DNA from: Selaginella moellendorffii
Lineage: Eukaryota > Plantae > Lycopodiophyta
DNA length: 64,000 nt
Assembly (NCBI RefSeq): GCF_000143415.4
Contig: NW_003314280.1
Coordinates: 248,001-312,000, forward strand
Reading direction: 5' to 3'
The position numbers were made by a program, and so were the translations under genes. Numbering within the stretch: position 1 is the first letter of the stretch; every line of letters starts with the position of its first letter. The notes beneath the pieces were generated by a model, which had not been told where the DNA came from, did no database searches, and saw only the letters and a list, made by a program, of their open reading frames with translations. This document shows positions 1 to 64,000 of this stretch, piece by piece.

Positions 1-1771
1 TCCGGCTCGTGGCCACTTTGAGCCACCAAGCAGCGAACCAGCGCTACTTCCTCGGGTGGCAGAGCTTGCGAATTTGCGCAGGCGTTGAGAACCGTGACGA
101 ACGTGACTTTGTTCGGTTTGGTGCCATCCAGCAACATCTGCTTGAATAGATGCAATGCTGCTCTCGAGTCTCCAGCGTCGGAGTATCCTCCGATGATAGC
201 AGTCCAGAGAACGACGCCCCTCCTCGAGTGCTTGGCAAAGATCCTGTGAGCTTCTTCCAGCCCTCCACACTTGCAGTACATATCAACGAGAGCGCTGACG
301 ACGACATCAGTGGATTCGTAACCGGTTCCAACGAGGTTGGCATGAATCATCCGGCCTCGCTCCAAGAAACTCTCGCTGCAAGCGTTGAGAACCGTGGTAA
401 AGGTGACGTTCGTGGGACGAAAGCCTTCCAGCTGCATCCGGGTGGTACAACTCAAAGGCAAGGTCGCAGTAGCCATTGACAGAGTACGCTGCGATCAAGC
501 TGTTCCAGGATACAACANNNNNNNNNNNNNNNNNNNNNNNNNNNNNNNNNNNNNNNNNNNNNNNNNNNNNNNNNNNNNNNNNNNNNNNNNNNNNNNNNNN
601 NNNNNNNNNNNNNNNNNCACCTCCCATACATGCTGACCAGGGCGTTCCGGACTTGAGCTTCGTTCTCCCGGCTGCCGCTCGTCGCGAAGCTCTCCTCAAC
701 GTTGGAGTGGATCAGCCTCGCGGTGTACAAGTCGACTGGTCCCGTGCAAGCGTTCATGATTGAGAGAAAGGCAACGTCGTTTGGAAGCTGGCCCTCGAGC
801 TGCATTTTCCGGTAGAGCCGAAGAGCTTCCGAGTTGAGCCCCGCGAGCGTGTACCCGGAGATGATGGCGTTCCAGGAGATCACGTCTTTTGAGGCGCACG
901 AATCCTCGAACACGCTCCTGGCGGTGGTAAGTTGGCCTCCGTTTCCATACATGCTCACCAAAGCGTTGCAAACGACAGTCTCGCAGGACACTCCCAGGCT
1001 GACGATCCTCTCGTGCATCTCCTTGACGATGCTGCTGGCGATGGTGGCCGGATCGCTGCAAGCGTTGAGGATGGTGACGAGAGTGAAGGCGTCAGGTTTC
1101 ATCCCCTCGAGCTCCATCCGCCGGTAGACGCCGAGAGCTTCCGTGAAGCCCGAGCAAGACGCATAGGCGGCGATGAGAGTGTTCCAGGAGATCACGTCGG
1201 GCTGCCAGAGGCTCGCGAAGGCCACGCAAGCGTCGTCGAGGCACCCACACTTTGCGTAGAGATCCACAAGCGAGTTCCCCACCCGTGGGATGGCGTCGAA
1301 TCCTTTCTCTAGCACGTAAGTGTGCATCTCTCTCCCTTGATCAAGAGCTCTAAACTTCGCGCAGCAGTTGAGGAGGGTGACGAAGGTGATGCTGTCCGCG
1401 AAAACTCCCTGGAGCAGCATCTCTCGAAACACTAGGAGTGCTGGTTGCAAATGCCCTTTCTGTGCAAATGCTGCTATCAGCCTTGTCCAAGTGATCACGT
1501 CTCTCTCGTGGAGCCGCGAGAAGAGATTCCATGCATCCCAGACGCTGCCACAGCTGAGGTACCTGTGGACGATGGCGCTGCTCAGGAAGAGATCGCCGCC
1601 AAGCCCGTGCTCGACAATCCTGGTGTGAACTTCCAGCACGGATTTCTTGGAGGTGCATTCCTTGATCGCTGTGGCGAGCGACTTTGCGTCCAGGGAGAGA
1701 GAAGAAGTTGCCAGGCAGCGCGTACCAATCTCAGTCGTCGTCGCGATCATCGCCGGGCAGCGACGACGCAT
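1..1771 (-). CDS. PLS-class pentatricopeptide repeat protein (3' end outside window; interrupted by N gap 518-617)
   Basis: Repeated PPR motifs (DVITWTRLIAAFAQKG, VGNSLVDLYAKCG, DVISWNAIISGY, VVSWNSLIAAYSVNG). Likely start ATG at 1771 or 1750. Confidence 0.9.
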
Positions 1772-1785
1772 TCTTCGCTCCTTTG

Positions 1786-1995
1786 CCTGCCATGCTCCCT
1801 CCCTCTCTTTAGGGCGCGGTGCTCCAGAGATTTGGGAAGTATCGTCTTGGGTCGCCTTGGATTCCCCTGGAGAGAACGATGAGTAGTTGCATTGATCCCT
1901 CCAACGCGCGGGGAGGTCTTCCCGGAGATCACCCTCTAGATCTACACCCGGCTGATGCCTTTTTCGGGCACCAGGATCCACGAGTAAATCTCTGG
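1786..1995 (+). pseudogene. Internally deleted relic of the 5' end of the neighbouring PPR-DYW gene
   Basis: Translates LQRF...PWIPLERTMSSCIDPSNA versus LQRFVRWPWIPLERAMSTCIDPSNNA at 3270-3345. Downstream cccggagatcaccctct and caggatccacgag match 3445-3530. Confidence 0.8.
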
Positions 1996-2090
1996 AAGGA
2001 GCAGTACCAAGTCATTCCTTTCAAAGAACATACATAGATTCCATTGATAAGTAACTACTTATATAAGAGGCCCTTTAATCTAGGGTTTGG

Positions 2091-2798
2091 ATGGCGGAGG
2101 GTTCTCCAAGAACGCACAGCGTGAGCAATGAGATTGAGTGCTACCATGCACTTGCTGTTATAGGCTGCCCCGAGGTCATGCTTGTGGTGGAGGGGATACT
2201 CATCTTAGAGGCAGAGTACAACCAGGTGTTTGGGGAGACGCACAAAAGTGTGCCGCATCCAGAGGATGTAGATGTGATACTCAATAGCTTCGAATCAGGG
2301 GAAGCTAAGGATTCTTTTAGTCGCTTTGCTCAGGCACTGTATAAGGGAAGTCGTGATGATCGTCTTAAGCCTGCAATCGCTAGAACAGGGGCTCGTCTCT
2401 TTTGGGCTGTAGCGCGCACAGTAGCTGCAAAGTATCCGGACAACGTCTGGCTGCAGAATATGCTTGCATCGGACGAGGCCCGTTTGGAGATGATCAAGGC
2501 TTGGAGCCATGTTTTCAGCTGGAGGATGCACATCAATGTGTCTCATTCATTCATTGTCATCGGGACGGACTTGGAGATGGCGAATCCTCTCGAAGTTTTG
2601 CGTTATGTGGCCCAGAAGTGCGAAGAGAGCAAGGTAGCACACCGCAGGGAGCTCGGTCGTCTCCTTCAGGCTAGCCTGCCTTTTGTGGAGGCTTCAGTTG
2701 CGAGACACAAGGAAGAAGTGTGCCGCAGAGAAAAAGAAGAGGAGTCTCAAGCCGAGATGATGAAGTGCTTGTTGCTACCTCCGATCGTTCATCTGTAG
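2091..2798 (+). CDS. Hypothetical intronless protein, 235 aa, no recognised domain
   Basis: Open frame with ATG; TATATAA at ~2059 and telo-box TAGGGTTT at 2081-2088 upstream; AT-rich region downstream. Confidence 0.55.
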   Translation: MAEGSPRTHSVSNEIECYHALAVIGCPEVMLVVEGILILEAEYNQVFGETHKSVPHPEDVDVILNSFESGEAKDSFSRFAQALYKGSRDDRLKPAIARTGARLFWAVARTVAAKYPDNVWLQNMLASDEARLEMIKAWSHVFSWRMHINVSHSFIVIGTDLEMANPLEVLRYVAQKCEESKVAHRRELGRLLQASLPFVEASVARHKEEVCRREKEEESQAEMMKCLLLPPIVHL

Positions 2799-3157
2799 CT
2801 TTAAAGCGAGCTGCATCCGTCTGTAGAGCTTGGCAGCGCACGAATACTCAAACTTGCAAGCAACAGACTCTCAACATAGATTATTAAAGTAACGTTTAGA
2901 ACACACTTTTTATATGTCAAATTAAGAGTCAATACAATATACAGTGCACTTGGCTGTGCAAAAATAGTAATTCTTCGTCTGACATTCCCATACCCTTAAA
3001 AGTTTTTAAACATTCTGGAAACACTGCTTTATATAATTTAGTATTATTTACCAATTTTAATTATAATAAAACTGAGAAAAAAATTTTTGATAGTGCTACT
3101 TTTTCTATACCTTTAGTTGTTTTCTTAATCAAATTTATTTTATCAAAAATTTCCTTC

Positions 3158-5791
3158 ATGACTGATGACCTTTGTGTCCAGAAAAGAAGTTGTGAGGCCA
3201 GCACGTACCATTTTCAGTCAGGCAGCGACAACCCGTTCTCTGCCATGCTCCTTAAGTCTGGCGCGGTCCTTCAAAGATTTGTGAGGTGGCCTTGGATTCC
3301 TTTGGAGAGAGCAATGAGCACTTGCATTGATCCCTCGAACAATGCGTGGCGAACTGGGGAGTTCCGGGGCAGCCTGATCGAGAGAATCCAGCAGCAACAG
3401 CAGCTGGAAGATGTTCTGGATCATCTGGAGAGGGCGGAGCTCTTTCCGGAGATCACCCTCTACGCCCAGCTGCTCAAAACGGCCATCGCCCTGAGCTCTC
3501 TTTCTACCGGCATCAGGATCCACGAGCAAATCTCTCGGAGCGGATTTCAAAGGAACGGATTGTTGGGGAACTTGCTGCTCCAGATGTATGTCAAGAACAA
3601 TCGGATTGACACAGCTGGTAAGCTTTCCGTTGACAAGTCAGAGTGGGGAGTTCTATTGTGGACTAACGCTATTGCGGCATATGCCCGGAGAGGGTATATG
3701 CAAGAGGCGCTGCGGCTGTTCCAGGAGATGCTGCTCGAGGCCTCTGCTAGGCCGGACGGGGTGGTGTTCGTCACGGTTCTTGGAGCCTGCCGGAGCCTCG
3801 ACTATGGTAAGACGATTCACGCTTGCATTTGCGAGCACAATCTCGAGCTTTCGAACGTAGTCGTGAACACTGCTCTCATGAACATGTATGCCAGGTGCGA
3901 TAGCGTGGAGGACGCGAGGAGGGTCTTCAACCAGGCCAAGCACGATCGAAACGTGATCATGTACACGACCATGATCGCGGCTTACGCCGAGATCGAGCAG
4001 TGCAAACCCGAAGCCGTTCGTTTCTTCCGGGAGATGCAGCAAGAAGGCGTGTTGCCCGATAAGATCTGTTTCGTGGCGACGCTCAACGCTTGTGGTGGTG
4101 CCTTGGCAGACTTGCGACTCGGGAAGTTGATCCACTCGTGCGTGCTCGAGGCCGGATTGGAATCCAACACAGTGGTGGCCACAGCTCTCGTCAACATGTA
4201 TGGAAAAGCCGGTTGTTTGGACGAGGCCACCAGAGTTTTCAGGGGACTAGAGAGGAAAGACTTGGTTTCCTGGACTGCTCTCATGTCTGCTTACTCAAGG
4301 GAAGATCTTTACAGGGAAGCACTGCAGCTGTTTCGAGAGATGACTCTACATGGCGTGAAGCTCAACGAGGTTGGCTACATCTCGGTTCTCGACGCATTTG
4401 GCTGTCCAGACGCTCTAGCAGCCGGGCGAAGCGTGCACGAATGCATACTGGAAACCGGCTATGCTTTTAGCATCAACGTCGCAAACGCAGCAATCAGGAT
4501 GTTCGGCCGCTGCTCGAGCGTCCAAGACTCTTGGAACGTTTTCGAGAAGATGGCCGTCAAGGACGTGATCTCCTGGACCAACATCAGCACGACGCTCGTC
4601 CAGCATGACCGCTGCAGCAGCGTCATCCAGCTCTACAGGTTGATGCAGCTCGACGGGACAAAGCCGGACAGGAGCTACTTTGCATTCTTGCTTCAAGCCT
4701 GTGCGACTTTATCCGCGGCTGCCGAGGGCCGGCTCGCTCACCGGCGGATCCAAGAGTGCGGCTACGACTCCAGCGACGGTGTTCTCGGCCTTGGGATCAT
4801 CAACATGTATGGAAAGTGTGGAAACTTACGAGCAGCACACGAAGTGTTCGATGGAATGAGCGAAAGGGACACTGTGGCGTGGACGACGATCATCTCAGGC
4901 TATGCTCACCACGGCCACTCGGAGGAGTCTCTTCTGATGTTTTGGAGGATGCAACAGGACGGTTCCAAGCCGGACGGCGTCAGCCTCTTGTGCGTGCTCT
5001 CGGTGTGCAGCCATGCCGGCTTGGTAGAACAGGGATGGGACTTCTTCCTCGACATCACCAAAGAGTTTGGAGTGGAGCCAGGAGAGAAGCACTATGGCTG
5101 CATGATCGATCTTCTCGGGCGCTCGGGTGACTTGGAAGCGGCCGAGGTTATGATCCGGAGGATGCCGTTCCAGGCGACTGCTATGAATTGGGCGATCTTC
5201 CTGGCGGCATGCAAGGTCCACAGCGACACCGAGCGAGGCAAACGAGCAGCCGAGAAGGTGTTGGAGCTAGAACCGGTCCCCGCAGCGTACGTGAGCCTGT
5301 CAAACATTTACGCTGCTGCTGGAGAGTGGGATCAAGTCGATCGCGTGAGAAGTGCGATGAAGGCAATGGGATTGCAAAAGGATCCAGGACGGAGCTCCAT
5401 CGAAGTGAACAGCCGAGTTCACGAGTTCTGGGCCGGCGATAAGTCGCATCCTCGAGCAGCTGAGATCTACGGATTGCTGGAAAGCTTGACGAGGCAAATG
5501 GAGGGGTCGGGCTACGTGCCAGACACGAAATTGGTGCTGCTCAACGTGAGCGAGGAGCAGAAAGAGAGGCTGCTTTGCTTCCACAGCGAGAAACTCGCCA
5601 TAGCTTTTGGTCTTCTCAGCACACCCGCAGGAAGCTCGTTGCGGATCATCAAGAACCTCCGGGTGTGCGGGGACTGCCACACCGCCGCAAAGTTCGTCTC
5701 CAGGATTGCTGGACGAGAGATCTTCATGCGGGATTCTCAGCGCTTTCACCACTTCCAGGATGGCCACTGTTCTTGTGGTGATTACTGGTAA
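3158..5791 (+). CDS. PLS-E-DYW PPR protein, putative organellar C-to-U RNA editing factor
   Basis: PLS repeats, E domains, PG box (KDPGRSSIEV), HSEKLA and CGDCH zinc ligands, terminal DYW. True start may be the Met at ~3245. Confidence 0.97.
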   Translation: MTDDLCVQKRSCEASTYHFQSGSDNPFSAMLLKSGAVLQRFVRWPWIPLERAMSTCIDPSNNAWRTGEFRGSLIERIQQQQQLEDVLDHLERAELFPEITLYAQLLKTAIALSSLSTGIRIHEQISRSGFQRNGLLGNLLLQMYVKNNRIDTAGKLSVDKSEWGVLLWTNAIAAYARRGYMQEALRLFQEMLLEASARPDGVVFVTVLGACRSLDYGKTIHACICEHNLELSNVVVNTALMNMYARCDSVEDARRVFNQAKHDRNVIMYTTMIAAYAEIEQCKPEAVRFFREMQQEGVLPDKICFVATLNACGGALADLRLGKLIHSCVLEAGLESNTVVATALVNMYGKAGCLDEATRVFRGLERKDLVSWTALMSAYSREDLYREALQLFREMTLHGVKLNEVGYISVLDAFGCPDALAAGRSVHECILETGYAFSINVANAAIRMFGRCSSVQDSWNVFEKMAVKDVISWTNISTTLVQHDRCSSVIQLYRLMQLDGTKPDRSYFAFLLQACATLSAAAEGRLAHRRIQECGYDSSDGVLGLGIINMYGKCGNLRAAHEVFDGMSERDTVAWTTIISGYAHHGHSEESLLMFWRMQQDGSKPDGVSLLCVLSVCSHAGLVEQGWDFFLDITKEFGVEPGEKHYGCMIDLLGRSGDLEAAEVMIRRMPFQATAMNWAIFLAACKVHSDTERGKRAAEKVLELEPVPAAYVSLSNIYAAAGEWDQVDRVRSAMKAMGLQKDPGRSSIEVNSRVHEFWAGDKSHPRAAEIYGLLESLTRQMEGSGYVPDTKLVLLNVSEEQKERLLCFHSEKLAIAFGLLSTPAGSSLRIIKNLRVCGDCHTAAKFVSRIAGREIFMRDSQRFHHFQDGHCSCGDYW

Positions 5792-6420
5792 CAACATAAG
5801 CATCAGAGAAACTGTGATCGATCTGCAATATGTCGGGATAGCTACACATTGTCCATAGCCAGAGCAAACTGACGAATGCCCTGGGGCTTTGTCTCGTCCT
5901 CCAGTGTAAGTTCGTTTCCATCATCCTTGATCCTCCTCCAGTGCTACCACGCATCATCAAACAGCTCCGCCGTTGTCACAACACGGTGTCACAATGTATA
6001 GCTCTACTTGTTTACCGCTCGTCACGCCAAATCTCTCCATGACTTCCAGCACTGCACTCGGTACGAGGCCATGAACAATTGCAGCACCAACACCGTGCTT
6101 TCGTCACACAGGTGCGAGAGCTTGAAAGCCTGGACAGATCCCTCGCTCCTGACATTCTCCAGCCAAAAGATCACGTCCTAGCAGTCATCCGGGGCGTCGC
6201 CCGCTTCCGCGATGGTCCTAGGAGCCCCAAACTCGAAGAGCGCCATGAAGGTTTTCGCCTGGCGATAGCCCACCTGATCGAAAAGCGCGCGAGCTCGGTA
6301 CATCCGCACCCCGGTTGCGTGCTTCTGGAAGGCCGATCTGTTAGCAGCGGAGAGACGCGCACACGAGGAGGAAGAACTGTATATATATAACTGTATATGA
6401 TTGTGTACATATACATAAAG

Positions 6421-6454
6421 CTACTGCCACGTGGGCATAACTACTGCCACGTCA
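6421..6454. promoter_or_regulatory. 20-bp-period direct repeat containing G-box/ABRE (GCCACGTGG) and CCACGTCA motifs
   Basis: ctactgccacgtggg...ctactgccacgtca, next to a TATATATA run at 6380-6389. Confidence 0.4.
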
Positions 6455-6599
6455 TCTCTACCTCTAACACTCCCACTCACGATCAGGCGGCTGATTCCAG
6501 TCTGAATCTAAGCCTGAATCGTGCCTAGCTAGTCTGAGATGATGAGCATGGAAAGCTGATGAGAAAAGCATATGAAAACTCATCAATCAACTACCCAAA

Positions 6600-7671
6600 A
6601 CTTGGTTCTTGGTCTTGGACTTGCTTGCACACTCTTTGCTTCTTGCTATGGCTTCAATCTTGCCTCTAGCATGAGGTCTTGGCCGTGAACTGCCAGGCTG
6701 CCAAGCAATGCACTCTTAAGAGCTCCAAATGGTCCCAGGACGACTTGAGCTGGAGGAAACGCCGCAACTCGACGTTGTGCTAGTCCCTAAGTCCCTCGTA
6801 GATGGCGTGCTTAACGTAAGGCGATGCAAACATGAGATCAGAGTCCTCATACCCTACGACCACCTTCATATAGAGGAGATCGAGTGCTGGAAACACGCCT
6901 TCTCGCTCTTGTGTGATCACGGAAACGAGTTCTTGCATAGACGATACGCCTCCAATAACTTTGGTTAGCTCTGAACGATCGACGTCCTCCAAAACTCTCC
7001 ATGGTATGCCACCCTACTGCCGATACTTCGTTTTCACTTTGGGAAGACTTCCTACGACTCCTCAAAATCTTTGTAATTCGCCCTTACCGGCGTGGAAGCG
7101 AATGCCTGTTTTGAGGTCAACCAAAAGGTCAGGAAGCGATCCATCGGCAAGGAACCACCTGGTCAAGTTACACATCGTCGTAGCTTGAGACACGATAGCC
7201 GTTGAGAGTAGTAGACGTTGCCACCTTTGGTCCTGAAGAACCTTCGCTGTTAGATCCACGAGGACGTATAGAAGAAACGCAGTCTTTCCAATCCCGGATT
7301 CCCCCTCAGCAGGATCGAGTTCTTGTCGTTGGGTTTGCCGAGACCATGGTCTTGTAGCACTGCCTCTCCAAAATCTTCATCTGCTTTCCCCAGATCGTCT
7401 TGCTAAAGAGATCGAGAAAGCGGAGTGTCGGCAAAACTGAAGAGCTCTATACAGGAAAGCAGCATTCCGAAATTTAGCAAAGACAAAAAATCACACAACA
7501 CTGATCAACAGCATTCTTCTTTTCGAGAGTAACAGATTTCCACACAAACTTCTGTTGAGCGAGTTGCTCCAACCTTGATTCTCTTTCGACTTTTTGAGGA
7601 AAGAGTTTTAACGGAGGACGCATAATTACTGGCAGCCAGAAACATGTTCTCCCCAACACAGACCACTCCAT
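6600..7671 (-). pseudogene. Crinkler/RHS-type P-loop NTPase pseudogene
   Basis: KILERQCYK, then NSILLRG across a frameshift to GIGKTAFLLYVL (Walker A, ~7281-7304), WFLADG, KYRQ*GGIPWRVL and FASPYV. Several stops and frameshifts. Confidence 0.7.
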
Positions 7672-8109
7672 TGTCTAGACGATCAGAGTGTTCAAAATCA
7701 GTCAGGCGTCAGAGTGAACCTGACGCTGATTGAAATAAAGGAGCCACACTAACAGAAACGCAAACATTTTTTGATTAACTTGTATTCCAATCAAGTCCCC
7801 CATGAGTTGTTCCAAGTCCCTCTTCCAGTCTCTTGGATAGTGTTAGTCGCATACAGATAGTTCCAAGCGTCGTTATGCACAGGGCTTCCACTCTCGTCAC
7901 CACTCGCATATACGAATCGCAGTGTTCTCGGCCTCCCGAATGCCAACACATCGACGACTTCGCAACCGATCGACACGACGTTCAACACAGGCCCCGCCGC
8001 CAAAACTCTTTGATTTAAACGTATAAGTTTTATTTTAATATAACAGGTTTTCAGTACTGTTCTCAGAAATGGAGAAAGAAAGGTAGCTGAGCTTTCATGT
8101 CAACCTAAT

Positions 8110-9374
8110 CTACTGCGGCAAAGGTGGTGACGAGAAACGCCATGTAGCTGTCTTAAAAGTGTCGCTAACTCTTTCTCCTTGGAAAGAACCGGGAAACGCC
8201 ACGCTCTCAATCCCCTCTAGATCTTCCTTGGAGAGAGACACTCCAAGAGAAGCTCGATTCTCTTCGAAGTTTTGGAGCTTGGTGGTGCCTGGAATGGGAA
8301 CAACGTCGTCACCTTGGTGCTGGACCCAAGCCAGAGCAAGCTGCCCCGGAGTGCACGCCTTCTTCGCAGCTATCTTGCAAAGCTTCTCGTATATGACTTT
8401 GTTGCGCTCCAAGTTCTCTCCTTGAAACTTTGGAATGGTCTGTTATATATCATGTGATAATCATATCGAGATTATGAATGGAGATACATACCTTTCGGAA
8501 ATCTCCGTCCCCAATTTCCTCCGCCACCGTTTTCCCTGAGAAAAATCCTCGTCCTAGAGGACTGTATGGAACGATTCCAATTCCTAGCTCCCTGATAATT
8601 ATCCAGGCCTAAACGTGTTATACGTGATCCATGATGCACTAAGAAACTTGATCTTACCTGCAAGTTGGAACTACTTCCTCCTCAATGTCACGAGTCCATA
8701 GCGACCATTCAAGCTGGACTGCAGTGATTGGATGGATGGCGTGAGCGCGGCGGATATCTTCAGCAGATGCTTCGGAAAGTCCCAAGTATTTCACCTTTCC
8801 TTCCTCAACGAGCTCTTTCATCGCTCCAACCTGCATGAATTTTTTTTTAAATTCATAAACACAATGCTATCGATTAAAAAAAATGGAAGTACCGTGATCT
8901 CGATGGGAACACTCTGATCAACGCGGTGCTGGTAGTAGAGATCAATGTAGTCGACCTGGAGCCTCTTCAAGCTGGCCTCGCAAGCGGCACGGACGTAAGC
9001 GGGATCCCCTCGGATGGCCATACCACTCAACTTGCTGTTGTCGGGAAAAGTTATTCCAAACTTTGTAGCGAGCTGCACCTTGTCCCGAATGCCTTGAATT
9101 GCCTGAAAAAATGGCCAATGCATTGGAAAGGAAAGAGCATATAAGCTGTGGAGATACTTGCCTTTCCAACAAGAACTTCGTTGGTATGTGGCCCATAGAT
9201 ATCCGATGTATCCAGGAATGTGACACCAGAATCAACAGCCTTGCGGATGAGATCGATCATTTCGGCCTCGGGCTTTAGAGGGCCATAAGCTTTATGGGAC
9301 ATTCCCATGCATCCAAGCCCCTGCTTTGAGACTTCCAAGCCCTGAGACCCCAGCTTTACCTTTGGAACTGCCAT
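8110..9374 (-). CDS. Aldo-keto reductase (auxin-induced PCNT115/IN2-2/perakine reductase-like), copy A, 5 exons, intact
   Basis: [61 protein letters not shown]. Splices in frame when intron 1 (9103-9161) uses a GC donor. Confidence 0.93.
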
Positions 9375-9619
9375 AGCCAATATCAAAGAGAAATAGAGGC
9401 CAAATGTCTTTTGGGTGATGCAACTGGAGAAGACGAGCTACTTGCCATCCGCAATTGGAGGTGAATATAAAGACCTCCATTCCACGGGCTGTTTCGTATC
9501 CGCTTCCTTTGTCCCTTCCAGGAAGTAGAGAAATTAATTTAGTACAAAGACAAATTATTATTAGTGAAGATCCAGATGTGCATTTTGGATCCACTGTCTA
9601 ACTGTCTAACGTGCGAGAG

Positions 9620-10355
9620 TTGGCGAGGAAAAAACGCCATGTAGTTGTTGATTCTTTCTTTCAATCTCCAGACCTTCCTTGGAGAGAGTATTCGAAGTTC
9701 TGGAGCCTGGGATGGGAACGATGTCGTCGCCTTGGTGCTAGACCCAAGCTGCCCGGAAGTGCAATTCATTCTCGCAGCTATCTTGCAGAACTTCTCGTAT
9801 ATGGCTTTGTTCCGCTCCATCTCTCCTTGAAACCTCGGCATGCTTGAGAAAAGAGGAGTAAAACTGAAATCACTTCTTCCACCACGGCGAAGTATCCTCG
9901 TCCGCAAGTTGCAAAGATTTCTTCCTCAATGTCACGGCTCCAAAGAGACCACTCGATCTGAACACCAGTGATTGGATGAATCGCGTAAACTACACGGATA
10001 TCTCCAGCCGACACTTCCGAGAGTCCCAAGTATTTCACTTTTCCTTCCTCCACGAGCTCCTTCATTGCCCCAACCTTCAAAATTTGTGCATACTATAATC
10101 ACGGCCATATACCAATGAGATTTTCATTTGCACGGCTTCTTTCTTTTGCCTCTTTTCGTTTTGCTCTTGCCTCAGGCGATCAAAGGCATTCGGGCACAAA
10201 GCCCAACTCGCTACAAAACCTGGAGTGACTCTTCCCGAAGGCGGGTGGCATGGCCATCCGAGGCGATCCCGCTTACGTCCGTGCTGCTTGCCTGAAAAGA
10301 CTCCAGGTCGACTGCATTGATCTCTACTATCAACATCGAGTTGATCTCAATGTTT
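9620..10355 (-). pseudogene. AKR copy B pseudogene; exons 3-5 on the - strand, exon 2 inverted (+ strand, ~10100-10355)
   Basis: Minus strand gives [20 protein letters not shown] and [12 protein letters not shown] with deletions. Plus strand gives AIKGIR...[32 protein letters not shown]. Confidence 0.85.
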
Positions 10356-10438
10356 AGGTCGGTTTGCGAATTGAAGATCCCCTGTTTTGAAGGGCCTGAG
10401 AGCCGAGCTTTACTCTAACCTCCATCGCCATGGAAAAT

Positions 10439-10565
10439 ATCCGACCGGTCCGACCGGTCGGAACGGCCGAACGCGGTCGGAATTCCCCGTTCGGGTGTCG
10501 GCCGACCTCGGCCGACCGCGGCGAAAAATAGAGGGTGAGCTGATTGAATCAGAGTGGTTCTTTCT
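10439..10565. repeat. GC-rich CCGAC/GTCGG quasi-palindromic element, copy 1
   Basis: Shares ccgaccggtcggaacggccgaacgcggtcggaa..ccgttcgggtgtcggccgacc and the flank gctgattgaatc with 16795-16947. Confidence 0.8.
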
Positions 10566-10999
10566 CTCGCGCTTGAAGAAATTATAAATTTTGCAGCTTC
10601 GGAACAGTCTTAAAAAGATCATGCTCATGATAATGAAGCTTCACGATCCATAACCAAGTTACCATCAACAGATGACGAATCCATTCAATTTGGACTGCAG
10701 TTGCGAGAGCTCCATGGATAACCCACCTGTGTGGATCACTGTATTGAACTTCACCGTGATTTCGAAAGAAACCCAATGAAGTCTACCTGAAGCATTTGCC
10801 TCCAAGTATGCGGGTACATTCTAGTTCTTCAGGGAAGCTTCTTCCCGCGTTTTCCAGACCACCATGAGTCCGCTGGATCTAACTTCGTGAGCTTGAGCAC
10901 GAGGAGACCTTCGTACAGTTCTTCACAGAGATCGGCCAAAACTCGCGAGTGAATTCCCCTGGCTCGAGAAAGGATCTTATAAACTGCTCTATACGGCAC

Positions 11000-12244
11000 T
11001 TAGGAAGAAAGAGGTGGTGTTGTCGCGAATCGCCAAGTCCTGGCCATGGACATATCACCATAGCGATCTCCCTTCACTCCGGCAACCGCATTTTCAATCT
11101 CGTTCATCTCCACCTTTGAAAGGGTCAGGTCCAGCGAGCTAATGTTTTCCTTGAAGTTATTGAGCTTGGTGGTGCCTGGAATGGGGACAACGTCAACGCC
11201 TTGGTGTTGAACCCAAGCCAGAGCAAGCTGCCCTGTGGTGCAGTTCTTCGTGGCCGCTATCTTGCACAGCTTCTTGTAGATGACTTTGTTGTGTTCCAAG
11301 TTCTCACCTTGGAACCTGGGGACTAGCTGCTCGAGAAAACATGTTAGTTAGAATCAGCTTGAACTGTAAAGAGTATATCCAAAGCTTGCCTTGCGAAAAT
11401 CTCCATCGCCAATCTCTTCTACGATGGCTTTTCCAGAGAAGAATCCTCGTCCAAGAGGACTATAAGAAACTACTCCGATTCCAAGTTCCCTGCAACTCAA
11501 GACTTGATCAAAACTTTGAATGGCAACGATCTAGCTCACCCAACCTGCAAGTTGGAATAACGTCCTCCTCGACATCTCTACTCCAAAGGGACCATTCGAG
11601 CTGAACAGCAGTGATAGGATGGACTGCATGGGCTCGGCGAATATCTGCAGAAGAAGCCTCAGATAAGCCCAGATACTTCACTTTTCCTTCCTCCACCAAT
11701 TTCTTCATCTCTCCGACCTTTCAAAACCAATAAAACCATCTATATCCGTATAGAACAGCGAGAAAAAATAAAATAAAATTCTAGAACAGTACCGTGATTT
11801 CGATGGGAACTTTCGGATCCACACGGTGCTGATAGTAGAGATCGATACAATCCACATCCAGCCTCTTCAAGCTGCCCTCGCAAGCAGCACGGACGTAAGC
11901 TGGATCACCACGGATCCCTTGATTCCCCTTCTCGTCCACGAAGAATGCAAACTTGGTGGCCACTTGGACCTTGTCCCTGATACCCTTGATCGCCTAGAAG
12001 CCGAAAAAAATCCACGAAATGCTTAGCCAAATCCTACCTTGCCGACGAGGATTTCGTTGGTGTGAGGCCCGTACTTGTCCGCAGTGTCGAGGTATGTGAT
12101 CCCCGACTCGATCGCCGTGCGAATGAGCTTGATCATCTCCTCCTGCGGCTTGGGAGGGCCGTAGAATGCCGACATTCCCATGCATCCGAGGCCTTGCTTG
12201 GAGACCTCGAGACCTTGGGAGCCGAGGTTGATGCGCTGCACCAT
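11000..12244 (-). CDS. Aldo-keto reductase copy C, 5 exons, intact
   Basis: Catalytic D/Y/K/H present (DTADKYG, ATKF, QHR). In frame with a GC-AG intron 4 (11327-11389). Confidence 0.92.
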
Positions 12245-12419
12245 TGCCAAGCAAGAAACCCTTTTTCTTCGCCAAATCTAGATTGCATAAAGACCATTCC
12301 CTTCGTTCGTATCCGCATCCTTCGTGCCTTCCTGGAAGTGGAGAAATTAATTTGCTCTACTTAGTGCATTGTAGTTGCTTCTTCTTAGCGAGTGCAAAGC
12401 ATTTTTTTTTTTCCAGAGA

Positions 12420-13609
12420 CTGTGTAGCTTGTGAGAGGTGGCGAGGAAAAACGCCGTGTAGCCAGTTACATAGTTTTCGCTGATTCTTTCTCCCTTGAAA
12501 GAGCCCATTCTTTCAATCTCCTCTAGATCTTCCTTGGAGAGAGAGAGCTCAAGAGAAGCTAGATTCTCTTCGAAGTTCTGGAGCTTGGTGGTGCTTGGAA
12601 TGGGAACAACGTCATCACCTTGGTGCTGGACCCAAGCCAGAGCAAGCTGCCCGGCGCAGCTAGCTTGCAGAGCTTCTCGTATATGGCTTTGTTGCGCTCC
12701 AGGTTCTCTCCTTGAAACCTCGGAAGGGTTACATGCTTGGGAGTAAAACGGTCTGTGGGTGACATGCTTGGGAATAAAACTGGAACAAGTACCTTGCGGA
12801 AGCCACCACGGCCTTTCCCGAGAAGAATCCTCGTCCAAGAGGACTGTACATAACAATTCCAATTCCTAGCTCTAGGAAGAAATCATTCCAACTTGCAAGT
12901 AAGCAAAGCTCGAATCATCGACGTGTTTACCAGCTTTGCTGCTGATCTGATCCCGCTCCAGAGAGACCACTCGATCTGAACAGCAGTGATTGGATGAATC
13001 GCATGAGCTCGACGGATATCTCCAGCCGACGCTTCCGTGAGTCCCAAGTATTTCACTTTCCCTTCCTCCACGAGCCCCTCCATCGCCCCAACTTGTGCAT
13101 GAGATGATCATAAGTTTTCGGATACTATAATCACAAGTACTAGTGAGAACTTACCGTGACCTCGATTGGAACATTGAGATCATCTCAGTGTTGATGGAAT
13201 CGACCTGGAGCCTTTTAAGGCTGGCTACGCAGGCAGCACGGACGTAAGCGGGATCGCCTCGGATGGCCATGCCACTGAAATCGCCGCCTTCGGGAAGAGT
13301 TACTCCAAATTTTGTAGCGAGTTGGATTTTTATCCGAAGGCCTTTGATCGCCTGAGGCAAAAGCAAAACGAAGAGGGATTAGAATCACACAAAAGAAAGA
13401 AAAAGTTGTGCGAGCACTTGCCTTTCCAATGAGAAACTCATTGGTATATGGCCCATACAAATCAGATGTATCAACTCCAGATTTGACAGCGTTGCGAATG
13501 ACACTCGGGCTTTGGAGGGCCATAGATTTGAAGAGAGCCCCATGCATCCAAGCCCCTGCTTTGAAACTTCCAGGGCTTGAGAGCCGTGCTTTACTCTTGG
13601 AACCTCCAT
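12420..13609 (-). pseudogene. Aldo-keto reductase copy D pseudogene
   Basis: [24 protein letters not shown]; DLYYQH segment deleted; frameshifts in exons 1-5. Confidence 0.85.
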
Positions 13610-16373
13610 AGCGATGTAAAGAAAACGAGCAAATATCACGAACAAAAGCCGAGCTTTACCAAACGAACAGAACGCTAGATAGAACGAAACGAAGAAAGTT
13701 GCGCAGACAAAGGTGATGGATTGCGGGAAAATATATATGGCTTCGTCAGGTTGCTTCATATTCGCTTCCTTCGCGCCTTCCTCGAGCTTCGCTAAGCCGG
13801 CCGTTGTTTGAGCTAGGAATATTCTAAAAATATGCGAAAAGTATACACACACCTTTTTGCCTTTTCTCGTACCTGACAAAGCCATGGCTGGTAGTAGGAT
13901 TTTTTCCTTTCCTGCCTCGCAGCAGCCAAAGGCCATGGTAGCCGCGCAAGGCTAGCCGTGGCAAAGCTGGCCTTACCAGTGCGTGGAGCGCTCACAGGCG
14001 TCATGGCCGACCAGCGGGGCAGGAAAGAAGAACCTATACAAGGGCTGTGTGCTGAAGAGAGAAGCCGGATGGTGTGAATCCCCCCAGGCTGCCACAGCAC
14101 AGCCGGAATGGCTGTGGCATGCCAAAGTACACGCAAAATTCTATGTCCGCACCATTCGGCCAGCGAATGGTGACAGAAAAGATTGGCTCCACACCATTTG
14201 GCCGGCCTAATGGTTCAGGGAAAAGAATCAAATCCAACAGAAACTTTTTTTGCCTCGTCTTGGTGCCGAATGGTGGGGAAGGAAAGGTTTGAAAAACCAT
14301 TCATTTGCTGGAGGCGAGCATACTCGTTTGGATTTGGTTTGGAAAACAAAAGTTGTATAGTGATATATTTTTGGTTTGCTCAAGGGGAGTGGAATATGGT
14401 ATTTTTTTCCATCTAATAATTGATATTAAATAAGATTAATTTTGTGTTTAAAAAATATTAATATGTTTATAATTATAAACTTTGGATTAACAAATAGAAA
14501 TAACACTACTATTAAGCAAACATACATAAAATGCACAGCAAATTATTTTCATATTAATAAATTCATTATAAGTCTATATCCAAACATCAACTTACAAAGA
14601 TATAATATCATGCATTCTTGAAGGTGTTTATACAAGTAAATAAAGAAGTTAATGTCACTTAACAAGAATTACATAATTCTAAGTTCCTAGCAACTAAAAT
14701 CTATATACTTTTTAACTGGTATAACCACATTTGGAAACTAATAGAAAACTACATCCAACACCATAGTCACAATAAGCAAGAATATGAAACCATATAAATA
14801 TAATGAAAACTATATTTATAATAAAATATTGTTGACTAGTGCAAAAATATTACCTAAAAACTGATGAAACTTGATGTTAATTCACATGACAATAGCTCAT
14901 CTCATGTGAAAACCTTGAAACTTAAGAGGGAGAATTTGTGAGGAAACAAACTTAAGGTAAATTTTTTTTTTTCTTGAAAATTATGCTTTGGATCTCAGCT
15001 CATGGAGTAACAATGAGCATTGTCATAACACAAGGGATGTGGCATGAGGTAGATACTAAACAATTTCTAAAAGTTAATTTATAGTGGACAGAACTATACA
15101 TTTCCTATGCTTATGAGATGGATTTCTATGTTTCTTTAATGCTTTGTTGTAACGATTCTGGAGAGATGTTTGGTATGCTCAAAAGTACTATGATTACAAG
15201 CAATAGATTTTTTGATTGTCAAAGGTGTTTGGGAGATGATAGATATTTTATTTTTTACTTTTTAAATTTCATACTCAAATTGAATTTGTTGGTGAATTTT
15301 TTCTATTTCCACAAATGTCATATATATAAATCTGTTCGAGTGGCTACTAATTAAAGTGTTTTTTCTTCCTTATTTATTATCTTTGCAATGACAATGCAAG
15401 CATAAAGGATGATATCTCTTTTCCCTCTTCAAGTTTAAACCCATTCTCGAGGTGAGTAATTCGATTTTGGATTGGGTAGGTTGCTTGATTTATATTTTGT
15501 TCTCAGGTTTAGGTTTTCTAAAAGTGAGAAGAGAATGTTGATTGTACCAAAAGAGTGAAGTTAATAAGCTAGAATTCATGCAAAAAAACTAGAAAAAACA
15601 GTCACTCTGGCATAAAGGAAAAAAGGTTGGCTATACCTTCACCTCTACTTTTGTCCAAATTTTGCCTCATCGATGTAGAAGAAATATTTCCCAAATGAGA
15701 GTTTAGTACTTCACATGAACTTTGTATGTCGTCATTTGCCTAGCCCTGTGAGATGTTTGCGTACTCCTTTCCAGAAGTTTTATAATGTCGCTTTCAATTC
15801 TACTCATAATAAAAATGATAGAACGAGAACAAATGCTAGGAAAAAGAACCAGCGAGTAAAGGGATATCTTTTCTGTCTTGCCCGCTCTTCATCCATCCAC
15901 TTCTTCATCTTGTCCTTCAATGCCCTTCTGATTGTAGCAAAACAAGTAGATATCCATACAAGATATCTTGCAAACTAGTGATACAAACTCCTGAAACACA
16001 AACATTCAATCCTCAGCCAACTCCAACTCTACGTTCCTAACATTGGTCCCAGTCCTTGCGAATCTCCTCTGTCGTTGGAACTGGCCTTTGTAGATTGCTT
16101 GATGGAGAGGATAAACTTCCCCTTCTCCTCCACGTACCCTCCTGGCGGAAAACATTCACCATGGTGTGTACACTTTTTGCACAGTTCATTACAGACCAAT
16201 TTGACAAACTGGATCGGAAAGCATATCTGCCACAAAAACTCTATATTCAGGAGAGGGATGGTAGAGGTGATCGGCATCAAGAAAAAAACTTTGAAAAATC
16301 TTCTTAACAAACGCATAAAGACTTTTGTTGTAGAAGTTTGAATTTATGTATAGAAGTTTGTAACTATTTTAAT

Positions 16374-16620
16374 AGTATATAAGAACTTCGCCAAATATCT
16401 TTCCCACAGGCTGCTTCGTATCCACTTCCTTTGTCCCTTCCAGGAAGTGGAGAAATTAATCTACTCAACGCAAAGATCCTGTATAGCGTTTTATTTTTCC
16501 AGAGGTGTAGGATAATACGCCATATAGTTAAGCAGCAGAAAGGATGACAGTGGCTTCCAAACGCTAGGAAATATTCCCACAAGCTGATTCTCTCTCCCTT
16601 GAAAGAGCACGCTTTCAATC
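16374..16620 (-). repeat. Orphan copy of the AKR promoter/spacer with a fragment of an AKR 3' end
   Basis: cgtatcc(a/g)cttcctttgtcccttccaggaagt(g/a)gagaaattaat also occurs at ~9495-9540 and, more diverged, at ~12307-12350. Confidence 0.7.
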
Positions 16621-16794
16621 TACATACGCTAAGGTTCAGCCTCCGCCACGGTGGTCAAAGACGTCCAAGCGCCGAAAGTCGTCAAGGACTTAAATGATTC
16701 CCTGTTTCCACAACTTTTCCAATCCAACCAGTATATTTCTCCACGCCCACAAGTCGTCCTCCGAGATAGGGGAGAACGCTATGCACAAAGAACA

Positions 16795-16947
16795 TCCGAC
16801 CGGTATCCGACCGGGTTGGGCGGTCGGCCGACCGGTCGGAACGGCCGAACGCGGTCGGAACGTCCCGTTCGGGTGTCGGCCGACCGGACCCGACCGCGGC
16901 CGAACGGGTGTTTTTAGATAGCTGATTGAATCGGAGTGGTTTTTCCT
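16795..16947. repeat. GC-rich CCGAC/GTCGG quasi-palindromic element, copy 2
   Basis: Dense CCGAC/GTCGG/CCGAAC motifs; homologous to 10439-10565. Confidence 0.8.
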
Positions 16948-17549
16948 AGATAGTAAGCTTTCCACTCCCGCATTCTCGCGCCTGAAGAGTGTGACGCAAA
17001 GAAGTGTTTTTTTCAAAGTTTTGGAGCCGTAACAAAACAAAGTAACCATAAACAGATTTCATTCAAAATGTGGACTGCAGTGAAGGTGTGCTGCGTGAGC
17101 TCCACGAATATCAACAGCAGATCCTTCAGAGAGTCCACAAGTGTTTCACTTTTTCTGCGACCTTGGCGTGGTCACTGTTCCTTGTTAGAAGATTCCGGGT
17201 GCTAAAAGTAAAGTCTTCGGGATGGATGGCCACGGATGGTCCATTTTACTTCTGATTGCCCCCTTTGAAAAGGATGGAAATGTGAGAAAAACTGGCTAGT
17301 TTGGATGACCACCGAGCACTTGCCTTTCCGATGAGAATCTCTATACACGTCATATGTATACTTGACTAGCCAGCTGCGGTGAGTTCGCGTTGTTACCTTG
17401 CTCGAGCAAGACACGACTCGCAACGGCATCAGTGCTTGAAAAGAAGGTGCCACTTTTGACTAAAGCCGATCTCCATTAGTTTCCTGAAGTCAAGCAGCAT
17501 CAGCGTCAAGAAGAAAAACGAAAACACGAAGAAAAATAGAAAAGAGAAC

Positions 17550-19211
17550 TCATACCTTTTCTTGCCTGGAACGTCTGCGCTTCTTAAGCTTCAACAATGT
17601 AAGAGCATCCACCTCACTCCCATTTATCAGATTTCCTAGCAACACATACGCTGCTTCGTTTGATGGATCAGCGTTGAGAGCGTTTTGTCCAGCACGGGTC
17701 CCCAAAGCTACACTCTTCCTAGCGCTGCAAGCTCCCAGCAGGCACAGCCAGTCTATCGCATCTGGAACGTAAGGCATGCTGAGGATCAAGCTTTCAGCCT
17801 CCCGCAAGTACCCCGCACGACCAAGAAGATCAGCCATGCAGCTAAAGTGGTGCTTGCCGGCTTTCACCTCGAAGTCCCTCAGCATCGAGCAGAAGAAACT
17901 CCACCCAAGATGAACATCGCCCAGGTGATTGCAGCCGTGAAAGATGGAAGCAAACGAGGAATCGTTTGGCCTGAGTCCATCCACTGCCATGCTCGCAAAA
18001 AGCTCCAAGCTCTTTGCGGAGTTCCCGCATTGTGTGTTTAGAGCCAGCATAGTGTTCCAGGCGACCACGTCTCGGACCGGCATCGCTTGGAACCAACCAC
18101 TGGCGGATTCCAGGCGTCCATTGTGAGCGTAAACCAAAACCATGGTACTCCACGAAACCACGTCCGGCACCGGGATAGAAGTGAAGAACCACATCGCGTC
18201 CTCCAAATGGCCGTTGTGCATGTAGCTGCTGAGCATACAGTTCCACGTAACTAAGTCCTGTTCCGGCATGAAATCAAACGCGGACTTTGCAGCTTCCAGC
18301 TCCCCGCTCTGAGCAAAAGCCGCTAAAACGGCGTTCCAGGAGACCAAGTTCTTCTCCGGCATAGAGTCGAACAGCGCCTTTGAGTCACCCAAGCACCCGT
18401 TTTGGACGTAAGCCGCGAGCACTGTGTTCCACGAGACCACGTCCAGTTCCGGCATGAGAGCGATGACCTCGAGAGCTGCTTGTAGGTTCCCGGCTTGCGC
18501 GTAAGCAGCGAGCATCGAGTTCCACGAAACCATATCCTTGTCGGGTGCACCATCAAATAGTGCTTTTGCTTTCTCGGAGAGTCCCCGCTGGGCATAAGCA
18601 GCGAGCATGGCGTTCCAGGCGACGAGATTCCTGTCCGGCATGGCGTCGAAGAGAGCTTTCGACTGTTCGATATCCCCGGCCTGGGCATACGCGCACAGCA
18701 TTGCAGTCCAGGACACGTAGTTCCTGAGCGGCATTTGATCGAAGACTCTCTTTGCGCGCTCCACTTGTCCTGCCTGTGAGTATCCGGCCAGAAGAGACGT
18801 CCACGAGACCACATCCCAGTCTGGCATCGCATCGAAGAGAGCCTGGAGCTTGGAGAGGTGCCCGAGCTGGGCATAGGCGGACAGCATCGTGTTCCACGAG
18901 ACTCGGTCTCTAGCCGGCATTTGGAGGAACACCACCTCGGACTCCGCGAGATGCCCATTTTGGGCATACGCAGACAGCATCAAGTTCCACGAGTATATGT
19001 CCTTGTGAGTGATGCTGCCAAAGACCAGCATTGACAGCTCCACATTCCCACAAAGGCCATACATCTGGACGAGAAGATTGGCGATATACGGCCCATCCTC
19101 TCCCTGGAGATTTGCCAAAACTCGCGAGTGGACATCCCTGGCTCGAGAGAGGGTCTTGCACGACTTGATAAGCTCGACACACTCGTCAGTAGAAAAGCCA
19201 GCTTGTACCAT
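17550..19211 (-). CDS. PLS-class PPR protein with tandem short (31-aa) motifs and an E domain, no DYW
   Basis: Repeats such as RDRVSWNTMLSAYAQLG; E domain HFSCMADLLGRAGYL...AAYVLLGN. First ATG at 19211. Confidence 0.93.
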   Translation of the reverse strand: MVQAGFSTDECVELIKSCKTLSRARDVHSRVLANLQGEDGPYIANLLVQMYGLCGNVELSMLVFGSITHKDIYSWNLMLSAYAQNGHLAESEVVFLQMPARDRVSWNTMLSAYAQLGHLSKLQALFDAMPDWDVVSWTSLLAGYSQAGQVERAKRVFDQMPLRNYVSWTAMLCAYAQAGDIEQSKALFDAMPDRNLVAWNAMLAAYAQRGLSEKAKALFDGAPDKDMVSWNSMLAAYAQAGNLQAALEVIALMPELDVVSWNTVLAAYVQNGCLGDSKALFDSMPEKNLVSWNAVLAAFAQSGELEAAKSAFDFMPEQDLVTWNCMLSSYMHNGHLEDAMWFFTSIPVPDVVSWSTMVLVYAHNGRLESASGWFQAMPVRDVVAWNTMLALNTQCGNSAKSLELFASMAVDGLRPNDSSFASIFHGCNHLGDVHLGWSFFCSMLRDFEVKAGKHHFSCMADLLGRAGYLREAESLILSMPYVPDAIDWLCLLGACSARKSVALGTRAGQNALNADPSNEAAYVLLGNLINGSEVDALTLLKLKKRRRSRQEKV

Positions 19212-19390
19212 TGCCTTTGAGGTAAACAAAGTTATTGTCCTGGATGACTCTTCTTCCAATCCCCTGGAGTAAACTCTGCGCCATAGTTGCTTTTCTTCAC
19301 TGACATTGGCGAGTAAACTTCCCCAGCTCAAGGGAGGGTCTTAGAAACTTTATATTGTTGTTCCATTGTTTTTCACAAACTTGTGTGAAC

Positions 19391-20650
19391 TTACTGCTTC
19401 CAGGAAGAAAGAGGTGGTGTTGTCGCGAATCGCCAAGTGCTGGACATATCACCGTATCGTTCTCCCTTGACTCCGGCCACCACGCTTTCAATCTCGTCAA
19501 TCTCGGCCTTGGAGAGGGTCACGTCTAGCGATCCAATGTTTTCCTTGAAGTTTTTGAGCTTGGTGGTGCCTGGAATGGGGACAACGTCGTCGCCTTGGTG
19601 CTGGACCCAAGCCAGAGCAAGCTGCCCTGCGGTACAGTTCTTCTTGGCCGCTATCTTGCACAGCTTCTCGTAGATGGTTTTGTTGTGCTCCAGGTTCTCA
19701 CCTTGGAACCTTGGGACAAACTGCTCAAGAAAAAGCCCACGTTACAGTCAAGCTTGATCTGTAAAAGACTTATCAAAGCTTGCCTTGCGGAAATCCCCAT
19801 CGCCAATCTCTTCTACGATGGCTTTTCCAGAGAAGAATCCACGTCCGAGAGGACTATAAGCAACTATTCCGATTCCAAGTTCCCTGCAACACAAGTCTCG
19901 GATCAAAACTTTGATTGGGAACGATCTAGCTCAGCTTCTAGCAGACCTGCAAGTTGGAATAACGTCCTCCTCGACATCTCGACTCCAAAGGGACCACTCG
20001 AGCTGAACAGCAGTGATGGGGTGGACCGCATGAGCTCGGCGAATATCAGAAGAAGAAGCCTCGGATAAGCCCAGATACTTGACCTTCCCTTCCTCCACCA
20101 ATTTCTTCATCTCCCCTACCTTTCAAAGCCAAGAAAACCACCTATCGGTATAGAACAGCGAGAAAAAACCTCTGGAACAGTACCGTGATTTCGATGGGAA
20201 CTTTCGGATCCACACGGTGCTGGTAGTAGAGATCGATACAATCCACATCCAGCCTCTTCAAACTGCCCTCGCAAGCAGCACGGACATGGGCTGGATCACC
20301 ACGGATCCCTCGATTCCCCTTCTCGTCCACGAAGAATGCAAACTTGGTGGCCAGTTCCACCTTGTCTCTGATACCCTTGATCGCCTAGCAGCCGAAAGAA
20401 ATCCAATCCACGAGAATGCTTCGATAGAAGAGCAAAATCCTACCTTGCCGACGAGGATTTCGTTGGTGTAAGGCCCGTACATGTCCGCCGTGTCGAGGAA
20501 TGTGATCCCCGACTCAATCGCCGTGCGAATGAGCTCGATCATCTCCCCCTCCGGCTTGGGAGGGCCGTAGAATGCCGACATTCCCATGCATCCGAGGCCT
20601 TGCTTGGAGACCTCGAGACCTTGCGAGCCGAGCTTGATGCGCTGCGCCAT
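19391..20650 (-). CDS. Aldo-keto reductase copy E, 5 exons, intact; closest to copy C
   Basis: [11 protein letters not shown]...DTADMYG...ATKF...QHR...PIPGTTK...[12 protein letters not shown] intron 4 (19721-19783). Confidence 0.92.
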
Positions 20651-20778
20651 AGCCAAGAATCCGCCCTAGTTAGTGAAGCCAAAAACCCCAAATTTTCTTC
20701 ATACTTATATGCTCGAGAGAAATAGTACGGACGATCACGAGAATGTACGGCAAGATCTTTGAAAGTAAAGAACATTTG

Positions 20779-21366
20779 TTATACATTCCAGAGTTGTGCG
20801 GGGGGATCGCTGGTAGCAGCGAGCCTCTCATGATCGAACTTGCTAGAGGAGGATGAGAGAGACGAGAGAAATCCACTATCGGCGCTGCTGCAGCTATTGC
20901 TATTGATCGTTGTGCTGCTGGCAATGGCGATCTCGTGGAGCCAGATCTGGTGCTTGAGGAATTTGACGTAGCTGATGGCTTCGTCCAGCATCGACGCCGT
21001 GTCCATCTTGCTGCCGCCGGGAACCAGGCGCTGGAGCGTCTTGAATCGCTCGCTGATGCGCTTGCGACGCATCCGCGCCGCCACGCTCTGCGGATCCGTG
21101 GAGAATTTGGAGCTGCTACCGCTGCGTTTGGAGCCCGGCTTCCCGCTACTGCCAGCTTTCTGGTGATCGAGAGAGGAATTCGCCGATGCAGCCAGGAATC
21201 CCGAGGGATGAAACAGGGAATAGCTGATGGAATCCGGGCAAAATCCGGACGTGGGCGACGCCGAATCCAGCGCAGCTACGGTCCAGGCATCGCTGGCCGG
21301 CGAATTGATGGAAGAAATCAGGAGATTGTCCATCATCGCGGCGGCATTCTCGTCAAAGAGATTCAT
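20779..21366 (-). CDS. Intronless bHLH transcription factor, subfamily VIIIb, LAX1/BA1/ROX-like
   Basis: [56 protein letters not shown]; TATA at ~21410. Confidence 0.9.
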
Positions 21367-22274
21367 CCTTTCGGAAGGAAAAACAGGGGACTCTCCCTCT
21401 CCCGCTCTTTATATATCTAAACAAGAGATGATTGGAAGAATCAAAGCCTTCTTCTTCTTTTTTTCCCTTCTTTCTTTGCAATTCAGAGCAGCAAATTCAG
21501 ATTTTTTGTTTTGTGTTCCCCAGATTCCGGGCCAGGTGGTCTGAATGTTTTTGCCATCAATCCAATCTTTCCAATTCCCCAGCAGCCACCATCATGATCT
21601 GGACCGAATTGCTTGCTTGCTTGCTTCGCTGCTACTCTGTAAGAACCCGAGAGAGAGAGAGAGAAGAGAAGAGAGATCGTGTTCTTGCGAGTTCCTGTCT
21701 CTCTGGTCTGGGCCCCCCTCATCAATCAGCGCTACGATCGAGAGAACTCGAGACAGCGACCGACGGCTCCAAAAGAAACGCGTCACTCTTCCTGGCATGG
21801 AAATTCCATGGAAACTCCAACTTCAAAAGAAGGCTTGGCCACTGCAAAAACTCCTGCAAATCTTCTGCCTAGCGTTCTTGCTTCCCAAACGTTTTCCTGG
21901 TGCTTGTCCTTTCACTCTGTTCGAGAAGCTCGCTCTGTGTGCGCCCTGTAACTCACTCTGGTCGGATCCGCTAACCAAGGGAACACAAAACATGCCTCCC
22001 TGCCTTCCTTCTTCCTCCTCTTTCTTTCTTCCCCGATTAGAGTGACGTAACGATGATCGCTTATCTCTCTTATGAATTTGCCATCTCGATGGATCAGCTC
22101 AGCCTTCTTCATTTTTTCTGCTGATACCGCAGATCTGGGAAACGAGTTAAGTTCATCGGGGGAAGGCTCATCACACGCAGCACTTAAAGAACGTAGCAAA
22201 AGCATCGTGCTCGACTTACTTTTCTAAGCATGTGACTCTCTTTATACAGCTCTGGTTCTGCCCGCCTCGCTATC

Positions 22275-25115
22275 TCAAGACAACAGCTTCGCTAACATGC
22301 GAAGGCTTGGGGTCGAAGACCTGGCAAGAAAAGAAAAGACAAAAAACAAACACGAGTGAATGAATGAATGCCATGAAATGTGCACCTGTTATCTGGAATC
22401 AAAGCCAAATAAGACTTTAAGTTGGACTTGAGCGATGGGTATCGGTTAAGACATGCCAGACAACCTGGAGACATGGAAATCAAACAACCTGACATGAGCT
22501 CTAATGGTTTCTTTAACAAGGAAAAGAGATCAAAGAATCGACCTGAAACGATCATGTCCATCAAATCTTCCTCCTCTGCTGCTTCACCCTGAATTTGAAA
22601 GCCGGGGAGTAAATGGTGGCAAACTCTACGCTTGGAAAGTGTAAGATGATACCTGATAACAGCGCTGTAAGCACTTGCCAACAAGGGTATAGATTCTCTC
22701 CAGCTCGGAGGCTTCCAGGCAGTCTTTCAGAGCGCCTTCATCCGTCATATCCAACACTGATGTGCAGAAACACGTCGCCATTGCACTCTCCATATTTTGG
22801 TCGGTTTTCACTGCAAACAAAACGATATAAGAAACATGTTGGCACTTGAAAAAAATGTACTTACAGGCCCAAGAGACGATCTCACGCAGCGCTGGAACAA
22901 AGTCCACAAAGCTAGGCTCGTGAATCAAGCTGTTTTTCTGGTGTCATGTCATCGATAAAAAGCTAGTAAGCCATCGAGCTTCTTGTTATTTCCTAAGTCA
23001 CCTTTTGCAGCACATTGAGAAGAATGTCGAGTGCTTCAACGATCAAAACCTCATCTCGGTTTTTCAGTGAAGTAACGATGAACGATACTATCTGAGACAA
23101 GACGTTTTTAAGTGGTTTTACAAACGCAATGACATGAACCTGCTTGTGTCCTCCTGATGATACCAGTGCCTCACAACCATCCTCAGCCATAGTAACCTGC
23201 AGCAATGCAGGCACCAGAAACTGCACGGCGTAGTAGGGGCTGCAAGCATTGCAGTAAGACATCTATAGAACCGAGTATTGGAGGAAAAAAAAAACTTGCC
23301 TTGTTTCATTGTCTGGAGTGACTGATAGAAGAAAGCTAAGAAGTTTCAGGAAACGTGTGTTGTGTGCGGATGGAGCCTCGGCCAAGTATCTTACCAAAAT
23401 CTTGTTCAGTTCACTTGTCGAGAATCTTTCTGGAAACAAATTGCTCACCGGCCAAGAAGCCGAACGGAACTTATTACTTCGTCCCCTTGATGGACACCAT
23501 TGTCCTGCCAAAGAAAAAGTAACAAAATAAAAAAGAAAGATGACGATCAGACAAGCAGAGAAAGAACAACCTTTGCGGCTTCCAGGTATTCCAACAGAAT
23601 ACCAGCTATGTCATCTAATGCAGAAACTATCTTCTGCAAGGAACTTGCATTCACCTTGATGGAAGCCTCTGCAAGAATGAGAATTCGCAATAAATCCTGA
23701 GAAACAAAGAAGAGCTGAATACCTTCCTGCGAGGTGAAGTTGATGATATTTTCAACAAGAGAGTAGTAAACAGCTAAACTGCGCTGCTTCTCAATATCCT
23801 GGCCACTGGAACTGCTAGAAACGTGTAGAACATCACCAAGTACGATGGGAATTTCTACTCGCAGAGACTCCACCACGAGGAAAAGAAACCTGACTCAGGG
23901 ATTCATCAACTTCTGAAGCGTAAACCAAATACAATCGCACTTACCTGTCAGAAGAAGAGCTTGATACCTCTGTGTCAGGAAAGTTGATGTTTCCAACAAG
24001 CCACGAACCTCCCAAATGCTCCACCATTTGCTCAGCCACCTCCAGAGCTCCTTTCCGGTGTTCTGGTGCTGCATTTAGTTTATAGTATTAGAAGACCGCA
24101 TGGAGTTTGCCTTATTCTACGAACATACAAACACGACTGTGAAGTATTTGACCCAGTCCTGTGCGCACATCGTCGGCCCATGAAAGACTTGCACAGTTCG
24201 TACTCAGCACCGCTTTTGTATTGGACTGCAAAAGGTAAAGAAAATAAATAAATAGCAGCGGTTGTTGTAAACACGAGCTATAACTTACAGAGACCAAAAG
24301 CAATTTCAACACTTCCATCACTTCAAACTTCCCGAGATTTTGCTGCAACGACAGATGCCTCGACAAAGGAGGGACAACCGATGCTAGTTCTTGCGCGTAT
24401 TCCGAAGTTTTGCCCTCCATAGTTAGCCTTGTCACCAAGAAATACAAGAGCTTCACAACCGCCACAACCTCTTGAGCTTCTGTAACGATGAAGGCAAACA
24501 TAAAGAAGAACTAAGTATCTAGTCTTGAAAGGAACACAGAGATACCTGGCGCAGCATTTTGGAGAAGGCTGCCAATGGCTTGAAAAACTCTCGACTGGCA
24601 AACAGCTACAAAGCCTTTGTCTGAAGCTGCGGCAATTCCCAACAAGCACTCGCTAGCATCAACAGAAACGTCCCTGGGCTTTTCGATTCAGTAGAAGAAA
24701 AACGAGAGAAAGAGGGAAGAAACGTACTTGGCGCTAAGCACCTCCACGTAAACGGGAACTTTATCGATGACATCGCTCGAAGATGCAAGCTCGGGAATCC
24801 TACAAAATGCGGCGAGTATAGAAATGCCGAGCTTGAGATAGTCATGCTGCTGCATTTCTTTCTCGTGCGTGGCAAAATGCCCCAGGCCTACGCAAATCCT
24901 CTCTTTAGAACGAACAATTCTACAACGGAGCGAGAAAACGAAGTACCTGTTCTCAAGAGGCGATCGACGAACTGGAAGCCGATGGCGTCAAACACCTCGT
25001 GGACGGCTTGCGCATCGCCTCCGGACACAAACTTGGTGGCGAGAAGCAGACCCACCAGGCGCTGCTCATCGTTGCTCCCGCGCAGGAGCTTGAGGCATTC
25101 GTCCAAGCTCGCCAT
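22275..25115 (-). CDS. NCDN: Neurochondrin family (ARM-repeat) protein, multi-exon
   Basis: N-terminus MASLDECLKLLRGSNDEQRLVGLLLATK...FDAIGFQFVDRLLRTG; LVVESLRVEI; last exon SSTPSLRMLAKLLS*. Telo-box next to the ATG. Confidence 0.88.
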
Positions 25116-25414
25116 AAACCCTAAACCCGCTCAAGACCTTCCTTGTAGGGCACAAAAATTTCGACACAGAATCGCGCACACGAAGAAGATTATATATAAA
25201 CCTTAACGTTAGGGTTCTAGGGATGACATGTTGTGCATCGCAAGAGTAGTGATCGTTGCGCTTTATCCGGAACAATCGATGACCCATCACGAGGAGAAAA
25301 AATCAAAGCTCAGGATTCTGTTGACTACTCTCCCTCTTTCTACCCTAAGGAAGGTCTTCCTGTTTGGCGCGAAATGTGTGATTGTTGTTTTTCCTTTGTA
25401 GAATTTCTCGTGAG

Positions 25415-25865
25415 GAGGAAGACAAATTCTTGGGAACATTGGGCCCAGGGAATGGCGATGCGCTGGAACTCTTTACCTTGGAAGGAAACAATTACTGCCC
25501 CGCTACTTCTAATACAATCTTGAAAACGTCCAGATATTCATCTTTGAGGAGCTGAAAAGCTCGTTTCAACGCATGGAGAATTACATTCAATTCAAACTTC
25601 CAATTTGTTTTCTATGCTCTGGAAATAGGCTTCCTTTCATCGGGAAAACATGCTGACCTCGGAATTTCCTCGAGGCCGAATGATATGGATGTCACACCTG
25701 TCAAACTCTACCTGCAGTGAGAATTGCTTTACAAGCACAGGAGAGCTCCAGCCGAGGACTAAAGTCGAATCCCCATATCCAAATTCAACGATGGTATTGC
25801 AATACTCACTTAGACGAGTTTGCCAGTGTCTACATTCACCGTCCAGACATGAAGCCAGCCTACAA
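25415..25865 (-). pseudogene. 3' fragment (last exon plus flank) of a WUN1/SnoaL-like gene; duplicate of 33448-33975
   Basis: Shared actaaagtcgaatcccca..tccaaattcaa.gatggtattgcaatactcacttag and ttctatgctctggaaatagg. Confidence 0.8.
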
Positions 25866-26673
25866 GTAACCTCAAAGGGCCCTTACAACCTTTTCTTGCT
25901 GGTGAGAAATATTTTTAGGATTATATGTATTGTAAAGCATATATATAGAATATTTAACTATATTTTAGAATATTCCTCAATTCAACCGTCTATAAAAGAA
26001 TTAGAGAAAAGTTTTTGTGTTTAAGTTTTTAGCTTAAAGCAAAAGTAAAATGGCACTTAGCCTCATGACTGTACTCTCTTGAAGGGTGTTAAATTTAAAT
26101 TGAGCCAGCCAAATCTGAATTCTTACTAATTGCAATCACACTAACTTAACATATGTGGGCAGGCTCCATCTATGGACCCATGTGCTAGATATTCATCCGA
26201 GAGCTCATGGATGTTTAGCAGCATATTCCATACAGATCTGAGGTCTTGGATCTCATAATCTGGCTTAATGTCTTCTAAGAAATTCGTATAGGATGGATCC
26301 TTCCCTATGACTCCAATAATTAACCATTCTAAGAATCCTTTATTGAGTGCATGAATCCAGCTATTTAGAAGTAATGGACCAGTAACTAAATTATTGAGTA
26401 ATCCCTTTGTGAAAACCCTTAAGGATTTTTTCTCCAGCTTAAGGTATTTTATAATGGTCACATTGCACATCATAGCATCAGAGCTCTTGATAGGGAAGCC
26501 CAAGGAATGGATTATGATTGAGATCCTAGAACTCAAGTGGGAGATGGCTTATCTTCCATTTTTGTGTTGCATGTCATTTTATTCATTTTTTAGAATCTTT
26601 GTCATTAAAAATTAAAATTTAGGGCGATGAAGCTAGCTTTAAGAACTCAAAAGTTGGTTAAATATTATCCTTT

Positions 26674-29600
26674 TGTGAGGTCTAAGTGTATAGTTATAAT
26701 GCCGTATATTAATATTAACATAGTGAGATTTTGATAGCTATCGGATTAGATTCAATCCGAACTATATAAATTAAGGTTTTTGAGCTAATTGATATACATA
26801 TTTTTTTATTTTATTTTTATATCTATACACTCACATTGGTGGAGTTGAGGGACAATTTTGATTGTCCCTAAAGAGTGTTTGGATTTGGGATTTTGGTTTA
26901 GATTTATATCTTTTTCAATTTCTTTTCTTTCATTTTTCCTTTTCATTCATCTTCATGGTAGAGTAACAACCTCTTCCTCTAACTCTAGAACAGTAGTTTA
27001 ATGCACAATTGCAATTGAACAATTATATTCAATTGATAATGGCATTCACAGTGCATAGTGCAACTTCTCTTACTCTTGTTATTAACCTTTGTGTCTGATT
27101 AGAATTCTTTTATGGGAATGATGTGTACTATTGATTTGATCACTTTACAGTGATTGTCACATATCATTCTTGGGATGATACTCAGTGTTTGTGTGAGTTT
27201 CCCACGTGTCTCCAAAAGACACCATTGCAATAGTATAATAGTTTAAGTGCAACCACTCATGCAAATTGGAGCATTCTCCTGGATCACTTCTTCCACTTTT
27301 TATTGCATATCGTTTAACTCCACTTCCTATAGGAGATAATTATGTTCCAATGGAGGTTGATATTTTTATTACCCAATATAGTGCACCCTATTTGTCTCTT
27401 CTTAAGCCAATTGAAAAAGTGGCAATTGTTTAATGAGAGAGCCCTTAATTACTATTTTATCCTCATTTATCCCGAAGGTTCTACGGTGATAGTATATCCA
27501 AATCTCATCCCATTATCATATACATTATACTACCCCCTCTTCAAATATGTGAATATCCTCATTGACTATTGACTAGCAACCTTTATTGAACAAAGGGGAA
27601 CCAATACCTCTATTTCCACACTAAAAATCTATCAATCATTTTATTGTGTAAACAAGTTATTTCATATGAAGTAACTAGTTATTCACTCATATCATAGTCC
27701 CACAGTGGCATCCACAAAATACTCATGGATGCCCAATACATATGATTTCAAATTTAGAAGTAAGAATATACTTTACTTAAAGGTATATTATATTTCTTCA
27801 ATACCATATGTAACACACCCTATCTCTCTCCCCTTAAGTCAACTAGAAAATGAGCAATTGTTTAATAAGAGAGTCTGTAGTGACTATTTTATCCTCATTT
27901 ATCCCCTAACATTTCAAGGATCTACAATAATAGTATATATTCAAATTTCATCCTATGATTACATGTGCTACACTTAAATTTAAGGATAAGGGTAAGGATG
28001 TGGTTGTGGCCATGATGTCATTTGTGATGAAGTTGGTCACACCTGTCGGCATTGTCAATGTTTTCTCGATTAGCAACTTCCATCTCTTATATGGAGATCT
28101 TGGCATTAACAACATTTTGTTGGTGCTATTTCAATAGAAGTTCTAGACACTAAGATGCTTTTATGAAACAAAGAGTCATGTGAGTAGTGGAGAGTTCTTG
28201 TATGAATAAGTTAATGACTCTTTCATTTTTTTTTGGAAATATCATTAAGGGGTTCACTTAGCACTAATTCATCCAGTGGTTACTTTCTAAATTCATTTTT
28301 ATAACGAATTTCCTATTATTCTCTCCGTGTTAGTTGATACAAATTTGAGTTTATTTTCTATTGCTCAAATTGTTGCCATATGTTGCTATCTACATTTGCA
28401 TCGTGCGATAGAGCCAATTTTCATTCTTTATGGAAACAGCCACACATATGCATATGTATGGGATGAGGCAAACCTATTTATTATTGAAGTAAAAAAAGTT
28501 TAAAAAAAGTAAATCGGTTCATTATTAAAGTAAAAAAACTTGGTTAGTCATATTACTTAGTAGGCTTTAAAGCTTCAAATATATGATTTCGGTATTATTT
28601 ATCACACAGGGAGTTATATACCTAATGCCTTTGATTTTTATTCCACACTTTTTCCACACCTACCATGATTCTCTTATTCTTAGCAGGCATATGGGATCAT
28701 ATGGGATATTATTATATGATTGAGAAGCTACACAAATCTTTCTATTAGTTAGAAATGCAATATGATGTTATCTGATATATACGTAGTCACGTTTGGTGCC
28801 AAACTCATATATTCCCATTCTTACTATGAAAGGATGATTGGAGTCAATTATAATTTCATATTCGTTTGAGTTTGTGACGTTTGATTTGATAGGGCTTTTT
28901 TTATGGCTGATTACTAGCAATGAATATGTCATTATTACTTCTGATTAATTAATTTGTTAGGTGGAAGTTGGTGCTCTTGATAGTGCATTTGCTATTGCTA
29001 TTAAATACTTCCTCCTCAATTAAATAATGTTTTAGCATTTCTGTCTAGAGCAAATTCTTTTAGATAATAGTCCCACATTTATAGCTAAGACATTTCATAT
29101 TTTAACATTTTGGTTTGGAATACACCACACTTTCCCAAGTGATTATCATCCATAGTTATATGGTTTGGTGGAATGGCTCATTTGTAATTTCAAAGGATGA
29201 TCATAAAATACATAAACTTTCAATATTCAGATTATAATGGTTATTTGCTATCTCTTTTATATGGGTGTAAAGTTCTATTAGTGCTTCACCATATAAATTG
29301 TTATATGATTATGATCCAATACTACCAACAAAGTTGAATTTACTTTTGCGACTGCCACAAGTTGCTGATGCTATATCTTGGGATCAATATTTTATGAACA
29401 TTCTTCCAAGTAGAGTTTACCAAACACCTAGGCCATATACAAATGGAACAACAATAATGTTATAACTCCCATCATTCTTTATCTGTGGAATTCAAAGGGG
29501 ATGACTTAGTATTAATTTATTTTCTCAATCTTACAGTATATGATTTATCTAAAGAACTCCTTCCTCAATGGAAGGGATTGTATTAGATGTTTGTGGTAAG

Positions 29601-29993
29601 TTAGACTTGAAATTTATGAGGTTTAGCATGATGTCTAACAAATGGATCCTCTAGAAATTGTGCATATATAATGGCTAAAATGTTTTGTACAAAAGGATCT
29701 TGAACAATTAACATCACCTATAGATTCACCAATGCCTCCTTTTGATATTTCTTTAAATTTTAGCTTATCCACCAAAGAACATTGACTATCTTTCATCCTT
29801 CCAAGAGATGGGAATGATGTGAGGTTCAAGTGTACAATTATAATGTTATATACTAATATTAGTGTAGTGGGATTTTAATAACCATTAAATTAATTTCAAT
29901 CTAGACCACTCTCTTTCTATTTATAAACTAAGGTTTTTAGGTTAATTTATATGCACATTTTTGTATTCTATTTCCATATTCCATGCATTCACA
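26674..29993 (+). mobile_element. Degenerate LTR retrotransposon with short LTRs (26674-26835, 29818-29993)
   Basis: Both LTRs run TGTGAGG...TCACA and align. PBS-like TGGTGGAGTTGAGG at 26837; purine tract before 29818; CTTT on both flanks; integrase relics (ASPYKLLYDYDPILP, PQWKG) at ~29280-29590. Confidence 0.8.
27377..27972 (-). mobile_element. TRIM-like miniature LTR element nested in the previous element
   Basis: Direct repeats 27377-27529 and 27809-27972 (TGTAAC...GCTACA). On the - strand a PBS-like TGGTATTGAAG and a PPT AAGAGGGGGTAG abut the repeats; ~280 bp non-coding interior. Confidence 0.65.
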
Positions 29994-31029
29994 CTTTTGT
30001 ACTTTCAAGTTTCAAATATTTAATAAAAATTAGGTACAAATGATTTTAAGAATTAATAAATATTCTTTACATCAAAGTAAACTGCAGGAAATTATTCTAG
30101 AATGGTTTGCAAGAAGTTTCTATAATATTTCTTTAGAATATTATATTCATAAACCTCGATTTTAAAATTTTCCTTTTAAAATATTATATATCACATATAT
30201 ACCTCACACCTAAGCTAGGCAATTAAGGGGTAGTTTTGGTTAGTTTATGTCATTCTTTCACACCATTGAGATCCTAGGCTCATAGTTCTACTTAAATTGA
30301 TTTTGCAGACAGAACACAAATTTGATCCTTGCAACAAATATGTGAATTTCCAGTAGGCTTGTCTACATAGACTGATGGCACAGAGAAATTGCAAATTAAT
30401 GATATTTTTGCATTGTCTAGAGTCAAGGTTTTGCTATTGGGTTCTTTGTGTGAAACCTTAGTCCATGCACTGGGCTTGGCCACAATGCAGAACATGTTGT
30501 CATCATGTATATATACCATAAGAACTGTTTCTAGATGCCAACATCTAGCAAAGCAAGCAACTTGTGGTTGTAAAGGAAACACACATCTTTTTCTACACAC
30601 ACTGTTTTTGACATTTGCTTCGTATGGCTAAATCATAAGACCTTGTGGTGGCATTATTGCTGGAATGATAGACCCTCCAGAACACAGAGGATAGTGACAT
30701 CTAGGCTCAGGTAGAGGTGGTACAAGAGGAGGCTAGGTAGTAGTGATCTCCATGTAGCTTGTGCTCTTTGCGGCTTGTGACAGCCAACCACCACCTCTGC
30801 CAGCATTTGCATCTAGGGCTACTTGCAAGTTGGACAACTCATGTAGATTTATTGATCTTGAGAAATCTTTGCTGAGATATGCTCCTCAATTGTCCTTAGC
30901 TGATGCTACACTACCAACCTACACTCCACACACTAGTGCCATCAAACAAGGAATCCCCCCACCCCAGCCAAAGATTCCCTTTAATCCCCTACTCCAGAAA
31001 AAAGGAAACCAAAACATTCTGACTTTCCA

Positions 31030-33300
31030 TTTTATTCTTGAGCTTGCATCTGGCACTCAACATGATTTCGGTGACTAGTGCTCTTCGTCCCTGGAGTGCT
31101 GTCATCCAGGTAATGGTGGAATGTTTGATGGAGGAATGTGATAACAAGATAAGTGAGCTTCATTCGCCAGCCACTAAAATCCTCAAGCTTGACCGAGCTG
31201 TTCATATTCACTGTCTTCACTCGATAGGGATCAACCCACTAAAAGTCTTGCTGCGCAAATGCCAATCATACCACTTCTTCTTTTGACACTAGAAGGCTGC
31301 ACCAGCTTGGAAGGAGAGCAAGTTTCATCGAGCTTATCAAAGTCCTTCAACCTTTTCTTCATAGCTCCATCCCAATGCTTGATTTCTGTATGCAGTGAGG
31401 GAATTTCGAGCTCAAGAGGAAGAATTGCTTCTTGTCCATAGACAAGCTGAAACAGTGAGAACCGAGTTGGTACCTTGTAAACCACCCATAGAGCATAGGA
31501 GCTTCAAGTCCCAGTCACTAGCACTAACATTCCACAGCTTTGCCATGGTATCACAGAGAGCACTCAACTTGCCCATTCGCTCTCGGATGGTATGGTGTGG
31601 AACAACGATGGGAAATTCCATACTTGGACAGTAAGAGCAGTTATATATTATATTTGCATTTATAAAATGCGTGCCCCAATCAGTGACGAGCTCCAGTGGA
31701 CAGCCAAAACATGTGATGATGTTCTTCTAGAAGAACTCAGCAACCTTCTCTGTTATATCCATCCACCCACTTGGTCAATAGTCTATACTAATTCCTCTTA
31801 TTCGTGTTGGCTTGAACAGTCCCATAAATTCAATGCCCCACTTCTCAAAAGGAAGAGTTGGAATCAAAAGCATTGCATCCTAATGAGTGGGCCATCCAAT
31901 ACACTTCTAAGGAACGCAGCTTCTTACAAACTTCGCTATGTTCTACTGGAGAGTTGGCTACCAATATCCATCTTGAAGAAGAATCATAACAAGACTGCTT
32001 GAATTCTTGTGGTAAAATATAGTGCTGCAACACTTCATCTCAGCCCTTCTTGTAAAGTTGGCCCGCAATCAAAGTAAAAGCATGGGATTGGTACAAGAGC
32101 TGCTTCTATGCCACCTCATCATGTCTGGGAAAATTCACCAACTGCTAGAAACTCTGAAATTCCCTAGTACCACTCTGGAGCAACCTCAGCATGAGCTCCC
32201 TCCCTCTGGAATTTCTCAATTAGCCTCCAAAGAGAGCTGCATCTAGCAACTCATCCTTGACCCCTTCCTGCTCTGACTCTCCAGGTAGTCTCGACAAATG
32301 CTCGGGCAACAAGTGAGATTTTCATGGCTTAAGCATGATCTCAAACTCAAATTGTTGGAGGAGAAGAAGCCAGCAAGTAATCCTTTAGCTTATTGATGAG
32401 ATACTTGAGCATAGGTAAAACACAAATCAGAAGTAATAGCAATATTTGCTCATGGCAAAAGTCAGCCCTCTCAGTTGCTATATAATTCCTTTCGGCTCTA
32501 GACAACTACCAGCAAATTGGGTGATCCCAGCCATCATGTGGCTGGCAAAGAGCTGACACGTCCATATGAATATGGAATTAGCCAAGTGGCTTCAAAATAG
32601 GCGCAATTGTCAAAGCTAATCAAAAGAAACTTGGCATTTAGGAAAGGAGCATCCTTCCTTAACAAGATTGTCAAGGGAGAAGCTACATTGGCATAGTGCT
32701 AAATAAAACATCAATGATACCCAATGTGGCCCAGAAAAGCTTGAAGCTCTTTCACAGTTCTTGGGGGCCTTAGCTTTTTCAGAACCTTGATTTATAGCCA
32801 AGGCTTCAGCTGAGACTACCCTACCAAGAAGCGTGCATCTTGAAATTGTATTTTTTGAAATACCAAACTTCCAGCATCGCGGAAACACTACACTGGTAAC
32901 TTCCAAAAGTCAAAAAGTCAGAGGAAAACTTACACTCTCTTGTGAAGAAGAAGCCTGAAAGCTATAGTCACCACTTGATAAAAAGTAGCCGGTGTGTTGG
33001 TCAACCTGAATGGCATGACAAAGAAAATAAAGCAGCCCTACTCTGTAACAAATGCAGTCTTTTCTCTATCGTACGTGTATCTGGTTGTAGCAGCTAAAGC
33101 CGTCGATAAAGCTATAGAGTTCGTTGCATGTGACTGCATCGGTAAACAGAATGGGGAACCAAGTAATATCATTTAGTTTTCTATAGTTAACCCACAGTTT
33201 GGCATTCTTCTTCTGCACCACTATGATCAGCAAAAGCAATTCGTAGCCTCCCAAAAGGCCCTTCACCATTTAGGGTTCATGGACTATTTGTGATCCAGAT
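31030..33300 (-). mobile_element. Ty3/gypsy pol relic (RT-RNaseH-integrase)
   Basis: VVQKKNAKLWVNYRKLNDIT...YSFIDGFSCYNQI (RT), LLLLQQFEFEI (RNaseH), YKVPTRFSLFQLVYGQEAILPLELEIPSL (integrase). Many stops. Confidence 0.88.
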
Positions 33301-33737
33301 CTTGGTGGGTAGCAAGTATTCAAATGAGAACTTTGAAGTTGGAACTATCAATGACCGAAGAAAAAGTCAAAGTTAAAGATTCTCTAAGGAAGTAGAAATT
33401 TGAGTCAGGTATGTTTGTTATTTTCCTTTCTTTCTAGTCTCAAAAGTAGGAAGACAAATTCTTGGAGCTTGGAGCTGGACAATCTTTCCACAGCTTCACC
33501 TGGCAGCAAGGAAACAATTACTGGACAATATCGCCCCATTTGCTCTCTATCAGAAACAAGGATTTAATTTGGCAAAGTTTTTTTGCATCCAGAACGCCAC
33601 TTGAGAAGCTGAAATTCTCGTTTGAACGTATGAATACTTAGTTCGAACTTCCATTTTGTTTCTATGCTCTGGAAATAGGAAAGTAAACTAATTCCACTGT
33701 CAAACCCTATGTGCATGAAGAAAGGAAGAAAGGGAAT

Positions 33738-34753
33738 CTAATGCGCCGAGAACGCGAAAAAACCAAAAGCAATGCTCACTGCAGTAAGTTTCTGCGGTTC
33801 CTTATACATTGTTGGTATGACAAGCACAGGAAAACTTTTCTCCACGTCCGAACTCTGACCGAGAACTAAAGTCGAATCCCCACGTCCAAATTCAATGATG
33901 GTATTGCAATACTCACTTAGGTGTGTGAGTTTGCCAGTGTCAATATTCACGGTCCAGACATGAAGCCAGCCTGCACGTAAAGCTTCCAAGTCAGCTCACT
34001 CCTTGCTTCCTTGTCAGTACCTTGCCCTTGAGCTGCGGCTCTGGTTGAATCAATCCTGTGGATGTGATCCGGCACGAAAGAAACGCTGCCTATCCGCTTT
34101 TCTCCAGTCAGCAGCTTCATCATGTACTTGTTTGAAAGCCGAGGACCATGAAACCGCCATTCAATCTCGTCTGAAACAAGAGACTTGAGTGTGATCGCAT
34201 CCGCCGCCAACAATCTGTCATAGAATTGGACCACCAAGTCGACCTGTATGCCAAAAAGAAGGTTTTTCACAGATGGAAAGAAATTTTGTGAAAAGCTTTA
34301 CGCTTGCAGTATAATTTTTGAGTTTGTCTCGAGCCTCAGCTCCAACGGCGACATAGACACCTGAAGGAACGAACTCGTCTCCGCCGGAAACACTGGCATT
34401 TAGAGATAGTTCTGCCTAAAGAGGAGATTTTGCGGACGATATGGAAAATGAACATGTGGCTTACGAGCTGGCGTGTCGATTCCACAGCAATACTTAGTAC
34501 GACGTCGTCCAGAAACTCCTTGGTGTGCACTTCGTCACTCTGTGGAAATAAAAGGCAACAACTTCAGAAGATAGCGCTACTTGCTACTGCTCACCTTTAG
34601 ATCCTTCAAACGAGGCGTTTGGTTGATCAAAAGTTGTGCCAGATCGTCCGTTGTTATAAGATTTCGCGTTTCCCTCTGAATGGGAGTAAGCATTTTGAGC
34701 TCTGCAGCAAACTCCAAGCACCAGTGGCTCGTGTAAAATTTGCCCGTGACCAT
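33738..34753 (-). CDS. WUN1/SAG20-like (SnoaL/NTF2-fold) protein with ~116-aa N-terminal extension; 5 exons, ~267 aa
   Basis: Exons 34753-34595, 34539-34465, 34415-34302, 34243-34021 and 33970-33738 splice in frame. Motifs FYDRLL..EWRFHGP..MMKLLTG..SFVP..WLHVWTV..LSEYCNT. Confidence 0.75.
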
Positions 34754-36239
34754 GAAATTTGTGCATTAGACATATATATGTAGAAAAATGTAAGCGATCA
34801 CTCCACTCAGTATGTCATATTCATCCTGTTGGAGCACGCTCTTAGTCGATTCCCTCTTAGCAGTGTGACACACACTGTGCCATAAAAGGGACCTATAACT
34901 TATCACTATGATCCATAAGAGACTCGAAGAAATATCTCTGGAGACATTTCCTGACCGGATTTCAATTGAGTCGTCAGATGAATATAACTCGGTCTTTTGC
35001 TGGCATCATGATTTAGATAATATCTTAGCTTTCAGGGATCCAAAAACAAAGGTGACAGATATTTGGAGAAGAAACCCGCTTTTTCCGGGAAATCCTCGAT
35101 TCATCGATATTTTGTGGCTCCTAACACTGTGGGATTGATCAGGCACACGAATCTTTCAATGCGGATGCATGGGACAGGAAGAAAGAGGTGCTAGCACCTC
35201 CAAAAGTTAATCTCCCGCGCGTCAATGATTCGATCGACCTCATGACGAACAGCAGCATCTTGCTAACACCGGAAGAGAGAGGTAGTGTGGAAATTTACTA
35301 GAAAGAGGAAGCATTGAGACGCGCCTAGATTGCTGTTTTCTTCGTTATCTTGTGTTTCTAACGCTAAGAGAGTGATGATCCAAAGTAACTCTATTGTTTC
35401 CCTGCGAGTGTTTGCGACGGGACGAGAGAGGTATTTCTCCAAATATCGATCTCTCTTTTGCTGCAATATTGTCGGCCTTTGTAGTCCCAGTTTCGTTCGA
35501 TCGTGGCAAAAGACGCCGTCGTTTGCCTCACGATGCTGACGATTAGCTGAAAGACGTTTTTACTTTTGCTGACTTTACGTGTCACTAGATTACTCGGAAT
35601 CACGGACAAATTTATCAAAAACTGTGGTAAAAGGCTTCGAAATATTTGGCGCTACATTGCAGCCAACACGGGCCTGGCTGTGAGTTGATGTTAATTGAGA
35701 AAACTAACTAGTTTACGTTGAAATAGACATGGACTTCAAGCCTGATCCATCTAGTACCAAAGCTCGATTCGAACCTCTTATCAAGGCTTGAAAGTGAGTG
35801 ACGTTCTATCTCGATGATCTTCACTTGATTTTGCTGCATAGCATGGGAGTACAAGTCCCGAAGAGTTCGTTCGAGACTTGCTGGATGGAAAGTCTTTACC
35901 AAATCAATCCGCCATCTCGTAACTGAGTTTCTTGATATATGTCACTATTGAACGATTTTTTCGCAGTCAGCAGCGATTGCTATGGAGGCTTTCACAACGG
36001 AGGAGGACAGTCGAGAAATCACTTCGGGTAGCTCTAGATAGAACAATTTTCTAGCCATTTTGTGACATTGAAGTCGCCTGGCAATACAGGTCTCTTTCAA
36101 GTTGCCAGGGGGCTTCACATTTCATCAACTGTTACATCCAAAGGGCTTGCCGAAATTGCGGATGGAATAGAACAGCATGAACGTGACGTACTGGATTATG
36201 TTCTTTGCTCTGTCTAATGTTGTCGAACGCAGATCTCAC

Positions 36240-37230
36240 TGAAACTTCAAGTTCACGGGCAGCTTTTACACGAGCGACTTGTAGAAGTTCCTCCTTGAAT
36301 ATTGATTTCACTTAAAAATCGCTGCAGCCTACTCGAAGCTGGATCTTGACCTTTGTACGTCTATAGCTGATAAACCTGCAAATGCTTACTATCATTCAGT
36401 AAATACGGACAATAGACACCTCGTATTTACCTGGCAGAACACTTGATCAGCCAAGCGGTTATGAATGTCCAAGGACTCATTCAAATGCATCTGAAAAATC
36501 TTAGAGTGAGTTGAAGTTGCAATATCTTTATCATTTCATTCTCATAGATTGGAAGAACGAACCCCATGGAGTTCTTGCGCAATACTGTATTACTCGCTGG
36601 CTTCGACCGCTTTCTGGAATCAACACGTCAGCTTGTAAGCCACGTTTACGTTAAATAGTGCTCTCAAAGTTGCTCTTCAGATCCATTGATGCCAATGTTT
36701 CTGGCGTGGACGAGTTCGTTTCTTTCGATGTTGGGGTGCTATTGAGGGATAAGCTGTACAGTATCTGAAGGATTACACTGCAAGCGTATTTCCGTTTTGC
36801 CTTTTAACCGCCTAACATTCTCTGCTTTGGCATACAGGACTTGGTGGCCCAATTCTACGATAGATTGCTGGCAGCGGATGTGACCTCGCTGAAATCTCTT
36901 CTTTCAGATGAGATTGAATGACGGTGTCATGGTCCCCGGCTTTCGGACACATATATGATGAAGCTGCTGACTGGAGAGCAACGGCTTGGCAGCGTTTGCT
37001 TCGTGCCTGATCAGATCCGGACAGTCGATTCCAACAGAGTCGAGCTGAAGGGCAAGGTATCTGTGGGGAAGATGAACGCTGTTCTGCAGGGTGGCTTCAT
37101 GTATGGACCGTGGATGTGAACACTGAGTGAGTATTGCAGTACCATCGTTGAAATGGAACGGGGAGATTCAAAAGTTAAAAAGCTTGCCTGTACTTGGTTT
37201 ACCAGCCATATAGGAACAAGCGGTCTTCGG
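36240..37230 (+). pseudogene. Inverted (head-to-head) paralog of the WUN1-like gene, pseudogenised
   Basis: Collinear similarity to all 5 exons; TGG to TGA at 36919-36921 (EIE*RCHGP); start ATG lost. Confidence 0.8.
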
Positions 37231-37336
37231 TTTTCTCTCCCGAAGGTTCGTTCTTGTTTTTTCGCACGTAGAGTTTGACATGTGTATACTGTCTTCATCC
37301 CAGGCGGACTTGCATATATCATTGGGACTCGGTGCC

Positions 37337-38555
37337 ATGTCTATTTTACTTCTAGAACAACCAAGATCTTGCGTTGAGCTTGTGTTCTCCCTCCAGGCTT
37401 CCATTCATTGGTCCAGCTGTTGCATGCGTTGCAGAGAAAAGACCCTTCGGAATTTTTTTAGTTGCGTGAGCGGAAGTACATATTCAGGTTGAGTTTCCAA
37501 CAATTGACTCAATTTTTTTTTCTGCCACCATAACAAACGATAGCTCGGGTCTTTACATGGACGAGGACAAAGCCAAGAGTTTTAGACACATTCTCAAGGC
37601 GTTTCTGGGGCCTGAAGGGGTACAGAGACACGTCAGGAAAACGAGTGATCTGATCCAAAAGCACGTTGAAAGAGCTGGACTGGTGAGAGCAGAATCAAGG
37701 CCTATGACGTGTTGAAACAAGCTCTCTTTTCTATCGTCATAGATTTCGTCTTCAGCTTATCAGCTGAGAAACGATGCGAGATCTGGTTGGAGACATAACT
37801 CAGGCAGCACTACAGGTACCACAACAGGGAGATCATCTCTTGTCCGTGCTACTCGATGCGACAAGCAGCAGCTCCTTGGCGTTCTTGATCAAATGCATTG
37901 TTCAGAACCCCGCCAAGGTACAAAGAGCTTTTCCAAGTTGAACTAATATGAGGTAGCAACAGTTTGACTTACAATTGAAACAAAAAGAAGTATAAAAATA
38001 TAATAAATTAATATTTTGCACTCTATTATTTAATTATCAATCACTATGATTGCACTTAGTGATTAATCAAAGTGACACATGTAAGCCCTAAACTAACCTG
38101 AGAGGGAAATAGGGTCGGTTGGCAATCAATGAGTTTGATTGTGAGATTTTAGAATAACATTGTGAGATGTTTTAAATCAAAAAACAAATTTGAAATTGGC
38201 AATATGCAATACAATAACAACCTTTTGGGATGGTCTCTAAAACTTTATGTCCAAAGAACCAGGCAATAGCATCAAGAAAATAAAATGATAAAGCAATCAA
38301 GTGAAGTGATATCAAGTAAATGAAATACACTTGGAATGTCATCAAGAATCCATGCGATCGTTTCTTGCTGTCAATGGAAGCTTACACATGGCACATATAA
38401 ATTTTGAGATGGAGGGCTTCATAGTGCCAAAAAACTGGCAAGTAAGTAGAGCCTCCGAGCAAACTTTGCCAATCAGTTAGTAATATTTGTCTCTTCTCAT
38501 TGGCAGCATGAATGAGAGATTCTTTCTCGAGCCAAAAAAGTTTGATCCTCAGCTG
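37337..38555 (+). pseudogene. Cytochrome P450 pseudogene, CYP716-like (CYP85 clan)
   Basis: LPFIG; RHILKAFLGPEGVQRHVRKTSDLIQKHVEKSWTGE; DIK*MKYTWNVI..ESMR; FEMEGFIVPKNW; MNERFFLEPKKFDP. No heme-binding motif; stops and deletions. Confidence 0.8.
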
Positions 38556-38629
38556 GTTCCACTAAAGACCATTTTAACAAGGACAAAGTGGTGGAGGAAG
38601 AGAGCCAATGGCACCGTCGTTTAGCCTAA

Positions 38630-38710
38630 GTTGAGATGGCCGAGCTGGTCTAAGGCGCCAGATTAAGGTTCTGGTCCGGAAGGGCGCGGGTTCGAATCCC
38701 GCTCTCAACA
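38630..38710 (+). tRNA. tRNA-Leu(AAG): tRNA-Leu (anticodon AAG)
   Basis: Acceptor stem GTTGAGA/TCTCAAC, anticodon arm CCAGA-TTAAGGT-TCTGG, long variable arm, GGTTCGAATCC T-loop. Confidence 0.97.
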
Positions 38711-38787
38711 ACTGTGTTCCTATAAATATGTGTACGAATTTCCTTTTAAGGCAGTTTCCTTTTACTTTGAGGTTTAGGGTATCAGCG

Positions 38788-40812
38788 ATGGATCCAGGCG
38801 TCATTGACGCGCTGGGCAAGAGTATGGCCACGCTTCTCGCAGTGGTAAGTAAAATGCCCTTGTAAACTTCTTGTTGCGATCCTTTTGTTTTCTTCTGTTG
38901 TTGATTCTTTTGTTTTCTTTTTTATTTTCCAGTCCCGCGACAACGATGGGGTGGATTTCCTAGCGGAGCTGCTGGGAGTTTTAGCGCGTGGGCACTTGTG
39001 CCAAGTGAGCTCGGACATGGAGACGATGGAGTCCATCGTAGAAAACCTGGTCGACTCCTTCTCGACGGGGTATTCAAATTTGAAGAAGAAACGCGGGGAT
39101 CAGAGCTCCTGTCCAGATGTCGACGGTCGGAGAGTCTCGGAACTGAAGAAGAAACGCGGGGATCAGAGCTCCAGTCCAGATGTCGACGATCGGAGAGTCT
39201 CGGAACTGAAGAAGAAACGCGGGGATCGGAGCTCCAATCCAGATGTCGACGAGCGGAGAGCGGAACTGAAGACGAAACGCGGGGATCCGAGCTTCAGTAG
39301 CAGTATCAGTATCTTTGCTGACAGAGAGCGGGAAAAGGAAAGGCAGCCACATCCCAACGTACGCCTTTCCTGCCGGAGTGGAAGCTTTCGTGCAGCTCGG
39401 GAAGCTGGAGACGGTCTGTCACTTCATGGAGTCGTGGAAGAAGCCGGATCTCAGGACGTTCTATCCATCGATGGTCTGAGTCTAAGTGACGAATGGGAGG
39501 ATGGATCGAGCAGTGAGGATCAGGTGACAGTAAAAGAAGGTGGCATGCATACGTGTGGAGCTTTCCAGCACTTGAGACGGGAGTTTATGAAAGCTTCCCA
39601 GCAATCAGGGGCTACAAGACCGCCGCAGATCATAGATCTGGAGAAAGCGCCGACCGTGGAGCCGGAGAAAAAGGTCACAGATACGAAGAAAGAGGTCACA
39701 GGTCCGGAAAAAGAGGTCGCAGATACGGAGGTAGAGGCCACAGATTCAGATTCAGAGTCAACCGTGGAAGGTGGATACGTAAAAGTGTTACAGCATGAAG
39801 TTGAGGAACTGGAGTACTTCGTGGAGGAAGAGGAAGACTCTGGTGGAACAGGAGAGCTTGTGACGTTTACTGTGGCGAGCAGCTGCGGCCGCCTCGGACC
39901 GGCGTCGAGGCCTATCTCGCACGCGTTGTCACTTCGACAACAGACGCTGATCGAGCAAAGGCGAAGCAACTCTCTCAAGGAAATGGAGCTCGTCTGTGCG
40001 ATGAAGGGCTTGCAGCTCAAGGAGCGAGAGCTGGACATGCAAGTCGAAGCGATCGACATCGGCAGGGAGACGCTGGACGTGAACAGGAGCACGCTCAAGT
40101 TCAATGTTTCCAAGGCTGAACGAGACGCCGTGGCCGCCGACTGTGCCGACTTTCGGAGCTCCACGTCCGACTACTTCGTCGCGGGCTTGCTGATCATGTT
40201 CGGGTTCACGGGGTATTGCGTGTGGAAGAATCTTCCGGAGTGGTTTAAAACGCTGAGCAGCTCGTGTGCTGCAACACCTACAGTCACTAAAAAGGTTTGT
40301 AAGCTTTTCTCCTCTCTTTGTTGGCTTTGATTCACATTCGTTTCCTTTGCCAGGCATGGTACCATTGGAACTTCGTTGGATCGATAACAAGTAACACCGG
40401 CTACTTGCTTTGCATCGCCAGGGGGTGTGCTGGAGGGATTGTTGGACTGCTGCTGTGCGTGCTCCTCCTCTTCGTCTGCAAGAAGACGCTCAGCTCCTCC
40501 AAGAACGCAATGCCGATGACTATCTTCTTGGTGGGGGGCTCCTTCATCGGCTTGGTCGGGAGAGCGATCATCGACCTCTTGGGGGGACAGGGATGGAACT
40601 GGATGGTGGTGTGGCTACTCTCGTGCGTGCTCCATGCCTGCACGCACTTCTTCACCGAGTTCTTCGTCAAGCTCCTCAGCAGGAGCAGAATTGCGGCGAT
40701 CTTGTTCCATGTATGTTTGGCGGTGGGATTGCCGCTCGGGGCTGGGCTAGCAGGATTTCCATCAGCCTTTCCATCGCTGAAGTTTTTTTTAGCGGGGCCT
40801 GCAAAGGTTTGA
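38788..40812 (+). CDS. CPR5: CPR5-like membrane nucleoporin / immune regulator (exons 38788-38844, 38933-40294, 40354-40812)
   Basis: EQRRSNSLKEMEL..MKGLQLKERELD coiled coil; C-terminal TM region MPMTIFL..GRAIIDLLGGQGWNWMVVW. Confidence 0.8.
39080..39295 (+). repeat. Coding tandem repeat, 63-bp unit, ~3.5 copies (LKKKRGDQSSxPDVDxRRVSE)
   Basis: Units start at 39080, 39143, 39206 and 39263. Confidence 0.95.
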
Positions 40813-40929
40813 AGGGATTTTGATCGAAATCCCAGCAACCTTTGCTAATTTATAATATATCTTTTGTTCTTTCAACACTTGAAAAAGAAAGCTAGCTCGA
40901 GCTGGAGAAGGAAAGAAGCCCTAAGCAAA

Positions 40930-41688
40930 ATGGAAGGGCGCCTGGATTTGCTGATTGATCTGGATGATACCCTGGTGTCCATCGGCGACGACATCAAGGT
41001 TCCTGTCAAGGCGCTGGTCGGCTCATACAAGTTCGCTCACGGTGCGTTGGAATTCGTCGTAGCTCTGGCCAGGATTCCTGGGACAAGAATCGGTTTCTAC
41101 AGCTGCGGCTCCAAGCAGCGCAACGAGAACCTCATGGAGAAGCTCGCGGTTGCCCTCGAGGAAGAGCTGGGATTCAAGATGAGCGAGGAGATGGTGGTGT
41201 ACAGCGTGACCCGCGGAAACAAGAAAACGCTCCAGGGGCTGAGGGAGGGGCTGGATCTGGAGAGAACCATCCTGGTGGACGATGCCGGCAGGAACTCGGA
41301 GGCGGGCGAGGTGAGGAACTTGCTCAAGATCTATCACAGGAAGCGGCTGTACGATGAAGAGGGCAAGCTTTGCAAAGGTGGCAAAGTCTTCAAGGCCAGG
41401 ATCGCCAACAATCTCGTCCGCGCTCTCGGCCTCATCGTCAAGTCGATCCGATCCTCCTCTTCCGCCGTCACGGTGGTGCAAGCGCTGGAGTCGCTCCAGT
41501 GGAACGGGGACGAGTATCTCCACGACACGAGCAACTCGGAGGAGATTTACCAGCTGGGTGTGGAGGCCATGAGAAGCGTGAGGCCGGACTTTGGCATCAA
41601 AGAGGTGGTGAGCTCGGTTCATCCTTGGTCGCCACACGAGAGTAACGAGGAGCTCTTCCCAAGTTCACGCAACCAGATCCTCCTATAA
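40930..41688 (+). CDS. Intronless HAD-superfamily (FCP1/NIF-like) phosphatase
   Basis: Motif I LLIDLDDTLV, motif II IGFYSCG, lysine in GNKKTL, motif IV LERTILVDD. Confidence 0.75.
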   Translation: MEGRLDLLIDLDDTLVSIGDDIKVPVKALVGSYKFAHGALEFVVALARIPGTRIGFYSCGSKQRNENLMEKLAVALEEELGFKMSEEMVVYSVTRGNKKTLQGLREGLDLERTILVDDAGRNSEAGEVRNLLKIYHRKRLYDEEGKLCKGGKVFKARIANNLVRALGLIVKSIRSSSSAVTVVQALESLQWNGDEYLHDTSNSEEIYQLGVEAMRSVRPDFGIKEVVSSVHPWSPHESNEELFPSSRNQILL

Positions 41689-41830
41689 ACCCATTTTAAA
41701 TTTCTGGTTTCTCTAGTGCAAGGTTTCTTTGATCGCTACTAGGGGGATTTTCTTTTCTATCCAATGTCACTGCAATCTGGGCCGTCCGATTTGAAAATTT
41801 TGTCCAATCTCGGCCGTTGGCCGCAGGATT

Positions 41831-44800
41831 ATGCTATCACAGGCGGCTCAAGGCGCGATGGAGGCCTCGTGGCATGAGTTGGCGGCGCTCGGCGGCGGAG
41901 GAGGCCATCGCCACCAGCATTGCCAGCGCCCCCTCATCGCCGCCACTCCGATTTTTTTCGTGCCTCGTTGCCACGTCCAAAGGTCAGCCTCCAGGGTTTT
42001 AGGGGTTTTGGATCGGTCGCTTGGAGGAACGAAATGCTTTTCATGCTTTCATGGATATTTCTATCGAAATGTAGGTCCGCTATGTGATATTTTGATGTGT
42101 GTTTTTTTTTGTCTTGCCAGGAAGCTAAGGATTGTTTGCTCTGTCTCGGAATCGGTGTGTAGAAAATTTTCCTTTGGAGTTTTGATATTTTCTTACGATG
42201 TTTTGCTTGCGTAGTTTTCTCCCAGCACTGCGACAGCTCTTCAATCAAAGAAAGCGTTGAGCAATTCAGTAAGCATTTACGACACTACACTACGAGATGG
42301 CGCTCAGGTGAGGTCGTTAAATTTTCGTCCTTGACTGGAAACTCCACAGTGTTTTTTCTTTAGATGGTGGGAATTTCCTTGACTCTAAATGACAAGCTAA
42401 AGATTGCTAAAGCTCTCGCGGACATTGGTGAGTTCCGTGGCTATTTCTCACTCGATGCAGTACGTTGAGATAGTTGTATGTGTTAAGGTGTGGATTATAT
42501 CGAGGGAGGATGGCCCGGATCAAATCCAAAAGACGCAGAGTTTTTCAAGCTTTGTAAGGACAACATTCTGAAGGGGCAGTCCTCGAAGCTTGCGGCATTT
42601 GGTTCGACTAGAAGGAAAAACTCGACTTGCGAAGAGGTTTGCTCGCCAAAATTGCGTGGACTCTGAAATTCTGATTGCTTGGACAGGATACTAACGTGCA
42701 AGCATTACTCTTTAGCGAGGCAGAGGTTATCACGGTGGTAGCAAAGGTGAGTAGAACCTTCTTCGTTCTTTTCGCGCCCGAGTGGTCTCACATATTTGAT
42801 ATGGTCAGGCGTGGGACGTACAGGTGACAAGAGTACTCGAAACAACACTAGCAGAAAACTTGAGAATGGTCGCGGAAACTATTTCGTATTTTAAGGTGAG
42901 AAACTTCGGCCTGCAGTTGTTGATTCCTCCGTTCACACATGTATTAAGAACAATCTCAGGTCCGAAGCAAGGAGGTAATGCTTGACGCTGAGCATTTTTT
43001 TGATGGTTTTACAGCAAACAGGTACCACGCTTTTCTGTTAACAATCGTTGCTAAGCGCTCGTACTTTTTCACCAGAGCTTACTCGCTAGAGTGCTTGAAA
43101 ATTGCGGTGAAGGCTGGAGTTGATGTAGTCGTCTTGTGCGACACCAATGGAGGGTCCATGCCCTGGACTGTAGAGGTATCCATCTTTTCGGCTAGTTGAA
43201 AAGGAGTTCTCACTTCTCCCTGGAACAAATAAACATCACAGGAGGTGACAAGAACTGTTAAAGCAGAGTTGATGCCCTGGCCACATGTCCGTATAGGAGT
43301 ACACACACACAACGACACGGAACTCGCTGTTGCCAATTCTCTGGCAGCTGTGCGAGGTGGGGCATCGCTAGTTCAAGGATGCGTCAATGGCTACGGGGAG
43401 CGAACTGGAAATGCAAATCTGGCACGTATGCTCTTGGAACTTGTACTTGAAAATACTAAGCTATTTTGTGCCGTTGTTCGCAGATTAGCGTGATCGGCGG
43501 GCTTCAAGTCAAGATGGGATTTACGTGTATCCCTCCCGAATCTCTTGCAAATCTTTCCAAGCTGGCGTCCACTGTCGCGGACGTTACAAAGCAGACAATG
43601 TCACCAACGCAACCGTACGTTGGCTCGGCGGCCTTCGCTCACAAAGGTGGAATCCATGTTGCGGCGATACGCAGGGTGAGAAAATCATCTTCCTTTCTTC
43701 TCGAAAGAAAAGTTTAAGAAACACGCGTATTGCCGTACAGATGCCCGAGAGCTATAATCATATGGATCCGACTCTCGTTGGAAATGCCATGCGTTCAGTC
43801 GTGAGTGAGCTATCTGGCAAAGGCAATATACTTGATAAGGTTAGCAAGCAACAAGTTTTTCATTAGTCGTTTTAACAATCTGAGAGCTCTCAGGCTGAAA
43901 AAGCTGGACTTGTTTTGGACAACGATGTCGCCGGAAGTGTTCTTGCGCACATAAAACAAATGGAAAGAGAGGTACGCAAGTTTTTTCACAGCTTTTACTC
44001 TCATCTTTAACAGAGTTTGAGTTGCAGGGATGTGCTTTTGAAAACGCTGGTGCCTCTGTTGATATGCTGATTGTTCGAAAGGGAAAGCGCTACCAGCAGC
44101 CGTAAGGATCTACTGACAAATTCATTCTGAGTGACTTTCTTCCTCGCAGCTTTCAAGTCTTGGAATTCACGGTGCTTTCGAGCAACCGCGGCGTGCATTC
44201 CACTAGTAGCAACGGGAACTCGCAGATCCAACAAGATAACTGGCTCGCGTGGTGTGGAAGTGACAGTCAAGTGAACCAGGCGATGGTAAAGCTCTCCGTC
44301 GGTGGCAAAAGTCAGGTATGCATACAACTTGTACAAAAGCATGAACTTGAAAGATTTGCTCTTCCGGCTCAGGTAAGCGCAGCGGAAGGGATCGGTCCAG
44401 TGGATGCTCTCAGTCACGCTTTAAGGTGGAGAATTCTCGATCGATCGCATACTTGCAACTTACATTGTCCTGCTCGTGATTCCAGGAGCGCGCTCGAGAA
44501 GCACTACCCGCAACTCGAGCAAGTGGAGCTCGCGGACTATCACGTCCATCTAGTGGAGCCATCGACTGCTCACAAGGGGACCCTTTCAACGACGCGAGTG
44601 ACAGTTGACTTCACGGATGCTTCTGGCAACAAGTGGACGACCGTGAGTCTCATTCAAACGCAAGTGTTCTTCATTGTTTATGCTCAATCACTTTCATTGT
44701 TCCCAGGTTGGTGCTCACACATCCATCGTAGAAGCCAGCTTCCGGGCGCTCGTTGACGGCCTCGAATTTGGGATCGTCAATTGCTCCGAGGTACCAAAGC

Positions 44801-44893
44801 TCGATCAAAGTTTTTAGTTTTCTTCTTCTTTGTGCTTTGTCCAAACGCCGATGTTTTTCACAGGATGGCTGTTCTGCCGTTCACAAAAAGTAA
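41831..44893 (+). CDS. cimA: Bacterial-type citramalate synthase / alpha-IPM synthase family protein (CimA-like), multi-exon, probable transit peptide
   Basis: [92 protein letters not shown] and a C-terminal regulatory domain. The 5' exons are uncertain. Confidence 0.85.
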
Positions 44894-45345
44894 AACGATG
44901 CGTTCTAGGCTATTTGAGCAACTGCTTGGAATGTTCCCAGGTTTTTGGATTTGGCCATGGTCCAAAATCCACGTAAAGGCCCAAATATTGTACTGTAATT
45001 AGGGCTTGTCTTATTTCTGAGAGGGTTTCTGGTCGCCTCGCCTCGCCAGTGGATCGAGGCGCCGTGGCGCTGCCATCGAATTCTCGCCTCGCCCGCGAGC
45101 TATGGAGCTGGATCAGTGATTGACGATGAGGAGGAGCTGGAATCGCAGCGCCGGAAGTCGCCATTGCAAAGGAGCGCAGGATGCTAGACTTGTGGTGGCT
45201 GCTTGGGGGACGAGCTCGCTCTCCAGCTGAGGACGAGAACGGTGAGTGAGCCCCTTTTTCTAAATTTCCTCTCTTTGCGATTGCATTGTATCTTTAGAAC
45301 TCTATCCGCGATGCTTATTTATTAAAATTCTTAACCCAGACAACG

Positions 45346-48300
45346 ATGTCGGACGTGTCAGCTTTGCTCCAGGCGTCCGTGTTGCGAAATCTCTCGGACA
45401 AGCTCTACGAGAAGCGAAAGATCGCTGCTCTTGAGGTGAGATTGTATCCCTTTTCCTTCCTTTAAAATTTAACAATAGATTGTTCATCAGGTGGAAGGGG
45501 TCCTGAAATCTCTAGTTAGTTCCGGCGACCATGAGAAGATATCCTCCGTCATATCGATATTAATCAATGACTATGCTCTATCGCCACAAGCCAATCACCG
45601 AAAGGTATGTGAGAGTGAGACGACCGCTTTTTCTTAGTTTTTTCTCTTATGCCAGGGGGGGCTGATTGGATTGGCGGCTGCTACTGTTGGCTTGGCCTCC
45701 GAGTCTGCCCAGTATCTTGATGTAAGTATTGAGTTCTTCTCCCTTGCGATATAGAACGAAAGAAGTTGTTTTCTTTTTTTTTTGCTCAAAGGAATGACTA
45801 TTTTGCAGAGAATTGTTCCGCCTGTTTTGATTTCTTTCACGGATCAAGACAGTCGGGTGCGATATTACGCATGTGAGGCACTTTACAACATAGCAAAGGT
45901 ACATCTTACTTTTCATCATGAGGTTTCTGTGCTTGGAGCTAACTCAGGGTAGGTATCTAGGTGTCGAGAGGTGACTTAATTGTTTTCTTCAACAAAATAT
46001 TCGATGCCCTTTGCAAGCTCTCGGCGGATTCAGATCCTAATGTTCAAAGTGCAGCTCATCTTCTGGATCGTCTTGTCAAGGTAATTTCGTCAATCTCTTA
46101 ATTTCTTATAATTTCTTAAGAGAACTCATTTCTTTTATTTTTTGATATTTTTTTATGCTCAGGATATTGTGACGGAAAGTGATCAATTCAGGTAGTCAAA
46201 ACGCTTTGGTTCTTGGCTAAATGTTTTCTGCTCAGCATTGAAGAATTTATTCCGCTATTGAGGGAGCGAATGAACGTGCTCAATCCGTTTGTCCGACAAT
46301 TTCTCGTGGGATGGATCACTGTATTGGACAGCGTCCCGGACATTGATATGCTGGAGTTCTTGCCAGACTTTCTCGACGGTAACATCATAGTCGACTCTTT
46401 AGTTTTGTAACCCTTTGCATGTAGGTCTGTTCAACATGCTTAGCGACAACAGTCACGAGATCAGGCAGCAAGCCGACTCTGCATTGTCCGAGTTTTTGCA
46501 AGAAATTAAGAATGCTCCTGTAAGCCTTTTGTTTTTAAAACGCATTATCATTCTTGACCGTGAGTTTTTAAATATTTAGTCCGTGGATTACGTTCGCATG
46601 GCTGCGATACTTGTACAAAGAGCTAGATCACCTGATGAGTTCACTCGTCTAACATCCATAACATGGGTATGAAACGTCAATCGTTTCTTTAGTAGTTACT
46701 TAAAAATATTTCAGATGAGCGAATTTGTGAAACTTGGAGGGGATCAGCTTGTGACATTCTATGCGGAGATTTTGGGTGCCATTCTACCAGCAATCTCTGA
46801 CAAGGAAGAAAAAATCAGAGCAGTAAGATTGAGCTCTTTAACTAAACATAATACGCTAAAAACATTTGATTATAAGGTTGCTCGTGAAACAAACGAAGAG
46901 CTTCGAGCCATTCGTGCTGAACCAGTTGAAGTGATAGACATTGGATCAGTTCTGAATGCAGCTAGACGGTAATCTTTCTCGTTTCTAAAAACTTGGACTT
47001 GAACAAAATAGTTGTGTAGGGAGTTGGGAAGCGAGTTTGAAGCCACAAGATTGGAAGCCTTGCGGTGGATGCTTGTTCTTCTTGAGAGACATAGAACAGA
47101 GGTACTTGGAGTTTTCTTTTCTGTACAGTAGTTGCTAACATTTTAACAGGTTCTATCGTTTCTTGACGAAATATTTCCTGCATTGCTTCAGTCTTTGTCG
47201 GACGAATCTGATGATGTAAGCATTTGCATTTGTTTTTGTATGTTTGTCACCTAAAATGTATCTGTTAACAGGTTGTGTTGCTGGTTCTGGAGGTTCAAGC
47301 TTGTATAGCACGGGATACACAACAATTTCGGCGTTTGATGGTCTTTCTTGTACATAAATTTCAAATGGACAATCTTCTGCTTGAAAGGTACTTTACGAAG
47401 TCAATAGTTAAACAGTCTTCGTGACCAGCATTAAATTTTCAGGAGAGGAACCTTAGCGTTGCGACGTCTCTGCGTCCTTCTTGACGCCGAGACTGTATAC
47501 AGAGAGTTGGCAACTATCCTGGAAGGCGAGGCGGACTTAGAATTTGCAACCGTTATGGTCCAGGTATCAGTATCTAGTTTGCGTTCTCAGCGAACTTATG
47601 CATGTACACTTACAGGCACTTAATTTAATTCTCCTCACGGCTTCAGAACTTGCCGATTTAAGGGCACTGCTAAAGGAGTCGTTGACAAATTCGCAAGGAA
47701 AAGATCTTTTTGTTGCTCTGTATTCATCGTGGTGTCACTCGCCGATGGCTACTGTTAGCTTGTGCTTACTTGCTCAGGTAATGTCCTGTCCAACTTCTTG
47801 TTCCAAAACACATGATTATGCTTTGCAGGCTTACCACCATGCAAGCGCAGTTATCCAATCTCTCGGGGAGTCGGACATCAACGTCAAGTTTCTAGTTCAG
47901 GTGGATAAGCTGGTACGGCTTTTGGAAACTCCAATCTTCGGTTACTTGAGGTTGCAGGTAATCGTTTTACTACCACTTGGCCATTTTCTAACGCTTGTGT
48001 ATGACAGTTGCTAGAACCAGCGCGCTATCCCTCGTTGCTGAAGACGCTCTACGGGCTGCTCATGCTACTCCCTCAGGTGGGTACAGAAAATGAATTCTGG
48101 CAAACTGATCATGATTGGCATTCGATTTAATGCATGCAGTTTGATGATGCAGCAAAGCTCTGCATTCAAGATATTGCGAACGAGACTGAAGACCATCCCG
48201 GCGTACGCTCCCATGCACATCCAAGCAACACCGGCGGCCGAGCTTGCTGGACTGAATGCAGGGCGTAGATCCGTATCGGCAGTACCGTACCTGGCTCACT

Positions 48301-48603
48301 ATCCAACTGGAGACGACGGGGACAAGGTGTCCGACTTCAACAGCGGGCCCGGTGGAATCAACTTCACGATGAGGTTGCAGCAATTTGAGCTGATGCAACA
48401 CCAGCACAGGCTCCACCGCCAAGCAGTGCAGTCGCAGCTCTCCAAGCCACCAAAGAAGCCTGCGTCTCAGGTGAGAAATCTTCATCCCGTTGGTGGTGAT
48501 GTTTTCCTCACTTTCGCTTTCCTTGTGCTGCGTCCAGGGCGATGATGCGCGAGGAAAATCTTCCAAGCTTGGGCTTTCTCCGTCCAACTGGAGATCTTCC
48601 TAA
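45346..48603 (+). CDS. VAC14: VAC14 homolog (PI(3,5)P2 regulatory scaffold), multi-exon
   Basis: [66 protein letters not shown]. Confidence 0.96.
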
Positions 48604-48797
48604 GGTTATTTTCTTTGTGTCTGTCTGTTTATAGAGATGCTACATAGCCATTCACATTCTTGCAGAATCTGTGTATAGAGAGTTTTCATACTTTTCTATT
48701 GATAAAGTTCTTTCTCGCACTTATCTAGCTCGTGTTTCCATTAGAACCTTAGGTCTCCTCAGGAAGGGTGATACCGCGTATGGAAGCGAGCGCGAGC

Positions 48798-50833
48798 ATG
48801 GCCAATGCATCATCTCTCCTGTAAAGATTTCCTTCTTTTCCTTGCAAATTGATTCATTGGTTTTGCAGCTCGTCTTCTCTCCCGACCAAGCGTAGAGCTT
48901 CCGCATTGGGTTCTGGGTAAGTGCTGAAAACTCCCGTGTATGCGTATGGTTCTACTAGTTTCCAGAACAAGCGGTAATACAGGGGCGTGGTATCAAGTAC
49001 CCGAGCTCAACCTTCGCGATCATCGTTTCGAAGTTCCTCTCAATTATGCTGCTCCTTCCGACTCGACAATCTCAGTCTTCGCTCGAGAAGTCGTCTCAGG
49101 TAAAAACATATCAGCTCTGGATCTCAAAATGAGAAACTTACAATACAGTTGGAAACGAGGAGAAAGACCTGCCATTTTTGCTCTTCTTGCAAGGGGGTCC
49201 CGGATTTGAATCCCTTCGTCCGCTGGAGTGCAGTGGATGGCTGAAAAGAGCTTGCGAGGACTTTCGAGTCATCCTTCTAGATCAGGTTTCATTCATTTTA
49301 TTCCTGTGTGTTTGATATCTCTTTCAGCGAGGAACTGGGCTTTCTACCGCCTTGACTGTTGGATCGCTGAACCAACTTTCGAGCCCCCAGGCACAGGCAT
49401 CCTACCTCCAGCATTTTCGAGCAGATAACATCGTCAGAGACGCGGAGATGATTCGAAAGAGCCTTGTGCCACACGGAGAGCCTTGGACTCTCCTTGGTCA
49501 GGTAAAGCTCTCGCTTTTTAAACACTTGCAACGCCAACCTTGAAATGATTTTCCTATCCAGAGCTATGGTGGTTTCTGTGCCGTTACTTATCTAAGCATG
49601 GCACCATCCGGCCTGGAGCAAGTGCTACTCACGGGCGGTCTTCCTCCTATTGACGCTGGATGCACTGCCGAGGCCGTGTATCGTGCTTGCTACAAGCGTG
49701 TCCTGCTCCAAAACATGAAGTTTTACCAGCGTTTCCCTCGGGATGAAGAGCTCGTCCGGGAGATTGTTTTACACTTGGCAAGTAGCGAAGGTGGAGGGGT
49801 GAGTCGATCTTTTCTTGCCATTTATATTTATATAAAGTGTGTGATAGGTGCTTCTTCCATCTGGTGGCAAGCTCACACCAAGGAGCTTTCAGTTGCTTGG
49901 CTTGACAGGATTGGGATCACACTCTGGCTTTGAAAAGCTTCACTTCACGTGAGCGCTGCGCTTTTCGTTTTCCTTCTTTTCTTTATGTTTTCTTCCTTCA
50001 GTCACTCTAATTTATTTTTCTTTTATTTCCTTTAGGTTGGAGCGAGCATGGGATCCTGTTCTTGTACCTGGCATTAGCAAGCAGCTTAGCTACACATTTC
50101 TTCGAGCGGTAATCAGCCTTTTGTCTCAAAACGCTTTTTGTTTTAACACTACTTCATGTATAGTTTGAGAACTGGCTGGATTTCGATACAAATCCTTTAT
50201 ATGCACTGATGCACGAGCCTATCTACTGCCAGGTAGGTCGGGCAAATGCAGTTCTCCGGAGGTGCCAATAGCGTGATGTTGTCATGCTTCAGGGTGCGGC
50301 ATCAAACTGGGCAGCACAAAGAGTAAGAGATGAACTGGGTGAGCAGTTTGATCCGGTCTTTGCTGCAAACCATAGCGAGCCCGTTCTTTTCACGGGAGAG
50401 GTATGATTGGTCTTCTTCTGCTGATTTCCTCGCGAACACTGGTCTCAGATGGTGTATCCATGGATCTTTGACGAGATAAAACCGTTGCATCCTCTAAAGG
50501 AGGCTGCAAACCTCCTAGCTGAGAAACAAGATTGGCCAGTTCTCTACAACCATGAGGTTTTACGCTCTAACAAGGTGCACTTTTTCTTTTCTCTTTTCTC
50601 CTTTTGCGCAAAAGACATTCTTTGGCTGTGTCGTTCAGGTGCCCGTCGCAGCAGCGGTGTATTACGAAGACATGTACGTAAATGTGAACTTGTCAGAGGC
50701 GACGGCTGCGTCCATACCAGGAATAAGGCTGTGGATCACTAACGAGTTCATGCACTCTGGACTCCGTGAAGATGGCTATCGAGTCTTGGATCATCTCCTT
50801 GCGATGCTAAAAGGAAAGAGACTGCTTCGATGA
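48798..50833 (+). CDS. PIP: Proline iminopeptidase (alpha/beta hydrolase), multi-exon
   Basis: LRDHRFEVPLNY, LQGGPGFE, HFRADNIVRDAE, nucleophile GQ/SYGG, YYEDMYV, TNEFMHSGLR. Confidence 0.93.
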
Positions 50834-50879
50834 CTTTCCTTTAAACATTCGAAATTCCTTTATTGTTTAGTGAGTTCCA

Positions 50880-52000
<1,121 letters not shown>

Positions 52001-52087
52001 AGCGGACACAAGACTTGTATATATTTACATGGAGAAAATGAAAAAGTAGTAGTTAGGGGAAACAGAGTATGTCGTTTAACTAGAAAA

Positions 52088-52105
52088 CTAACATGGTATC
52101 GGAGC
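52088..52105 (+). mobile_element. Possible LTR end plus tRNA-Met primer-binding site
   Basis: CTAACA followed by TGGTATCGGAGC, at the junction where AKR-F is truncated. Confidence 0.45.
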
Positions 52106-52371
52106 AAACGATGATCTCATGGGCAAAACAAGACCACGCAGCGAGCAGCAACGCGACTTTAGATCGCGTGACCACTTGACTGTAGCAGAAGAAGAGGAAG
52201 GGAAAATCTGTGCTGTAGAAAAGTTCATTGGGGATCGGGGTTGGAGCATGATGGAAATTGTAGAAGAAATGNNNNNNNNNNNNNNNNNNNNNNNNNNNNN
52301 NNNNNNNNNNNNNNNNNNNNNNNNNNNNNNNNNNNNNNNNNNNNNNNNNNNNNNNNNNNNNNNNNNNNNNN

Positions 52372-52733
52372 CAGATGGAAGAAGCACCTATCACACACTT
52401 TATATAAATATAAATGGCAAGAAAAGATTGACTCACCCCTCCACCTTCGTTACTGCCCAAGTGTAAAACAATCTCCCGGACGAGCTCTTCATCCCGAGGG
52501 AAACGCTGGTAAAACTTCATGTTTTGGAGCAGGACACGCTTGTAGCAAGCACGATACACGGCCTCGGCAGTGCATCCAGCGTCAATAGGAGGAAGACCGC
52601 CCGTGAGTAGCACTTGCTCCAGGCCGGATGGTGCCATGCTTAGATAAGTAACGGCACAGAAACCACCATAGCTCTGGATAGGAAAATCATTTCAAGGTTG
52701 GCGTTGCAAGTGTTTAAAAAGCGAGAGCTTTAC
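52372..52733 (-). repeat. Near-identical inverted copy of PIP segment ~49502-49863
   Basis: Same exon and introns with few substitutions (LGSNEGGGVSQS vs LASSEGGGVSRS); abuts an N gap. Confidence 0.9.
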
Positions 52734-52734
52734 G

Positions 52735-53267
52735 TGATATTGAGACTAGTCATGCATCACAGTGACTTCATTACCACTTTTGGACTCCAACGATTTCACT
52801 AGTAAGGAGCCTTCCTCTTCTTCTCAGTTGAGCGGTCACGCGATCTAGAGTCCTTGAAAATGCATGATCTTCGCTTATCTCAAAACTTTAGCTGATTATG
52901 ATTGAAAGACTTTAGGTTGAACCGATGGATTGAGAAACTTCAACTTGAGCTAGTAGAGGAAAGCTCCTTATTAGTGAAATCGTTGGAGTCCAAAAGTGGT
53001 AATGAAGTAACTGTGATGCATGACTAGTCTCAATATCAGAAAAACTGATGCATTTTCGCCTGAAAATTCGTTCCTGAACTTCCTCGAAAATGCATGATCT
53101 TCGCTTATCTCAAAACTTTAGCTGATTACTTTAGGTTGAACCGATGAATTGAGAAACTTCAACTTGAGCTAGTAGAGGAAAGCTCCTTATTAGTGAAATC
53201 TTTGGAGTACAAAAGTGGTAATGAAGTAACTGTGATACATGACTAGTCTCAATATCAGAAAAACTGC
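52735..53267. repeat. 84-bp inverted repeat (52735-52818 / 52955-53038) overlapping a ~230-bp-period direct repeat (from 52856 and 53086)
   Basis: Manual alignment shows 3 mismatches between the arms. Confidence 0.9.
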
Positions 53268-53454
53268 AACTTGAAAGGTATGCCAGTTTTGCCTGCAAGG
53301 GGGTCCATTTCCTACTTTGCAAGCACTTTCAAGTCATCATTTTGGAGGTTTCATTCTTTTACAAAGTTTTGGACAACGTCATCCTGTACCCAAGTTGCTG
53401 GACTGAACTGCTTCCTGTGCAAATAGATGAACGTTTTTGAAATTTACAAGATTC

Positions 53455-53562
53455 AGTTGGAATGATCTCTTCTACATCACGGTCCAAAAAGACCACTCTG
53501 GTGTTGCTATATCTGTAGATGAGCATAAATCTAGTTGGAATGACCTCCTCCACATCACGGGT
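53455..53562 (-). pseudogene. Two tiny AKR exon-3 relics
   Basis: DVEEIIPT and DVEEVIPT fragments matching [12 protein letters not shown]. Confidence 0.6.
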
Positions 53563-53599
53563 TCAAATGATCTCCTAGGAAAATCATTTGATATCTACC

Positions 53600-54900
53600 G
53601 CTACATTGGCAGCGGCAGGAAGGAGTTGAGGATCCAAGGGAGGCGGAGCTGGAGCCAGGACGTGTGGCCCGGCGTGTGGATGTCCGCCAGCGACAAGTGT
53701 GTCATCGGCGCGCAGACCTCGGGGCTGCTCATCGTCTTCCGCCTCGTCTCCTTCGTTACTGCCTGTGGTAGGGGCTCTCCAGGCTGTGGAGTGGGGGGAT
53801 TATGTCCGACACGGACAGCTCCCGGACGGACAGGAAAGCCGGGCACCGAAAAGGCGACGATGGGAGTGGCCAGGACAGCAAAGTTGACAGGGTGAGGCGC
53901 AAGGCGGAAGAGAAGCGGCTGGCTAGGCTAGAGAAGGAACAGATGGAGGCCGAGGAGAGAATGCAACGGGAGGAAGTAGCCAGGCTTGTAGACGAGCGCA
54001 GAAGGCAGAGGGCCGATGCTCAGAACGACAACAAGATGGCTGTCTAAGGCGGGAGTAGTGACGAGCAGGCCCAACGCCCGAAACAGGAGAAAGCCCGGTC
54101 ACGAAAAGCAGTTGATGAAAGTCAAGGCGTCGGTGTTGAAAAAGCAGGACAAGCATGTTGTGTCCGCGACGGCAATAGCTGGTACCACCTCGTCAAGCAA
54201 AGCGAACGCAAATGAAGGAGTGGCGCGTAAGCCATCTGCGTGGAACCGGATCTCTTGGGCGTGGGGTAAAGGAAGGATGACCAAGCACCACCAGAGTATC
54301 AGTGAAGTTCGTAACTTGTTCTTAAGACTCCGCTGCTTTCAAGTGACACGGGTAATCGTTGTCTGCTCAGGTCCAAGGCTTGGATGCTTCAACTAGCACA
54401 TCTCCTGACATCGACGGCGTCCCGCCATCGCCATCGCCATCACCATCATCTGCTCTAGTTGAGGCTGATCTCCAAGCGCTTCACGACAGTGCTTCCTTGA
54501 CTAGTCCCCGCTCGTGCAAGAACGAAATGTCACCAGTCGACGATTGTCTTCCTCCTCCTTCCCCGTCCCAGTCCGTCTACTCGACGTTCATGGCCAGTGT
54601 GTCCAGTCTCAGATGCACAACCGGATTATGACGGATGGGTGGCTAGTGACTTGGCTCCCAAGTCGACGTGGAAAATGTGGGAGGCACCCAACCTCGATCT
54701 TCCAAGGCTTACTCAGTGCATCAACGGCGTGGATCCAGTGTCGTCCCAGCCCAGCAGTGACCTGACATCGTCATCCCTAAGCAGCGGCCCGGTCGGCATC
54801 GTCCCGAGCGTCCCCATCACCAATAACCTGTGGTCCAACTATCATGCATTCTTACAAGTGCTAATCATGGGTGAGTTTCCGGCCAGGCTGCACAAGACCA
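53600..54900 (+). pseudogene. Truncated, frameshifted plant 'stress response NST1-like' (At3g51640-type) gene
   Basis: RRKAEEKRLARLEKEQMEAEERMQREEVARLVDERRR; frameshifts near 53760-53870 and 54045; N-terminal TM/zinc region missing. Confidence 0.6.
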
Positions 54901-55434
54901 AGTCGTTGCCCATCAAATACTGCGATGTGGCATCTGGCACCACCTTGGTGACGACGTCCCTATCAGCTGCTTTGGTACAGGTTCAAAGGTGGAGCTCATC
55001 TTTGAATGCCCCAAGAACATTTTCTCATGGGCTCTTTCCAGTTGACCCCGACTTTGATCCTCGGGTATTCCGAGTCGTCCACCAGGAGATACCCTCGGAA
55101 ACTCTTTGGCGGAGATAGACTTCCGATGGAAATGCTGCTGCAGACAAATAACGTCAACGAGTTTGACCGGTCAGAGACGGTCAAACATAAAGTCAACGCC
55201 GAGCCGTCATCTTCGAATGCCCCAAGAACATTATCTCGTGGGCTCTTCCGCTTGGTTACCCAAGGAGAGATAAAATTTATTAAGTTCAAATTTGAATCTT
55301 CACTTTTGATAATCTATAAGAGCTTCTCGTTCCAACAGCTGGAAGAACCTCGTGTCAGGTGGAATGAATGCGATCCCGCTTGACCTAATTTGGGTATTTT
55401 GGTAGGGTTTTTGGAACTCGCGATCGATCGATCC

Positions 55435-56334
55435 ATGGCGCTTGCTGCTGCGACGTCATCGGCTCTGGCGGGGAGGATCTCGCTGCTCCCGTCGCTCCCG
55501 GCTCTAAGCGAGAGATCGAGCATCAGGTGCGATTTCCAGCAGCAGCAGCAGCAGCGGCGGCGGCGGCGGAGCCCGGAAATGCTGGTGCTGAGAGCGACGG
55601 GAGGGGGAGGGGAGAGTGTGGAAGTGGAGCAGAAGGAAACGATCCTCCCGTCTGGCGAGTGGCCCGAGAATTTCTCCATGCTCAACTTCGAGGATCTCAC
55701 CGTGCACTTGGAGCCATCGCTGTTTAAAGCCGAGGTTTGTGTGTTTTCTTGCATTGCTCCTTGTTTGCTGGGTAGACAAATTCCTTTCTCTTCCAGGCTC
55801 AGCCATCTACGTTTCTCGCGGATGTCATGTCTAGGGAGCTGATCACAGCTTCTCCGGACGCGCTGCTGGAGGAGGTCGATCACCACTTCTCGCATATCTC
55901 CGGGCTTCCGGTGGTGGACAAGGATTTTCACTGCGTTGGTGTTCTGTCCAAGAAGGATAGAACCAAAGGCTCTAAAGGGGTACGTACCACGATTGCATTG
56001 TAGATTTGACAAGGTTCTCTTTTAATCGTTTCTGGTCGTTCCAGCTCAAGACGCCTATTCGGGAAGTGATGAGCTCGCCCGCGATCACCTTATCTGCTGA
56101 CAAAACTGTGTCCGGTCAGTCTAGGAAGAAAGAGTTTAATCTGCGACTAACACCGAAAGCACAGATGCTGCCGTGTTCATGCTCAAGAACAAATTTCATC
56201 GGATTCCTGTTGTAAACAACTCGGGCCAAGTCATTGGTAATGTATTCTCCCGTCGCGATCTCGCTAAACTCTTGAAATTTCCAGGCATTGTCACGAGAAC
56301 TGATATCTTCACAGCAATGGAGGGAGGATCATAG
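55435..56334 (+). CDS. Plastid-targeted CBS-pair domain protein, 5 exons
   Basis: Ser/Arg-rich transit peptide; GEWPENFS; ISGLPVVD..VGVLSKKD; FHRIPVVN..GIVTRTDIF. Confidence 0.9.
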
Positions 56335-56505
56335 CGATGAAACTTCGTACAAACCCGTAAATAAAACAGTTTGCAAAATAACTTCCGGTGCCGGGATTAC
56401 AACGGATTAATCATTAACACCTTGGAAAAGTATATTTTTCATATTAGAAAAGGATATTCGATTTTACAAAGTTCTGGTTAGGGCAACGCGATTTTGAGGA
56501 CAGCT

Positions 56506-57410
56506 ATGGCGGGCGACGAAGAGATCGTGAACATGAGGGAGCCGGCCTATACTTTCGCCAGCATCTATGAGATCGATGTTAGGGTATGCTTCCTCCATCC
56601 AACTCGCGTTTGTTTTCATAGATCGATTGGTGATCACAGGACAAACACGGCCAAAAAGTTTCCATGAGTAAATACAGAGACAAGGTTCTTTTGATCGTCA
56701 ATGTCGCCACAAAATCGTGTGTATCTCCTGTTCTCGATTGATTGCATTCTCCATTTCTCATATGATCCATCCAGGGCGTGTGCTTCAAGCATGTACAAGG
56801 AGCTCAACGAGCTCCACGTAAAATACGTGGACGAAGGTTCTTTTGATCTTGTGTTTCTTTCTCTGGGATCCTCCAAACTATAGCTTCGATTGCAGTCGTG
56901 ATTCGCCAGGGCTAGAGATTTTGGCATTCCCGTGCAACCAATTCGCTGCGCAAGAGCCACTCAGGACGGAATATCTTCAAGAGACAGTCTCTTCTCGATT
57001 TGGGCCACACTTCCCACTCTTTGAAAGGGTACGAGAGATTTCTCACTGAGAATTGGATCCAATTCGAACACTTGATCGAGAATTTTGACGATGTTTGATC
57101 CACAGGTGGATGTAAATGGCCCAAACACCGCAGTTCTCTTCAGGTACCTCAAGGACAAGAGCGATGGCGATCGAATTCGCTGGAATTTCACAAAGTTTTT
57201 GATCAATCGAACTGGTGGAATTGCTGGGAGATACGCCCCTCACATACCACCATACAAATTGGAGGTTGGCTCTTCCCATTCTAGCATTTCTTCATCAATT
57301 TTCTTTGACATCAGGAAGATATCAAGAGCCTCTTGGCTGTGGAGCTCCCATTTGAGGAAGAAAAGAGAAAGAATGCCGCCAAGGAAGAAGAACAGGAGGA
57401 AGAACCCTAA
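56506..57410 (+). CDS. Glutathione peroxidase-like protein with atypical active site, 6 exons
   Basis: KVLLIVNVATKS, GLEILAFPCNQF, VDVNG, IRWNFTKFLI; canonical plant GPX intron pattern; acidic C-terminal tail. Confidence 0.9.
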
Positions 57411-57489
57411 AACGTTTATAATGTAGGAGGGGAAATGGCGCACGTGGAAACTGCGCCAGTGGAAGTAGTGTTTTTAGGGTTCTCAGGCT

Positions 57490-59089
57490 ATGGCATGCGG
57501 TCAGAGCCGCCTCAATGGCTGCTACATCGATTCCTTCCAGCAGCAGCATCAGCATCAGGGTGTGGCATTCTCGCGGCCGGCATTTGGAGCTCGCTGCAAG
57601 CTCGCACCTAGATTTCCCAAGAAAGCGCTGGCGGTGGATGTGCGCCAAAATGCGGCCACTGACACGCAGGAGCAGCAGCAGCGAGCCCCGCTCGAGTGTA
57701 GCCAGGACGTGATCGATGCCGAGGCGAGGCTGTTCGTCCACACCTATGATCGAGTCCCAGTCGCATTTGTGAGGGGGCATGGATGCAAGCTCTACGACAT
57801 CGATGGGAAGGAGTACTTGGACATGGCGGCTGGGATCGCTGTGAATTCCCTGGGGCATGGCGATCCACTGTGGGTGAAAGCCATCTTGGAGCAGGCTACC
57901 ACGCTTGCGCATGTCAGCAATGTCTATCACTCCTTGCCTCAGGTATGGAATTCTTTCTCTCTCTCTTTTTTTTTTTCTCTCGATGTGTTTGGATGGGAGA
58001 GATCCAAGAGAAGTTCTTCTAAAACTTCGTTCATGGTTCTTCCAGGTGAGACTCGCAGAGAGATTGGTCCAATCCTCCTTCGCGGATCGCGTCTTCTTCT
58101 CCAACTCTGGCACCGAGGCCAACGAGGCCGCGATCAAGTTTGCAAGAAAGTACCAGAGGGTGAAAGCGAAAGAGAAGAGCGACAAGCAGGCATCGTCTCC
58201 TCTCGTGGAGGATCCCATCCCGACGGACTTCGTTGCCTTCTCGAACAGCTTCCACGGGAGAACTCTGGGAGCGCTGGCCCTGACGAGCAAGGAGAAATAC
58301 CGCGCTCCGTTCGAGCCGATCATGCCCGGGGTCAAGTTTGTGGAATTCGGCAACTTGGAAGCCGCCAAGAAGATCGTCCAGCAGCAAAGAACCGCGGCGG
58401 TTTTCGTAGAGCCGGTCCAGGGCGAAGGTGGTGTCTATCCAGCCATTGGCCATTTTCTCGAAGGCCTTCGAGCGCTTTGCTCCAGCACTGGAACTCTCCT
58501 AGTGTTTGACGAGGTAAGTTTCAGCACTCTTTTTTTCTTTCGCCAACTTTCCAAAAACTTCCAGGTCCAGTGCGGTCTAGGCCGAACCGGAAAGCTCTGG
58601 GCGCACGAAGCATACGGCATAGAGCCGGATATCATGACTCTGGCCAAGCCGCTAGCTGGGGGATTACCGATCGGAGCGGTGCTCGTGACTCAGGCAGTAG
58701 CGGACGCCATCGTTCCAGGCGATCACGGCAGCACTTTTGCGGGGAGTCCTCTGGTGTGCAGCGCGGCTCTGGCAGTTCTAGATCGGCTGCAAGAGCCCGG
58801 GTTCCTGGACAGCGTCGCGAACAAAGGCAACCATCTGCGAGACCTCCTGAAGCGAATGCTGGCACCGTTTCCGCACGTAAAGGAAGTTCGTGGTGCCGGG
58901 CTGCTGGTTGGGATTCAGCTGGACGTATCGGCGGCGCCGCTGGTGGCGGCGGCTCGCAGCAAAGGGCTGATCGTCTTGACGGCGGGGGCCGGGGACGTGG
59001 TGAGGCTGGCGCCGCCGTTGGTAATCTCGGAAGCGGAGCTGGAGCAGTGTGCGGAGATCCTTGTCAGCTGCATTTCTTCATTGGATTGA
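57490..59089 (+). CDS. argD: Acetylornithine aminotransferase (class III PLP), 3 exons
   Basis: [66 protein letters not shown]. Introns 57944-58046 and 58514-58564. Confidence 0.96.
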
Positions 59090-59375
59090 ACAAGTTTGTT
59101 AGGATTATAACGATCAAAATGCGCGAGTTCTTGATGACTGTGTTTTGCGATTTCTCGCAATCGTGCCGTCTTAAAAAAGATCTAAGCTCAAGACATAAGC
59201 CAATTTACCTATCTATCAATCCTCCCAGTCAATGAAGGGTCAACTCAAAATCAACAGTTTGAACAAAATATTTCCGAATATTCTCTGTCAGTCAGGAATT
59301 ATGAAAAAGGCAATTAAGGATCATGGTCGGGATTCTCAATATTGCATGCTGCGGAGTGCCAAGTCCTAGGGTTTC

Positions 59376-62300
59376 ATGGAGTTCGATGCCGACATGCCTG
59401 ATCGAGGCACTACGGTGCGGTCGTTTCTTGAATCCCAAGTAGTCGGGAAACCGGCCGTGATTGATCGAGCTGTGCAAAGCCTGGAATCAGAGGGCTACGA
59501 GTTTGTGGGGGAGTTGAAAAATCTCACATACGACGAAGTGATCCAGCTAAGGGTGCCTGTCTTTGCTGCTAAGAAGCTTGAGCCGCACCTCAAAGTGCCA
59601 GGTATGTCGTCTCTCGCTTCGCCTTTGTTTGTATGGCTATGACTGTTGTGTTCTGTTCCTTTCCTATGCCCCTTGTTTTCTCTTTGATCCATGTCGGCTA
59701 TGGAGTGTTGCCCTTTGGCTGTGTGTATGCCTTCGGTTTCTTTTGGAGATTGTCGCTGCGTATTTGCCTCAACAATCTATAGAGTATCTTGCCTGGCTCT
59801 TTGGGATCTTGGCTTATGAAATCTGATGCCTTTTATCCATGCCTTCTAACGCACAGGTAAGATGCTATCGCTTGATCTTTTGTCTGGCTGCATCGTTTGT
59901 CGTTCCTTCTAAACACGATTTTTTTGTAATTTTGCAGCGGCGAGAAGAGAGCCCATTACCAAAGGTACTGAACGCCTGCTCGTCCTTTATCAATAGTGTT
60001 TGTTTTGCAGGGGTTGTGGAAGCTATACTACAGAAGTTTGGGGATCAACTCTCGGGCACTATTTCCAGCATGACCCCAGAGCACGCGTTCAAAAGAAAGT
60101 TCCCGCTCACCAAGGTTCCAATTTGCCAGATACCGGTTTCGGGAGGTTGGCAACCGAGTCTTTTGTGGCATGATCTGGAGCAGCCTCTTGGTTCTGGAAG
60201 GATTCTTTCATTGATTAAAAGATCCAAGCCCAGTCTTTTGATTCTATTCGGCATCTCTGGATCCGGAAAGACACGTTGCTTATACGAGATTGCGGTGCAG
60301 CAGACCTGTCTTTACTTCTCGGGCGTGTGTTCCGGTTCTCCTACTGCTGATGGCTCCCGGGACCTGTTGGTTGTGTCCGAGACACTGCAGAGGCTGTATC
60401 CAACAGGCCCGATTCCCGTTTCATCCCTCAAGACCTGTTTGAGGGCGGTGATCCTATCAAGGCTTTTCATTCACTGCAAATTTGACGACCTCCTCAAGCC
60501 ACTCAGCAATTTGACGTTTCTTTTCAAGCAGGTTATGCACCGGCAGCTCAACTATATTCAGGCTGACCCTTGGGCCTATTTAACCGGGTGCATCTTGACG
60601 TTGGCGGAGTCAGCACATGATCTTCCTGCATTGGAGTCTGTGTTGAGCGAGATGCTGTATGCGTACACCTGGGACTGGCCGATTATTTTGGACGAGTGCC
60701 AAGAGGTGAACACATATCTGAAAGACAGGTTCATGACAGGGGATGGGGAGACGGGCAGCCTTAGACGATCAATGCTTGATACGTTTGTTATCGCTCTACA
60801 GGATGCTGGGTTCAAAAACACAGTAATCTTTGCTGGGACCGGGAGATCGCTATTTCATGTGGCCACTCACGTCTCCGAGGTATATTGTATGTGTTCCTGC
60901 GTTTCATGAATCATGGCTAATGTTTGCGTCCATAGACTCTGAAACACCGTGCGAGCATCTACTGGTATACATCCTTTGGCGAGTTTCGGGATGGTGAGTC
61001 CCTGAGGCAATATGCTAGCAATGTGCTGGAGGATTGCAGCGTCATAGACTTTGAGAGGCTCGGGGTGCTGTACAGAGGAAGATATCGGGCGTTTGTTACT
61101 GCTCTTGAGCTCTATATCCTTTCTAACCCGCCTGCAGACGCAGCTACAGGGTTTTTCTTGGATTATGCCAAAAAGACAACATCCATGAGGTACGTGAAAT
61201 TTCACCAAGCGGCAGAGCTTCTCGACTGATGATTGGAATGCCACAGGGGTGCATCAGCAAGCCAGGAGATACGTGGAGATATTATGGACACAGTGAACAG
61301 GACTGTGCTCGATGATGTCTACCGATTTTTTTCACGAGTCCCGAGCGATGAATTGGCGGCAGCGAAAGCTTTAGTTCAATCAGTTGTTGCGAACCACTTC
61401 TTTGGTACAGGAAAGGTGGTCGTGCTGAATCCAACGTTATCACTGGTGGAGTTTGGACTTGGGAGACTTAGTTATGAAGGGCACGGGCTGATGCAGTGGG
61501 TGTATCAAGGTCACGACGGAATTATTGGGCATGCTGATGCAAGCGAAGGATGCCAAGCTGTAGAGATCTTCGAGCCACTGGTTTGTCGTGCCTTGTGGCA
61601 CTATTTTCAGGAGAATTCCTCCTTGCAACATATCCAACAGCATCATTTTCTGGAGAAGGCCGAATTAAGTGCCAGTGCCACTGGGGAGGTTTATGAAACT
61701 GCCGTTGCAGAGATGATTGGGAAGCATTTAGACGGGAAGTGTCTGGCTGATCTTTTCTCATCGTGGAACACACAGCCGATTCCTGCTATCTACAACAACA
61801 CTGCAACTCTTGTCAGGCCTAAGGTTGATCACCTGAACCTCGTTGGGACCGAGACGGAGGACTTCCGTTTAATCGATTGGATAAACAGCGTGACTAGTGG
61901 TCAAGACAACTTCTTTACTTTCTTTTCGACGGGCAGGAATAAGACTTGCGGCCCGGACATATGGTGGTTTTTGACAGTTACGCAATATGCACAACCTGAG
62001 CAGGGAGACAAGCTTCAATGCGCTGGAGAACCAAGTAGTGGGGAGCAGGCAGACGATCGTCAGTCAGTGACAACTTTCATCATATGTGCAGCTCAAATGA
62101 AGACTCTCCAGAAAATGGCAAGGGGTGACTATCAGAAGGCTATCTCTTCGTTGGATAGTAACAAGTTATTCTTGCACAAGAAGGGTGGTAAAAAGGCTGT
62201 GACGAGGGAAGAGGACGACGAAGGTGCGAAGCGAGTGAGGGAACTCGCAAGATTTGGGTGCCTAAAACTTGTGGTCACAACGGATTTTGTAGATTTGACG

Positions 62301-64000: not shown

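Follow-up and report, generated by a model that had tools for sequence, protein, structure and literature searches.

Isoleucine synthesis in plants is taught and modelled as starting from threonine deaminase. The locus described here lies in a window of 64,000 nucleotides from Selaginella moellendorffii, and it raises the question of whether part of the plant kingdom also holds a bacterial-type enzyme that would enter the same pathway from pyruvate. The first-pass annotation, made from the sequence alone, had placed an intron-rich gene for a CimA-like citramalate synthase at positions 41831-44893 of this window. Our overall reading, which we consider probable though well short of certain, is that the gene is the allele, on one S. 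moellendorffii haplotype, of an ancient citramalate synthase of the TIGR00977 clade, whose product would convert plastid pyruvate and acetyl-CoA to citramalate and hence supply isoleucine; the substrate, the localization and the pathway role are the deduced parts of this reading.

Structure and transcription of the gene

The exon model was drafted by hand from the sequence and then fixed with spliced transcript contigs, which were taken from four runs of four studies and placed on window positions 41600-45100. It gives a CimA-type gene of 19 exons and 628 codons on the forward strand (41858-44893), whose 18 introns measure 48-138 nt and whose frame stays open up to the TAA stop codon at 44891-44893. 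Fifteen of the 18 splice joints are seen directly in spliced contigs from the four studies, and the remaining three are consistent with contig arithmetic and with the alignment to the RefSeq protein P0153, which needs no gaps. The model aligns to P0153 with no gaps at 98.9% and to SELMODRAFT_97271 (P0161) with zero mismatches, and a single contig of 2026 nt covers the whole mRNA. The transcribed region extends on the forward strand from about 41797 (5' UTR; contigs start at 41797 and 41801) to about 44980 (3' UTR; depth ends in the bin 44876-44992), both ends being approximate. The location given in the first-pass annotation is borne out by the contigs and the translation, but its start is not. 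The ATG at 41831 is in frame and specific to the window allele; as a shared start it was rejected, being absent from the other haplotype and from one transcript contig, and the shared RefSeq start is the ATG at 41858.

All exons lie on the forward strand. Exon 1 (41858-41982) opens with the start codon common to both haplotypes, at which P0153 also starts, and begins an N-terminal extension. Exon 2 (42121-42154) is a mini-exon of 34 nt, whose joints 41982/42121 and 42154/42215 are present in all four runs; when exon 1 was joined straight to 42215 or 42226 the frame was lost, and the mini-exon seen in the contigs fixes it. The extension ends in exon 3 (42215-42307), which carries the catalytic Arg-Asp within a ten-residue motif and is backed by contigs, translation and profile, and exon 4 (42364-42427) follows from contig arithmetic and the gap-free P0153 match. 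Exon 5 (42488-42636) has TIGR00977 as its sole NCBIfam match (E 1.6e-12), as does exon 7 (42809-42895), where the contigs give the joints; exon 6 (42687-42746), between them, is supported by contigs and translation. Exon 8 (42960-43021; contigs, profile and translation) and exon 9 (43076-43175; contigs and profile) carry DAEHFFDG and LCDTNGG, respectively. Exon 10 (43242-43421), given by contigs and profile, holds the metal-binding histidines of HTHND and another ten-residue motif, and matches the HMGL-like domain with an E value of 3.9e-18. It is separated from exon 11 (43484-43675; contigs and profile) by a GC-AG intron (43422-43483), which has the only non-GT donor of the gene (GCACGT). The joint 43421/43484 occurs in all four runs, and exons 10 and 11 adjoin seamlessly on TIGR00977. 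A GT donor at 43426 was rejected, since it brings a stop codon into the frame, and contigs and profile alignment alike give the GC-AG intron.

The contigs further define exon 12 (43741-43839; also by profile), exon 13 (43894-43971) and exon 14 (44028-44101). A LeuA_dimer regulatory domain starts in exon 15 (44150-44315; contigs), which also contains an insertion of about 28 residues (approximately 44187-44270). Contigs likewise place exon 16 (44373-44425), exon 17 (44486-44642; also by profile) and exon 18 (44707-44790). Exon 19 (44864-44893), given by contigs, translation and alignment, encodes a Cys-containing tail that is conserved in streptophyte homologs, and then the TAA.

The window represents one S. 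moellendorffii haplotype, with SELMODRAFT_97271 as its allele, and the allele of the other haplotype is LOC9643899. There is one CimA-type gene per haplotype. The haplotypes are collinear (window 38621-50879 with GL377626.1, 97.6% identity), Vac14 is the downstream neighbor on both, and transcript contigs carry variants from both alleles. The two proteins are 98.9% identical; between the alleles dN is 0.0049 and dS is 0.035 (dN/dS 0.14), and intron divergence is also 0.035. The gene is under purifying selection.

Outside plants, the best relatives of the gene are bacterial, and one explanation to be weighed is that bacterial DNA contaminates the assembly or that Selaginella received the gene recently. 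This explanation is refuted. The gene's 18 spliceosomal introns are spliced out of its transcripts, and on each of the two haplotype scaffolds it has the same eukaryotic neighbors, Vac14 among them; moreover, some of its intron positions are common to Klebsormidium, and in a tree that matches plant phylogeny Selaginella is sister to ferns within the streptophyte clade (see below). The first-pass annotation had argued against contamination on the strength of the introns and the N-terminal extension, and was right to do so. The CimA-type gene is genuine, intact, transcribed and nuclear.

Family membership and protein features

Whole-protein profile scores were taken from two public proteins, P0161 (window allele, partial) and P0153 (other allele, full length), and the exons of the window allele were scanned singly against NCBIfam (n = 10). 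The alignment, the tree and the dN/dS estimate used the window allele's protein model joined from all 19 exons. The citramalate-synthase equivalog TIGR00977 scores 573.2 bits with P0161 and 595 bits with P0153, against a cut-off of 450, and the profile is matched at positions 1-522 of 526. Of the 10 exons scanned, 9 have it as their top or sole NCBIfam match; these matches are colinear along the profile, sum to 320 bits and are far beyond chance. In the same scan, the first short exon was slightly higher on isopropylmalate synthase (IPMS) models (E ~0.005), and one exon was without a match. We take the TIGR00977 clade to be the citramalate synthase of the type of Geobacter sulfurreducens GSU1798, for which the experimental paper is reportedly that of Risso and co-workers from 2008. 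The GSU1798 work is cited in PMC3150298 and PMC7826400.

Could the likeness to CimA be superficial, and the protein be an IPMS of the leucine pathway or a homocitrate synthase? Such enzymes share its superfamily and its three-domain layout, relatives bear the JGI pipeline name '2-isopropylmalate synthase', and the best match among solved structures is a homocitrate synthase. Nevertheless, we regard this as very improbable, as every such model falls far under its cut-off. For IPMS the scores are 219.8 against 598.7 (TIGR00973), 234.1 against 532 (NF002086) and 288.1 against 517 (NF002085), and TIGR00970 is absent from the families of P0153 at E up to 1e-20; for homocitrate synthase they are 217.9 against 413.55 (TIGR02146) and 195.4 against 462.9 (TIGR02660). 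Solved chains of IPMS, MAM and homocitrate synthase have 16-30% identity to the Selaginella protein, and in the tree E. coli LeuA is set apart by a branch length of 9.3. Two other models are also under cut-off, namely the Leptospira-type CimA NF042433 (138.7 against 950) and the archaeal LEU1_arch TIGR02090 (214.9 against 484.75).

The motifs point in the same direction as the profiles. The four that the first-pass annotation had quoted are all present in the translation: a ten-residue motif at 42502-42531 and AFGSTRRK at 42592-42615 (both in exon 5), DAEHFFDG at 42984-43007 and AHKGGIH at 43637-43657 (exon 11). The window translation also carries the clade signature, made up of the Arg-Asp of LRDG, DAEH, DTNGG, HxHND, NGYGERxGNA and HKGGxH, and it keeps all 62 alignment columns in which 40 eukaryotic and bacterial members show no variation, including HxH, DAEH, DTNGG and HKGGxH. 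The IPMS motifs EAGFP and H-x-S-G-I-H-Q-D are absent, the window having segments of 11 and 10 residues instead. At the aligned places the solved IPMS chains 3EEG and 3RMJ read EAGFP/EAGFA and HSSGIHQDG/HESGIHQDG, which agrees with the motif contrast drawn in the first-pass annotation.

The protein is built of three parts, that is, an HMGL-like TIM-barrel catalytic domain, a linker (post-HMGL) subdomain and a C-terminal regulatory/dimerization domain of LeuA type; on P0153, Pfam reports HMGL-like, HCS_D2 and LeuA_dimer (PF00682, PF22617 and PF08502). The AlphaFold model has the family fold (pLDDT 89.9, pTM 0.84). In the PDB, a solved structure for the TIGR00977 clade was not found, and the best match, the homocitrate synthase mentioned above, has 30% identity. 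Taken at the level of sequence, the evidence supports the assignment of the Selaginella protein to the bacterial TIGR00977 citramalate-synthase clade, and the CimA family named in the first-pass annotation is upheld by the scores of P0161 and P0153 above the TIGR00977 cut-off, the distance to the IPMS models and the position inside the bacterial CimA radiation in the trees.

Some features are specific to the eukaryotic proteins. In the alignment, eukaryotic homologs have N-terminal extensions of 60-100 residues (about 70 in Selaginella) that are absent in bacterial ones, and the Selaginella extension is most likely a plastid transit peptide. As a presequence it is not of the textbook transit-peptide kind. 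Beside the catalytic Arg-Asp, the eukaryotic clade reads DGAQMVG where the bacterial one reads DGTQGEG. The regulatory-domain insertion of about 28 residues is found in eukaryotic homologs only and is predicted to be disordered (pLDDT 51-66). The DGAQMVG substitution or the insertion could accompany a changed substrate or regulation.

Distribution and origin

Orthologs occur in ferns, in streptophyte algae and prasinophytes (Spirogloea, Closterium, Mesotaenium, Klebsormidium, Chlorokybus, Mesostigma, Pyramimonas and Bathycoccus), and in the red alga Rhodochaete. Among 5.8 billion proteins searched, zero from seed plants or bryophytes ranked above the bacterial matches. Seed plants thus appear, from these searches, to be without a bacterial-type citramalate synthase, in keeping with the earlier remark that the gene is not typical of them. 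Exon 11 alone, searched against representatives at 50% identity, gave a best identity of 64%, with the full-length relative P0004 among the returns, and a fold search of the ESM Atlas returned no further taxa. Databases name some of the relatives automatically, and JGI pipelines call relatives '2-isopropylmalate synthase'. A literature search found no paper on a plant gene for bacterial-type citramalate synthase, the only plant citramalate synthase found being the IPMS-derived enzyme of apple.

Trees were built from a 69-row set (careful search; ultrafast bootstrap/SH-aLRT) and from a 103-row set that includes long branches. In the 69-row tree the eukaryotes form a clade (96/96), within which the green lineage (100/99), the streptophytes (95/94) and Selaginella with ferns (99/90) are recovered. 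The bacterial enzymes among which the Selaginella gene is nested carry the annotation citramalate synthase, and E. coli LeuA falls outside; a phylogeny was the check proposed in the first-pass annotation, and it sets the gene among bacterial CimA and away from LeuA. Klebsormidium has introns at Selaginella positions in 7 of 9 cases. These shared introns and the agreement between gene tree and species tree mean that the gene is ancient and has been inherited vertically.

As for the donor, the first-pass annotation had left the choice between an endosymbiotic and a horizontal origin, and this can now be narrowed. The nearest bacterial relatives are, by sequence comparison, Anaerolineae (Chloroflexota) and not cyanobacteria. 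In the 69-row tree eukaryotes and Anaerolineae group together (100/99; SH-aLRT 98 in another tree), and cyanobacteria form a separate clade (100/100). Endosymbiotic gene transfer from the cyanobacterial ancestor of the plastid, as opposed to a gift from another bacterium, is in our judgment improbable, yet it has points in its favor: TIGR00977 enzymes occur in cyanobacteria, the gene is found among eukaryotes in plastid-bearing lineages only, and a cyanobacterial sister survives the AU test (p 0.18) with the 103 rows that include long branches. With 69 rows, on the other hand, the AU test rejects a clade of eukaryotes and cyanobacteria (log-likelihood difference 95, p 0.0001), and both trees put the eukaryotes sister to the Anaerolineae group, at a distance from the cyanobacterial clade. 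Furthermore, the Selaginella protein is 52-55% identical to Anaerolineae as against 41-45% to ten cyanobacterial rows, and no cyanobacterium is among the best 120 matches of a streptophyte query. Under the preferred Anaerolineae-related origin, the gene would have been acquired, earlier than the diversification of the green lineage and probably also earlier than the parting of greens and reds, from a bacterium whose closest living relatives are Anaerolineae; it would then have passed vertically into lycophytes and ferns, and the seed plants searched do not have it.

Possible pathway role and comparison with known systems

In the mechanism that we propose, a plastid enzyme would condense pyruvate with acetyl-CoA to (R)-citramalate, the isomerase and dehydrogenase of the leucine pathway already in plants would turn citramalate into 2-oxobutyrate, and this would feed isoleucine synthesis without threonine deaminase. 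Spikemoss, algae and ferns probably have, judging from the genes they carry, such a second route from pyruvate to isoleucine, a role that the first-pass annotation had likewise offered as an inference. Plants also have threonine deaminase, so the citramalate route would be redundant. In Cyanothece, which has no threonine ammonia-lyase, isoleucine synthesis by way of citramalate is documented (PMC3487460).

The threonine deaminase route is also the first argument for a different role, in which this CimA-family condensing enzyme would mainly serve something other than isoleucine, either with citramalate as the end product (organic-acid pool or exudate) or through 2-oxo-acid chain elongation for specialized metabolites. 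The unrelated, IPMS-derived citramalate synthase of apple partly supplies ester precursors (PMC7826400), and the eukaryotic substitutions beside the catalytic Arg-Asp and the regulatory-domain insertion lend themselves to the same argument. Against this, the gene is single-copy per haplotype and has been kept under purifying selection from prasinophytes and a red alga to ferns, which fits core metabolism better than lineage-specific chemistry, and it retains a regulatory domain typical of feedback-controlled amino-acid enzymes. We consider a main role outside isoleucine synthesis unlikely, if the least so of the alternatives weighed here. The broader proposal built on the isoleucine role is put forward tentatively, as somewhat less than an even chance: a threonine-independent plastid route would operate in red and green algae, lycophytes and ferns, with a Chloroflexota-like donor and not the endosymbiont, and would later have been lost in seed plants and apparently in bryophytes.

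If this proposal is true, the textbook single route of plant isoleucine synthesis is valid for part of the plant kingdom only, and algae, lycophytes and ferns can start isoleucine from pyruvate as well, with feedback control of a different kind. Algal metabolic models would then need correcting; for example, one diatom model lists citramalate as requiring a foreign cimA (PMC7563145). It would also mean a datable gene loss on the path to seed plants, and another plastid-pathway gene with closest bacterial relatives other than cyanobacteria. If the enzyme is active, it offers a plant-adapted CimA for engineering products derived from 2-oxobutyrate.

The Selaginella gene is a further member of a known citramalate synthase family, and it is for the plant gene itself that no paper was found. 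Its nearest counterparts are the bacterial TIGR00977 enzymes (the type of GSU1798, also in Cyanothece and many Chloroflexota), with which it shares the equivalog model, the three-domain layout, the sequence motifs and the presumed reaction. It differs from them in being nuclear, with 18 introns, and in its N-terminal extension of about 70 residues, the disordered insertion of about 28 residues, the conserved Cys-containing C-terminal tail and DGAQMVG in place of DGTQGEG. The CimA enzymes of Leptospira interrogans (LiCMS, PDB 3BLE) and of methanogens (Methanocaldococcus) have in common with it the superfamily, the presumed reaction and pathway role and a C-terminal regulatory domain; however, Leptospira CimA belongs to another clade (NF042433 139 bits against 950; PDB sequence match E 1e-19; 23-24% identity in structural alignment). 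Plant IPMS, MAM and apple MdCMS are, like the Selaginella protein, plant Claisen-condensing DRE-TIM enzymes, although its identity to Brassica MAM1 is 24-25%. MdCMS makes citramalate that feeds isoleucine and esters (PMC7826400). Whereas MdCMS arose recently from plant IPMS and has lost the regulatory region, the Selaginella gene represents a separate, bacterial-type lineage that keeps its regulatory domain.

Gene structure and alleles

As delimited by spliced transcript contigs, the transcribed region of the CimA-type gene, the candidate citramalate synthase gene, extends on the + strand from window position 41797 to about 44980. Its exons were first drawn from three-frame translation and GT/AG sites, and the model was then checked against contigs of four public runs (four studies) over 41600-45100. 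The contigs are spliced: 15 of the 18 joints are listed directly, and the contig piece lengths exactly accommodate the three that are not displayed; one contig of 2026 nt spans the whole mRNA. The resulting model comprises 19 exons separated by 18 introns (48-138 nt); its open frame closes, on translation, with a TAA stop codon at 44891-44893 (+), and the full-length RefSeq protein P0153 aligns to the model gap-free. A 34-nt exon (42121-42154, +) absent from the sequence-only model came to light through the contigs, as did a GC-AG intron with the donor GCACGT (43422-43483, +), which is the sole non-canonical intron of the gene and was spliced in all four runs.

The first-pass annotation had begun the gene at the ATG at 41831, a placement that was not upheld: this ATG is absent from one transcript contig and from the other haplotype, where a 3-nt deletion removes it. 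The start common to both haplotypes is the ATG at 41858, giving 628 codons, while 41831-41857 carries an in-frame upstream ATG only in the window haplotype. If the latter were used, nine N-terminal residues would separate the two alleles.

The model matches SELMODRAFT_97271 (P0161), an older partial NCBI model, with zero mismatches, and P0153 ('uncharacterized protein LOC9643899 [Selaginella moellendorffii]') at 98.9% identity. The coding locus of P0153 lies on scaffold GL377626.1 of assembly GCA_000143415.2, and window 38621-50879 is collinear with it at 97.6% identity across coding and non-coding DNA. Because of this collinearity, and because a Vac14 gene is the downstream neighbour at both loci, the window gene and the P0153 gene are two haplotypes of a single locus. 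They are separated by 22 differences over 1887 coding positions, which change seven amino acids (dN 0.0049, dS 0.035, dN/dS 0.14); intron divergence is 0.035, and the transcript contigs contain variants of both alleles.

The Vac14 (Fab1/PIKfyve scaffold) gene occupies about 45100-48500 (+), and one 3238-nt contig (run X7) extends into it from the 3' exons of the CimA-type gene. Directly upstream of the latter lies an intronless ORF of 274 codons (40864-41688, +) with a weak match to NLI-interacting-factor (CTD-like) phosphatases (E 5.7e-4, just under the Pfam cut-off), and a separate transcript contig terminates at 41782. Further off, 14001-16000 and 26001-30000 have a G+C content of 0.31-0.34, against 0.45-0.55 elsewhere in the window, and may be repeats or transposon remnants.

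Enzyme family and proposed role

In single-exon scans, TIGR00977 ('citramalate synthase') was the best or only NCBIfam match for nine of ten exons, with matches colinear along the profile; for the first short exon, 2-isopropylmalate synthase (IPMS) models were slightly ahead (E ~0.005), and one scanned exon had no match. The whole public proteins of the two alleles scored 573 and 595 bits against TIGR00977, whose curated cut-off is 450, and all IPMS, homocitrate-synthase, archaeal and Leptospira-CimA models fell far under cut-off for them. The Pfam domains are HMGL-like, HCS_D2 and LeuA_dimer. All 62 columns invariant over 40 eukaryotic and bacterial members are retained in the Selaginella protein, including the metal-binding HxH, DAEH, DTNGG, NGYGERxGNA and HKGGxH. 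The four motifs quoted in the first-pass annotation were all found in the translation, and the IPMS motifs that it had named were seen in aligned solved IPMS chains; the Selaginella protein has the CimA-clade motifs in their place. A confident AlphaFold model (pLDDT 89.9, pTM 0.84), derived from the family alignment, displays a TIM barrel, a linker subdomain and a regulatory domain.

Judged by its family, the enzyme would condense pyruvate and acetyl-CoA to (R)-citramalate, with a divalent metal probably coordinated by the LRDG Asp and both His of HTHND. The bacterial and archaeal pathway continues with isopropylmalate isomerase and dehydrogenase, both of which are also present in plant plastids; they turn citramalate into 2-oxobutyrate, where isoleucine synthesis is entered. 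Cyanothece, which is without threonine ammonia-lyase, depends on the citramalate route (PMC3487460).

All eukaryotic homologues carry 60-100 additional N-terminal residues that bacterial ones do not have in the alignment, and a similar R-I-(V/C)-C-S stretch closes both the fern and the Selaginella extensions; we read the extension as a putative plastid transit peptide. Retention of the LeuA_dimer domain suggests feedback control, and within it the eukaryotic members have an insertion of about 28 residues that is predicted to be disordered (pLDDT 51-66). Streptophyte homologues have in common a conserved Cys-containing C-terminal tail, which might, as pure speculation, serve in redox chemistry or metal binding. 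This tail, N-C-x-x-(D/E/S)-G-C, falls in the last 10 columns of the alignment (window 44864-44890); bacterial enzymes are without it, and Pyramimonas has it in part.

Distribution and origin

When P0004, a full-length Spirogloea relative, was searched by word index against 5.8 billion proteins, the matches ranked over all bacteria came from Selaginella, three ferns (Adiantum, Ceratopteris and Pteridium), the algae Klebsormidium, Closterium, Chlorokybus, Mesotaenium and Mesostigma and, by cluster membership, the prasinophyte Pyramimonas. No seed-plant or bryophyte protein stood over the bacterial matches in this search; the databases covered include proteomes of both groups, which means that an orthologue at least 55% identical would have ranked there. 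Rhodochaete, a red alga, and a large marine clade including Bathycoccus prasinos came from a further search. As a lead only, ESM Atlas clusters are dominated by Streptophyta, Chlorophyta and Bacillariophyta. An intronless CimA-type gene of 572 residues (L083, 3001-4719; GCA_001564335.1, LFIK01005891.1) adjoins an importin/exportin-like gene; its cluster (P0168/P0169) falls within the green-lineage clade beside the Pyramimonas group and streptophytes, in a branching order that is not settled.

Two trees were built: one of 103 rows including long branches (quick search, outgroup E. coli LeuA), and one of 69 rows with long branches left out (careful search, LG+C20+F+G4 PMSF). In the latter (ultrafast bootstrap/SH-aLRT), support was 96/96 for eukaryote monophyly, 100/99 for the green lineage, 95/94 for streptophytes and 99/90 for Selaginella with ferns. 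Because the gene tree tracks the organismal tree, the gene has descended vertically. Seven of nine Klebsormidium introns share aligned positions with Selaginella introns; the chance expectation for a position to lie no more than one residue from a Selaginella intron is about 8%.

The first-pass annotation had left the origin as endosymbiotic or horizontal. In the 69-row tree, an Anaerolineae group is sister to the eukaryotes (100/99), nested among other Chloroflexota, Acidobacteriota and Pseudomonadota, and cyanobacteria, drawn from one query and with Gloeomargarita absent, form a separate clade (100/100). Constraining eukaryotes with cyanobacteria cost 95 log-likelihood units and was rejected (p-AU 0.0001), whereas with the long branches included (103 rows) it cost 32 units and was not (p 0.18). 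Given the Anaerolineae sister group, the separate cyanobacterial clade and these split tests, an ancient acquisition of the gene from a Chloroflexota-like bacterium appears considerably more probable than a cyanobacterial endosymbiotic origin.

Naming and comparison with known enzymes

The Klebsormidium and Adiantum proteins bear the automatic UniRef name '(R)-citramalate synthase', the Selaginella protein is 'uncharacterized' at NCBI, and relatives are '2-isopropylmalate synthase' in JGI pipelines. A full-text literature search found no paper pairing 'citramalate synthase' with Selaginella, and the enzyme is unmentioned in the top-ranked literature on streptophytes, ferns and algae. A genome-scale model of Thalassiosira pseudonana treats citramalate as non-native, requiring a foreign cimA (PMC7563145); in contrast, the ESM Atlas holds a diatom-dominated '(R)-citramalate synthase' cluster of 165 members, and the enzyme may already be native to diatoms.

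Apple citramalate synthase is IPMS-derived, and a bacterial-type plant gene is not mentioned in that work (PMC7826400). PDB sequence and fold searches returned no solved structure from the TIGR00977-type clade; the best match by both is Sulfolobus homocitrate synthase, at 30% identity, and the Leptospira CimA (LiCMS) differs further, with 23-24% identity to the Selaginella protein. The Selaginella gene is not a new kind of system; it adds an unstudied new member, in an unexpected set of hosts, to a known enzyme family.
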